A stretch of DNA of 49,035 nucleotides from the NCBI GenBank assembly GCA_035535815.1, contig DATLPI010000121.1:1-49035 (forward strand), given 5' to 3'. Positions 1-49,035 of the stretch are shown piece by piece. Positions within the stretch are counted from its first letter, which is position 1; every line of letters starts with the position of its first letter. Both the position numbers and the translations under genes were made by a program. The DNA comes from Actinomycetota bacterium. GTDB taxonomy: Bacteria > Actinomycetota > UBA4738 > HRBIN12. The notes below the pieces were generated by a model. That model made no database searches, was not told where the DNA came from, and saw only the letters and a program-made list of their open reading frames with translations.

Positions 1-195
1 AACAGATCCCTCGCTCGCGCGTTCTTCGAGTATCCCCTGGTCACGCTGAAGGTGATCGGCGGGATCCACTGGGAAGCGTTGAAGCTCTGGGCGAAGGGCA
101 CGCCCTCCAGACGCCGCGGAGCCCCTCCCGCGCACGATGTCACCGTGCTCCCGCACATACGGCCGAGCATGCCGCCGAACCGGGAGGTCGCATGA
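1..195 (+). CDS. DUF1365-family protein, C-terminal fragment (5' end outside window)
   Basis: Frame-1 reading frame is open from the window edge to TGA at 193-195. The translation ...FFEYPLVTLKVIGGIHWEALKLWAKG... matches the conserved C-terminal motif of DUF1365 proteins as I remember it. It is absent from the ORF track because it has no start codon. Confidence 0.55.
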   Translation, partial: NRSLARAFFEYPLVTLKVIGGIHWEALKLWAKGTPSRRRGAPPAHDVTVLPHIRPSMPPNREVA

Positions 196-254
196 GAGGA
201 CGGGTCGAGGCGCCCGATCCCCCGGCCACATGCGACGGCAGCGAGCGTGAAACC

Positions 255-331
255 TGGTGGAGGTGAACGGATTCGAACCGTCGACCTCTGCCGTGCGAAG
301 GCAGCGCTCTACCGGGCTGAGCTACACCCCC
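255..331 (-). tRNA. tRNA-Ala (anticodon CGC), encoded CCA
   Basis: The reverse complement reads GGGGGTGTAGCTCAGCCCGGTAGAGCGCTGCCTTCGCACGGCAGAGGTCGACGGTTCGAATCCGTTCACCTCCACCA. It has a 7-bp acceptor stem with the Ala identity pair G3:U70, a GCTC/GAGC D stem, a CTGCC/GGCAG anticodon stem with loop TTCGCAC (anticodon CGC), and a GGTTCGAATCC T-loop. Confidence 0.95.
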
Positions 332-380
332 AGGGATGCGGCCATGCTAACAAAGGCCCCCGACGGGCCGGAGGTGAGGA

Positions 381-977
381 TCAGGCGCCGGCGAGGTCGG
401 CGGCGGGGCGCACGACCACGTGCACACGGTCGCCTTCGCCCACGGTGCCGAGCCCGTTGAACGACGGCCTGGCCCAGGTGCTGCGACCCTCGGCGACGTA
501 GCGGTGCGCGGGGGCGGTGGCACGCGTGGCGGGCTGGCGCGATTGCTGACCGCGGGTGCGCGGGTCCGGCGTGGTGCGGATCATCGCGGCGCGGTGCTTC
601 ACGGTGAGCAGCAGCCAGACGTAGACCGCGAGCAGCAGCGTGAAGGTGGCGGTGACACCCCACACGACGCGGAGCGGCGGCACGAGTCCGATGAGGAACG
701 TGAAGCCGATCGCTTCGAGGAGGAAGGTGAAGACCTGGCGGCGACGCTCGCGGACGCGTGCCCGCTTGCGTTCGGCCTGGCCCATGAACCGCATGCCCTT
801 ACGAGGGGTCACGATCCAACGGCCTTCGGTTCCGTGAATCTCTGCTTGCGCCAAAAGCTCCATCCTGCGCTCGTGTTCGCCCACGCTGTGGTGGGCCTTC
901 CTCCCGCGGCGACCAGTGGGGACCAGGAACGCCACCCACATGATGCCTAACGCGGCGAGGAGCAACCAGTCCAACAC
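381..977 (-). CDS. SepX/GlpR-like divisome membrane protein (3 predicted TM helices)
   Basis: GTG start is preceded by GGGAGG. The N-terminal TM segment WLLLAALGIMWVAFLVP is followed by RRGRK, and two central TM helices follow. Its position downstream of galU-moeA mirrors the Glp/GlpR neighbourhood of other Actinobacteria. No enzymatic motifs are visible. Confidence 0.55.
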   Translation of the reverse strand: MLDWLLLAALGIMWVAFLVPTGRRGRKAHHSVGEHERRMELLAQAEIHGTEGRWIVTPRKGMRFMGQAERKRARVRERRRQVFTFLLEAIGFTFLIGLVPPLRVVWGVTATFTLLLAVYVWLLLTVKHRAAMIRTTPDPRTRGQQSRQPATRATAPAHRYVAEGRSTWARPSFNGLGTVGEGDRVHVVVRPAADLAGA

Positions 978-1059
978 GAGCCTCCCGTGGGGTCGGAGCG
1001 CCGGGACGGCACAACATCTGGGCTGGAACGGGAAGGTAGCACCACATCTAGGGGCTCAC

Positions 1060-1077
1060 AATCACATCCATGTGATT
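1060..1077. promoter_or_regulatory. Perfect inverted repeat AATCACAT-CC-ATGTGATT (candidate operator)
   Basis: Read directly from the sequence. It lies about 85-100 bp upstream of the SepX/GlpR-like start, inside a 383-bp, locally AT-richer intergenic region. Confidence 0.3.
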
Positions 1078-1164
1078 CGGAGAACTTTTTCACAAGCCGT
1101 GTTCTGGACGCCCTGCGTTCATGTTGGTGCTGTGGGCCGGTTGACCGAGGTCGAAACCGTTTCG

Positions 1165-1195
1165 GCTCGCCGGCCGGGACCTGGGGCGGGCTTTT
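1165..1195 (+). terminator. Hairpin plus T-tract (GCTCGCC-N13-GGCGGGC-TTTT), plus-strand orientation
   Basis: A 7-bp stem (one G.U pair) is followed by TTTT on the + strand only. No + strand gene lies upstream, so its function is uncertain. It could mark an orphan sRNA 3' end or a U-less terminator for the minus-strand moaC operon. Confidence 0.25.
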
Positions 1196-1360
1196 GATCG
1201 AACGGTCGGCCTGGGCGCGGCGACCTGCCGAGGTGTGCTCCCAGCGGATCGTCAACAGGTGTACGTGTTGCGAACTAGTACGGAACCCGTACGCCGTTGA
1301 CGATCCCCGGCGGGAAGCTCGGAGGTATACCGATAAGGAACACAAGCCAGGACTCGGGCG

Positions 1361-1834
1361 CTAGTCCGCCCGGTAGTCCCCGCTCTTGCCGCCCGACTTC
1401 GCCAGCAAGCGCAGCCCGTCGATCCGGGCTGCTCGGTCGAACGCCTTGGCGGTGTCGTAGAGCGACAGCGCCGCCACGGCGGCCGCGGTCAGCGCTTCCA
1501 TCTCCACGCCCGTACGGTCCATCGCTCGCACGGTCGCCGTCACGTGCAGCGAGCCCTCGTCGGCATCCGCCTCGATCGAGATGTCGGCGCCCGTCACCCG
1601 GATCGGATGGCAGTGCGGCAAGAGCCGCGGCGTCTCCTTCACCCCGATCACCCCGGCGATCTTCGCGGTGGCCACCGGGTCACCTTTCTTCGTTCCGGCC
1701 AGCAGGTGCCGCACCGCCTCCGGTTCCATCGACACGAAGCATTCGGCGACAGCTGAGCGCGCGGTCTCGGCCTTCTCGCCCACCTCGACCATGCGAGTGA
1801 CGCCGTCCGCGCCCGCCTGCGAGGGCCCGGCCAC
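1361..1834 (-). CDS. moaC: Cyclic pyranopterin monophosphate synthase MoaC
   Basis: The translation ...RMVEVGEKAETARSAVA...KKGDPVATAKIAGVIGVKETPRLLPHCHPI...VEMEALTAAAVAALSLYD is typical MoaC. I place the start at the in-frame GTG at 1834, 5 nt after the moeA stop. The 1990 start in the track would overlap moeA by 150 nt. Confidence 0.9.
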   Translation of the reverse strand: MAGPSQAGADGVTRMVEVGEKAETARSAVAECFVSMEPEAVRHLLAGTKKGDPVATAKIAGVIGVKETPRLLPHCHPIRVTGADISIEADADEGSLHVTATVRAMDRTGVEMEALTAAAVAALSLYDTAKAFDRAARIDGLRLLAKSGGKSGDYRAD

Positions 1835-1839
1835 CGCGC

Positions 1840-3105
1840 TCAGTCCTCCGCGGCGCGGAAGAGCATGACGCGCACCTGCGAGCCCTTCGGCGCCAGCTCG
1901 ACCCCCGGAGGGATCATCGCCAGCCCGTTCGCCCGCGACACCGTCGAGATCAGGTTCGAGCCTCGAGCACCGGTGGGCGTTGCCTTCCATCCGTCGGACC
2001 CTCGCGCCACCACGACCCGCGCGTACTGCATCTTCCCCTTGGGCCCGGCCACGTCCTCGGTGAGGCGGGCGGTGATCTCGGGCCTCGATACCTGCGAGCG
2101 ACCCATCATCTTCAGCAGCGCCGGTCGCACGAACAGCTCGAAGCTCACGAACACGCTCACCGGGTTGCCCGGCAGTCCGAAGTAGGGCTTGCCCTCGATG
2201 TGACCGAACCCCTGCGGCATGCCCGGCTGCATCGCCACCTTGTAGAAGCTCACATCCCCCCGCTGGAAGAAGGCGGCCTTCACGACGTCGCGCTCCCCCA
2301 CCGAGACCCCGCCCGAGGACACGAACGCGTCGGCCTGGACCAGGTAGTCGAGCACGGTGTCCTTGAGCGAGTCGACGTCGTCGCGCACGATGCCCGCCAG
2401 GACCGGCATGGCGCCCGCCTCCCGGAGCGCCCCGAACAACGTGTAGGCGTTCGAGTCGCGCACCTGGCCGAAGTCGGGATGCTCGGTCGGCGCGATCAGC
2501 TCATCGCCCGTCGACAGCACCACGACGCGCGGCCGCGGGTGCACCAGCGGCGTCCCGTGGCCCGCGTTCGCCAGCAGCCCCAACTCCGGCGGCCCGAGCC
2601 GCTTGCCCCCTTCGACGAGGACACTGCCCTCCTTCACGTCCTCGCCCGCGGGACGGACGTGACGGCCTTCGTTCGCGGCCTCGAAGAGCTGCACGGTCTC
2701 GTCGATCACCCGGCTGTTCTCGACCGGAACGATGCAATCAGCTCCGGCGGGGATCGGCGCGCCGGTGGCGATCTGCACCGCTTCGCCACCGCCGACGGTC
2801 GCATCCGGCCGATGTCCGATCATGGCGCGGCCCACGATCTTCAGCTCGGCGGGGTGTTCGGGCGAGGCATCGGCGACGTCGGCCGCTCGCACCGCGAACC
2901 CGTCCATGCCGCTGGAGGCGAACTCCGGCAACGAGATCGTGGCCACCATGTCCTCGGCGGCCACGCACCCGTAGGCGTCGGTCAGCGGCAGCGCCAACGG
3001 GGACAGCGGCGAGATCGCGGACAGGACCCGTTCACGCGCATCCTCGACCGAGATCAAGCCTTCAGCGGAGTCGTGATCGTGAACGCGGGGGAGCGAGTCG
3101 GCCAT
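1840..3105 (-). CDS. moeA: Molybdopterin molybdotransferase MoeA (gephyrin/Glp family)
   Basis: The 421-aa product has MoeA hallmarks (...SGMDGFAV..., ...STGDEL..., ...SGGVSVGERD..., ...PGNPVS...). It sits between galU and moaC on the same strand. Confidence 0.9.
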   Translation of the reverse strand: MADSLPRVHDHDSAEGLISVEDARERVLSAISPLSPLALPLTDAYGCVAAEDMVATISLPEFASSGMDGFAVRAADVADASPEHPAELKIVGRAMIGHRPDATVGGGEAVQIATGAPIPAGADCIVPVENSRVIDETVQLFEAANEGRHVRPAGEDVKEGSVLVEGGKRLGPPELGLLANAGHGTPLVHPRPRVVVLSTGDELIAPTEHPDFGQVRDSNAYTLFGALREAGAMPVLAGIVRDDVDSLKDTVLDYLVQADAFVSSGGVSVGERDVVKAAFFQRGDVSFYKVAMQPGMPQGFGHIEGKPYFGLPGNPVSVFVSFELFVRPALLKMMGRSQVSRPEITARLTEDVAGPKGKMQYARVVVARGSDGWKATPTGARGSNLISTVSRANGLAMIPPGVELAPKGSQVRVMLFRAAED

Positions 3106-3138
3106 GGGCGCAGTCTACCGCCGCCCGTCGAACGCCCC

Positions 3139-4017
3139 TCAGACGAGCTTCTTGCGCTGGACGAACTCCGCGAGCCAGGTGCTGAACTCCGGGCCGAGGT
3201 CGTCGCGTTCGATCGCGAACTCGACGGTGGCCTTGAGGTAATCCAACTTGTTGCCCACGTCGAAGCGGCCGTGATCGAAGATGTAGGCGTAGACAGCTTG
3301 GTCCTGAGCCAGCAGGTTGATCGCATCGGTGAGCTGGATCTCGTCGCCCTTGCCCGGCTTCGTCTCGCGGATCGCGGTGAAGATCTCCGGGGTGAAGACG
3401 TACCGACCGATCGCGGCCAGGTTCGACGGCGCGTCCTCGGGCGAGGGCTTCTCGACGATCGAGCGGACGCGCGCCAGGTTGTCGTCCACCGGTTCCGGTG
3501 TGATGCACCCGTACATGGAGATCTGGTCTTTGGGAACCTCCTGAGCCGCGATGACGCTGCGGCCGTACTTCTCCACGACCCGCAGCATCTCGGGGAGCAG
3601 CGGCACCGACGGGTGGATGAGGTCATCGCCCAGCAACACCGCGAAGGGCTCGCCGCCCACGTGCGGTTCGGCGACCGCGACGGCATGTCCCAGGCCGGCA
3701 GCTTCGCCCTGACGGATGTAGTGGATCTGGGCCATCTCCGAGAGCTCACGGATCTGCTTCAACTCGTCGAACTTGCCGCGTTCCTCGAGCAGCGAATCCA
3801 GCTCGGGCGAGCGGTCGAAGTGATCCTCGATCGCCTCCTTGCCTCGAGCCGTGATGATCAAGATGTCGGTGAGCCCGGAGCGGACCGCTTCTTGGACGAC
3901 GAGCTGGATCGACGGCGTGTCGATCAGCGGCAACATCTCCTTGGGCACGGCCTTCGTGGCCGGCAGGAACCGGGTGCCGAGGCCGGCGGCGGGGATGACG
4001 GCCTTCCGCACCTTCAT
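3139..4017 (-). CDS. galU: UTP-glucose-1-phosphate uridylyltransferase GalU
   Basis: The canonical N-terminus MKVRKAVIPAAGLGTRFLPATKAVPKEMLP starts at the ATG at 4017. The 76 upstream codons in the track ORF look non-coding. Confidence 0.9.
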   Translation of the reverse strand: MKVRKAVIPAAGLGTRFLPATKAVPKEMLPLIDTPSIQLVVQEAVRSGLTDILIITARGKEAIEDHFDRSPELDSLLEERGKFDELKQIRELSEMAQIHYIRQGEAAGLGHAVAVAEPHVGGEPFAVLLGDDLIHPSVPLLPEMLRVVEKYGRSVIAAQEVPKDQISMYGCITPEPVDDNLARVRSIVEKPSPEDAPSNLAAIGRYVFTPEIFTAIRETKPGKGDEIQLTDAINLLAQDQAVYAYIFDHGRFDVGNKLDYLKATVEFAIERDDLGPEFSTWLAEFVQRKKLV

Positions 4018-4403
4018 GGCGTCACCTTCATGACCGACTCCATTCCCAAGGGACGGCGAGTGTACGCGTGGGGTCACCGCTCCGCTAGTCGTCCGTTCCG
4101 GGTGGTCCATCCGGAGTAGCCCTCCTTGAAGATCGGCCAGGAAGATCGGCCAACCCGAGCCTACGAAGTGGCCGGACCCGGCGGGGGGAGCCGCCAGGCC
4201 CGGCATCGCCTCGTCCGTGGGGACGGGACGCATCGAGGGGCCCACGTGCGGGCGCCCCCCGTTCAGGGGATGACCCTAGATGGCGCCGGGTGAGCCGCGC
4301 ATCGGGCAGATGGCCACCGGTGTATCGCCATCGGTCCAGGGTCGAACGACGCAGTGGCGTGTGCGCAGAAGTGCTGGTCGGGGACCGATACACTCGTCCG
4401 GCC

Positions 4404-4784
4404 ATGCCCACTTACGAATACGTCTGCAAGAGCTGCGGACACATCTTCGAGATCGTGCAGTCCATGAAGGACGAAGCACTCACCGAATGTCCCGAATGCG
4501 GCGGTGAGCTCCGCAAGGTGTTCGCGCCCCCGGCCATCGCCTTCAAAGGCTCCGGCTTCTACGCCACCGACCACGGGAAGAAGTCCAAGCAGCCGGCATC
4601 CGGGAAGAAGGACTCCGGCGAGTCGGGCTCCGAAGGCAAGGGATCGAGCGAGAAGGGCGGCTCCGGCGGAGAGTCCAAGAGCGACAAGCCCGCCGAGAAG
4701 CCAGGCGAGAAGAAGGCGGAGTCGAAACCCGCCGCGTCCGGATCGGGGAGCGAGAACGGCGCAGGATCGGGAGGGTCGTCATGA
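4404..4784 (+). CDS. FmdB-family zinc-ribbon protein with long Gly/Ser/Lys/Glu-rich tail
   Basis: MPTYEYVCKSCGHIFE...ECPECGG is the CxxC...CxxC FmdB signature. The stop overlaps the mtnP start (ATGA at 4781-4784). Confidence 0.85.
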   Translation: MPTYEYVCKSCGHIFEIVQSMKDEALTECPECGGELRKVFAPPAIAFKGSGFYATDHGKKSKQPASGKKDSGESGSEGKGSSEKGGSGGESKSDKPAEKPGEKKAESKPAASGSGSENGAGSGGSS

Positions 4785-5575
4785 CCACGGCGGAGATCGG
4801 TGTGTTCGGTGGGTCCGGCTTCTACTCCTTCCTGGAGGACACCGAGACGATCGAGATGGACACCCCGTACGGCGCGCCCAGCGCGCCGATCACCATCGGG
4901 GACGTGGGCGGACGGAGCGTGGCGTTCATCCCACGGCACGGCCTGAAGCACGAGTTCCCGCCCCACAAGGTGCCCTACAAGGCCAACGCTTGGGCGATGA
5001 AGGAACTCGGCGTCACCCGAGTGCTCGGACCGAACGCGTGCGGCTCGTTGCAGGCGGGCGTGAAGCCCGGCGACTTCGTGATCTGCGACCAGTTGGTCGA
5101 CCGGACCCGCGATCGTCCCAACACGTTCTACGACGGTCCGGTCACCACGCACATCTCCTTCGCCGACCCGTACTGCCCAACGATGCGGACGGCGGCGATC
5201 GAGCAGGGACGCTCCCTCGGCATCCCGCTGCACGACCGCGGCACCGTCGTCGTGATCGAAGGACCGAGGTTCTCCACGCGTGCCGAATCCACCTGGTTCT
5301 CCGGCGCGGGCTGGGAGGTCATCAACATGACCCAGTACCCGGAGGCGATCCTGGCTCGCGAGCTGGAGCTCTGCTACATGAACATCTCGCTCATCACCGA
5401 CTACGACGTCGGCGTACTGGGTGTGCCTCCGGTCACGCACGAAGAGGTCGTTCGGGTGTTCACCGAGAACAACGAGAAGCTCCGCGACCTGTTGTTCGCC
5501 GTGATCCCGGCGCTGCCGGACGCGCGCGACTGCCCGTGCGCCACGGCCCTCACGGGCGCGCGCTTCGAGGCTTGA
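4781..5575 (+). CDS. mtnP: S-methyl-5'-thioadenosine phosphorylase
   Basis: ...IGVFGGSGFY...FIPRHG..H..PPHKVPYKANAWA...VIEGPRFSTRAES...INMT... are PNP/MTAP family motifs. Confidence 0.9.
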   Translation: MTTAEIGVFGGSGFYSFLEDTETIEMDTPYGAPSAPITIGDVGGRSVAFIPRHGLKHEFPPHKVPYKANAWAMKELGVTRVLGPNACGSLQAGVKPGDFVICDQLVDRTRDRPNTFYDGPVTTHISFADPYCPTMRTAAIEQGRSLGIPLHDRGTVVVIEGPRFSTRAESTWFSGAGWEVINMTQYPEAILARELELCYMNISLITDYDVGVLGVPPVTHEEVVRVFTENNEKLRDLLFAVIPALPDARDCPCATALTGARFEA

Positions 5576-5600
5576 TCCGGACTCCCGTATCCTGGCCTCC

Positions 5601-5798
5601 ATGGCGAACGAACCGGAACTGGTGCGCATCGAGCTGGCGTTCCGCTCGGACCAAGGGGAGGACGCCGGGGCGCTCGGCGACCGCATCCGGGAAGCCACCG
5701 CGTTGATCGTCGGACGCGACAAGCTCGAGGAGTTCCGGGTCAGGACCCTCCCGCTGGTCGAGCCCAAGCGCAAGGGCGGACTCCGCCCGGTCGACTGA
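5601..5798 (+). CDS. Small hypothetical protein (65 aa)
   Basis: The ORF has strongly G/C-biased third codon positions, read by eye. I recognise no motif and there is no clear SD. Confidence 0.45.
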   Translation: MANEPELVRIELAFRSDQGEDAGALGDRIREATALIVGRDKLEEFRVRTLPLVEPKRKGGLRPVD

Positions 5799-5864
5799 GG
5801 GGTCCGCGCGCCTGGTGTGACCGCGGTCACGGCGGCATCCTCGGTGCGCCGATAGCGTCGACGC

Positions 5865-6587
5865 ATGGACCTGCTTCGGCGTCGCCCACCCACGTCCGCA
5901 CTCGTGTACTTCGGTTTGGCGGCCGTGTGCGCGGTCGCCGCCATCACCCTGATGAACGCCTACCGTCAGCACGTCGAGGCGACGCGTCCCGACGTCGGTC
6001 CGGCCGTGTCTGTGGTGGTCGCCGCGTCCGACCTGGTGCGCGGCACCGTGCTCGCTGAACCGGCGCTCACCGTGCAGCCGATCCCCTCGTCGCTGGTGCC
6101 GCCCGGTGCCCTCACGCTGATCGACGACGCAGTGGGGCGGACGCTCGTGGCCGACATCGCCGACGGCGAAGTGGTGACCCGAACCCGCGTTGGCAGCGAC
6201 GAGGCCGGACCGGTCGCCGCGCTGGTGCCGCCAGGGCTCCGGGCGTTCGTCCTGCGCTCGGGGGTGCCCGCCGGCACGTTGCGATCGGGCGACCTGGTCG
6301 ATGTGCTCGCCACCTATGGCGCCGGCGGCGGGCGGCCGTACACCGACACGGTGGCCACCGAGGTGCAGGTGCTCAAGGTGCTCGGCGCCTCCGACGGCAT
6401 CAGTGCCTCGGGAGCCGATGCGGGGGTGCAGATCGTGGTGCTCGCCGACGCCACAACGGTGGAGACGCTGGCGAGGGCATCGGCCCTCGGCGTGGTCACG
6501 GTCTCGATCGCCGGGCCCGAAGGAGTCGGGTCCCCCGGCGCGGCGATGGGGGAAGCATCGCCCGCGCCGGGGTACCTCGACGGCTAG
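5865..6587 (+). CDS. CpaB/RcpC-like protein (SAF domain), orphan
   Basis: An N-terminal TM is followed by a SAF-like segment (VVVAASDLVRGTVL...) and an RcpC-like segment (GLRAFVLRS...GDLVDVLATY). No other tad/cpa genes occur in the window. Confidence 0.6.
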   Translation: MDLLRRRPPTSALVYFGLAAVCAVAAITLMNAYRQHVEATRPDVGPAVSVVVAASDLVRGTVLAEPALTVQPIPSSLVPPGALTLIDDAVGRTLVADIADGEVVTRTRVGSDEAGPVAALVPPGLRAFVLRSGVPAGTLRSGDLVDVLATYGAGGGRPYTDTVATEVQVLKVLGASDGISASGADAGVQIVVLADATTVETLARASALGVVTVSIAGPEGVGSPGAAMGEASPAPGYLDG

Positions 6588-8074
6588 GCCGGGTGGGCGT
6601 TCGCCAGCAACTGGCGGAAGAACCCTCCTTCGGTGTCGATCCCGTGCCACGGCGGCACCTGCACGGTGCGATGGCCGGGCCTGCCGCCCAGGATCACCTT
6701 GCGCAACCGAACGTTGTTGGCCATGTTCGACTCGAACAGGTGACCGCCGGGGTTGGCCTGCACCTTGATGAAGTAGGTGCCGTTGGGTAGGTCCGTGACG
6801 TCGAAGGACTGGCCGGGGAGTCCCTGGTAGTACGTGTCGCCCCAGCCTACGGGCAGCACCTCTCGCACCCACAGTGCTTCGGGACCGCCGCACGCGGTGC
6901 TCAGTCCCTGGAGCCAGGGCCGCCACTCGGCGTTCTCGGCCAGCATGTCGATGGCGTCGGTGGGAGCGAGGCAGAAGGCCTCCTTCTCGCTGATCACGGC
7001 CGTGGTCTTGTCGGCTTCAAGCAGCTCGTAGGTGGCGAACTGCTTGAAGTGCCAGTGGGTGTGCCCGCGCCGAGCGTCGTACTCGAACGAGCCCACGCGG
7101 GCGCGCGCCACCTGCTGATCGCCGTCGTAGAAGTACTGATAGGCGTCCATCAGGGGTTCGTCTTCGCGGCGGAAGCCCTCGACCACCAGCGGCGACGGAC
7201 CGTCCACCCACACGTTCGCTCCGAAGCTCAGCCAATCCCCCGACCCTCGATGGTGAACCCCGATGCCGAACGAGGGCAGCGGGATCAGGTCGGGCACGAT
7301 CGAAGGATCGGGGTCGTCGTCGATCGGTACCTTCGGGTTCGGCGAGCCCATGTCGCCGACGGTTCGCGGCTCCGACCGTGGTGGGGATCCGCCACCACGG
7401 CCATCGCGAACGATGAGCGTCACGGTCGTGTACCCGTCCTGCGGCGTCACGTCGAACAGGTCCGCGTAGAGGGGCGCCACCGAGAAGTCGACGTGGTAGC
7501 GCCCCGCCGGCAGCTTCAATCGCGTGCCGTATCCGGCGATACCCGTGGCCCAATCGCGGTCGATCCCCCACGCCAGCCCGAGCGAGAACGGGTTCGACCA
7601 GCAGTCGTCGGGGAAGGTCGGCGTCACCGGTCCGCCGTCCGCGATGCGCTGACGGTCGTAGCTATTCGGACACCACGGCAGCAGCCGGTCGGCCCGCACG
7701 TCACCTGACAGATCGGTGACCGTCATCCGGGTGAATCGTGGGAGACCTTGGTAGGACGGGACCTCGAACAACGAGTCGGGTAGCGGTCGGGTCCCGCCGC
7801 CCGGCATCACCTGATCCACGTGGAACGGGGAGTCGTAGTCTTCGCGCCCGATCTCGAGGGAGAACGCCGCATCCATCGACGCTAGGTACACGCCGGGGTT
7901 GAAGGAGAAGGGCCGGCCTTCCCGGCGGGTGACGGTCATCTCGGCGCTCGTCCGTCGGAGCACCAGCCGGGGCCCGGCGGCCCCGGCGTTGGCACCGGGC
8001 CCACTAAGGGCCATCACGGATATCGCGAGCGCCGCGGCCAACAAGCCGCTCAGGGCGCGGCGCATCGAGGTCAT
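6584..8074 (-). CDS. Secreted lysyl-oxidase-like (LOX catalytic domain) protein
   Basis: It has a signal peptide (MTSMRRALSGLLAAALAISVMALSGPGANA) and a good SD (GGGAGGAAAACC). The C-terminal region aligns by eye to the animal LOX catalytic core: GHTHWHFKQF (HxHxH copper site), SEKEAFCLAPTD (compare HKASFCLEDT) and WGDTYY...DVTDLPNGTYFIKVQANP...NNV (compare CYDTY...DITDVKPGNYILKVSVNP...NNV). Confidence 0.8.
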   Translation of the reverse strand: MTSMRRALSGLLAAALAISVMALSGPGANAGAAGPRLVLRRTSAEMTVTRREGRPFSFNPGVYLASMDAAFSLEIGREDYDSPFHVDQVMPGGGTRPLPDSLFEVPSYQGLPRFTRMTVTDLSGDVRADRLLPWCPNSYDRQRIADGGPVTPTFPDDCWSNPFSLGLAWGIDRDWATGIAGYGTRLKLPAGRYHVDFSVAPLYADLFDVTPQDGYTTVTLIVRDGRGGGSPPRSEPRTVGDMGSPNPKVPIDDDPDPSIVPDLIPLPSFGIGVHHRGSGDWLSFGANVWVDGPSPLVVEGFRREDEPLMDAYQYFYDGDQQVARARVGSFEYDARRGHTHWHFKQFATYELLEADKTTAVISEKEAFCLAPTDAIDMLAENAEWRPWLQGLSTACGGPEALWVREVLPVGWGDTYYQGLPGQSFDVTDLPNGTYFIKVQANPGGHLFESNMANNVRLRKVILGGRPGHRTVQVPPWHGIDTEGGFFRQLLANAHPA

Positions 8075-8267
8075 GGTTTTCCTCCCACGTCGGTTGTGCG
8101 TTCGGACCGAGGAAGTTCCGTCGGTCGTCTCCTAGACGCGCGAGCCCGCGTCCCGGTTGCGAAGCTAGGCGCAGTTGCCACCCCGGCGCAACCTAGGGTC
8201 GCTCGTATCCTGCGGGTTCGGGCCGCTAGCATGTGCGGGCCTCCCAACCGAAAGGCACGCGGCCCTC

Positions 8268-9107
8268 GTGAGCATCCTGCAAGCGATCATCCTGGGCATC
8301 ACCCAGGGATTGACCGAATACGCGCCGGTCTCCAGCTCCGGGCACCTCATCCTGGTGCCGTGGGCATTCGGGTGGACGATCGTGAACGATCCGGCACTGA
8401 ACAAGACGTTCGACGTGGCGCTCCACATGGGCACGCTCACGGGAGCGCTCATCTACTTCCGGCACGACGTCGTCCGTTACCTCCGTGCCTGGATCGAATC
8501 GCTCCGCGCCCGTGCCATCGAAGGTCCGGACCAGCGTCTCGCGTGGGCCTTGGTGCTGGGCACCATCCCGGGGGTGATCATCGGCGCGGCATTCGAGGGG
8601 TTCATCTCCGACACCCTGGGGCAGCCGTGGTTGATCGGCGTGATGCTCGTGGTGTTCGGCGTGGCCCTGTGGTGGGTCGACAAGGTGGCGGCCAGCGACC
8701 GCGGTCTCGATTCGATCACCCCCAAGACGGGGCTCGGGCTGGGGTTCGCCCAGGCGATGGCCCTCCAGCCCGGGGTCTCGCGGTCCGGCGTCACCATGAC
8801 CGCGGGCCGATGGATCGGGCTCGATCGCGAATCGGCGGCGAGGTTCTCGTTCCTGTTGGCGCTGCCGATCACCGCGGGCGCGGGCCTCTACGCATCGATC
8901 GATGTGGTCCAGGGCGGGTTCCAGGGCTACGCCGCGCAGTTCTTCTGGGGGTTCGTGGCGTCGGGGATCAGTGGATTCCTGGTGATCTGGGGCTTGCTGA
9001 AGTACCTGCGCACCCACAGCTTCGCGGCGTTCATGTGGTATCGGTTCGCGGTGGCGGGGATCATCTTCGTGCTGATCGCCAGCGGAGCGCGGAGCGCCAC
9101 GATCTGA
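8268..9107 (+). CDS. uppP: Undecaprenyl-diphosphate phosphatase
   Basis: The product from the GTG at 8268 begins VSILQAIILGITQGLTEYAPVSSSGHL (BacA/UppP signature). The later ...PGVSRSG motif is present. GAAAGG lies upstream. Confidence 0.9.
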   Translation: MSILQAIILGITQGLTEYAPVSSSGHLILVPWAFGWTIVNDPALNKTFDVALHMGTLTGALIYFRHDVVRYLRAWIESLRARAIEGPDQRLAWALVLGTIPGVIIGAAFEGFISDTLGQPWLIGVMLVVFGVALWWVDKVAASDRGLDSITPKTGLGLGFAQAMALQPGVSRSGVTMTAGRWIGLDRESAARFSFLLALPITAGAGLYASIDVVQGGFQGYAAQFFWGFVASGISGFLVIWGLLKYLRTHSFAAFMWYRFAVAGIIFVLIASGARSATI

Positions 9108-9130
9108 CCGACGCGGAACAGGAGGCGACC

Positions 9131-9547
9131 ATGGACCGACGCAGCGTGCAGGCTTGGCTCGACCGATACATCGACACCTGGCGGTCCGGGGATGCGGCCG
9201 AGATCGCGGCCCTGTTCAGCCGCGACGCGGAGTATCGCTACCACCCGTCCGACGACCCCATCCGGGGTCCGGAACAGATCGCGGCCTCGTGGCTCGAGAC
9301 CCCCGACGAACCCGGCACGTGGGACGCGTGGTACCGGCCGTTCGCGGTCGAGGGCGAGCACGTGGTCGCCACCGGCGTCAGCACCTACTTCCATCCGGAT
9401 GGGAGCGCCGACCGGGTCTACGACAACGTGTTCGTCATGACCTTCGACGCGCAGGGCCGGTGCAGCGAGTTCACCGAGTGGTTCGTGCAACGGCCGTCGG
9501 ATCGGCTGGATGCCTCCGTTCCCGGGCCGCTGGTTCCGGAAGGCTGA
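9131..9547 (+). CDS. SnoaL-like / NTF2-fold protein
   Basis: ATG at 9131 is preceded by GGAGG. MDRRSVQAWLDRYIDTWRSGDAAEIAALFSRDAEYRY is the typical SnoaL-like N-terminus. Confidence 0.75.
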   Translation: MDRRSVQAWLDRYIDTWRSGDAAEIAALFSRDAEYRYHPSDDPIRGPEQIAASWLETPDEPGTWDAWYRPFAVEGEHVVATGVSTYFHPDGSADRVYDNVFVMTFDAQGRCSEFTEWFVQRPSDRLDASVPGPLVPEG

Positions 9548-9553
9548 TCCGGC

Positions 9554-10603
9554 TCACCCCACCTGGACCTCGACGCGCTGGATCCCGTTGTGGGCGTACC
9601 CCCCGACGTTCCACTCGGGTTCGTCCGGCTGGGTGTTGCCCTCGGCGTCGGTGGCGCGGCAGCACACGACGTGCGAACCCTCGCGTGCGTCCCACGGGTG
9701 ATGCCAGCCACGCCATGCGAACCGCCCCATCGACGGGTCCAGGGTGGCATCGGTCCAGGACCTGCCGTCGTCGGTGCTGACCTCCACGCGTTCGATCGGC
9801 GCGTGGCCGGACCAGGCTCGCCCGTGCACCGTCGTCGGACCGGCCTGCAACGACCGGGCGCGTGAGGGGAACGCCGGGATGCCCGGCGGCACCATCAGCG
9901 CCCGAGGGGCGATCACGGTGACGGGCGTGCCGGGATCGTCCTCGGACGCTCGGAGGCGGTAGCCCATGCGCTGCTGGTAGCCGTCGAACGGTTCGGTGAC
10001 GGCGGTGATCGAGGTGAGCCACTTGACCGCGGTCATCCCGTACCACCCGGGCACCACCAACCGGAGGGGTGCTCCGTGCTGCGGAAGCAGCGGCGCGCCG
10101 TTCATCTCGTAGGCAAGGAGCACCTCTTCGCGTTGGAGTTCCGCGGGCGGAAGGCTCCGGGCGTACCACTGCTCCTCGCCGCCTTCCAGGCCGCGGTCCG
10201 ATCCGGTGAAGACCACGTCGACCGCGTCGTCGCGGAGACGGGTGCGCCTCAACAGCTCGGCCACCGGCACCCCCGTCCACTCGGCCGTGCCCACCGCTTC
10301 ACGGATCCACGGCTGGGACTCCGAGCGTCGCTCGTACAGGGTCCGGCCGTTGCCGGCGCACTCGAGCGTCACCGGCACCGTGGCCGATCGCATGGCGCGC
10401 AGATCCTCGAGCGTCCACGACCCCGGTTCCTCGACGGCACCGTCCACCGTCAGCGCGAAGTTCGGGTCGACCGGCGGGATGTCGTAGTGGATCAGCAGGT
10501 AGTGCAGCCCCGGCGGCGTGAGGTCGTAGCGCAGGGCTTCCAGCGGCATCCCGTGGTTCCGGGTGGCCTGTGCCAGCTCGACGTTCGTGAAGTCGTCGCT
10601 CAT
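9554..10603 (-). CDS. Sulfite-oxidase-family molybdopterin oxidoreductase
   Basis: ...GLHYLLIHYDIP..., ...VTLECAGNGR... (Mo-ligand Cys) and ...PLRLVVPGWYGMTAVKWL... are characteristic, followed by a C-terminal dimerisation/Ig-like domain. Confidence 0.85.
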   Translation of the reverse strand: MSDDFTNVELAQATRNHGMPLEALRYDLTPPGLHYLLIHYDIPPVDPNFALTVDGAVEEPGSWTLEDLRAMRSATVPVTLECAGNGRTLYERRSESQPWIREAVGTAEWTGVPVAELLRRTRLRDDAVDVVFTGSDRGLEGGEEQWYARSLPPAELQREEVLLAYEMNGAPLLPQHGAPLRLVVPGWYGMTAVKWLTSITAVTEPFDGYQQRMGYRLRASEDDPGTPVTVIAPRALMVPPGIPAFPSRARSLQAGPTTVHGRAWSGHAPIERVEVSTDDGRSWTDATLDPSMGRFAWRGWHHPWDAREGSHVVCCRATDAEGNTQPDEPEWNVGGYAHNGIQRVEVQVG

Positions 10604-10663
10604 CGGTCTCGTCGCGCCGGATGCGCGTTCCCGAGTCTACGCCCGAGGTCGGTGACGCTCGAG

Positions 10664-12007
10664 CTAGATGCCGGCCAGGGTCATCTCGCCGATCAGGATC
10701 GACGGGGTCCCGACGCTCGAGAAGAAGCGGAGGTCGTCGCCCACGCCGGTGATGCCGGCGAGCATCTCCGGCAGCGTCGAGGCGATCGTCATCTCGCGCA
10801 GCGGCTCGCCCAGGGCTCCCCCGCCGATGCGCAGCCCCGTGGCACCGACGCTGAACTCACCGCTGATCGGGTTCGCCCCCGAGTGCACGCCGCTGACCTC
10901 CTGGATCAGGACCCCGCCCTCGGCTCGCTGCAACAGCTCGTCGAACGAGGTCTCGCCCGCGTCGAGGTAGAAGTTGGAGGTCCCCACGCCCGGCGCACCC
11001 TTGTACGAGCCGCGCTTCGCGTTGCCGGTCGAGGCCTGGCCGTCACCGGTGCGAGCCGCCGTATAGGTGTCGTGCAGGAACCCGTTCAGCGTTCCTCGGG
11101 TGAACAGCTCGGTGCGGCCGCTGGGTACGCCCTCGTCGTCGAAGGGGCAGGCGCCCGGCCCCTGCAGGATCGTGCCGTCATCCACCAGGGTGAACAGGTC
11201 CGAGCCCACCTGCTGGCCCACCATCGAGGCGAACAGCGACCGCCCCTTCAGCACCGATTCGGCGTTGAGGGCGCCGGCGAGCACGCCGAGGAACGACATC
11301 GCCGCGAACTGATCGAGGATCACCGGCACCTTCGCGGTGGGCGGCTTCACCGCGCCCAGCATGTCGACGGCGCGCGAGATGGCCTCGTCGGCGATCTCGT
11401 CGGGCCCCACGTCGGCGAGGGCTCGCGCGATCCTGTAGGAGAAGCCGGTCTGGGTCTCGTCGCCCTCGACGGCGAGCGCGACCGCGACGCACCACGCGTC
11501 GGTGCGCGCGTACTCGGCGTCGACGCCGGCGGTGGAGGCGATCGCCACCCGCGTGACCGCGTCGCCCACCTGCGCCAGGTCGGTCTTCGTGACCCGCGGA
11601 TCGCTCGAGACCAACCGAGACTCCAGGTCGAGCGCCATCTGCACCTTGTCGGCGGTGGGCACGTTGGCCGAGGCCGCGTCGAACAGCTCCGGGAGCGCCG
11701 TCACCGCGGCGGCGTCAGGCAGCACGTTGAACTCGTCCGGCTCGGCGAGGGTGGCGTTCTCTCGCGCCTTGACCACGGCCGCCCGGACCTCGTCGACCGT
11801 GGGATCGGCGGCGAAGGCGTAGCCGAGCCGGCCGTCACGGATCAGTCGCACGCCGAGCCCACGGGACTCCGCGAACGTCAGCCCCTCGACCTCACCGCGG
11901 AGTGCGCTCGCTTCGGTCTGGCGTGACTCCTGGGCGTAAGCCTCCACCGCCTCGCCGTCACCGGCCGCTTCGACCGCCGCGCGCACCAGGTCGCCGAGAT
12001 CAGGCAC
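10664..12007 (-). CDS. pmbA: PmbA/TldE-family metalloprotease component
   Basis: A 447-aa TldD/PmbA-fold protein lacking HExxH. Its GTG start overlaps the tldD stop by 8 nt. Confidence 0.85.
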   Translation of the reverse strand: MPDLGDLVRAAVEAAGDGEAVEAYAQESRQTEASALRGEVEGLTFAESRGLGVRLIRDGRLGYAFAADPTVDEVRAAVVKARENATLAEPDEFNVLPDAAAVTALPELFDAASANVPTADKVQMALDLESRLVSSDPRVTKTDLAQVGDAVTRVAIASTAGVDAEYARTDAWCVAVALAVEGDETQTGFSYRIARALADVGPDEIADEAISRAVDMLGAVKPPTAKVPVILDQFAAMSFLGVLAGALNAESVLKGRSLFASMVGQQVGSDLFTLVDDGTILQGPGACPFDDEGVPSGRTELFTRGTLNGFLHDTYTAARTGDGQASTGNAKRGSYKGAPGVGTSNFYLDAGETSFDELLQRAEGGVLIQEVSGVHSGANPISGEFSVGATGLRIGGGALGEPLREMTIASTLPEMLAGITGVGDDLRFFSSVGTPSILIGEMTLAGI

Positions 12008-13385
12008 CGGTGCCTCCCAGGGTGATCTTGGAGATCCGCAGGGTGGGAGAACCGCTGCCCACCGGTGCGGCCTGTCCGTCCTTGCCGCAGACGCCCTCCC
12101 ACGTGCCGAAGTCGTCGGCGATCGCGTCGATCGCGCTCATGACCTCGATCGCCCGGCCGATCAGGTTCGCGCCGCGCACCGGCGTGCCGACCTGGCCGTT
12201 CTCGATCAAGAACCCTTCGCTGACCCCGAACACGAAGTCGCCGGTGGCCGGGTTGACCTGCCCGCCGCCGAGCGAGGTCACCCACACGCCGTGCTCGGTG
12301 GCCTCGAGGATGTCCGCGGCCTTCGAGGAACCGTTGAGGATGTTCGTGTTGGTCATGCGTGGCACGGGCGGGAACGCGTAGGACTGGCGCCGGCCGTTCC
12401 CGGTGGAGGTCACGCCTTCCTTCTCGGCGCGCAACCGGTCATAGAGGAACCCTTGCAGCACGCCGTCGGTGAACAGCACCGTGTTCTGCGCCGGCTCGCC
12501 TTCGTCGTCGAACGTGAAGGAACCCCAGCCGTTGGGGATCGTGGCGTCGTCGACGCCGTTGAGGAGTTCGCTGCCGCACCGTTGACCCACCAACCCGGCG
12601 TACACGCTGGCTTCCTTGTCGATGGCGTCGGACTCGAGCGGATGCCCGACCGCCTCGTGGAAGAGGACGCCGCCCATGCCGGGCGCGAGCACCACGGTCA
12701 TCTCGCCGGCCGGCGCGGGGATCGAGTCGAGCATGGTCACGGCGCGCTTGGCCGCCACGGTGGCGGTGGCCGCCGGCGTGTGTTCGTCCACGAACTCGAC
12801 CCCGGCACATGCCGCCGGACCGTGGAACCCGGTCTGGATGTTGTCGTCTCGCTTGGCCACCACCTGGGCGACCAGGCGGATCCGGGGCCGCGCCTCCTCG
12901 ACCCAGCGGCCATCGGAGGAGGCGATCAATCGCCGCTGCAACGAATCCCCGTAGACGCCCACCACCTGGACCACCTCAGGACTGAACGAGCGGGCGACAT
13001 CGTCGAGCTCGCGCAGCCACGCCACCTTGTCCGCCGCCGGGACCGACGCGGCCGCGCGCTGCACCCGGTTCGTGTCGGGGCCCTCCAGGGTTCGCAGATC
13101 GACGACGTCACCGCCCTCACCGTCGCGCAGGGCGGCACTGGCGGCTTCGGCGGCCTCGAGCAAGGCGTCGCGGTCCAGCCGGTTGGAGTACGCGTAGCCG
13201 TACGACGTGCCCTGGGCGACCCGGACGCCGGCGCCGCGATCGAGGCCGGTGGTGAGTTCCTCGACCTTGCCGTCGTCAAGGCGGATCGAGGTGTTGGTGG
13301 TCTCTTCGACGAAGACCTCGGCGAAGGATCCACCCCGCCGACGAGCGGCCTGGAGCACCTCGTGCACGAGCGAGCGATCGAGCAT
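12000..13385 (-). CDS. tldD: TldD-family metalloprotease
   Basis: A 461-aa protein with ...GGVLFHEAVGHPLESD... (the HExxxH motif typical of TldD). It is paired with pmbA. Confidence 0.9.
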   Translation of the reverse strand: MLDRSLVHEVLQAARRRGGSFAEVFVEETTNTSIRLDDGKVEELTTGLDRGAGVRVAQGTSYGYAYSNRLDRDALLEAAEAASAALRDGEGGDVVDLRTLEGPDTNRVQRAAASVPAADKVAWLRELDDVARSFSPEVVQVVGVYGDSLQRRLIASSDGRWVEEARPRIRLVAQVVAKRDDNIQTGFHGPAACAGVEFVDEHTPAATATVAAKRAVTMLDSIPAPAGEMTVVLAPGMGGVLFHEAVGHPLESDAIDKEASVYAGLVGQRCGSELLNGVDDATIPNGWGSFTFDDEGEPAQNTVLFTDGVLQGFLYDRLRAEKEGVTSTGNGRRQSYAFPPVPRMTNTNILNGSSKAADILEATEHGVWVTSLGGGQVNPATGDFVFGVSEGFLIENGQVGTPVRGANLIGRAIEVMSAIDAIADDFGTWEGVCGKDGQAAPVGSGSPTLRISKITLGGTGA

Positions 13386-13552
13386 GACCCGCGATGCTAC
13401 TAGTAGTGGTCAGGCGATGCCCCGGGCCGATCCGATGCGTCCCTTCGCGCGAATCGGTGCAGTACAGTCAGCCACGCGAACGCGGCCAGTACGCAGCAGC
13501 GCCGGGCGCCGACGGGAGAACGAGGGCAAGACTAAGGAAGGTCACGCGCGCG

Positions 13553-14143
13553 ATGCGAACCAGGTTCACGGTGGTCACGATCCTGCTGCTCTCTGTGCTG
13601 GGTGCCGCGTGCCGAGGCGACGAGGAACCACCCACCTTCTCGTTCTCACCCATCTCGCCGCCGGTCACCGGACCCGTGGGAACCGGCGTGACCGGTCCGA
13701 CGAACGTGACGGGCGCGACGGGCGCGCCGCCAACGGGATCGCCCGGGGTGACCGGCGCGGTCAACACGGGCACGGCTTCGGTCTCCACCACAGGGGTGTT
13801 GACGACCCAGGTGGCCTACACCACGCTCGCCTCGCCGGCGATCTGGGCCGTGCCGCCGGGAGGGATGGCGCTCAATTGGACCGCCTCCCGCAACCAGTCG
13901 CTCGGCATCTCCGGCGCCTCGTTCACCGCCCAACAGCCGACAGCACCCGAGCGGCTCCTGCAGTTCTCGGTCCAGGGACCGGACGGTCTCGTCGTGTTCC
14001 AGTCGAGCGCCGGCGAATGTCTGGTCACGATCACGCCTGCCCTCGCCAACCAGATGGGCGGCACCTTCCTCTGCACGAACATCCAGAGCGAGGACGGGTC
14101 CATCACGGTGAACGCCCAAGGCTCCTTCAGCGCGGCGGGGTAG
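13553..14143 (+). CDS. Predicted lipoprotein with VTG-rich linker
   Basis: ATG at 13553 follows AAGGAAGG. The signal peptide MRTRFTVVTILLLSVLGAAC carries a lipobox (LGAAC). I recognise no domain. Confidence 0.65.
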   Translation: MRTRFTVVTILLLSVLGAACRGDEEPPTFSFSPISPPVTGPVGTGVTGPTNVTGATGAPPTGSPGVTGAVNTGTASVSTTGVLTTQVAYTTLASPAIWAVPPGGMALNWTASRNQSLGISGASFTAQQPTAPERLLQFSVQGPDGLVVFQSSAGECLVTITPALANQMGGTFLCTNIQSEDGSITVNAQGSFSAAG

Positions 14144-14182
14144 CGCACGGACGCGTCGGCCGGCCACGAGCGTCGAGATCTC

Positions 14183-15982
14183 CTGTGGCTCCTCGCGCTG
14201 GTCGCGGTCCTGCTCGGGTTCTTCCTGTGGCCCACGTTCGCCTATCGATGGCCGTTCGGCGTCGGGCCCGACGAACCCGTGTACCTGTGGTGGGCCCGCG
14301 TGGGGGCGGTTCAGGGCATCTCGTCGGTGGGAGCCCGGCCCGGCACCCCGGCGTTGATCCCGACGGTGGCCGGCGCCCTGCACATGGGGCTCGTCCCGGC
14401 CTTGGCGGGACTGCAGTACGGGTTGGGGGCAGCGATCGGGGCCGCCACGATCGCGTTGGTGCGTGGACGCTCGCACGGGGGACGCCCCGGATGGCTGCTG
14501 GCGGGGTTGTTCGCCGGCATGTTCGGCGTGCACCTGGCGGGCGGCTACCTCGCCAACCTCGCTTACGCGCTCCCCTTCATCGCGGCCGCCGCGGCCTTGG
14601 CGTGTCGAAGCCGCCGGGGCGTGATCGGCGCGGCCCTGCTGCTGGGCGGCGGCGGACTCTCCCATCCCCAGTTCTTCCTCGTGGGCGCGCTGGTCCTGAT
14701 CGTGTCGGCCGCCATGGCCTGGATCCTCGAACCGGAGCACGGGTGGCGCTCGGACGCGGGCCGCGTGCTGGCTGCGCTGGGCGGCGGCGGTGTGGTCGTG
14801 GCGGCAGGCCTGCTGTCGATGGTGATCGGACCACCGCAGCTGTCCGTCGACACGTCGAAGGACGGGTTCCTGCGCCGCGCCGGTCTCGCCGACGCGTTGC
14901 ACGAGACCTACCAGTTCCGGTTCCGGGAGAACGTGCGCCGGTACGCGCCCTGGGTGACCTTGCCGCTGGCGGCGGTCGGCACGCTGCAGGTGCGAGGGTT
15001 CACGCGCCGGTTCCTGGTGGCCTGGCTCGCCTGCACGATCGTCGGCGTGCCCCTGGGCATCGCGACAGGATGGTTCCCACCCGAGCGGCTCATGACGTTC
15101 GGCTTCGCGCTGCCGATGCTGGCGGCGCTGGGGGTGACCTGGGTCTGGGAGCGCACCGAACCGCGCCGGTGGCTCACCGTGGTGGCGACCGGGATCCTGG
15201 TGGCGCTGTTCGCCGTTCCCACGATCGATGCCCAGCGCGACCAGCAGACCTTCATGTCCCCCGAGGACCTGATCTCGGGCGCCGAAGCAGGACGGATCGC
15301 CGCGACCCTGCCGCCGGGCACGCCGTTGGTGTTCGTGGTCGACGACCTGGATGCTTCCGCGACGTTCCTCGCGACCCACGTGGCGAACATCGCGCGGGCC
15401 ACCGTCCCACCGGACCGCGTGCAGGACGTGCACGTGTTCGTGGGGCGGGTGCCCGACTATTTCCTGGGGCGGCCCACCGTGAAGGGCTCCGAGGAGTACG
15501 ACGCCCTGTCGGCGATCACGCTGGCCGACCTGCCCCCTGGTCCGCGCGCGGTCTTCGTGGTGCACGAGTTCGATCGCGACCCGGCCGCGTTCACCGATCC
15601 CCACCTGCACGCCTGGACCGAAGGGGTGTGGAGCGACGTCCCGGCTCCCCGGCCGTTGCCGCCGCTCCCCGGTGAACCCCGTGCCTCGGCGCCGTGGCCG
15701 ATCGCCCGTGCGACCGTGGCGATCCTGGCGCTGCTCTGGGTCATCGGAGCGGGCTGGGCATCGTGGACGTTCGGTGACCAGGTCGCTGCTGCCGCGGCGG
15801 CGCCGGCGTTCGGCGTGGCCACCCTCACGATCGTGGCGCTCGCATTGGAACGGATCGGCGTGCCCCTTACCGGGTCATGGGGTCCCACGATCGCCTGCGC
15901 CCTGGCGGGCCTCGGCGGGTATGGGCTCCGATTCCTCCAGGGGAAGGCGAGCGTGGATCCGTCGTCGCAGATCGACCAGTGA
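14183..15982 (+). CDS. Polytopic membrane protein, GT-C-like glycosyltransferase candidate (start uncertain)
   Basis: The protein is multi-TM. The track start (GTG at 14279) would delete a coding-looking TM1 (LLWLLALVAVLLGFFLW) and sits right after the loop motif YRWPFGVGPDEP. Upstream in-frame codons back to TAG at 14141 contain no ATG, GTG or TTG. CTG at 14183 is the best conventional-ish candidate. Confidence 0.6.
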   Translation: MWLLALVAVLLGFFLWPTFAYRWPFGVGPDEPVYLWWARVGAVQGISSVGARPGTPALIPTVAGALHMGLVPALAGLQYGLGAAIGAATIALVRGRSHGGRPGWLLAGLFAGMFGVHLAGGYLANLAYALPFIAAAAALACRSRRGVIGAALLLGGGGLSHPQFFLVGALVLIVSAAMAWILEPEHGWRSDAGRVLAALGGGGVVVAAGLLSMVIGPPQLSVDTSKDGFLRRAGLADALHETYQFRFRENVRRYAPWVTLPLAAVGTLQVRGFTRRFLVAWLACTIVGVPLGIATGWFPPERLMTFGFALPMLAALGVTWVWERTEPRRWLTVVATGILVALFAVPTIDAQRDQQTFMSPEDLISGAEAGRIAATLPPGTPLVFVVDDLDASATFLATHVANIARATVPPDRVQDVHVFVGRVPDYFLGRPTVKGSEEYDALSAITLADLPPGPRAVFVVHEFDRDPAAFTDPHLHAWTEGVWSDVPAPRPLPPLPGEPRASAPWPIARATVAILALLWVIGAGWASWTFGDQVAAAAAAPAFGVATLTIVALALERIGVPLTGSWGPTIACALAGLGGYGLRFLQGKASVDPSSQIDQ

Positions 15983-17437
15983 CCAGATCACCATCACGAA
16001 CATCACCGGCGTGACCACCCAGTGCCCCAGCCACAGGTTCAGGTTGAACGCATCGGGATAGCGGAGGGGTTCGGTCGACCACTGCGCCATCGCGAGGGCA
16101 GCCCCGGCCGTGATCACCGTGGCGCGGGGCGCCCGAGGGAGCAGCCACACGACGGGCAGGGCCCACACCACGTACCACGGCAACAGCACCGGCCCCAACA
16201 GCATCAGGAACACCAGCGACCATCCGATCGCCGCGGTCAACTCCTCGATCGCATCGCCTGCGGACGATCGCGCCGCCACCGTCCTGGCCAGTTCCACGAT
16301 GCTCACCAGCAGCGTGATGGCGAACCCGATGCGCGCGAGCCACCCCAACGTGCCGAAGCTGAAGAAGTCGACGATCTTCTCGACGAACACCGACGGCGCG
16401 AGCCACCCGGTATGACCCGCGAGCTCGAGCATGCCGAGCGTGGGATCGTGGGTCTGGAGGTAGGGCAGACCGAACACCAGGCCGATCCCCACCGCCAGCC
16501 CGGCGTGTGAGGCGAACGCCCGCATGCGCTCACCCTTGGGCCGTCGCGCCACGCACCAGACGATCACCAGCACCAACGGCAGCACCGCTGTGGCCTTCAC
16601 GAGCGCGCCCAAGGCGAGCACGGCCACCGCCCACATCTCCCGGCGCGAGGTGAGCAGCGCCACCGCGCCGATGATCGACAGGGCCACGAGCACGTCGTTG
16701 TGACCACTGCCCACCGCCAGGAACAGCACCACCGGGTTGAGTCCGTACGCGGCTGCGCCGAACGTGACGCGCCCGGGCCGCACCCGCTCGGCCGTCACCA
16801 GGATCATCGCCAGCGTCGCCAGGCTCGCCAGCACCGTGAGCAGCCGGTAGGCCGTCACCTGCGAAGAGGGCGACGTGGTGACACGGGCGATACCGCCCGA
16901 CAGCGACGTGAACAGCGGGCCGTACACCGCGGGCGTGTCGACCCACTTCGGGCCCACCAGCGGCCACAGCGAATCCCCGGCGAACTCCACGGGAGTGTGG
17001 ACGTAGGGGTTCTGGTGGTAGATGCCCACGATCCGGCCGTAGAAGGCGTAGGAATAGACGTCGCGCGAGAACAGCAGCGGCAACAGGAAGACGGCGACGT
17101 GATAGGCGACAGCCAGCACGGTGACGGTCCGAAGGGAGATCGTGCCGCGGTAGGCCTCCCGCAGGACCATGAGGAACCCCACGACGGCGAGGATGGTGGA
17201 GGCCACCCCCGCCGCGATCAACCAGTTGCCCGTCAGCGCGTCGAACCCGATGAACTTCGCGAGCCAGGTGAACGGACCCTGCGGTTGCGCTCCCTGCGGC
17301 AACACCGGCTGGAACGGTGAGCCCGGCGTGGCGGCGAAGGTCGCACACACGACGAACCCGATGACCGAAACGATCACGGCCCGGGTCGCGGATGCGGTGG
17401 CGGGGCGGCGGGGTGGCACGGTGGTTGAACGTACCAC
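15875..17437 (-). CDS. MptB/GT87-like polyprenol-phosphate-mannose-dependent mannosyltransferase (paralog 1)
   Basis: Motifs LLFSRDVYSYAFYGR, VGPKWVDTPAVYGPLFT and AVGSGHNDVLVAL match the DUF2029/GT87-MptB type. I place the start at the in-frame GTG at 17437. The 909-aa track ORF runs across the upstream acyltransferase gene in another frame. Confidence 0.75.
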   Translation of the reverse strand: MVRSTTVPPRRPATASATRAVIVSVIGFVVCATFAATPGSPFQPVLPQGAQPQGPFTWLAKFIGFDALTGNWLIAAGVASTILAVVGFLMVLREAYRGTISLRTVTVLAVAYHVAVFLLPLLFSRDVYSYAFYGRIVGIYHQNPYVHTPVEFAGDSLWPLVGPKWVDTPAVYGPLFTSLSGGIARVTTSPSSQVTAYRLLTVLASLATLAMILVTAERVRPGRVTFGAAAYGLNPVVLFLAVGSGHNDVLVALSIIGAVALLTSRREMWAVAVLALGALVKATAVLPLVLVIVWCVARRPKGERMRAFASHAGLAVGIGLVFGLPYLQTHDPTLGMLELAGHTGWLAPSVFVEKIVDFFSFGTLGWLARIGFAITLLVSIVELARTVAARSSAGDAIEELTAAIGWSLVFLMLLGPVLLPWYVVWALPVVWLLPRAPRATVITAGAALAMAQWSTEPLRYPDAFNLNLWLGHWVVTPVMFVMVIWSLVDLRRRIHARLPLEESEPIPAEARQGAGDRGTP

Positions 17438-17505
17438 CGCGGGCCGTCCCGATGGGTGGCGCGCATCGAGGCCCGACACCCCTCCTGGCCTGGGCGTTTC
17501 CGGCG

Positions 17506-18738
17506 TCAGGCGCGGTCGTGCTTGGGCGACCGAGGACGTTCGAACCGACCGAAGATCGCCACCAACCCCACGAGGATCAGCGCCGACACGGCGATCCACA
17601 GCGGACGTTCCAGCCACCACCGCGGGGTGCTGTCGTGGTCGTGGCCGAACCCGAGCGGCCACAGCAGCAACACGGCCAGCAGGAACGCGGTCATGTGCCA
17701 CAAGAACAGCGTCATGATCACGCTGTTGACCGCGATCGTCGCGGCCCAGACGCGGGTTCGCTGCAGCCATCGGCCCAAAGCAGGCCGCAGCAGCATCGCG
17801 GCGCCGATCGACCAGATCCCACCCAGCAGGAAGCACAGCGTAGGGGGGTAGGCGTTCGAGACCCGTTCGACATCGGTGCCCAGCAGGCTCTTCGGGTAAT
17901 GCCCGATCCCGGGGAACCAATCGAAGCGTGCCTCGCCCGCCCAGCGGAACACGTCGGGCGTCGTCAACACCACGAGACCGACCAGACCCGCCACGAGCAT
18001 CGACCAGAACACGGCACGGGGCCAGCGCAGCATCGACCCGTCCCCGTAGCAGTAGCCCAGTTGGTGCGGGAGCAACAGGACGAACGCCACGTTGGCCCAC
18101 CGCACCAGCGGCTGGCCGAAGCCGAAGCCGACCACGTCGCAGACCACCGCGCCCGCCGCCATGGCGGCGGGCACCCACAGCCCGAACCGCCGGTGCAGCG
18201 CGATCGTCCAGGGCGCCAGCGCCACCACCGCCAGGTAGACCGCCAAGAACCACAGCGGGCCGAACGGCACCGTGGCTCCGGGTGGCAGGACCCCGCGAAG
18301 CAGCGTCGTCTGGCCCCACAGCGTCGGACCTGCCGGAGCCCCCGTGTCGGTGAGGTGCAGCGCGACCAGGACCACCGCCCACACCGTGAAGAACACCAGC
18401 GATGGCCGCAGCAACCGAGCCGCTCGCGATCGCACGAACTCGCCACCGGTTTCGCCGCGTTCGCGCATCGCGGTGTACGTGACGTAGTTCGAGAATCCGC
18501 CCACGAAGAAGAAGATCGGCATGACCTGCAGGAGCCAGGTGCCGACCCACAGGTAGGACGTGACGCCGACGGCGCTGGTGGTTTTGATGATCCCGCCCTC
18601 CCACCAGATGATGCCGATGAACCAGTGGCCGAAGACGACGGCCAGGATGCTGATCCCCCGCAGGAAGTCGACGACCCGGTCACGCGAGGCGGGGGTCCGT
18701 TCGACGAGGTCGCTCAGGGTGGTGGCCACTCGGATCAT
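17506..18738 (-). CDS. Acyltransferase family 3 (OafA/OatA-like) membrane protein
   Basis: From the ATG at 18738 the product reads MIRVATTL...RDRVVDFLRGISILAVVFGHWF, the classic acyltransferase_3 N-terminus. About 10 TM helices follow. Confidence 0.85.
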   Translation of the reverse strand: MIRVATTLSDLVERTPASRDRVVDFLRGISILAVVFGHWFIGIIWWEGGIIKTTSAVGVTSYLWVGTWLLQVMPIFFFVGGFSNYVTYTAMRERGETGGEFVRSRAARLLRPSLVFFTVWAVVLVALHLTDTGAPAGPTLWGQTTLLRGVLPPGATVPFGPLWFLAVYLAVVALAPWTIALHRRFGLWVPAAMAAGAVVCDVVGFGFGQPLVRWANVAFVLLLPHQLGYCYGDGSMLRWPRAVFWSMLVAGLVGLVVLTTPDVFRWAGEARFDWFPGIGHYPKSLLGTDVERVSNAYPPTLCFLLGGIWSIGAAMLLRPALGRWLQRTRVWAATIAVNSVIMTLFLWHMTAFLLAVLLLWPLGFGHDHDSTPRWWLERPLWIAVSALILVGLVAIFGRFERPRSPKHDRA

Positions 18739-18803
18739 CGTGGCGCACCACGGGGGTCGACTCCAGCGTCGCGGGTGAGCCGCCCGGCTGCGATACTGCC
18801 CCC

Positions 18804-19187
18804 ATGGCGAACGGACCCTGGCCCGAGGACGAGGTCGACACCGGCAGCGTGGGCGACCCCGACGGCGCAACCGGACGCGGTGGCCCACCCGATCGCTTCG
18901 ATGACGAGGCCGTCGACACGCCGGCCGGATCGAAGGGCGTGTCGCTCGCCATCGCCGGGGTCTCGGTCACGTTCCCCGTGCTGCTCCCCTGGCTGCTGGT
19001 CATCGGGATCTACGTCTTCCTGACGATCTATGCGCTGGTGAAGGCGATCGGCTCGGCGCCCGACGAGCCCAACGCGACGGTGGTCGTGATCGGCATCGTG
19101 GGGCTCGTGACCGGACTGCTGCTGGTCTTCGCCGCGGGCGTGAGTCTGCTCGGACGCGCGGCCAACCCCAAGAAGCGCCGCCGCTAG
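18804..19187 (+). CDS. Small membrane protein (2 TM), hypothetical
   Basis: The 127-aa ORF has strong G/C third-position bias, an acidic N-terminus, two TM helices and a KKRRR tail. Confidence 0.6.
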   Translation: MANGPWPEDEVDTGSVGDPDGATGRGGPPDRFDDEAVDTPAGSKGVSLAIAGVSVTFPVLLPWLLVIGIYVFLTIYALVKAIGSAPDEPNATVVVIGIVGLVTGLLLVFAAGVSLLGRAANPKKRRR

Positions 19188-20731
19188 GAAGCGTTCCCGA
19201 TCGGCGTCTCGCGATCCTGCGCGAGATCGCCGCCACGTCGCCAGCGAGCCACGAGGTCTCTCGCGGGTTCGACGGCCAGCACCAGCACGATCGGCGCCAA
19301 CACGTAGTTCGCCCATCTGGCCGTGAGCTGGAACGCGTCTGGGAACGTCACCGCATCGGCGGCGAACAGCGACGCCATCGCGAGAACCGACACGACGAGC
19401 ATCGTGCGACGAGCCACGCGCGGCAGCGCCCATGCGACCGGCAACCCCCACGCCACGTACCACGGCAGCAGCACCGGCCCGAACAGCATCACAGCCAGGA
19501 ACCCCCAGCCCCACGATGCCCCGGCATCCTCGGGTTGGACCGGTGCCCCGGGCGGTGCGCCACGTGCGACCCTCGCCGCCACGATCGCGATCACCACGAG
19601 GGCGCCGATCAGGACGCAGGCGAACACGATCCGGACGGCGTCGCTCGCGAGGTCCCCCGCCGAGGCCGAGACCGCGTCGCCGATTCGCTCGAACAGGATG
19701 CGCACCACCCGCGCCGGGGCGAGCCAGCCCTCGTGGTCGGCGAGCTGGGTCTGGCCCAGCGTGGGATCGCCGCCGCGCAGGAAGGGCAACGCGGTGACGA
19801 TCGCCAGACCGATCGCGGTGCCCAGGTGCAACGCGAGGGCGCGCCAGCGATCGGCGCCTCGCCGGCGCGCGACCACGACGACGATCCAGAGCACCAGCGC
19901 CACGCCGCACGTCGACTTGATCAGCGTGCCCAGCACGAGCATCACCGTCGCCGCCAGCTCACGACGCGAGACGACGAAGGCCATCGCCGCCGCGATCGAG
20001 AGCGCCACGAACGCATCGTTGTGCCCGCTCCCGGCGGTCTGGAACAGCACGGCGGGGTTGAGCGCGAACACGGCGACGGCGAACGCGGCGACCCCGGGGC
20101 GCACACGCAGACACGTGCGCGCGATCAGCGTCGCGGCACCCAACACCGAGAGCACGGCCAACGCCCGGAACGCGGCGACGACGGCCGCGGGACCTTCGAA
20201 CACACGGGTCAGCCCCACCGAGAGCATCGTGAACACCGGCCCGTACACGGAGGTGGTGGCTCGCCACTGACTCCCCACCAGCGGGAAGAACGGATCGGTG
20301 CTCACCTCGGCGGGCGTCACCACGTACGGGTTCGCGTGATGGAACGCGGCGATCCGTCCGTACAGCGCGTAGCTGTAGACGTCGCGCGAGTACAACAGCG
20401 GCATCGCCAGGACCACGACGCACCCGATCACGGCGAGCACGAACGTCGCACGCAGGGAGAGATCACCGCGCCACGCTGCCCGCGCCACGAGGGCGAACCC
20501 CGCCACGACGAGCGCGATCGCGAGGACGCTCGCCACCACTGCGGCAGGGTCGTCCGAGGCGATGCGCCCTCCGAACGCGGCGCGCATCAGGGCCGCAAGT
20601 GGGCCGGCCCCGGCATCACCGGTGGGCAGCGGCGGTTGGAGCGGCGAACCAGGGGCCGAGCCCACGAGAGCCATCGCCGCGACCCCCGCGAGCCAGGTCG
20701 CAACCGCCGCCCGTGCCGCCCGAGTTCCCAT
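19184..20731 (-). CDS. MptB/GT87-like mannosyltransferase (paralog 2)
   Basis: Motifs LLYSRDVYSYALYGR, VGSQWRATTSVYGPVFT and TAGSGHNDAFVAL are present. It aligns end to end with paralog 1 (roughly 40% identity by eye) and has a similar length (515 vs about 520 aa). Confidence 0.8.
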   Translation of the reverse strand: MGTRAARAAVATWLAGVAAMALVGSAPGSPLQPPLPTGDAGAGPLAALMRAAFGGRIASDDPAAVVASVLAIALVVAGFALVARAAWRGDLSLRATFVLAVIGCVVVLAMPLLYSRDVYSYALYGRIAAFHHANPYVVTPAEVSTDPFFPLVGSQWRATTSVYGPVFTMLSVGLTRVFEGPAAVVAAFRALAVLSVLGAATLIARTCLRVRPGVAAFAVAVFALNPAVLFQTAGSGHNDAFVALSIAAAMAFVVSRRELAATVMLVLGTLIKSTCGVALVLWIVVVVARRRGADRWRALALHLGTAIGLAIVTALPFLRGGDPTLGQTQLADHEGWLAPARVVRILFERIGDAVSASAGDLASDAVRIVFACVLIGALVVIAIVAARVARGAPPGAPVQPEDAGASWGWGFLAVMLFGPVLLPWYVAWGLPVAWALPRVARRTMLVVSVLAMASLFAADAVTFPDAFQLTARWANYVLAPIVLVLAVEPARDLVARWRRGGDLAQDRETPIGNAS

Positions 20732-20833
20732 CTTCGGCGACCGTAGCAGCAGGGTCTTTCGTCACGGCGCAAGGACCGCTGAGCGAAGCCATGATCCGCT
20801 CGGGGCGATCGGGCGCGCCGACGAACAGGTGAT

Positions 20834-20867
20834 ACGTACGTAGCGCTCAAGAACTAGCTACGTACGT
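20834..20867. promoter_or_regulatory. AT-rich perfect inverted repeat ACGTACGTAGC-N12-GCTACGTACGT
   Basis: Read directly from the sequence: 11-bp arms and a 12-nt spacer. It is the most AT-rich spot of the region, about 100-135 bp upstream of the GT87 paralog 2 start (minus strand). Confidence 0.4.
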
Positions 20868-21044
20868 GCCGATATGGGCGGCAAGAAGCACAGAAGCACG
20901 CCGGCGAACCGGTCACGGCAAGGGACACGGTCCGCACGGCGAGCACGGGAACCCGCTCGACGCCGTCCACGAGCACCCCCGCGGGGACGGCGGTCACGGG
21001 CACGGCGGGTCCCACATCGGCCACTCAGGCCGGGCAGGAGGAAC

Positions 21045-21077
21045 GGCGGCGGGCCCGTGCGGGCGTGGCCCGCCGCC
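21045..21077 (-). terminator. Stem-loop GGCGGCGGGCC-N11-GGCCCGCCGCC just downstream of rlmN
   Basis: An 11-bp perfect GC stem begins 6 nt after the rlmN stop (21083-21085). There is no U-tract, which is common in high-GC actinobacteria. Confidence 0.45.
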
Positions 21078-21082
21078 GAACC

Positions 21083-22147
21083 TCACACGGGGTGCAGCGT
21101 CAGTTCATCGTGATCGCGCCGGAGCTGACCGCACGCCGCATCGATCCTGCGGCCCCGCGTGTCGCGCACCGTGACGTTCACGCCTCCGGCCCGCAGCACC
21201 CGCACGAACCCATCGATCCGCGTGGTCGAGCTCGGCTGTGAGGGCCATCCGGGTGTTGGGTTGAGCGGGATCAGGTTCACGTGCGCTCCCAGCCGATGTG
21301 CGATGGGCGCCAGCTTGCCCGCCTGCTCATCGGTGTCGTTCACGTCGGCGATCATCGCCCACTCGATCGAGGGGCGGCGGTGGGTCCGGTCGCGCCAAGC
21401 GGCCATGGCCGCCTCGAGTCGCCCCAGCGGGTAGAGGCGGTTCGGCGGCACCAGGTCGTCGCGGAGCTCGTCGTCGGCGGCATGGAAGCTCACCGCCAAG
21501 CCCACCTGTGGGTGGTCCTGACCCAGCCGCTTGATCCCCGGGACGAGGCCCACGGTCGAGACCGTGATGTGCCGGGCGCCCATCCGGATGCCCGCGGGGT
21601 CGGTGATCCGATCGATCGAGCCGCGCACCGCTCGATAGTTCGCCATCGGTTCGCCCATCCCCATGAACACGACGTTGGAGAGGCGCTGCGGTGTGGTGTC
21701 GGGCAGCCGGGCCGCTTCGCGCCGCGCCCACACCACTTGCGCGGCGATCTCGCCTTCCGTGAGGTTGCTCTCCAGCCCCATCTGGCCCGTGGCGCAGAAG
21801 CCGCACCCCATGGCGCAGCCCGCCTGGGACGAGACGCACACCGTGACGCGGTCGCGGTAGCCCATGAGCACGACCTCGATCACGTGGCCCTTGTCGCCGA
21901 GCTTCAGCAGCGCCTTGCGTGTCGCGCCCTTGTCGGCGGCGCGCTCGTTCAGCAGTTCGACCTCGATCGGCAGTTCGGTGGCCAGCCGTTCGCGCAGGGG
22001 CGACGCGACGTCGGTCATCTCCTCGTAGGTCGCGCCGCGTTTCCAGAGCTGCGCGTAGACCTGCTTGGCTCGGAACGCGGGCTCACCCCACGCGGTGAGG
22101 CGAGCGGTGAGCTGATCGAGGGAGAGGTCGTAGACGTGCACGCTCAC
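21083..22147 (-). CDS. rlmN: 23S rRNA/tRNA (adenine-C2)-methyltransferase RlmN (radical SAM)
   Basis: ...LTAWGEPAFRAKQVYAQLW... and ...CVSSQAGCAMGCGFCATGQMG (CxxxCxxC) are RlmN signatures. The start is GTG at 22147 (or 22141). The 694-aa track ORF is an upstream extension across the divergent neighbour. Confidence 0.9.
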   Translation of the reverse strand: MSVHVYDLSLDQLTARLTAWGEPAFRAKQVYAQLWKRGATYEEMTDVASPLRERLATELPIEVELLNERAADKGATRKALLKLGDKGHVIEVVLMGYRDRVTVCVSSQAGCAMGCGFCATGQMGLESNLTEGEIAAQVVWARREAARLPDTTPQRLSNVVFMGMGEPMANYRAVRGSIDRITDPAGIRMGARHITVSTVGLVPGIKRLGQDHPQVGLAVSFHAADDELRDDLVPPNRLYPLGRLEAAMAAWRDRTHRRPSIEWAMIADVNDTDEQAGKLAPIAHRLGAHVNLIPLNPTPGWPSQPSSTTRIDGFVRVLRAGGVNVTVRDTRGRRIDAACGQLRRDHDELTLHPV

Positions 22148-22180
22148 GAGCCTACGCGGGCGGGCGCTAGGCTGGCCGCG

Positions 22181-23083
22181 ATGCTGCAGCGCGAGATCCC
22201 GACCGAGGGCCCGGTGGATCTGGCCCGCACGCTCTGCCCGCTCCGACGCGGTACCGGCGATCCCACCATGCGGATCGAACCGGGAGCGGTTTGGCGTGCC
22301 ACGCGCACCCCCGGCGGCCCCGCGACGATCCACCTGACGCTGTCGGCCACCACCGCCGCGCTCCACGCGGAAGCGTGGGGCAACGGCGCGGACTGGATCA
22401 TGGAACGCGCGCCCGGGCTGGCCGGGCTCGACGACGACACGAGCGCGTTCCATCCCCGCGATGACGTGATCCGCGAACTGCACCGGCGCATGCCCGGCGT
22501 CCACCTCACCCGGACCGACCGGCTGATCGAGGCCCTGATCCCCGCCGTCCTCGAGCAGAAGGTGGCGGGGGTCGAAGCGCGTCGTGTTTACCTCCGGCTG
22601 ACCCGTTCCCTCGCCGAACCGGCTCCTGGCCCAGCGGGCCTGCTCCTGCCGCCCGACCCCGCGAGGGTGGCGTCGCTCCCCTATCACGCGTTCCATCCGT
22701 TCGGCCTGGAACGGCGGCGCGCCGAGACGTTGCGCTTCGCCTGCGCGAAGGCTCCCGCGATCGAGGCGCTCGCCGAACGACCTCCCGCGGAAGCCCGGGA
22801 CTACCTCGGCCGGTTCCCTGGCATCGGCGTGTGGACCACCGCCGAGGTGGCGCGCCTCGCGCTCGCCGATGCCGACGCCGTGTCGGTCGGCGACTACCAC
22901 GTCCCCAACATGGTGGCCTGGGCCCTGGCCGGCGAACCTCGCGGCACCGACGAGCGCATGCTCGAGCTCCTGGAGCCCTATCGCGGACAACGCGGCCGCG
23001 TGCAGCTCTTGCTGGAAGCCGGAGGGATCACCGCTCCCCGCTACGGCCCGCGGATGCGCACGCGAGCCATCGAACGCCTCTAA
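22181..23083 (+). CDS. AlkA-like DNA-3-methyladenine glycosylase II (HhH-GPD family)
   Basis: From the ATG at 22181 the product is 300 aa. It contains ...LERRRAETLRFAC...L..FPGIGVWTAEVARLALADADAVSVGDYHV... (an HhH-GPD-like segment with the catalytic-position Asp). Confidence 0.7.
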   Translation: MLQREIPTEGPVDLARTLCPLRRGTGDPTMRIEPGAVWRATRTPGGPATIHLTLSATTAALHAEAWGNGADWIMERAPGLAGLDDDTSAFHPRDDVIRELHRRMPGVHLTRTDRLIEALIPAVLEQKVAGVEARRVYLRLTRSLAEPAPGPAGLLLPPDPARVASLPYHAFHPFGLERRRAETLRFACAKAPAIEALAERPPAEARDYLGRFPGIGVWTTAEVARLALADADAVSVGDYHVPNMVAWALAGEPRGTDERMLELLEPYRGQRGRVQLLLEAGGITAPRYGPRMRTRAIERL

Positions 23084-23124
23084 CCGGCACCGTGTGCCAA
23101 CGCCAAGCACGCTAGGGTTGGTCG

Positions 23125-23634
23125 ATGGATGCCGACAGCTTGCTCGCTTTCGTCCGGTTCCACGCATGGGCGAACGACCGCATCATGACGACCGCTGCCG
23201 GCCTGTCGGAGGAGGAATTCCGCAGGGCGGCGCTCCTCGATCACGGCACCGCGTTCCAGACGCTCCGCCACCTCGTCGACGTCGACTGGAGCTGGCGCGA
23301 GTTCTGCACCGGCAACGACATCGGTCAGACCTACGTCTGGGATCACGGGTTCGTCCTCGACGATCTGTCGGCGATCCACGGGTTCAGCCTGGAAGAGGAC
23401 GACCGCTTGCGGAGCTACGTGGAGTCCCTCGACGACGCCGGGCTGTCCGAACCGTTGAAGTTGAGCGAGGACCCGGACGACGTGGTTCCGCGGTGGTTGA
23501 TCCTCGCGCACGTCGTGAACCACGGAACGCAGCATCGCAGCGAGCTGGCTCGGTATCTCACCGAGTGCGGACATTCGCCGGGCGAGCTCGACCTCGTGGA
23601 CGCTCAACGACTGCCATGGCCGGTCGAACGCTAG
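23125..23634 (+). CDS. DinB-family (DUF664-like) four-helix-bundle protein
   Basis: ...FHAWANDRIM..., ...QTLRHLVDVDWSW... and ...HVVNHGTQHRSEL... give the typical DinB His triad spacing. Confidence 0.85.
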   Translation: MDADSLLAFVRFHAWANDRIMTTAAGLSEEEFRRAALLDHGTAFQTLRHLVDVDWSWREFCTGNDIGQTYVWDHGFVLDDLSAIHGFSLEEDDRLRSYVESLDDAGLSEPLKLSEDPDDVVPRWLILAHVVNHGTQHRSELARYLTECGHSPGELDLVDAQRLPWPVER

Positions 23635-24461
23635 GCCGCGACACGTTGGCCGGCGAACCCGCCATCGACGGCCTCCGGCCGGCGACCGAGACCGCCATCA
23701 CCGCCGTTCGGCGGGGGCTCGAGCTCGCTCGAAGTGGAGTGGGCGCTGACGAGATCACCTCCAAAGGTGGCCGCGATCTCGTGACGGCGACCGACAAGGC
23801 CGTCGAGGATGTGATCCGGGGCATCGTCGAGGGTGGCGCTCCCCATCCGGTCGTGGGTGAGGAGCGCGGGGGTGAGGCTCCTACGGACGGGTCACCGTAC
23901 TGGCTCCTGGACCCCATCTGCGGCACCCGCAACTTCGCGTCCGGGGTTCCCTTGTATTGCGTCAACCTGGCGCTGGTGGAGGACGACCAGATCAGCCTGG
24001 CTGCCGTCGGCGATGGATCGGTCGGTGAGATCCTGTTCGCCGAGCGTGGCCGTGGAGCGTGGGCGATCGGCCACGAAGGTGTGCGTGCGCTGAGCACCAG
24101 TGGGCAGAGCCAGACCATCATCGTGGAGTCGGGAACAGCGGCTGGCCCAAGCCGCGAACATGCCGCGCGGTTCGCACATGACGCCATCCGAGAGGATCGC
24201 TGGGACATCCGCAGCCTCAGCAGCACGCTGTCGTCGGTGTACGTCTCCGCCGGCCGGATGGCGGCGTATGTCCTGTTCTCAGGGGCGGCGCTCCACACGG
24301 GGGCAGGCACCCTGCTCGTTTCCGAGGGCGGAGGAACCGTCTCCGACATCGAGGGCGAACCCTGGACCGTCCGGTCGGACTCACTCGTGGCCAGCGCGAA
24401 CCCGGCCTTGCACGGAGAGCTCCTCGAGATGGTGCGATCGACCGCGAGGGATACCGGATGA
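23616..24461 (+). CDS. Inositol-monophosphatase-superfamily protein with divergent metal motifs
   Basis: ...VVGEERGGE...YWLLDPICGTRNF... shows the IMPase fold, but the canonical DPIDGT reads DPICGT and the C-terminal WD.AAG reads LHTGAG. The start at ATG 23616 overlaps the dinB-like end and is uncertain. Confidence 0.75.
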   Translation: MAGRTLGRDTLAGEPAIDGLRPATETAITAVRRGLELARSGVGADEITSKGGRDLVTATDKAVEDVIRGIVEGGAPHPVVGEERGGEAPTDGSPYWLLDPICGTRNFASGVPLYCVNLALVEDDQISLAAVGDGSVGEILFAERGRGAWAIGHEGVRALSTSGQSQTIIVESGTAAGPSREHAARFAHDAIREDRWDIRSLSSTLSSVYVSAGRMAAYVLFSGAALHTGAGTLLVSEGGGTVSDIEGEPWTVRSDSLVASANPALHGELLEMVRSTARDTG

Positions 24462-25354
24462 AGCACCGGATCCTCCTGGACGTCTCGAGCTTGACCTACC
24501 GGGCGTACTTCGCGATGAAGGACGCTGGCATCGTCTCGCCCGCCGGGGAGCCGATGGGGGCGGTGAGCGGTTACCTCGACATGGTGGCGCGCCTGCTCCG
24601 TTCTCGGCATCCCGACGAGATCGTGCACGCCTACGACCACGACTGGCGTCCGGTCGCCCGCACCCAGATCTATGCCGGCTACAAGTCGGAGCGTCCGCCC
24701 GAGCCGGAGGACCTCACGCGGCAGTTCGCGTTGTTGCGCGAGGTGCTCGACTTCACCGGGATGACCCAGGCGCACGCCCCGGACTGGGAGGCTGAGGACG
24801 CGATCGGCAGCCTGATCGTCGCCTCCGATCCCAACGATCGGAACGAGATCGTGAGCGGCGACCGCGATCTCCTGCAGCTCGTGCACGACCCCGACGTGAA
24901 GCTCCTCTACACGCTCCGAGGTGTCAGCGAGCTCCACGAGTTCGACGAAGCGGCCGTGCTGGAGAAGTACGGCGTCCCGGCCTCGCGCTACGCCGAGTTC
25001 GCGATCCTGCGGGGCGATCCTTCCGACGGCCTGCCCGGCGTGCTCGGTGTGGGCGAGAAGACGGCGCGCGCCCTCGTGCAGACCTATCCGGACATCGATC
25101 TGATGATCGCCGACGCCTCGAGCGCCACCCCCATACCCGGCCCGCTCAAAGGGAAACCGGCGCTGCGCGCGAAGCTGCGCGATGCCGCCGACTACCTCGC
25201 GTCGATGCGCGAGCTCGTTCCGATCAAGATCGACGCCGCGCTCGACGTCTGGACGGGAGACCGGTGGGACGAGGCGTTGAAGGGGCTGGCTGAGGAGCAG
25301 GGCTTCAAGGGCGCGGCCCAGCGACTGCTCGCCGCGCTCGACAGCTACCCGTAG
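24458..25354 (+). CDS. 5'-3' exonuclease (FEN/Pol I N-terminal-domain-like, with H3TH)
   Basis: MKHRILLDVSSLTYRAYFAM... and ...SGDRDLLQLV...ILRGDPSDGLPGVLGVGEKTA are characteristic. The ATG overlaps the upstream stop (ATGA). Confidence 0.85.
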   Translation: MKHRILLDVSSLTYRAYFAMKDAGIVSPAGEPMGAVSGYLDMVARLLRSRHPDEIVHAYDHDWRPVARTQIYAGYKSERPPEPEDLTRQFALLREVLDFTGMTQAHAPDWEAEDAIGSLIVASDPNDRNEIVSGDRDLLQLVHDPDVKLLYTLRGVSELHEFDEAAVLEKYGVPASRYAEFAILRGDPSDGLPGVLGVGEKTARALVQTYPDIDLMIADASSATPIPGPLKGKPALRAKLRDAADYLASMRELVPIKIDAALDVWTGDRWDEALKGLAEEQGFKGAAQRLLAALDSYP

Positions 25355-28300
25355 AAGGCGCCCTCATCGTCGCCACCGCGCTGCCGCTTGCGGGCGGCGG
25401 TCCTGGCCAACCGGCTGCGAAGGCTCGGCTCGGCCACGGGCTGGTCGTCGGGATCGGCGTCTGGCTCATCTGAAGCACCGCTCGGGTCATGCATCGACGG
25501 TTCATCCGGCGGGGCCTGGCGGGAAGGCCGGTCACCGTCGGGTTCGACCCCGTGGCGAATCGCCGTGAGATCGGCTTCGAACCTCGCGGCTCGTTCCTGC
25601 GCGTCGTGCATCTTCGTCATCGTCGATGCGAGCTGAGCGCGGAGCCGCTCGACCTCGTTCCGGAGCTCCAGCTCCTCGGGCGTTTCCGACGGGAGTTGGC
25701 CGTGCTGGCGCGCCGCCGTGACGAGTGCCTGCGCGGATTCGGTCTGGGCATAGGCGTGGCGGAGGCGTTCGGACATCTGGTCGAGCTGCTCCTGAAGGTG
25801 TTCGACCTCGGCGTTCAGCTCCGCGACGTCCTGCCCGCCGCCATCCGGGGCTGGGCCCGACAGCAACCCTTCGGGTTCAGAACCGGTCTTTCGGCGCACC
25901 GCATCGACGGCGGCCGAGCGTGCCTCCTCGACGGCCGCTTCGGCCTCCGACCGCGCCTTCTCGATCGCCTCAGCCGCCTCGGCGACCGCGGTTTCCGCAG
26001 CGGCACGGGCCTCCGTCGCCTCGGCTTTGAAGGCCTGAGCCGACGCCGTCGCCTCGGCGGCCCGCATCTCGAGGTGGCTCATCGAACGCTCGAAATCCTG
26101 GAGCGATTCCTCGGCGGCCGCCGCGCGGGTCACCGCCGCGGAGGCGGCGCTCTGCGCCTCGGCGATCGCGGCATCTGCCTGAGCGGCGGTAGCCTGCGCG
26201 GCCTCCAACGCTGCCTGTTGCTGGAGGAACTGCTGTTCCCACGCCTTGGCCCGGCCGTCAGCCTCGGCCATCTCGGCCTCGAGCGCCGCGAGACGTTCGC
26301 GAGCATCGGTTCGTGCCTGGTCGACCTGGGCTTCGGCGGTCTCCTGCAGGGCGGCGCGGTGCGACTCGACCTCCCGTTCGGCGGCGCTCGCCCGCGCCTC
26401 GGCCGCGGCGACGGCGGCCTCGGCCCGGTCGGCTCGAGCGCGCTCGAGCACGAGCGCTGACTCGGCCAGTTCGGTGGCTTCGCGCACGGTGGTGTCGCCG
26501 CGCTCCCTCGCCTCGGCCACGATCGCCTCGGCGGCATCGAGGGCTGCCTGCAGATCGGCTTCGGTGGCGGTGCGTACGGCGATCTCTGCGTGGAGTTCGG
26601 CGACGCTGGACTCGAGCGCCCGTTGCTCGGTGGTGGCGGCCTGCACCTGCCCGCGGAGCGTCTCGGAGGCTGCCCGCTCCGACGCCGCTTGCGCGAGCGC
26701 CGCGGTGACGTCGTCGCGAGCGGTCGCGAGTTCGTCGCGGAGGCTCGAGCGTTCCTCCTCCGATGCTTCGAACCGCTGCCGGATGACGGCGGCCTCCTGC
26801 TGCACGGCGCCAACCTCCTCGCGGTGGGCGGTGGCGGCCTCGCGTTCGGCGGCCTCGGCCTCCGCGCGGATGGTCTCTGCTTCCGCGCGAGCGGCATGGA
26901 GCTCTCCGCGCATGGCGCCGATCTCGACGCGGATCGTTTCGGTTTCCTGTTCGGCGGACTCGGCGGCGGCGCGAGCGGCCTCGATCTCCTCACGCGCGGC
27001 CTCGGCCTCGCGACGGGCCCGGTCGGACTCCTCGCTGGTGAGGCCGACCTGCTGGCGGGCCCGTTCGGCCTCGAGCCGAAGCTCCGCCAGGCTCGACTCG
27101 TATCGTTGCCGAACCTGCTCGATCTCGGTGCGAGCCTCCTGGGTCTCGGTGCGGGCGGACTCGGCGTCGGCTCGAGCGACCTCGGCCGACTCCACGGCAG
27201 ACCGGAGTTCCTCATGCGCAGCGTCGCGCTCTCGCTGCGCGACCTCCGCCTGCTCGCGGACCGCATCCGCGTCATCGCTCACGCTCTCCAGTTGGGACCG
27301 CATCGCGTCCGCCTCACGTCGCGCGGCGATCACCTCGGCGCGAACGGTCTCGATCTCTGCACGGGCCGCTTCGGCCTCGGCACGCGCGGTCTCGGCCTCG
27401 GCGCGGGCGGTGGAACCGGCGGCGTCGGCCTGTACACGGGCGGACTCGGCCACCTCGCGCAGAGCTGTGATCTCCACGCGTGCGGCGTCGGCCTCCTCAT
27501 ACGCGCTCGCGGCCGCTGCACGTGCCATCTCGGCGTCGGCGCGGGCGGTCTCGGCCTCGGCACGGGCGGTGGAACCGGCAGCGTCGGCCTGCACGCGGGC
27601 GGCCTCGGCCATCTCCCGCAGGGTCGTGACCTCCACGCGTGCGGCGTCGGCCTCCTCTCGAGCGGCCGCGGCATCTTCACGCGCGGTCGCGGCCGCTCCA
27701 CGAGCCGCTTCGGCTTCTTCGCGTGCGGCGACCAGCTGCTCGGTGGCGGCCTCGCTCCGGCGACGAGCATCCTCTGCAGCCTCCGAGGAACCTTCCTTCG
27801 ATGCGAGAGCAGAGGCGAGTTCGCCCTCCAGCTCGCCGACCCGGTCGGTGGCTTCCCGCGCGAGCGCCTCCAGTTCCTGCGTGCGCTCAGCCGATGCGGC
27901 GAGCTGACCGGTGAGCTCGTCGGCGCGCTCGGCTCGCGACCGGGCCAGCGCCAGTTCCTTCTCGAGTTCGGCGGCACGGTGCTCGGCTTCGGCGAGACGG
28001 GTGTCGCGGGCGGACAATGTGGCGCCGGTTTCCTCGGCGGTCGATTCCGCCCGGACCGCGCGTGCTTCCAACTCCTGGATCGTGCGTTCCGCCTCGGTGG
28101 CCCGGGCCTGGGCCTGTTGCGCGGCTGACCGGAGCTCGCCGGCTTCACGCTCGGCCTCGGCGGCACGGATCTTCGCGGCGCCGAGCTCCACGTCTCGTTC
28201 GGCGGCACGCCGCTCGGTCTCATCCGACGATTCGAGTGCCCGGGACGCGCGATCATGCTGCTGGGTCAGTTCGGCTTCGAGCTCGGCGGCGCGGCCGCGC

Positions 28301-29739
28301 TCCTCCATGAGCTGGCCTTCGAGCTGGGCGATCAGCGTCGCGGCGTTCGAATCCGTCGCCTCGACCTGCCCGAGTCGCGTCTGGAGATCCGCCAGCTGCT
28401 CCTCGGCGGCACGGGCGCGTTCCTCCGCATGGCGGAGCGCTTCGGCGTTGGCTTCCACGTCGGCCTCGGCGTTCCCGGCTTCGGCTTGGACGGCATCGAG
28501 CTTCGCGTTCGCCTGCGTTGCCTGCGCGCGGGCGTTGGCGACCGCCGTCTCGAGTTCCATCACCCGGGCCTCGAACCCCAAGAGCTTCTGCTCGGTGTCG
28601 GCGGCCTTGCGCACCTCCTGCTGCACGCGATCGTTCGCCTGGGCGAGCTCGGTTCGCAGAGCGACCAGCTCGTGGGCATCGACGTCGGGCGCCGCATCCG
28701 CAGACGGTGCGGCGGCCCTCGCCGCTTCGAGTTCGCCGACCTTGGCTTCGAGATCGCGGACCCGCGACCGCGCCTGATCGGCACGTTCCCGCTCGTCGCC
28801 AGCCTGTTGTTCCAGCTCGCGGAGGCGAGCCTCGGCGGCGGGGTCGTTGCCGGGTGCGGCTTCGGCGACCGCCTTGCCCACCCGGGCTTCCTCGAGCGCG
28901 GCCTCGAGCTCGGCGATCTTGCGACCGGCGTTCTCGTCGGCGCTGGAGACCTGGGTGCGGAGCTGGCCGATCTGCCGCTCGAGCTCGTCGCGCTTGGCCT
29001 CGGCATCCTCCGCGCGTGTCTCGGCGCGAGCGAGTTCCTTCATCGACGACGAAGCGCCACGACGACTTCCGCCGTCACCGGACGCGACCTTGGCGGCGCG
29101 CCGGCGTCCGGCCGAGACGAACCCGCCATCACGGGACACACCGATGGGCAGGGTCGCCACGATCGCCAGCAACAGGAACAGGATCGCTCCGGCGATCGCG
29201 ACCATCCGGAGCAGCGACCACGGCGACGCGACCCGTTGGGCGATCGGCTGGTAGCCCTGATCCACCTGGACGGCCCCGAGCGCGTCGGGTCCACCGAGAC
29301 GGAGCGGAACGTAGGTCTGGTAGACCTCACCGTCTGCGCTCAGCACGGAGACGGGCTTGCCGCCCCCGGTGGTGGCGACGGCGATCGAAGGGAAATCTCC
29401 CAGGAGCTCACCGGGTTGGTCGGCGGCGTCGGTCGAGAACAACAGGTCACCTTCAGGCGACCACACGCGGATGCGGAACACCGTGCCGTCTGCCAGCACC
29501 CCCCGCTGCAAACGGTCGAGGAGGTCGCGGCCCTGGCCGCCGTCGATCACCGCTTCCGTATCAGAGGTTTCGAGCACCGAGGCGACCCCGGCCGTGGCCA
29601 GCCCCTTCGCCGTGGCCTGGGCGTCGATCCGGCTCTGTTCCAGGGCCTTGGCGCCGAAGACCCCCACGGCGAAGAACGCTGCGACGCAGACAACGGTGAG
29701 CACGATGAACGTGCCCCGTCGTCGGCGGAGTGCCACCAT
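25345..29739 (-). CDS. Membrane-anchored giant coiled-coil protein with sensor-like ectodomain (about 1464 aa)
   Basis: The probable start is ATG at 29739 (MVALRRRRGTFIVL...). The layout is TM1, a roughly 145-aa extracytoplasmic domain (...GTVFRIRVWSPEGDLLFSTD...EVYQTYVPL...GAVQVDQGY...), TM2 and then more than 1100 aa of Ala/Glu/Arg-rich heptad-like sequence. An acidic-then-basic tail ends the protein. No enzymatic motif is visible. Confidence 0.8.
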   Translation of the reverse strand: MVALRRRRGTFIVLTVVCVAAFFAVGVFGAKALEQSRIDAQATAKGLATAGVASVLETSDTEAVIDGGQGRDLLDRLQRGVLADGTVFRIRVWSPEGDLLFSTDAADQPGELLGDFPSIAVATTGGGKPVSVLSADGEVYQTYVPLRLGGPDALGAVQVDQGYQPIAQRVASPWSLLRMVAIAGAILFLLLAIVATLPIGVSRDGGFVSAGRRRAAKVASGDGGSRRGASSSMKELARAETRAEDAEAKRDELERQIGQLRTQVSSADENAGRKIAELEAALEEARVGKAVAEAAPGNDPAAEARLRELEQQAGDERERADQARSRVRDLEAKVGELEAARAAAPSADAAPDVDAHELVALRTELAQANDRVQQEVRKAADTEQKLLGFEARVMELETAVANARAQATQANAKLDAVQAEAGNAEADVEANAEALRHAEERARAAEEQLADLQTRLGQVEATDSNAATLIAQLEGQLMEERGRAAELEAELTQQHDRASRALESSDETERRAAERDVELGAAKIRAAEAEREAGELRSAAQQAQARATEAERTIQELEARAVRAESTAEETGATLSARDTRLAEAEHRAAELEKELALARSRAERADELTGQLAASAERTQELEALAREATDRVGELEGELASALASKEGSSEAAEDARRRSEAATEQLVAAREEAEAARGAAATAREDAAAAREEADAARVEVTTLREMAEAARVQADAAGSTARAEAETARADAEMARAAAASAYEEADAARVEITALREVAESARVQADAAGSTARAEAETARAEAEAARAEIETVRAEVIAARREADAMRSQLESVSDDADAVREQAEVAQRERDAAHEELRSAVESAEVARADAESARTETQEARTEIEQVRQRYESSLAELRLEAERARQQVGLTSEESDRARREAEAAREEIEAARAAAESAEQETETIRVEIGAMRGELHAARAEAETIRAEAEAAEREAATAHREEVGAVQQEAAVIRQRFEASEEERSSLRDELATARDDVTAALAQAASERAASETLRGQVQAATTEQRALESSVAELHAEIAVRTATEADLQAALDAAEAIVAEARERGDTTVREATELAESALVLERARADRAEAAVAAAEARASAAEREVESHRAALQETAEAQVDQARTDARERLAALEAEMAEADGRAKAWEQQFLQQQAALEAAQATAAQADAAIAEAQSAASAAVTRAAAAEESLQDFERSMSHLEMRAAEATASAQAFKAEATEARAAAETAVAEAAEAIEKARSEAEAAVEEARSAAVDAVRRKTGSEPEGLLSGPAPDGGGQDVAELNAEVEHLQEQLDQMSERLRHAYAQTESAQALVTAARQHGQLPSETPEELELRNEVERLRAQLASTMTKMHDAQERAARFEADLTAIRHGVEPDGDRPSRQAPPDEPSMHDPSGASDEPDADPDDQPVAEPSLRSRLARTAARKRQRGGDDEGAFYG
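27389..27655 (-). repeat. 159-bp (53-codon) tandem duplication inside the coiled-coil gene
   Basis: The roughly 105-nt cores starting at 27389 and 27548 are near-identical by eye (GTCTCGGCCTCGGC.CGGGCGGTGGAACCGGC.GCGTCGGCCTG.AC.CGGGCGG.CTCGGCCA.CTC.CGCAG...CTCCACGCGTGCGGCGTCGGCCTCCT). They encode EEADAARVE[VI]T[TA]LRE[MV]AE[AS]ARVQADAAGSTARAEAETARA twice. Confidence 0.75.
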
Positions 29740-29884
29740 CGCGAAACCGCTACTCACGCATCCCCTCGGTTCATGCCAGGCCGATCGCTCGTTGCTCTCA
29801 CGGTGTTCATCGGCCCATCCGGGGGTGACCCTGAGCCCTAGGTTCGTTGCGATAGGCCGGATGCCCACCTAGGCTCGCCGCGGG

Positions 29885-30829
29885 TTGAAGCACTCAGGAA
29901 CGTCCCGCCCGAACCTGCTCGCCGTCTGCGCGGTGGTGGTCCTGCTTGCGTCGGCCTGCGAGACACCCGGGACCGTGTCCGGATCGGCGACCTGCACGCA
30001 GGGAACGACCAGGGTCACGGTCTTCCAGGGCCCCAGCGGACACTGCCTGCCGCGCGACCGGCTGGTCGAGTTCCGATGCGACGGGCAGGCGCCCGAGATC
30101 GTGATCGACGCGGGCAGCGCGCGCGAGCGCCGATTCCTCGGGGGCGGGTTCGCCACGCGGATCGGCCGATTGCCGACCGGCGCGCAGGTGCTGGGGGTGG
30201 GCGACGGGACCCAGGCCGTCGTGCTCCCCGACGCCGACCAGTGGCTGTTCACGGTGAAAGGGACCGAGGTGCAGCGTTGGCTCGCCTTGCCGCCGGCCGA
30301 GACGGTGACGCGCGGCGGTCCGACGGCGTTCATGATCGGCGACTCGATCCTTGACGGAGGCCAGTACGCGATCGCGGCGGCCCTGCCCGATTGGACGCTG
30401 GGCTTCGACGCCCTCAACGGCCGTGGATCGGTCTCGGGGGTCTCGATCGCCGAGCGGCAGGCGGGGGCCGGCAACGATGCCGTGGTCGTCGAACTGGGCA
30501 CGAACGATCAGTCGCCCGAGGCGTTCCGTGACCACGCGCGAGAGATCCTGTCCGCCTTGAAGGCGACGCCGTTGGTGCTGTGGCAGACCGTGCAGGGCCC
30601 GACCGGCGTGGTGCAGGCCGAGGGCGTCAACGCCGCGATCCGCGAACTGGTGGGCTCCCGGCCCACGGCAGCGATCGCCGACTGGGCCGGGCTGGTGGGA
30701 GAGGAGGAGCTGTCCTACGACGGCGTGCACCCCGACCTCGGGCACGAGGACGCCATGGCCGGGGTGGTGGCGCCGATGCTCAACCGTTGGTGGGATGCCA
30801 CCACGGCCGATGATCCCGGCTGCGACTGA
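29885..30829 (+). CDS. SGNH/GDSL-hydrolase lipoprotein
   Basis: The start is TTG. The signal plus lipobox is LLAVCAVVVLLASAC. Block I is FMIGDSI, block III is ELGTND and block V is DGVHPD. Confidence 0.8.
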   Translation: MKHSGTSRPNLLAVCAVVVLLASACETPGTVSGSATCTQGTTRVTVFQGPSGHCLPRDRLVEFRCDGQAPEIVIDAGSARERRFLGGGFATRIGRLPTGAQVLGVGDGTQAVVLPDADQWLFTVKGTEVQRWLALPPAETVTRGGPTAFMIGDSILDGGQYAIAAALPDWTLGFDALNGRGSVSGVSIAERQAGAGNDAVVVELGTNDQSPEAFRDHAREILSALKATPLVLWQTVQGPTGVVQAEGVNAAIRELVGSRPTAAIADWAGLVGEEELSYDGVHPDLGHEDAMAGVVAPMLNRWWDATTADDPGCD

Positions 30830-30838
30830 GTCCGTCGT

Positions 30839-31918
30839 TCAGCCGGTCAACCGGTAGAACCGGAACCCGTCGTGCTCGATGGGGAGGATCTCCATGTCGC
30901 TGAACCCCGCCTCGAGCGCATACAGCCGCAAGGTGGAGGGCCGCATCACGGTTCCCGTGCCGGAGGCTCCCTCGGACGACATCGCATCGATCAGACACAC
31001 CGTCGTCGAGAAGCCGTAGAGGTAGCGCTCGACGTCGTCGCCGATCGCACCGAAGGTCTCCGCGGAACGCTCGTCCATCACGACGACCGTGCCATCGGGG
31101 CTGCGGAGCCGCCGCATCGTCCGCAGGACCTCTATCGGATACGGCAGATCATGGATGCACTCGAAGGCGGCGACGAGGTCGAACTGCCCCTCCCCTTCGA
31201 CGAGCGCCGCGTCATCGACGTGGAAGCGCACGCGATCTTGCAGGTTCAGCTCGGCCGCGTTCGCGCGCGCGGTCTCGACCGCGGGTTCGTCGGGATCGAA
31301 CCCGTCGACGGACGCCTCCGGGTAGGCCATGGCCATGGCGATCGAGGACCAGCCGTGGCCGGATCCCACGTCGGCGACCCGTCCACCCGCCTGCAACGCG
31401 GCATGCACGTCCGGGATCGAAGGGAACCAGTCGCTGCCCAGCAGGTGGAGGAAGGTGGCACGGTTGACGTCCCCCTGCGATTCGCGCATGTCGGGGCCGA
31501 ACTCGTCCCAGCTCACGCCGCCTCCGGACCGGTAGGCCTCGACCACCTCGGGAAGCCTCGTGCCCGCCGACGCGACCTGCCGGGCCGCCGGCGCCAGGTA
31601 GCGCAGACTCTCGGTGTCCGTGAGCACCTCTTCATGTCCGGGCGGAAGGGCGTAGCGGCGCGCGGTGGGCTCGGCCCCGACGTCGTCGACGGACAGGTAG
31701 CCCGTGGTCACCTGCTGTTCGAGCCATTCACGGGTGTGCCGTTCGGCGGCCCCAACCCTGGCCGCCAGCTCCACCGACGTCGCCGGGCCATCGGCCGCGA
31801 GCGCCCGGTAATAGCCGAGACGGTCTCCGATGTAGACGGCATAGATGTCGAAGGTCTCCAGCACCGCCCCGAAGATCCTGCTCGCAAGGGCGTCCGCCGC
31901 CGCGTCACGATCCGACAT
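30839..31918 (-). CDS. Class I SAM-dependent methyltransferase with N-terminal winged-helix domain
   Basis: ...VADVGSGHGWSS... is the SAM motif I, and an N-terminal HTH-like dimerisation segment is present. Confidence 0.8.
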   Translation of the reverse strand: MSDRDAAADALASRIFGAVLETFDIYAVYIGDRLGYYRALAADGPATSVELAARVGAAERHTREWLEQQVTTGYLSVDDVGAEPTARRYALPPGHEEVLTDTESLRYLAPAARQVASAGTRLPEVVEAYRSGGGVSWDEFGPDMRESQGDVNRATFLHLLGSDWFPSIPDVHAALQAGGRVADVGSGHGWSSIAMAMAYPEASVDGFDPDEPAVETARANAAELNLQDRVRFHVDDAALVEGEGQFDLVAAFECIHDLPYPIEVLRTMRRLRSPDGTVVVMDERSAETFGAIGDDVERYLYGFSTTVCLIDAMSSEGASGTGTVMRPSTLRLYALEAGFSDMEILPIEHDGFRFYRLTG

Positions 31919-32008
31919 GTCCGTTCCTTCCTCCCGTCGTCCGGACGAGCCTAGTCGGACGAGCAGGGCGGGGTCTCCTCCACGGGTTCAGGGGGAAGCC
32001 GGCGCAGC

Positions 32009-32455
32009 ATGTGCCAGGATTCGGTCATGCCGGGCAAGCGCGTCGAGGACCTGTTGCGGGACGCCCGCGCACGGTTGCAGCGCATCACCCCCGAGCAGGC
32101 ACACGCCGAACAGCGCGACCATGGGGCGCTCATCGTCGACACCCGCACCTTCGAGCAACGTCGCGCGCAAGGGTCGATCCCCGGGGCGCTGGTGATCGAT
32201 CGCACGGTGTTCGAGTGGCGGCTCGACCCCGCGAGCGCGCACCACGTGGCCGGCGTCACCGACCACGATGTTCGCATCATCGTGATCTGTCGCCAGGGCT
32301 TCAGCTCATCGCTGGCCGCGGCCTCGCTGCTCGACCTCGGTCTGCACCGGGCCACCGACGTGATCGGCGGGTTCGACGCCTGGCGCGACGCCGGACTGCC
32401 CGTCGAGGCCTTCGATCCGGAGACCTACAACCCTTCGCCGATCGACACCGACTGA
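32009..32455 (+). CDS. Rhodanese-domain sulfurtransferase
   Basis: ...IVDTRTFEQRRAQGSIPGAL... and the active-site loop VICRQGFSSS are present. An alternative ATG lies at 32027. Confidence 0.8.
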   Translation: MCQDSVMPGKRVEDLLRDARARLQRITPEQAHAEQRDHGALIVDTRTFEQRRAQGSIPGALVIDRTVFEWRLDPASAHHVAGVTDHDVRIIVICRQGFSSSLAAASLLDLGLHRATDVIGGFDAWRDAGLPVEAFDPETYNPSPIDTD

Positions 32456-33357
32456 CGGCCGGCACGGATCATGATGGCGGCCGTCGCCGCCACCACCACG
32501 AGCCCGCCGGCGATCGTCAGCTCCGTGGGAGCCTCGGACAGCAGGATCCACCCCGCGGCGGTGGCGATCACCGGCTGCAGCTGCGTGATGAGCGAGCCCA
32601 GCCACGCTTCGAGGTGGCGGTGCGACCACGAGATCAACGAGTGCCCGATGAAGCCGGGGAAGATCGTGACGAGCCAGATCCATCCCCAGTCGGCGCGCGA
32701 GGGCCATGACAGCGACTGCCCGAACGCCAGCGCCAGGAACGTCATGATCACCGCGGCCACGGTCATCACGCACGCCATGTACTCGAGGGCGCCGACCTCG
32801 GTGCGAGATCGCGCCCGCTTGGAGAAGAGCCAGTAGCAGGTCCAACTCAGGACGCTCGCGGCGGCGAACGCGTCGCCGAGCGGGCTCCACGTGGGCGAGC
32901 CGGCGGAGCCGAGCGCCACCATGGCCACGCCCGCGAACGACATCCCCACGAACACCAGGTCGCGACGCTCCACGCGTTCCCCGAACCACCGCGCCGCACC
33001 CAGCGTGATGAACACCGGCGCCAGCGCCCCGATGATCGTGGCGTTCGCGATGCTCGTCAGCCGGAACGCGCTGAACGTGAACGCGATGTCGAAAGCGAAG
33101 AACACCCCGCCCAGCGCGCACACCCGCATCACCGACCAGCGCACCCGCCGTCCCGTGAAGGCGAACACCACCGCGTAAACCAGCACACCCATCCACAGCC
33201 GATAGGTGGCGAAGGCCAAGGTCGGCATGTCGGTCTCCTTGAAGACCAGCGGCACCAGCCCCCAGATCACGGTGGTGATCGAGACGGCGACGATGCCGCC
33301 GCCGCGATGGGTGAGCTCGGCGGAAGCCTCGTCAGCGCGAGATGACGGAGATGCCAT
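32425..33357 (-). CDS. EamA/DMT-family transporter
   Basis: From the ATG at 33357 the protein has 10 predicted TM helices and a duplicated EamA-like architecture. Its 3' end overlaps the rhodanese gene by 31 nt (convergent). Confidence 0.85.
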   Translation of the reverse strand: MASPSSRADEASAELTHRGGGIVAVSITTVIWGLVPLVFKETDMPTLAFATYRLWMGVLVYAVVFAFTGRRVRWSVMRVCALGGVFFAFDIAFTFSAFRLTSIANATIIGALAPVFITLGAARWFGERVERRDLVFVGMSFAGVAMVALGSAGSPTWSPLGDAFAAASVLSWTCYWLFSKRARSRTEVGALEYMACVMTVAAVIMTFLALAFGQSLSWPSRADWGWIWLVTIFPGFIGHSLISWSHRHLEAWLGSLITQLQPVIATAAGWILLSEAPTELTIAGGLVVVAATAAIMIRAGRQSVSIGEGL

Positions 33358-33390
33358 GCCCGGGACGCTATCAGCGACTACGGTTACCCC

Positions 33391-34779
33391 ATGCCCTCGC
33401 CCCGAACGCCCCACTACCTGTCCGTCGAGGAGCGCCGAGCCCAGGGCAAGCAGGCCCGTGAACGCGCGCCCCGCTCCAGCATCGGAGCGTGGCGGCCGGC
33501 GCCCGATCGCCCAGATCCCGTTGCGACGCTGACCGCGCAGGACGACACGCGTGAGCCCGACCTGGTGCCGATCCGCCACGGCCGGATGATGGTCTCGCCC
33601 TTCACGTTCTACCGGGGCGGAGCCAGGATCATGGCGTGGGATCTGGCCGGCGTGGCCACCTCCGGGCTGAAGGTCCAGCTCTGCGGCGACGCGCACCTGT
33701 CGAATTTCGGCGTGTTCGCCTCACCGGAGCGCCAGCTGCTGTTCGACATCAACGACTTCGACGAAACGCTTCCCGGTCCGTTCGAGTGGGACGTGGCGCG
33801 CCTCGCGGCGAGCTTCGTCATCGCCTCGCGCAACAACGGGTTCACCGAAGAAGAGGCGCGCGTCTCGGCCGTCGCCGCCGCCACGGCCTACCGGGAGGCG
33901 ATGGCGGGCTTCGCGCAGATGCGCACGCTGGAGATCTGGTACGCGCACCTGTCGGCCGAGGAGATCCTCGCCTCGGTGCGCACGCCGAGGTTGAAGGAGT
34001 CGATCCAACGAGGGTTGGACCACTCGAGGACGCGGGACAGCCTCCAAGCGCTCACCAAGTTGGCCGAGATGGTCGACGGGCACTACCGGATCGTGTCGCG
34101 GCCCCCGGTGGTCATGCCGATCCGCGACCTCGCGCACCTGAGTGAGGAAGACGTCCAGGCGGGCATCCACGAGATGCTCCACGAATACCGTCGGTCGCTG
34201 CCCGACGAGCGACGCCACCTCCTGGAGCGCTATCGCTTCACCGATGCGGCGCACAAGATCGTCGGTGTCGGCAGCGTGGGGCTGCGGGCGTTCATCGCCT
34301 TGCTGCAGGGGCGCGACCAAGACGACCCATTGTTCCTGCAGATGAAGGAGGCACGCCACTCGGTGTTGGAGGAGCACCTGCCGAAGTCACGCTTCCGCAA
34401 CCACGGGCAACGGGTGGTGGAGGGCCAGCGCCTGATGCAGGCCGCCAGCGACATCTTCCTCGGGTGGACGAAGGGGATCGACCGACAACGCAACTACTAC
34501 TGGCGTCAGCTCCGGGACATGAAGGGTTCGCTCGACGTGGAGCACGCGCCGCCCGGCGTGATGACGCTGTATGCCCGCACGTGCGGGTGGACGCTGGCCC
34601 GTGCGCATGCGCGCTCGGGTGACCCCGTGGCGATCGCCGCCTACCTGGGGGTCAGCGACCGGTTCGATCGCGCCATGGGGGACTTCGCCGAACGGTACGC
34701 CGACGTGAACGACGGTGATCACGACGAGTTCTGCCGCGCCATCGCCGCGGGGAAGCTGCCGGTGCGCGAGGGCGTGTGA
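33391..34779 (+). CDS. DUF2252-domain protein
   Basis: ...LVPIRHGRM..SPFTFYRG...CGDAHLSNFG...LLFDINDFDET..GPFEWDVARL... is the DUF2252 signature as I recall it. Confidence 0.8.
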   Translation: MPSPRTPHYLSVEERRAQGKQARERAPRSSIGAWRPAPDRPDPVATLTAQDDTREPDLVPIRHGRMMVSPFTFYRGGARIMAWDLAGVATSGLKVQLCGDAHLSNFGVFASPERQLLFDINDFDETLPGPFEWDVARLAASFVIASRNNGFTEEEARVSAVAAATAYREAMAGFAQMRTLEIWYAHLSAEEILASVRTPRLKESIQRGLDHSRTRDSLQALTKLAEMVDGHYRIVSRPPVVMPIRDLAHLSEEDVQAGIHEMLHEYRRSLPDERRHLLERYRFTDAAHKIVGVGSVGLRAFIALLQGRDQDDPLFLQMKEARHSVLEEHLPKSRFRNHGQRVVEGQRLMQAASDIFLGWTKGIDRQRNYYWRQLRDMKGSLDVEHAPPGVMTLYARTCGWTLARAHARSGDPVAIAAYLGVSDRFDRAMGDFAERYADVNDGDHDEFCRAIAAGKLPVREGV

Positions 34780-34788
34780 ACGATGGGT

Positions 34789-36141
34789 CTACAGGTCGGC
34801 CAGCGATGACTCCAGCCCACGGATGAACGTCGGATAGGGGTAGATCAGATCCTTCAGCGTCTGGATCGGCACCTGGGCGCGCACCGCCAGCATGACGATG
34901 CCCAGCATCTCGCCGGCGGCCGGGCTCATGATCGAACCGCCCACGAGCACGCCGCGATCGGCGTCGGCGATCAGCTTGATCACGCCGTGTTCGGCGTTCG
35001 TCCCGTGGATGGAGCCGCGGGTGGAATAGCTGGTGTCGGAGACGCCCACCCTCACCTGGATCCCGGCGTCGTCGGCTTGCTGTTCGGTGAGCCCCACGCT
35101 CGCCACCTCCGGATCGGTGAACGTGACTCGCGGCACCGCCGAGTAGTCGGCGGGGGCGTGCGCCTGGCCGAGGATGTCGGCGGCTGCGATCCGTCCCTGA
35201 TAGGTGGCGACGTGGGTGAACCCGCCTTTGCCGGTGATGTCCCCCACCGCCCAGAGGCCGTCGGCCGCGCGCATCCGGTCGTCCACCTCGATCGAGCGGG
35301 CTGAAGCGTCGAGCCCGGCGGCGGCCACGCCGATCGCCTCGAGATCGCTGCGCCGCCCCGTGGCGACGAGGAGCCGGTCCCCTTCGACCCCGGAACCGTC
35401 GGACAGGACCACCCGTACGCCGTCGCCCACCGACGAGACCCGTTCTGCCTTGACGCCGAGGCGGAGCGTGATCCCTTCGTCCGACAGGACGCGGCCGAGC
35501 GCCTCGCCGTTCTCGGGTTCCTCGAGGGCCAGCACGCGGGCTGCGGACTCCACCACGGTGACGTCGGCGCCGAACCGGTGGAAGACCTGCGCCAGCTCCA
35601 GGCCGATCGCGCCGCCTCCGAGCACGATCAATCGGCCGGGCACGTCGGTCGCCTCGATCGCGCCCCGGTTCGTCCAGTACGGCGTCTCGCTCAGTCCCTC
35701 GATGGGTGGGATCGCGGGTTCGCCGCCGGTGGCGAGCACGACCCCGCGCTCGGCCTCGAAGACGGTGCCGTCGACCTCGACGGAACGCGGACCGCGGAGC
35801 CGCGCCGTGCCACGCACGATCTTCGTGCCCTGGGCCTCGTGCCGTTCGACCGCGGCTTCGTCGTTCCAGTCGGCGGTGAACTCCCGGACGCGCGCCGCGA
35901 CCTTCGCCCACTCGGGATCGATTCGCAACGAGCCGGCCAGACCGATGGCTCGCGCCGCTTCGGCGAGGGAATCGGCCGCGCGCACCATGACCTTCGACGG
36001 CACGCAGCCCCAGTAGGGGCATTCGCCGCCCACGAGCTTGCGTTCGATGCCCAGGACGCGGAGACCACCGTCGGTGCACCGACCGGCGACCTCCTCGCCT
36101 CCGGGGCCCATCCCCATCACGATGACGTCGGCGTCGCTCAC
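34789..36141 (-). CDS. Class I pyridine-nucleotide-disulfide oxidoreductase (dihydrolipoyl-dehydrogenase/mercuric-reductase-like)
   Basis: GTG at 36141 follows GGAAGGA. DVIVMGMGPGGEE is the FAD GxGxxG motif and GGECPYWGCVPSK is the redox CxxxxC. An NAD(P) GxGxxG motif (VLGGGAIGLE) and a C-terminal dimerisation domain are also present. Confidence 0.85.
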   Translation of the reverse strand: MSDADVIVMGMGPGGEEVAGRCTDGGLRVLGIERKLVGGECPYWGCVPSKVMVRAADSLAEAARAIGLAGSLRIDPEWAKVAARVREFTADWNDEAAVERHEAQGTKIVRGTARLRGPRSVEVDGTVFEAERGVVLATGGEPAIPPIEGLSETPYWTNRGAIEATDVPGRLIVLGGGAIGLELAQVFHRFGADVTVVESAARVLALEEPENGEALGRVLSDEGITLRLGVKAERVSSVGDGVRVVLSDGSGVEGDRLLVATGRRSDLEAIGVAAAGLDASARSIEVDDRMRAADGLWAVGDITGKGGFTHVATYQGRIAAADILGQAHAPADYSAVPRVTFTDPEVASVGLTEQQADDAGIQVRVGVSDTSYSTRGSIHGTNAEHGVIKLIADADRGVLVGGSIMSPAAGEMLGIVMLAVRAQVPIQTLKDLIYPYPTFIRGLESSLADL

Positions 36142-36276
36142 ACCCTGATCCTTCCGCTCGGAGGCCCGTGCCCACGGTAGGGTCGCACGATGGGCGTCCG
36201 TCGGTACATCACCTTGCCGCCGTGCGGCCTCGGCGTGCCGGACGGCGCCCTCGATCCCGTGCGGGTCGGCTGCTGA

Positions 36277-37119
36277 GTGGCCGATCCCGCCCGCCTGCGC
36301 AGCCGGACGCTCGACCGACCGTGGGGGCGCATGCACGTGTGGGAAGCCGGCCCCGACGACCCGGCTGCGCCCACGGTCCTCGCCGTCCACGGCCTGGGCG
36401 GGTCCGGCCGGTACTGGCAGGGGCTGGCCAACCGGACGGCCGGCACCCACCGGCTCATCGCCCCCGACCTCGCCGGGTTCGGCCGTTCCGACGAACCGAC
36501 GCTCGACGCCGACCGCGCACTGCACCTGGCCGATCTCGACTCGGTGATCGAGGCCACCGCTCCGCCATCGCCGGTCTGGGTGGTCGGCCACTCGCTGGGC
36601 GGCGTCCTGGCCGCGCTGTGGGCGAGTAACCGGCACGAGCGCGTGGCGGGTCTGGCACTCGCCGCTGCGCCCTTCCCTACCGGCAAGGCGATGGACTTCC
36701 GATCCCGGGCGGACCTTCAGGCTTCGCCGGTACGACGGGCGATGGGCCGGGGCGTCCGAACGATCTGGCCGGTGATCGCCGTGCCGGTGGGCCTGGCGCG
36801 CGGCTACCCGCCCGCCACCGTGATCGACTTCGGCCGGCAATCGATCCGCAGCCGGGCGTGGACCATGTGGTCGTTATGGTCCGACCCGTCGTTGGTCGAG
36901 GAGATCCAGCGGGTCGGTACGCTCGATGGGTCGCTCCCGGCGCTGCTCGCTCACGCGCGTGATGACCGGACGGTGCCGATCGCCGCCCACGGGGGCTGGA
37001 CGCGCCTGCTCCCACACGCCGAAGAACACGTGATCGAGGTCGGCGGCCACCAGTTCCTGCTCCGCACCGGCTTCGAGCCGGTGACGAGCTGGCTCAGAAC
37101 ATCTTCTGGAACTTCGTGA
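36277..37119 (+). CDS. Alpha/beta-fold hydrolase
   Basis: ...VLAVHGLGGSGRYW... and the nucleophile elbow GHSLGG are present. The 3' end overlaps the convergent surface-protein gene by 26 nt. Confidence 0.8.
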   Translation: MADPARLRSRTLDRPWGRMHVWEAGPDDPAAPTVLAVHGLGGSGRYWQGLANRTAGTHRLIAPDLAGFGRSDEPTLDADRALHLADLDSVIEATAPPSPVWVVGHSLGGVLAALWASNRHERVAGLALAAAPFPTGKAMDFRSRADLQASPVRRAMGRGVRTIWPVIAVPVGLARGYPPATVIDFGRQSIRSRAWTMWSLWSDPSLVEEIQRVGTLDGSLPALLAHARDDRTVPIAAHGGWTRLLPHAEEHVIEVGGHQFLLRTGFEPVTSWLRTSSGTS

Positions 37120-39793
37120 AGCTGCCCGCCGCCGGGTTGCCGGCGAGGTCCTTGATCGTGGCTGACGGCACGTAGACGACCGTGACGTCGCCGACCGAGG
37201 CCAACGACGCGCAGCCCGTCCCCGTGCACGAACCAGCGATGCGGACGGTCACCGTGTCCTGCGCCGCTCCTCCTTGGAGCAACAGCAACGACGACGCCCA
37301 CGAAGCCGTGCCGGTGTCGAGCGTGACGTAGTTGTTGGACTTGATGTCCATCGAACCCTGGATGAAGTTGCTGATGGTCAGCAGGTCGTTGCCCGAGCCC
37401 GCCGGGTCGGTGATCGTCAAGTTCGTCGTCGACGGGATCGAGGACGGCAACAGCGCCTCGCTCCACTCCGACGTCAACTCGTCGCACGGCTCGGCCACAC
37501 CGCCGTTCGACGGCGCACCGCTGCACACCCCGCTGGTGTTGTGACCCTTGCGGAACCCGACCGCCACGGGGCTCGCCTTGTCGGTAGGTGCCACCGCCGA
37601 GAACGCGGCACGGTTGCCGGCGGCGTCCTGGATCTGGTTCGGCGTGGCAAGTTGCACGCGGAACAATCCCACGGCGGTGTCGGGCTGGTTCTGCTCGTTG
37701 CCGATCGACAGGACGGCCTGGTTCCCGGCGATCGCGACCGACTGCAGGGAGCTGCCCGAGGGCACGTTGGTCAGCACCCAACCGGACGTGCACGGAGCGG
37801 GACACACGGCGAGGTTCTCGTTGAAGGTGACGACCACCTGATCGACGAACCCGTCCGCATCGATGTCGAACATCTGCGTCGCCGTCCTGGACGGGGCCGT
37901 GGTGTCGCCACCGAGGGCCGGGTCCTTCACGGCGTTGAAGCGCACCACCTCGTCGTCCCCGTGGTCCGGGTCGTTCGCGAGGCCGTCGACGGAGGCGGTG
38001 TTGACCACCGTCTGGGGCTGCGCCGGAGCGGTCACCGGGATCGTGATCGTGTCCACATCGTTCGCGTTCATGGCACCGAGCGCGCAGGTGACGGTGGTGG
38101 TGCCGGAGCACGAACCCGACGTCGTCGTGGCCGCGCCCGCCGGCGAGACGTTGCCCGGCAGGGTGTCGGTGACGGTCACGCTCGGGTCGCTGTCGGGGCC
38201 TTGGTTCAGCACGGTGAGCACGTAGGAGAACGCGCTGCCCTGGTCGATCTTCGCGGCGTTGGCCGGCGACATCGTGAGGTTGAGGTCGGCGCCCGCGACG
38301 GCGTTCACCGTGGTGTTGGCGCTCGAGCTGTTGTTCGCCGCGTTCGGGTCGTTGCCGACGGCCGTGACGTTCACGGTGTTGTTCAACGAACCGGCGCTGC
38401 CGGGCGTCACGGTGATCGTGGGCGCCGTGGAGCCGCCGGCCGCGATCGTGCCGAGGTCGCACGAGACCGAGTGCGTGCCCGACGAGTAGGTGCAGCTCGG
38501 GGACGCGCTCACGAACGTCGCCGAGGCCGGGAGGTTGTCGGTGAGGGCCACGCCGGCGGCCGCATCAGGCCCGGCGTTCGTCACGGTCGCGGTGTACGTG
38601 AGGGACGAACCCGCGTCGACGGGATCGGGTGTGTCGGCCAGGGACACACCCACGTCGATCGAGGCGGAGACGGCGTTGTCCGTCCACTGGGCGAAGTTCA
38701 ATTGTTTGGTCTGGGCCACGCGCGTGAAGTCACCGCCGACGTACAGGTTCGCGTTGAAGCCACGCACCGCGAAGACACCGAGGAACCCGGCCGTCACGTT
38801 GGGGAGCCAGGACTGGTCGAGCACGCCCGTGACCGGGTCGGTCCTCACGAGCTGGTTGACGGCGATGCTCGTGTACTTGAAGAAGTGCCCGCCGAAGTAC
38901 GGCACGCCGTTCAGGGTGCTGACGGCCTGCACGTTGCCGTCGGTCTTCTTCTCCCACAGCTTCGCGCCGGTCGTGGCGCTGACCGCGACGGCCTTGCCGC
39001 CACCGCCGCCGCCCGCCAGGTAGATGCGGCTGGGACCACCTTCGATGTCGAGGATGGGATAGGTGGGGTGGTAGCAGGTGGAACACGCCGAGGCGCCGCT
39101 GGAGGCATCGAGGCCGGCGAACCGCCGCTGGTCGGTGCCGTTCACCTGGACGAAGTTGCCGCCGATGAACACCCGCGTCCCCTGCACCACGATGTCACGC
39201 ACGAGGCCATCGGTGGTAGGGACCCACGTGGTCGAGATCGAACCGTCGACCGGGCTCAACGCCGCGAGCTTGGCGCGGGGCGTCGAGCCGAGGGTGTTGA
39301 ACGAGCCGCCGATGTAGACCTTGTCCGAGGTCACGGCGACCGCACGCACGACGGTGTTGGGCGATCCGGCAGGCTTCCAACTGGAGAGCGCGCCGGACGG
39401 GAGGTCGAAGGCGGCGACCATCTTGCGGGCCTGTCCACCCACCGTGGTGAAGTTCCCGACCGCGTACAGGCGGGAACCGTCGGGCGAAGCCGCAAGGCCG
39501 AAGACCGGGCCGCTGACGTTGGGGTTGAAGGAGGTGGGTTCACCCGTGGCGGCGTCGATCGCGGCGAGGTGGTTGCGCGCCATGGTGGCGCCGTTGTCGG
39601 CCTCGAGCGCGGTGAACTCCCCACCCAGGTAGATCGTGCCACCCACCCGCAGGATGACGCTGACCTGGTTGCTGGTGCCCCAGGTGTCGTCGGGCAGAAG
39701 CGACAGGGTTGCGCCGGCGGGGACCATGCCAGCCAATCCGATGACGATGGCGAGCAGCGAGAAGAGCGAAATCGTTCGAAGGTTGCGCCTCAT
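37094..39793 (-). CDS. Large secreted surface protein: propeller-type repeats, 2x DUF11 repeat, Ig-like domains
   Basis: A signal peptide (MRRNLRTISLFSLLAIVIGLAGMVPAGA) leads the protein. It is followed by about 50-aa repeats ([IV]Y[IL]GG.F...AA.D...G) and two DUF11-type units (...LTYTATVTNAGPDAAAGVALTDNLP... and ...FSYVLTVLNQGPDSDPSVTVTDTLP...). The C-terminal domains are SbsA-Ig-like. Confidence 0.8.
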   Translation of the reverse strand: MRRNLRTISLFSLLAIVIGLAGMVPAGATLSLLPDDTWGTSNQVSVILRVGGTIYLGGEFTALEADNGATMARNHLAAIDAATGEPTSFNPNVSGPVFGLAASPDGSRLYAVGNFTTVGGQARKMVAAFDLPSGALSSWKPAGSPNTVVRAVAVTSDKVYIGGSFNTLGSTPRAKLAALSPVDGSISTTWVPTTDGLVRDIVVQGTRVFIGGNFVQVNGTDQRRFAGLDASSGASACSTCYHPTYPILDIEGGPSRIYLAGGGGGGKAVAVSATTGAKLWEKKTDGNVQAVSTLNGVPYFGGHFFKYTSIAVNQLVRTDPVTGVLDQSWLPNVTAGFLGVFAVRGFNANLYVGGDFTRVAQTKQLNFAQWTDNAVSASIDVGVSLADTPDPVDAGSSLTYTATVTNAGPDAAAGVALTDNLPASATFVSASPSCTYSSGTHSVSCDLGTIAAGGSTAPTITVTPGSAGSLNNTVNVTAVGNDPNAANNSSSANTTVNAVAGADLNLTMSPANAAKIDQGSAFSYVLTVLNQGPDSDPSVTVTDTLPGNVSPAGAATTTSGSCSGTTTVTCALGAMNANDVDTITIPVTAPAQPQTVVNTASVDGLANDPDHGDDEVVRFNAVKDPALGGDTTAPSRTATQMFDIDADGFVDQVVVTFNENLAVCPAPCTSGWVLTNVPSGSSLQSVAIAGNQAVLSIGNEQNQPDTAVGLFRVQLATPNQIQDAAGNRAAFSAVAPTDKASPVAVGFRKGHNTSGVCSGAPSNGGVAEPCDELTSEWSEALLPSSIPSTTNLTITDPAGSGNDLLTISNFIQGSMDIKSNNYVTLDTGTASWASSLLLLQGGAAQDTVTVRIAGSCTGTGCASLASVGDVTVVYVPSATIKDLAGNPAAGSFTKFQKMF

Positions 39794-39973
39794 GATGTTC
39801 CGCCCCCTCCCAGGGCGAATGCCTTCCGGGGAGAATCCCGAGATACTACTCCGAACGCACTAGGGAGCAACCCCCACGCCGATAATCGACCCGTTCGTCC
39901 TAGTGCCGATGCGCCGAGGAGGTACCTCTACCAGCGGGCGCGATGTCGATCCACGACGCCGCGCGACCCTCGG

Positions 39974-40654
39974 TCAGGGCAGGCGGACCGGCCGGATCAC
40001 GGGGAAGAACGACGGCGGTGCCTCAGCGGAGGGTCGGTCGAGCAGCGGATCGAGGCGATCGGCGGGCAGCAGGTCGACCGCGTAGGCATCGAGCAGCTGG
40101 GCTTGGAGCCGCGCGGGATCGATGCCGGACGGGGTGGTTCGCCGGCCGTCCGGAAGCTCGATCCCCTCCCGATGGTCCCGACACAGCACCGAGGCATGGC
40201 CGTCGAACGCGTGCACGACGGCCGGGGTGCCCGGTCCGGGCTCCACCCAGGCGCAGAGCACGCACACCAATCGCAGGCGGGCCGGGTAGGCGTAGGCGGC
40301 GCGCCAGCCGCGTTCGTGTTCGATCACGCGACCCCACAGCGCCACGGTGCCGACCACCGAAGGCGGCGGGTACGCCGGGACCGTGTCACGGGCGAAGTCC
40401 TCGAGGGAGCGGTGCGCATAGATGCCGCATCGGCACCGCTCGCCCGGACTCTCGTGGACGGGGCGTCCGATCGACAGCAACCGGTTGAGGCCGCATCGAG
40501 CCGTGGAGGCGGCGCGTGGCTGCCACGTGTCGATCCCCACGCCGGCGCCGGCCGGGAGCAGCCGCGGCGTCCCGAGCGCGAGATGCCACGTGCGCCAGCC
40601 GACGATGGGCTCGTCGGTCGGCGCGACGACCTCGAGGGGTCGGGCCGCACCCAT
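39974..40654 (-). CDS. Conserved-looking hypothetical protein with two Cys/His clusters
   Basis: I place the start at ATG 40654, because the track start at 40705 would leave only 14 bp to the divergent ybaK-like gene. Motifs are GWRTW, C-x12-H-x6-CRCGIYA, LWGRVIEHERGWRA and CVLC...H...H...C.DH. Confidence 0.5.
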   Translation of the reverse strand: MGAARPLEVVAPTDEPIVGWRTWHLALGTPRLLPAGAGVGIDTWQPRAASTARCGLNRLLSIGRPVHESPGERCRCGIYAHRSLEDFARDTVPAYPPPSVVGTVALWGRVIEHERGWRAAYAYPARLRLVCVLCAWVEPGPGTPAVVHAFDGHASVLCRDHREGIELPDGRRTTPSGIDPARLQAQLLDAYAVDLLPADRLDPLLDRPSAEAPPSFFPVIRPVRLP

Positions 40655-40719
40655 CGTTCGAGGGTGCGCCCCACCGGCGTGAACCGCAAGGGAGCCGCTG
40701 GGCATTACGCTGCGCCGCG

Positions 40720-41211
40720 ATGGCTCCCGACGACGTGCGCACGCCCGCTACTCAGGCGCTCGAAGGCTCCGGCCTCGCCTTCGAGGTGGTGCGATTCGAG
40801 CCGCCGTCGAGCGCGCAGGAGAGTGCGGACCGCCAGGGAATCGACCTCGCCTCGTTGCTGCGCACGATCGTCGTGCGGCGTGGAGCCGACGACTTCGTCT
40901 TCGTGCTGGTGCCGGGAGGACGGCAGATCGCCTGGCCGAAACTCCGGTCGCACCTGGGGGTCAAGCGCATCTCGCTGCCCGACGCCGAGGAGGCCAGGGC
41001 CGCGACGGGCTACGAACGGGGCGCCATCACGCCCTTCGGCTCCATCAACCCGTGGCCCGTGATCGCCGATGCGACCGTGGCTGCGCTCGGCCGCGTCGCC
41101 ATCGGCGGCGGCGCCCGCGGGGTGAACCTGCATCTCGATGCGCACGACCTGATCGGTGCGACCCACGCCGAAGTCGCGGACGTCACCGTCGAGGCGGCGG
41201 AGTCGGACTGA
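40720..41211 (+). CDS. YbaK/EbsC-type aminoacyl-tRNA editing (deacylase) domain protein
   Basis: From the ATG at 40720 the 163-aa product contains ...RTIVV......VFVLVPG....W.KL...LG.KR.SL.......ATGYERGAITPFG..., a YbaK-like pattern. Confidence 0.75.
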   Translation: MAPDDVRTPATQALEGSGLAFEVVRFEPPSSAQESADRQGIDLASLLRTIVVRRGADDFVFVLVPGGRQIAWPKLRSHLGVKRISLPDAEEARAATGYERGAITPFGSINPWPVIADATVAALGRVAIGGGARGVNLHLDAHDLIGATHAEVADVTVEAAESD

Positions 41212-41223
41212 GCCCGCCCCGGC

Positions 41224-44200
41224 TCAGGAACCGACCGGGCCGCCCACCGACATAGGCGGTCTGGTGAGCGATCGGGTCAGCTCGATGCGGGTGCCGCCGG
41301 CCTCGCGGTCGACCACCACCTCATCCATCAGGGTCCGCATGATCATCAGGCCGTTGCCCCGGACGGGATCCGGATCGCGTTCGGCCCACCGTCCGTCGTC
41401 CGCCACGTGCACCACGACCCGATCGCCGTCGATCCAGCCGCGGAACTCGATGGAGCCCTCGGGCGTGGGGCGGGCATGCTCGACCGCGTTCGCGAGGGCC
41501 TCGCTGCTCGCGAGGATCAGTTCCTCCACGATGCCCTCGGGAACCTGGTGGACCTCCAGCCAGGTCCGGAGCGCGGCTCGCGCGGGAGCGAGTGCACCGG
41601 GATCGCGCTCGATCACGCGGTGGAAGCTCGGTCGGAGCGTCACGGTGAGGATGGCGACGTCGTCGACCGACGTTCCCTCGTCGATCAGTTCAGCGGCCAG
41701 GGCATCGCCGAGACCGTCGCGGTCCGCGTCCTGTTCCGCCACGTGCTCCGCCGTTTGCCGCAGACGTTCGAGACCTTCGTCCAGGGATTCGTCGCGGCGC
41801 TCCACCAAGCCGTCGGTGTAGAGGACCACCGTGTCGCCGGGTTCCATCGTGGTCAAGGACTCTTCCCGGTGGGCGGGCTCCACCACCGCGAGCGGCACCG
41901 ACCGACCGCCTTCGAGGAACCGCGCCTTCCCGAGGCGATCCACGACCATGGGGGGAAGGTGTCCGGCGGAGGCGTAGCGCAACGTCCCCGTCGAGCACTC
42001 GAGTTCGGCGCTCGCCACCGTGGTCACCTCGGCTCCGGGCAGGTCCCTGGAGAACCGGTCGAGCGACGTCAAGAGCGAGGCAGGGCCGTGCGCCTCCTGG
42101 GAGAGGGCACGCCAGGCGACCCGCAGCTGTCCCATCGTCGCCGCGGCGGCGAGCCCGCGGCCCACCACGTCCCCGACGGCCATCGCCAACGTGTCCTCGG
42201 AGAGCTCGAGCGCGTCGTACCAGTCGCCGCCGACGTCGAGGATCTGGGCGGCCGACCGGTACAGCCCGTGGACGGAGGCCTGCGCGAGGACGGGGAGATC
42301 GGCCGGCAGCATCGCCCGCTGGAGCTCCTCGGCGGCGGCCCGGGTCTGATCGGATGTCTGGGCCCGACGCAAGGCCTGCGCGACCTGCGCGGACAACGCG
42401 CGGACCGCCTCTTTCACATCGGTGGACGGGAGATGCTGGGCATCCAGGACCAGCACGACGGCGCCGATCGGCGCTCCCTGGACCACCAGCGGCAGCGCCC
42501 ACACCCCGCGTCCCTCGGCGCCGGAGATGCCGAAGCCCGCCGGATACCGGGATCGGAACGCCTCGGTGGTTTCGGCCAGGACTTCGCGACCGGTCCTGAA
42601 GGCCTCGCTCGAGGCCGCCGCGTCATCGATCGCCAGTCGGGGCATCTGCGAGGCGTCATCGTCGGCCAGCCCGCGGACCGCCACGAACTCCAGGTACCCG
42701 TCTTCATGTGCCAGGGCCACACCACCGGCGATCGCCTTCGCGATCGCGATCACTCTGGTGAGCACGATCCCGGCAGCCGCCTCCGCCGTCGAGGCTCGCG
42801 ACAGCTCGACCGACAGCCGCCGCTGCGATTCGACGCGGGCCCGCTCACGCTCCGCCGTCGCGCGGGCCTCATCCACCGCGGCGAAGAGCCTCGCCTGCTC
42901 CAGCGCACGGGCCCCGGTCGAGGCGAGATCTTCCAGGAGCGTGCGATCGTCTTCGTCGAGGCGCCGGGAGGGCGGGAAGCGGAACCCGAGCGCGCCCAGC
43001 GTGGCTCGCGGCACGTTCAGAGGTACGACGGCGGTGGGGCCGTCCGGTGATTCCGTTCCCTCCGTGAAGACGCTGATCCCACTCGTGGCCACCCGCACGA
43101 TCGCGTGGTCGTCGTCCAATGGGAGCGGCCCCAGCGCCGTGGTCGCCTTGGCTCCCTCGATGGTGGTCTCCGACGCACCCACGGCGTCACGTACCGGGAC
43201 GATCTCGAGGGCGGTGCCTTCGTCGTCGAGGAGCCCGAGGGTGACCGACACGGCGCCCGTCGCCTCCTGGGCGCACCGCACCATGGCCTCCACGACGGCG
43301 TCGACATCGTGCGCATCGAGCAGCGCGGCGGCCATCGTCTGCATCGCCTCGTTGCGTCTCGCGTCGGCTCGCAGCCGCCGCCGCGACGCCTCCAGCGCCT
43401 CCTCGCGACGCCTCGCCAGGCTGATCGCGAGCTGCACCAGACCGGCGAGCGCGAGCGCCGCCAGGAGCAGACCGAGCGGGCCCACGAGATCGGTGTTCCC
43501 CGGAACGACGACGCCCACCAGCCACCGTCGGCCCCCGACGGACACCTCCCGTGTCACGGCGTCCGGCGCGACCGATGGATCGCCGTACAAGGCCTGGCCG
43601 CCATCCAGCACCACCAGCTGGGTGTCGGCCGGGAGCTGGTGTTGCACCACGGACACGAGCTCGTCGGTGCGATAGGCCGCCGTCACGTAGCCCACCTGGG
43701 CCGCCATCCGGTCCTCACTCGTCGCGAGCGGAACGCCATGCCGGTACAGGGGCGCGATCACGAGGAACCCGGGCTCTCCGGTGGTGGACAGCTGCAGCGG
43801 AGGGGTCAGCTGAGAAACGCCAGCAGCGAGCGCCGCGGTCGTGATGGGTCCGCGCGCCGGATCATTGCCCACATCGAGCCCGAGGACCGACCGACTGAGC
43901 CGGTTGGACGGAGTCACCGCGATCACCGGGTAGTAGCGCGCCCGATGGGGTGCTCGCACGTACTCACCGAGATCCACGCGATCGACGATCTCCAGCCCGG
44001 TGGCGCGTTCGAAGGCGTGGCGGTCCCGACCGGTGACGATCGTGCCCAAACCCAGGGCGGAGATCCCGGGCTGGACCCGTACCCCGCGGGCGAACGAGGC
44101 GAAGCGGCGGACGCTGACCTCGCCGTTTCGGCCCACCACCGCGCCCGCTCCTCGGAGCCCCGCCAGGAGCTGGTCGACGGTGGACCCGAGCGAGTCGGCG

Positions 44201-44373
44201 GCAGCGTCGGCGACCTCCCGTCGCTGACCCTCGACCTGGTCGCGTCGCAGGAGCGCCGAGGAGACCGCACTGACCACCGCGAGGACGATCAGCGCACAGA
44301 CGAGGAGCGTGCTGGGCCATCGCCGAACCAACCAGGGCCTGCCCCGACCCTCGCCGACATCACGGCCGATCAT
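41224..44373 (-). CDS. Membrane sensor: CHASE - TM - GAF - GAF - PP2C/SpoIIE phosphatase - RsbW-type HATPase_c
   Basis: An N-terminal TM precedes a CHASE-like ectodomain (...RDRHAFERATG...RARYYPVIAVTPSN...LGLDVGNDPARG...GFLVIAPLY) and a second TM. Two GAF-like regions follow. The PP2C motifs are DVGGDWYD, VGDVVGRG and LYTDGLVE. The C-terminal HATPase has an N-box (EALANAVEH) plus DDGRW and GNGLMIM. Confidence 0.85.
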   Translation of the reverse strand: MIGRDVGEGRGRPWLVRRWPSTLLVCALIVLAVVSAVSSALLRRDQVEGQRREVADAAADSLGSTVDQLLAGLRGAGAVVGRNGEVSVRRFASFARGVRVQPGISALGLGTIVTGRDRHAFERATGLEIVDRVDLGEYVRAPHRARYYPVIAVTPSNRLSRSVLGLDVGNDPARGPITTAALAAGVSQLTPPLQLSTTGEPGFLVIAPLYRHGVPLATSEDRMAAQVGYVTAAYRTDELVSVVQHQLPADTQLVVLDGGQALYGDPSVAPDAVTREVSVGGRRWLVGVVVPGNTDLVGPLGLLLAALALAGLVQLAISLARRREEALEASRRRLRADARRNEAMQTMAAALLDAHDVDAVVEAMVRCAQEATGAVSVTLGLLDDEGTALEIVPVRDAVGASETTIEGAKATTALGPLPLDDDHAIVRVATSGISVFTEGTESPDGPTAVVPLNVPRATLGALGFRFPPSRRLDEDDRTLLEDLASTGARALEQARLFAAVDEARATAERERARVESQRRLSVELSRASTAEAAAGIVLTRVIAIAKAIAGGVALAHEDGYLEFVAVRGLADDDASQMPRLAIDDAAASSEAFRTGREVLAETTEAFRSRYPAGFGISGAEGRGVWALPLVVQGAPIGAVVLVLDAQHLPSTDVKEAVRALSAQVAQALRRAQTSDQTRAAAEELQRAMLPADLPVLAQASVHGLYRSAAQILDVGGDWYDALELSEDTLAMAVGDVVGRGLAAAATMGQLRVAWRALSQEAHGPASLLTSLDRFSRDLPGAEVTTVASAELECSTGTLRYASAGHLPPMVVDRLGKARFLEGGRSVPLAVVEPAHREESLTTMEPGDTVVLYTDGLVERRDESLDEGLERLRQTAEHVAEQDADRDGLGDALAAELIDEGTSVDDVAILTVTLRPSFHRVIERDPGALAPARAALRTWLEVHQVPEGIVEELILASSEALANAVEHARPTPEGSIEFRGWIDGDRVVVHVADDGRWAERDPDPVRGNGLMIMRTLMDEVVVDREAGGTRIELTRSLTRPPMSVGGPVGS

Positions 44374-44407
44374 CGGAGAAGTCTGTCACACGCCCTTCCT
44401 CCGACGC

Positions 44408-44425
44408 CCGTACGCTTGCGTACGG
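44408..44425. promoter_or_regulatory. Perfect inverted repeat CCGTACGC-TT-GCGTACGG
   Basis: Read directly from the sequence. It lies in the 122-bp divergent intergenic region between the mega-sensor and the STAS gene. Confidence 0.35.
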
Positions 44426-44495
44426 ACGGTGCTCCCGGGCACGAGTTACCGTGACGCCCTCGCGAAGCCCTGTCTTCGCCGATGGAGCATCCGAG

Positions 44496-44798
44496 ATGGG
44501 GTTGGAGATCACCGCCGCCGAGGCGCCCGATGCCGAACTCGCCCTACGAGGCGAACTGGACCTGGCCACGGCCGGGCGGCTGCTCGAGGTCGCGCGGACA
44601 CTACGGAGTGGATGCAACGTCCGGCTGGACGTCAGCGAGCTCCATTTCGCCGACAGCAGCGGGATCCGAGCCATGCTGGAGGTCGTGGATTCGATCAAGC
44701 CGGGGACTTTGGTCCTGGTCCGGCCCACGCGCTCGGTGCGTCGGGTCCTGGAGCTGTTGGGGATCGATCAGGGCGCGGGGATCGTGCTGAAGGACTGA
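44496..44798 (+). CDS. STAS-domain anti-sigma-factor antagonist (SpoIIAA/RsbV-like)
   Basis: ...LRGELDLATAGRL... and ...LDVSELHFADSSGIRAML... (a DSSG phospho-serine motif) are present. The alternative upstream GTG at 44451 is in frame. Confidence 0.8.
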   Translation: MGLEITAAEAPDAELALRGELDLATAGRLLEVARTLRSGCNVRLDVSELHFADSSGIRAMLEVVDSIKPGTLVLVRPTRSVRRVLELLGIDQGAGIVLKD

Positions 44799-44810
44799 GC
44801 GCCCGGTCGT

Positions 44811-45167
44811 TCACCCCGCTTCGGCGGGCAGGACCATCGCGACCGCGTCGCCGTTCCATCGGAGTTCCGACGCGATCGCTCCGATCAAGCGGAGACGCAG
44901 GTCGTCCTGGTCCGAGGCCTCGGGCGATCGCACACCGAAGGTCTTGATCCGCATCGATCCCGCCTGATCCAGCTCGAGCGACACCCGGATCCGGGGCCCG
45001 TCGGCGAAGGCGAGCACCTCGGTCACGGCGAGCTTGCCGTCCTCGACGCGCTCGTCGTCGATGCCCCACGCGGTGCCGCAGGCCCCGATGAAGGTTCGGA
45101 TCATGGTGTGGAGGGCAGGATCCGACGGCAGATCCAGGGTCGCCGATGCCGGCGGAGATCCGTTCAC
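44811..45167 (-). CDS. Small RsbW-like protein lacking ATP-binding motifs (putative anti-sigma/pseudokinase)
   Basis: The GTG start at 45167 overlaps the upstream STAS stop (GTGA). The N-terminal layout ATLDLPSDPALHTMIRTFIGACGTAWGIDDERVEDGKLAVTEV resembles the RsbW/SpoIIAB N-terminus. I find no N-box Asn/His and no DxGxG or GxG boxes. Length is 118 aa. Confidence 0.5.
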   Translation of the reverse strand: MNGSPPASATLDLPSDPALHTMIRTFIGACGTAWGIDDERVEDGKLAVTEVLAFADGPRIRVSLELDQAGSMRIKTFGVRSPEASDQDDLRLRLIGAIASELRWNGDAVAMVLPAEAG

Positions 45168-45499
45168 CGTTCGGGGAGATCCTCGACGCGCTCCACGACC
45201 GTGAGCACCGTGTCCAGACCGGTAAGCGCGATCACCTTCATCGGAGCCGGTTGGAGACAGGCCATCGCCACGCCGCCACCGTGCTCGCGCGCTCGTTCCG
45301 ATGACGCCACGATCACCCCGAGGCTGCTGGAGTCCATGAACGACACCCGCTGCATGTCCACGGCCACCCACGGCGTGCCTGCATCCATCGCGGTCGCGAG
45401 CGCCTCAGCGAGCTGAGGAGAGGTGTGAAGGTCGAGTTCGCCGGCCACGGAGAGTATCGTCCAGCCCTGCTGGGTATGACGTTCGAACGCGAGATCCAT
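45164..45499 (-). CDS. STAS-domain anti-sigma-factor antagonist
   Basis: The ATG at 45499 follows GGAGGAAGC. ...ILSVAGELDLHTSPQL... and ...VDMQRVSFMDSSSLGVIV... are the STAS signature with a candidate phospho-Ser. Confidence 0.85.
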   Translation of the reverse strand: MDLAFERHTQQGWTILSVAGELDLHTSPQLAEALATAMDAGTPWVAVDMQRVSFMDSSSLGVIVASSERAREHGGGVAMACLQPAPMKVIALTGLDTVLTVVERVEDLPER

Positions 45500-45514
45500 C
45501 GAATGCTTCCTCCG

Positions 45515-45541
45515 GGTTGCGGTCGGCGACTCGCCGGGATC
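45515..45541 (+). promoter_or_regulatory. SigB/SigF-type promoter candidate GGTTGC-N15-GGGATC
   Basis: It lies about 33 nt upstream of the TTG start of the anti-sigma-like/sigma operon. It has the same architecture and spacing as the csbD-upstream motif at 46793-46819. It resembles the GTTT-N(14-16)-GGG(T/A)A(T/C) consensus of B. subtilis SigB and M. tuberculosis SigF. Confidence 0.4.
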
Positions 45542-45573
45542 CATCAGACGACGCCAGGGTACAGGAGGCGAGC

Positions 45574-45966
45574 TTGCGACCAGAGCCGACCACGATCTCA
45601 CTGACCGTTCCGGCTTCGCCGTCCTCGATCGCCATCGTGCGAACCGTGGCGGCGACGGTGGCGGGACGACTCGAGGTTCCGTACGACACCGTCGACGACC
45701 TGCGGATCGCGGTCGCCGAGGCATGCAACCGCATCCTCACCTCGGCCCCCCACGCGGCCGAACTCCGACTCGACGTCGAGTGGGACGAGGCCTCGCTCGT
45801 CGCGACCGTGTCCACGGGGGTCTCGCCTGGCGACCAACCCCCCGCGCACTCGACGGCGTGGGAATGGCGCATCATCGAAGGGCTCACCGACCACGCGTCG
45901 GAAGCGATCACCGACGGTCGGCTCGCGATCGAACTGCGGATCGGCATCGGCTCCCGCGTCGTATGA
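45574..45966 (+). CDS. RsbW/UsfX-like anti-sigma factor candidate with degenerate ATP-binding boxes
   Basis: The TTG at 45574 lies 5 nt after AGGAGG. ...ISLTVPASPSSIAIVRTVAATVAGRLEVPYDTVDDLRIAVAEACNRIL resembles the RsbW N-terminus plus a partial N-box. No DxGxG or G2 box is present. The stop overlaps the sigma start (ATGA). Confidence 0.6.
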   Translation: MRPEPTTISLTVPASPSSIAIVRTVAATVAGRLEVPYDTVDDLRIAVAEACNRILTSAPHAAELRLDVEWDEASLVATVSTGVSPGDQPPAHSTAWEWRIIEGLTDHASEAITDGRLAIELRIGIGSRVV

Positions 45967-46760
45967 GCGAGCAAGCGTCGGCAGGTGAAGCTCGGGAGGC
46001 GGACGACCGCGAAGTCGCCGCGTGGTTCGCGCAGCTCCCCGATCCGAAGGCCCGCGACGCCCTCGCCGAGCAGTTCCGCCCGCTGGCCGACTACCTCGCC
46101 CGGCGGTTCGCCGGCCGAGGGGAGAACGTCGAGGACCTCCAGCAGGTCGCGGCGATCGGATTGCTCAACGCGATCGACCGCTTCGACCCTGGCCGTGAGG
46201 TGCGGTTCTCGACGTACGCGTCGGCGACGATCGTCGGTGAGCTCAAGCGCAATTTCCGCGACAAAGGATGGACCATCCGTGTGCCCCGGCGGCTCCAGGA
46301 GCTCGCGACGCGTTTGAACCAGACCCTCCCGGAGATGACCGGATCCCTCGGCAGGACGCCGACCATCCCGGAGTTGGCCGAGCGGCTCGACGTGGAACCC
46401 GAGGACATCGTCGAGGCGATGGACGCCGCGCAGGCGTACTCGGCCACATCGCTGGACGCTCCGTTCGGCGAGGAAGGACTCACGCCTTCCGACACGCTCG
46501 GGGACGAGGATCCATCCATCGCGATGACCGACGAGTGGGCCTCGCTGGCGCCCGTCGTCGAGGCGCTGCCGCCCCGCTCACGGCGGGTCCTCTACCTCCG
46601 GTTCTTCCGGGGACTGACGCAATCGGAGATCGCCCAGGACATCGGCGTCTCCCAGATGCACGTGTCGCGCATCCTCGCTCAGACGATCCAGGAGCTCCGG
46701 GAAGGCGTGGGAGCCGACGACACCGGCCAGCCGAACGCGACCGACGACGCCGAGCCCTAG
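45963..46760 (+). CDS. Group 3 RNA polymerase sigma factor, SigB/SigF/SigG family
   Basis: ...VAAIGLLNAIDRFDPGREVRFSTYASATIVGELKRNFRDKGWTIRVPRRLQE... covers regions 2.x and 3. ...LYLRFFRGLTQSEIAQDIGVSQMHVSRIL... is the region 4.2 HTH. Confidence 0.9.
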   Translation: MSEQASAGEAREADDREVAAWFAQLPDPKARDALAEQFRPLADYLARRFAGRGENVEDLQQVAAIGLLNAIDRFDPGREVRFSTYASATIVGELKRNFRDKGWTIRVPRRLQELATRLNQTLPEMTGSLGRTPTIPELAERLDVEPEDIVEAMDAAQAYSATSLDAPFGEEGLTPSDTLGDEDPSIAMTDEWASLAPVVEALPPRSRRVLYLRFFRGLTQSEIAQDIGVSQMHVSRILAQTIQELREGVGADDTGQPNATDDAEP

Positions 46761-46792
46761 GAGCCGGCGTTCCGCACACGTTGACGAGGCCA

Positions 46793-46819
46793 GGTTTCGC
46801 GCCTCCCACAGACGGGAAC
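46793..46819 (+). promoter_or_regulatory. SigB/SigF-type promoter candidate GGTTTC-N15-GGGAAC
   Basis: It lies about 49 nt upstream of the csbD ATG. See the motif at 45515-45541 for the shared architecture. Confidence 0.45.
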
Positions 46820-46867
46820 ATCCTGGTCAGCCGAACGATCACGGGCCAACGATCCGAGGAGGACGAG

Positions 46868-47074
46868 ATGAGCGGAGTCGAGGACAAGACCGAAGGCACG
46901 ATGGACAAGGCCAAGGGCAAGGTGAAGGAAACGGTCGGCGACATGACCGACAACGAGCGCCTTGAGCGCGAAGGCAAGCGCGACCAAGCCGAAGGCGCGG
47001 CTGAGAAGGCGAAGGGTCACGTGAAGGACGCCGCGGATGACGTTCGCGACGGGGTCGACGATCTCCGCAAGTAA
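46868..47074 (+). CDS. csbD: CsbD-family general stress protein
   Basis: MSGVEDKTEGTMDKAKGKVKETVGDMTDNERLEREGKRDQAEG..KAKG.VKDA is a textbook CsbD repeat pattern. GAGGAGGA lies upstream. Confidence 0.85.
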   Translation: MSGVEDKTEGTMDKAKGKVKETVGDMTDNERLEREGKRDQAEGAAEKAKGHVKDAADDVRDGVDDLRK

Positions 47075-47100
47075 CGCTCGCAACCGAGCGATCGCAGCGC

Positions 47101-47133
47101 GAAGCCCCCGTGTCGTCATGACCCGGGGGCTTC
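47101..47133 (+). terminator. Stem-loop GAAGCCCCCG-N13-CGGGGGCTTC downstream of csbD
   Basis: A 10-bp perfect stem lies 27 nt after the csbD stop. There is no U-tract. Confidence 0.45.
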
Positions 47134-47161
47134 GGCTCGTCATGGATGAAGGTGGTGGCAG

Positions 47162-48187
47162 GTGCCGCGGTTGAGGAGGGTCTCGGATTCCCAGCCGGGC
47201 ATCCGCAGGGTCGGACGCGGTAAGGGGTTCTCCTACCTCGATCACCGGGACATGCCGATCCGCGACGCCGACACCTTGGCTCGGATCGATGCGCTCGCCA
47301 TCCCACCGGCCTGGACCGACGTCTGGATCTGCCCGGCGGAGAATGGCCACATCCAGGCCACGGGAACCGATGCCGCTGGACGTCATCAGTACCTCTATCA
47401 CGCAACCTGGCGCGAACGACGCGACGTCGAAAAGTTCCGACGCGTCGAAGGGTTCGCCCATCGATTGCCCGCCGTTCGCCGGCAGGTCACCCGCGATCTG
47501 CGCGAAGGGGACCTCGCCAGGGCCACGGTGTTGGCGTGCTCGATCCGCCTACTGGACCAAGCATTCTTCAGGATCGGCTCGGAGGACTATGCAGCCCAGA
47601 ACGGCTCGTTCGGTTTGGCTACCATCCGCAAGAGCCATGTGTCGCTCGAAGGGGACGAAGCCACGTTCGACTACACGGCCAAGAGCGGCAAGCGACGGAT
47701 CCAGGTGGTGCGCGACCCCGACCTGATGCCCATCCTGCGCACGCTGAAGGAACGACGAACGGGCCGGGAACTCCTTGCCTACCAGCTCGACGGGCGGTGG
47801 CGCGACCTACGGTCCGGGGAGATCAACGAGTACCTCAAGGCCCTCGCGGGTGAGGAGTACTCCGCCAAGGATTTCCGGACCTGGCACGCCACCGTGCTCG
47901 CGGCGGCCGAGGTCGCAGCGTCTCCGCCGGCCACCTCCGTCGCAGCAAGCAGGAAGGTGGTCACGGAGACGGTGAAGGCCGTCGCCGGCTACCTGGGGAA
48001 CACCCCCGCGGTGGCGCGCGCCTCCTACATCGATCCGCGCGTGTTCGATCGGTACCGCGACGGCATCACGATCGGGTCGGTGGCCGGCTCGTTCGACCTG
48101 TCCAGCGGGGAACGCGTTCGGGCACGGGTCGAACGTGCCGTGCTCGAACTCCTCGACCACGATGCCCCGGCTGCCGCCGCGGCGTGA
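47162..48187 (+). CDS. Type IB DNA topoisomerase (poxvirus-like bacterial TopIB)
   Basis: ...GIRRVGRGKGFSY......IRD...L.RI..LAIPPAW.DVWICP...GHIQATG.DAAGR.QY.YH..W... and ...FRTWHATV... are present. The C-terminal ...GNTPAVARASYIDPRV... carries the catalytic Tyr context. Confidence 0.85.
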   Translation: MPRLRRVSDSQPGIRRVGRGKGFSYLDHRDMPIRDADTLARIDALAIPPAWTDVWICPAENGHIQATGTDAAGRHQYLYHATWRERRDVEKFRRVEGFAHRLPAVRRQVTRDLREGDLARATVLACSIRLLDQAFFRIGSEDYAAQNGSFGLATIRKSHVSLEGDEATFDYTAKSGKRRIQVVRDPDLMPILRTLKERRTGRELLAYQLDGRWRDLRSGEINEYLKALAGEEYSAKDFRTWHATVLAAAEVAASPPATSVAASRKVVTETVKAVAGYLGNTPAVARASYIDPRVFDRYRDGITIGSVAGSFDLSSGERVRARVERAVLELLDHDAPAAAAA

Positions 48188-48298
48188 ACGACGTCGCGAT
48201 CGCGGAGCGTGCAGGGCGTGTAGATCACTCCTCGATCGGGAATGCGTCCCTTGCAGGCAGGGCCCGGGCCAGACCGGGGTACGCCAGGAGGTGCAGTC

Positions 48299-48862
48299 AT
48301 GGAACGAACGGTCACGAGAACGCGGAACGACACGGCTGATGATGTCGTGGTGCTCGCCGACGGTGCCGCACCACGATCCCGCATCCGATGGGCAGCTGTG
48401 TTCGCAGGGATGGTGCTGTCGGTAGGCCTGTTGGTCTTGCTCTCCTCGTTGTGGTTGGCGATCGCCTACGGCTCCGACGAGGCCTTCGTCGTGCGCAACC
48501 TCGAGTGGTTCGTGGGCGCCAGCGCCGTGGGCTGTCTCCTGATCGGCGGGTTCCTCGCGGGACGGTTGTCTGGCGTGCCCGGCGCCGGAACCGGCCTCGC
48601 ACACGGATTGACGCTGTGGGCGTTGACCCTGTTGGTCGTCTTGGCGATCGGTATCCCATCGGTGATCAACGTGCTGAACCTCGGGCGCGTGGCCACCGAG
48701 CTCCAGCCGACCACCAGCGTCATCGCCTCCGGGGTGGACAGCAGCCTGTGGGCGACGTTCATCGCGATGGTCGGGGCGCTCGTGGCGGCGGGGATCGGCG
48801 GCATGATCGGCGGCGCGTCGCAGCGCCGACACGATCACGTCGACGACCTCGACCGGCGATGA
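48299..48862 (+). CDS. Hypothetical membrane protein (about 4 TM)
   Basis: The ATG at 48299 lies 7 nt after AGGAGG. Gly-rich TM helices are present and I recognise no motif. Confidence 0.55.
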   Translation: MERTVTRTRNDTADDVVVLADGAAPRSRIRWAAVFAGMVLSVGLLVLLSSLWLAIAYGSDEAFVVRNLEWFVGASAVGCLLIGGFLAGRLSGVPGAGTGLAHGLTLWALTLLVVLAIGIPSVINVLNLGRVATELQPTTSVIASGVDSSLWATFIAMVGALVAAGIGGMIGGASQRRHDHVDDLDRR

Positions 48863-49035
48863 ACACCTCGACCTCACCGATGACGCGCGACCGCAGCCGG
48901 CGGCTCGACGAGATCGACGACGCGCGGGCCGCCCGGTTGCGGGATCGCCTGAAGCGTCGGCTCCTCGTCGCATCGGTGGCCGGGCCCGTCATCGGCGTGG
49001 TGATGGGGGTCCTGGTCGGCTCCGTGGCCTTCCAG
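48859..49035 (+). CDS. Hypothetical protein, N-terminal fragment (3' end outside window)
   Basis: The ATG at 48859 overlaps the upstream stop (ATGA). The frame is open to the window edge and translates as MNTSTSPMTRDRSRRLDEIDDARAARLRDRLKRRLLVASVAGPVIGVVMGVLVGSVAFQ (charged helix then TM). Confidence 0.4.
   Translation, partial: MNTSTSPMTRDRSRRLDEIDDARAARLRDRLKRRLLVASVAGPVIGVVMGVLVGSVAFQ

Follow-up and report, generated by a model that had tools for sequence, protein, structure and literature searches.

The locus analyzed here gathers six adjacent genes around one SigB/F-family sigma factor, at 41224–46760 of a 49-kb window (the whole stretch of DNA analyzed, 49,035 nucleotides), and raises the question of how the tasks of a partner switch are divided among a membrane sensor, two STAS proteins and two small RsbW-like proteins. 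All six open reading frames were found at the coordinates given by the initial annotation, and its domain calls agree with Pfam and TIGR searches (Table 1). The same six-gene set recurs in identical order in related genomes (L001/L006, L007 and L008), and purifying selection acts on every gene of the locus (dN/dS 0.09–0.41); the arrangement is thus not due to chance. Values of 0.10–0.20 characterize four core genes, and 0.22–0.41 the accessories (STAS-A and the 118-aa gene). The relatives are genomes assembled from environmental samples, from which 85 loci were fetched, 31 of them encoding a STAS gene; they include four-gene loci comprising the sensor, a STAS-B orthologue, the anti-sigma factor and the sigma factor, in which the pairing of the last three persists without the 118-aa gene and STAS-A. 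Judged from its sequence, the locus is a genuine and conserved switch for a stress sigma factor in an uncultured Actinomycetota lineage, with a conserved core of STAS-B, the 130-aa protein, the sigma factor and a phosphatase, and with STAS-A and the 118-aa protein as faster-evolving accessories.

Table 1. Features of the locus and its downstream region (positions in the window; each Pfam score for the sensor exceeds the curated cut-off).
Feature	Position	Strand	Evidence
Sensor, 1049 aa: TM1, CHASE, TM2, GAF, GAF, PP2C (SpoIIE), RsbW-type HATPase_c_2	41224..44373	-	
RsbW-type kinase domain (aa 922–1033)	41275..41610	-	PF13581 (HATPase_c_2) 81.5 bits
PP2C/SpoIIE phosphatase domain (aa 726–913)	41635..42198	-	PF07228 139.9 bits
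Two cytoplasmic GAF domains (aa 356–493, 529–668)	42370..43308	-	GAF_3 42.7, GAF_2 52.1 bits
CHASE (aa 85–260), predicted extracytoplasmic, between TM helices	43594..44121	-	PF03924 96.3 bits
STAS-A, FADSSG, accessory anti-sigma antagonist homologue	44451..44798	+	Pfam STAS 44.3, STAS_2 46.8 bits
Mini-RsbW, 118 aa, RsbW/SpoIIAB fold	44811..45167	-	Profile search, AF2, Foldseek, hhalign
STAS-B, 111 aa, FMDSSS, putative core anti-sigma antagonist	45164..45499	-	TIGR00377 82.5 bits
Predicted UsfX/RsbW1-type kinase-dead anti-sigma factor, 130 aa	45574..45966	+	Homology, missing boxes
SigB/SigF/SigG-family sigma factor, 265 aa	45963..46760	+	TIGR02980
Candidate SigB/F-type promoter, GGTTT-N16-GGGAAC	46793..46819	+	csbD lies 49 nt downstream
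CsbD-like general stress protein, 68 aa	46868..47074	+	PF05532 66.1 bits

The sigma factor exceeds the TIGR02980 cut-off (265.5 against 234.35 bits) and contains Pfam regions 2, 3 and 4. Its ATG is overlapped, as ATGA, by the 130-aa gene, which starts with TTG 5 nt after an AGGAGG (GTG occupies that position in three relatives) and immediately precedes a SigB/F-type sigma gene in 79 of the 80 genome loci, the remaining one being truncated by its contig end. The best solved relatives of the 130-aa protein are the structures of M. tuberculosis RsbW bound to SigF (8jzt) or to RsfB (8ih8), at E 1.5e-8; its N box has Arg for the catalytic Asn, giving E-x-x-x-R as in M. tuberculosis RsbW, and G1 and G2 are missing. 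These features identify it, at the sequence level, as a homologue of M. tuberculosis RsbW/UsfX. The dN/dS of its gene is 0.10–0.19. The partition of functions had been proposed to be atypical, which does not hold for Actinomycetota, as the 130-aa protein is a UsfX homologue and the roles are already split in M. smegmatis: RsbW1 is the anti-sigma factor and is kinase-negative in vitro, RsbW2 is the STAS kinase and does not bind SigF, and RsbW3 is a kinase-less antagonist of 194 aa that binds RsbW1 and whose gene is SigF-dependent (PMC7693655).

The partner of this anti-sigma factor is likely STAS-B, because a STAS-B orthologue (77–127 bits) is oriented divergently to the 130-aa-gene/sigma pair in all 31 STAS-encoding loci among the 85 fetched. 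STAS-B aligns with SpoIIAA (1th8_B, E 1.4e-10), the first Ser of its DSS falling at the SpoIIAA phospho-Ser position, and its dN/dS is 0.10–0.20. The DSS of STAS-A likewise aligns with the SpoIIAA phosphorylation motif; STAS-A scores 37 against the TIGR00377 cut-off of 53, and it more likely starts at ATG 44496, for a 100-aa product like the one called in L001. The gene diverges from that of the sensor, converges with the 118-aa gene and is present in the clade of the window, with a 42%-identical homologue at the equivalent convergent position in L086 (dN/dS 0.22–0.31).

Beyond the sigma gene, csbD (dN/dS 0.09–0.16) is likely a regulon member of the adjacent sigma factor, as read from its promoter region. 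The promoter pattern has two matches in the window against 0.11 expected, and both GTTT and GGGAAC recur, at variable spacing, 5' of the orthologous reading frame in L006, L008, L009 and L030; in L001 and L002 the sigma gene is followed by a 68-aa gene, which in L005 and L087 is annotated as CsbD. The region 5' of the anti-sigma/sigma operon yielded no conserved SigF-type promoter, which counts against the switch proposed below.

The 118-aa protein alone has no significant match to Pfam (E 0.022), so its RsbW-like nature had to be established by profile search, structure model and profile–profile comparison. The profile search yielded a family of 115–130 aa proteins, 22 of whose 32 members match HATPase_c_2, and the AF2 model (pLDDT 94.9) has B. 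subtilis RsbW, M. tuberculosis UsfX and SpoIIAB as its top Foldseek matches (TM 0.65–0.86). By hhalign, this mini-RsbW family is closer to the 130-aa family (probability 99%, E 5e-18, score 103) than to the kinases (E 1e-10, scores 62–65), and the 118-aa protein is a paralogue of the 130-aa protein. It lacks the ATP lid, and the initial annotation's view that both small RsbW-like proteins are ATP-blind is borne out by the box alignment, from which the N-box Asn, G1 and G2 are absent in both, consistent with proteins that would not use ATP. Its proposed GTGA coupling to STAS-B is also correct: the GTG start overlaps the STAS-B stop, and the 4-nt overlap is called in L001 too. The dN/dS of its gene is 0.34–0.41. 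We favor an accessory modulator, co-translated with STAS-B, that would most likely act as a STAS-B buffer or sink, or else bind the anti-sigma factor as RsbW3 does RsbW1 in M. smegmatis.

Taken as the main function, the latter mode would have the mini-RsbW heterodimerize with the 130-aa anti-sigma factor and inactivate it, raising sigma activity, while STAS-B limits the free mini-RsbW. This analogy is rather unlikely to hold. In its favor, RsbW-type proteins are dimers, RsbW3 binds RsbW1 and not SigF (PMC7693655), and the mini-RsbW is nearer the anti-sigma family than the kinases, as RsbW3 is nearer RsbW1 than RsbW2; against it, RsbW3 has 194 aa with an N-terminal extension, against 118 aa here, and no SigF-type promoter was seen 5' of the STAS-B/118-aa operon, whereas rsbW3 is SigF-dependent. 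The initial annotation had instead proposed two parallel pairs, one of STAS-B and the 118-aa protein and one of another STAS protein and the 130-aa protein, sequestering one sigma factor and both set by a single bifunctional sensor. The RsbW fold of both small proteins, the invariant Arg and Glu kept in their partner-binding N-terminal half and a translational coupling like that of classical antagonist/anti-sigma pairs speak for such a design, as does a distant mini-RsbW member (23% identity) that fills the anti-sigma slot of a three-gene STAS/mini-RsbW/sigma operon, where an anti-sigma role fits better than a sink role. We nevertheless hold it to be unlikely, since comparative genomics argues against it: STAS-B orthologues accompany the 130-aa-gene/sigma operon where no 118-aa homologue is present, the four-gene relatives do without the 118-aa gene and STAS-A, which also evolve faster, and the kinase-less paralogue RsbW3 of M. 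smegmatis does not bind SigF. An accessory modulator acting on STAS-B or on the anti-sigma factor is thus the reading that we retain.

The remaining question is what sets STAS phosphorylation. In the sensor, hydropathy places hydrophobic segments at approximately aa 20–44 and 296–321, on either side of CHASE; basic residues precede TM1 and follow TM2. The PP2C metal-binding motifs (GGDWYD, GDVVGRG, YTDGL and DDVAIL) are invariant or near-invariant, and the kinase boxes (N box SEALANAVEH, G1 DDGRW and G2 RGNGL) are conserved, in homologues at 40–94% identity; the boxes cited by the initial annotation (EALANAVEH, DDGRW and GNGLMIM) are accordingly present and kept down to 40% identity. As it had also claimed, the PP2C-fused domain on the CHASE/GAF membrane sensor alone, among the HATPase domains of the locus, has intact boxes; this is also true of the whole 49-kb window, which holds no further HATPase_c_2 gene besides those of the locus. 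Relatives without the fused kinase encode a stand-alone RsbW kinase, its boxes intact, within the corresponding divergent operon, and this gene is absent exactly from the loci that carry the fused domain. The dN/dS of the sensor gene is 0.10–0.12. The best solved relative of its HATPase domain is the kinase domain of Rv1364c, the short ATP lid is shared by the two in the box alignment, and the PP2C and HATPase tandem gives one continuous alignment with the RsbU and RsbW unit of Rv1364c (PDB 3ke6, E 2e-41). The activity of this closest solved homologue has been disputed, as the title of a 2008 paper, 'Loss of kinase activity in ... Rv1364c', shows. Both kinase and phosphatase activities have been reported for Rv1364c, as cited in PMC10950880 and PMC9138534. 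That the sensor HATPase is no working STAS kinase but an intramolecular PP2C regulator or a sigma or STAS binder, with the kinase encoded elsewhere, is in keeping with the short lid, the stand-alone kinases of related genomes, the disputed activity of Rv1364c and its reported binding of SigF (PMC10950880), but is quite improbable given the conserved boxes, the missing stand-alone kinase wherever the fused domain is present and the window free of another HATPase_c_2 gene.

We therefore return to a partner switch of the mycobacterial SigF type, which on balance we consider probable and whose binding and enzymatic steps we infer as follows. The 130-aa protein would sequester the sigma factor with no ATP used, and unphosphorylated STAS-B would bind the 130-aa protein and free the sigma factor, by homology with the UsfX–RsfB and UsfX–SigF complexes. 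One membrane protein would set the phosphorylation of the conserved STAS serine through its C-terminal Rv1364c-like PP2C phosphatase and RsbW-type kinase, in a balance that may follow an extracytoplasmic ligand of CHASE and cytoplasmic ligands of the two GAF domains. STAS-A would be a second, accessory substrate or antagonist, and free sigma factor would transcribe at least the neighboring csbD from GTTT-N17-GGGAAC. HATPase_c_2 kinases, PP2C phosphatases or SigB/F paralogues beyond the visible 49 kb could instead be the real partners.

Among known systems, the mycobacterial SigF system (M. tuberculosis UsfX/RsbW, RsfA and RsfB; M. smegmatis RsbW1/2/3, RsfA and RsfB) shares an anti-sigma gene directly 5' of and coupled to a SigB/F-family sigma gene, an anti-sigma factor without kinase boxes, STAS phosphorylation assigned (here by prediction) to another RsbW-type domain, and an additional kinase-less RsbW paralogue. 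It differs in that the kinase is the stand-alone RsbW2 rather than phosphatase-fused on a membrane sensor, that the extra paralogue is the 194-aa RsbW3 rather than a lid-less protein of 118 aa whose translation is coupled to that of a STAS protein, and that here all parts lie in one locus. Rv1364c (PAS, PP2C, RsbW-type kinase and STAS in one polypeptide) has the same PP2C and kinase tandem, box pattern and short lid, but its input is a cytoplasmic PAS instead of TM-CHASE-TM-GAF-GAF and it has a STAS domain fused to it, which the sensor lacks, STAS-A here being encoded by its own divergent gene. Control of a PP2C phosphatase by CHASE3-type sensing is already known: in M. smegmatis the CHASE3 histidine kinase RsfS works with RsfR (REC-PP2C), and in B. 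cereus RsbK (CHASE3 and GAF) works with RsbY. In both, an extracytoplasmic CHASE-type domain, with GAF in RsbK, controls an antagonist-directed PP2C (PMC10950880). Their signal passes by His-Asp phosphotransfer between two proteins, whereas here CHASE (PF03924, not CHASE3) and GAF are fused directly to the PP2C–kinase unit, and neither a histidine kinase nor a receiver is present. The Bacillus RsbV-RsbW-SigB and SpoIIAA-SpoIIAB-SigF systems share the protein folds, the logic of partner switching and a type of target gene, csbD, but combine anti-sigma factor and kinase in one protein, in contrast to the small RsbW-like proteins without ATP-binding boxes found here. Vibrio fischeri SypE (RsbW-like kinase, REC and PP2C; STAS target SypA) also directs opposing kinase and phosphatase domains of one polypeptide at a STAS protein, but is cytoplasmic and receiver-controlled, with another domain order and without a sigma factor as output. 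An anti-sigma protein that is kinase-dead and separate from the kinase is thus already known from mycobacteria; what this Actinomycetota lineage adds is the direct fusion of CHASE-GAF-GAF to an Rv1364c-like unit and a family of lid-less mini-RsbW proteins.

The six genes that the initial annotation had assigned to a partner-switching module are all present between 41224 and 46760 (see table), and the locus is genuine and conserved. All of them are under purifying selection, with dN/dS values against three relatives of 0.10–0.20 for the sensor, STAS-B, the 130-aa gene and sigma, and of 0.22–0.41 for STAS-A and the 118-aa gene. The TTG start codon of the 130-aa gene is replaced by GTG at the same position in three relatives. 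The G+C content (~70%) is uniform along the window, synteny of the housekeeping neighbours of the locus is kept in relatives, and no further STAS, HATPase_c_2, PP2C or sigma paralogues were found in the whole 49-kb window. The closest relatives of the window are genome assemblies from environmental samples, labelled uncultured Actinomycetota or Actinomycetes. A metagenome contig (L005, 3578–9611) carries the same module with the sensor, sigma and other genes fragmented, which looks like the product of a frameshift-rich assembly, not real pseudogenes.

Features of the partner-switching locus and its surroundings (window coordinates)
Feature	Position	Strand	Remarks
899-aa protein gene	37094-39793	-	
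Sensor	41224-44373	-	1049 aa
STAS-A	44451-44798	+	FADSSG; 100 aa from the likely start, ATG 44496, which agrees with the call in a relative
118-aa gene (mini-RsbW)	44811-45167	-	GTG start overlaps STAS-B stop as GTGA
STAS-B	45164-45499	-	FMDSSS
130-aa gene (anti-sigma)	45574-45966	+	TTG start, five bases 3' of AGGAGG; ATGA overlap with sigma start
Sigma	45963-46760	+	SigB/SigF/SigG family
Candidate SigB/F-type promoter	46793-46819	+	GGTTT-N16-GGGAAC, 5' of csbD
CsbD-like gene	46868-47074	+	68 aa; PF05532, 66 bits; immediately downstream of sigma
Type IB topoisomerase gene	47162-48187	+	3' of csbD

The sigma protein scores 265.5 bits against TIGR02980 (SigB/SigF/SigG; cut-off 234.35), with sigma-70 regions r2, r3 and r4 each above cut-off. 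The 130-aa protein encoded immediately upstream is homologous to M. tuberculosis RsbW/UsfX (8jzt_B, E = 1.5e-8, query residues 7–116), and its best solved relatives are two complexes of this protein, 8jzt with SigF and 8ih8 with the antagonist RsfB; a literature search retrieved no paper describing either structure. At the N-box position of the Mg-binding Asn, the 130-aa protein has Arg (AEACNRILTS) in an alignment that also includes B. subtilis RsbW, a stand-alone actinobacterial kinase, Rv1364c and M. tuberculosis RsbW, the last of which shows the same substitution (DEVCTRLIRS). The G1 and G2 boxes (DxGxG, GxGL) are absent both from the protein and across the alignment of its family. Of the 80 genome loci retrieved with that family alignment, 79 have a SigB/F-type sigma gene directly downstream of the family member, and the remaining locus stops at a contig end. 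In sequence, box loss and gene order the 130-aa protein is thus a predicted kinase-negative anti-sigma F of the UsfX/RsbW1 type. STAS-B, its likely antagonist, scores 82.5 against TIGR00377 (cut-off 53.45), with its DSS aligned to the DSSG of SpoIIAA. Wherever a related locus encodes a STAS protein (31 of the 85 loci fetched), a STAS-B orthologue is present and oriented divergently to the anti-sigma/sigma pair.

Neither the 130-aa nor the 118-aa protein combines the N box E-x-x-x-N-x-x-x-H, DxGxG, GxGL and ATP lid of canonical RsbW/SpoIIAB kinases, and both fall far below the NCBIfam RsbW/SpoIIAB cut-offs. Lacking the N-box Asn, G1 and G2, both are predicted to be ATP-blind, in agreement with the initial annotation. 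The description of this partition as atypical, however, does not hold: ATP-blind small proteins with a separate kinase are the normal actinobacterial SigF design, exemplified by M. smegmatis RsbW1/2/3. There, RsbW1, which lacks kinase activity, binds SigF; phosphorylation of the antagonist RsfB falls to RsbW2, which does not bind SigF; and RsbW3 (MSMEG_1787) has neither kinase activity nor SigF binding, and antagonises RsbW1 by binding to it (PMC7693655).

The one kinase domain of the locus that appears intact is on the membrane sensor, as had been proposed: no other HATPase_c_2 domain occurs in the 49-kb window, and the small proteins are devoid of the boxes. The Pfam run reproduced the expected domain order, with CHASE, GAF_3, GAF_2, SpoIIE and HATPase_c_2 all above curated cut-offs (CHASE, PF03924, at 96.3 bits; cut-off 25). 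Hydrophobic segments at about residues 20–44 and 296–321, with hydropathy peaks at 18–44 and 294–321, flank CHASE, and CHASE is predicted to lie outside the cell because basic residues precede the first segment and follow the second. A single alignment joins the last 369 residues to M. tuberculosis Rv1364c over its RsbU+RsbW unit (3ke6_A, E = 2e-41). The kinase boxes (SEALANAVEH, DDGRW, RGNGL) and the PP2C motifs (GGDWYD, GDVVGRG, YTDGL, DDVAIL) are all conserved in homologues at 40–94% identity. The sensor thus shares with Rv1364c contiguous PP2C and RsbW-type kinase domains and a short lid; the N-terminal PAS and C-terminal fused STAS of the Rv1364c type are absent, the input consisting of CHASE and two GAF domains and the protein ending after the HATPase. 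Rv1364c (PAS, PP2C, kinase and STAS) is reported, as cited in PMC9138534 and PMC10950880, both to phosphorylate the serine of its own STAS domain and to dephosphorylate it; the title of one 2008 reference speaks of a loss of Rv1364c kinase activity. CHASE-type input is also known from the histidine kinase RsfS (CHASE3), which controls the REC-PP2C phosphatase RsfR that dephosphorylates RsfB, and from the similar pair RsbK (CHASE3 and GAF) and RsbY of B. cereus (PMC10950880). The full CHASE-GAF-GAF-SpoIIE-HATPase_c_2 arrangement turned up solely among a few environmental sequences, a small group for which one source already names the domains, and SpoIIE-HATPase_c_2 fusions with other sensor domains are present in cultured actinomycetes.

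Comparison of related loci separates a core from accessory genes. The six genes occur in identical order in L001/L006, L007 and L008; a more distant lineage, whose anti-sigma factors are 45–48% identical, has four genes only: the CHASE sensor, one STAS protein, the anti-sigma and the sigma factor. The single STAS protein of the four-gene lineage is a STAS-B orthologue (127 bits). A mini-RsbW gene, of the family of the 118-aa gene, follows STAS-B on its 3' side in 12 of the 80 genome loci. The same arrangement was seen in loci found independently through members of that family, of which three were used for a recheck of gene context free of the bias introduced by the 130-aa query. In most of those among the 12 loci that lie outside the clade of the window, the next genes encode a second STAS protein and a stand-alone RsbW kinase whose N, G1 and G2 boxes are intact; in some loci the stand-alone kinase comes directly after STAS-B. 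Precisely those loci in which the kinase domain forms part of the CHASE sensor lack the stand-alone kinase. A PP2C protein of 657–758 aa is encoded about 2–5 kb downstream of sigma in relatives that have no CHASE sensor (L010, L012, L014, L016, L017, L019, L025, L039, L053, L060 and L085), and the sensor HATPase domain gave no match to these proteins. A richer module is found in L086 (795–5270) and L087 (1496–4723), comprising sigma, anti-sigma, a STAS/mini-RsbW pair, a convergent STAS gene, a STAS/canonical kinase pair and a PAS-GAF-GAF-SpoIIE phosphatase; with three STAS and three RsbW-like proteins, it mirrors the M. smegmatis RsbW1/2/3 triad in one locus.

The 118-aa protein by itself has no significant Pfam match, and a word-based homologue search returned close relatives only. 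An exhaustive profile search placed it in a family of 115–130-aa proteins, here termed mini-RsbW, in which 22 of 32 aligned members match HATPase_c_2 (PF13581), the window protein not being one of them. An AlphaFold2 model calculated on the deeper family alignment reached a pLDDT of 94.9, and replaced an earlier model from close homologues only (pLDDT 61), which was discarded. Foldseek matched the model to 6m36, 8ih8, 8jzt and 1th8 (E = 4e-7 to 3e-5); by structural ranking B. subtilis RsbW, M. tuberculosis UsfX and SpoIIAB come first, ahead of the Rv1364c kinase domain. Helix 1 retains its invariant Arg and the N-box helix its Glu; the box alignment shows no Asn, G1, G2 or ATP lid. In hhalign comparisons the mini-RsbW family scored 103 against the 130-aa anti-sigma family (E = 5e-18), 62 against the stand-alone kinases and 65 against the sensor HATPase domain. 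This closeness to the 130-aa family, together with the loss of the boxes, therefore identifies the 118-aa protein as a shrunken paralogue of the kinase-dead anti-sigma factor. Like RsbW3 it is a kinase-less paralogue nearer to the anti-sigma factor than to the kinase; its length does not match that of RsbW3 (~194 aa with an N-terminal extension).

A distant 116-aa member, also without a Pfam match, is encoded between STAS and sigma genes in L088/L089 (4693–6189, +), in a three-gene operon that adjoins gyrB/gyrA and whose sequence looks lower in G+C. Its position suggests that lid-less RsbW proteins can themselves play the anti-sigma role.

STAS-A differs from STAS-B in its family scores: it exceeds the cut-off of PF01740 (44.3 against 22.6) but reaches only 37.1 against TIGR00377 (cut-off 53.45), with its DSSG aligned to the SpoIIAA motif. 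Its counterpart in L086 (1527–1853, −) is 42% identical and occupies the same convergent position. This counterpart reads MDGSG where the window protein reads ADSSG; with Gly at the usual phospho-Ser position, the STAS protein may be non-phosphorylatable in some lineages.

Two matches to GGTTT-N14-18-GGGWA lie in the window, where 0.11 would be expected. The match upstream of csbD resembles, as a sequence element, the M. smegmatis SigF promoter as given in PMC7693655 (GTTT-N17-GGGTAA), and GTTT and GGGAAC, not the spacer, are conserved 5' of the orthologous ORF in L006, L008, L009 and L030; csbD is a likely direct target of sigma. The second match (GGTTT-N15-GGGTA, 25134–25158, −) is antisense within a 5'-3' exonuclease gene (24458–25354, +) and is probably a chance occurrence. 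An autoregulatory promoter 5' of the 130-aa-gene/sigma operon was considered at 45515–45541 (GGTTG-N16-GGGATC) and rejected: the strict SigF-type pattern has no match upstream of the operon, and three close relatives have GGGTG at −35. The bacterial type IB topoisomerase gene beyond csbD (Top1B_N_bact and Topoisom_I) may belong to the same stress unit, since L001 and the distant loci L002/L003 share the order sigma-csbD-Top1B. On the other side of the locus, the 899-aa protein, with beta-propeller-like repeats and two DUF11 domains and with a counterpart in L001, is probably a secreted or surface protein.

The initial annotation had envisaged two parallel antagonist/anti-sigma pairs converging on one sigma factor, a model weakened by these comparisons: STAS-B, the 130-aa anti-sigma, sigma and a phosphatase/kinase make up the conserved core, with the 118-aa protein and STAS-A as accessories. 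In the mechanism that we consider most likely, the sensor would set the phosphorylation of STAS-B (and STAS-A) through its opposing Rv1364c-like domains, with predicted catalysis under CHASE and GAF control. Unphosphorylated STAS-B would bind the 130-aa anti-sigma and remove it from sigma, which would then transcribe csbD and other genes, and mini-RsbW would modulate the switch by binding either STAS-B or the anti-sigma factor. Two elements are new: the direct fusion of CHASE-GAF-GAF to a PP2C-kinase unit of the Rv1364c type, and the family of lid-less mini-RsbW proteins. We tentatively advance a broader proposal, with the balance of probability leaning somewhat against it as a whole: that the lid-less 115–130-aa mini-RsbW proteins may be an undescribed pseudokinase class of partner-switch proteins, co-translated with the core STAS antagonist and adding to SigF-type switches a second layer gated by STAS (by working as a sink, as an antagonist of the RsbW3 kind or as a second anti-sigma), and that the whole switch in this lineage may be driven directly by an extracellular ligand through CHASE fused to a bifunctional kinase/phosphatase, without a two-component relay.

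The locus does not overturn current views on sigma-factor regulation. It extends the split between anti-sigma and kinase known from mycobacteria to deep uncultured lineages of the Actinomycetota, and presents a compact one-locus switch in which sensor, predicted kinase and predicted phosphatase are united in one protein. This single-protein design could be a convenient model for the control of the PP2C/kinase balance by CHASE, and the mini-RsbW family offers a cheap test case for how kinase-less RsbW paralogues tune partner switches.
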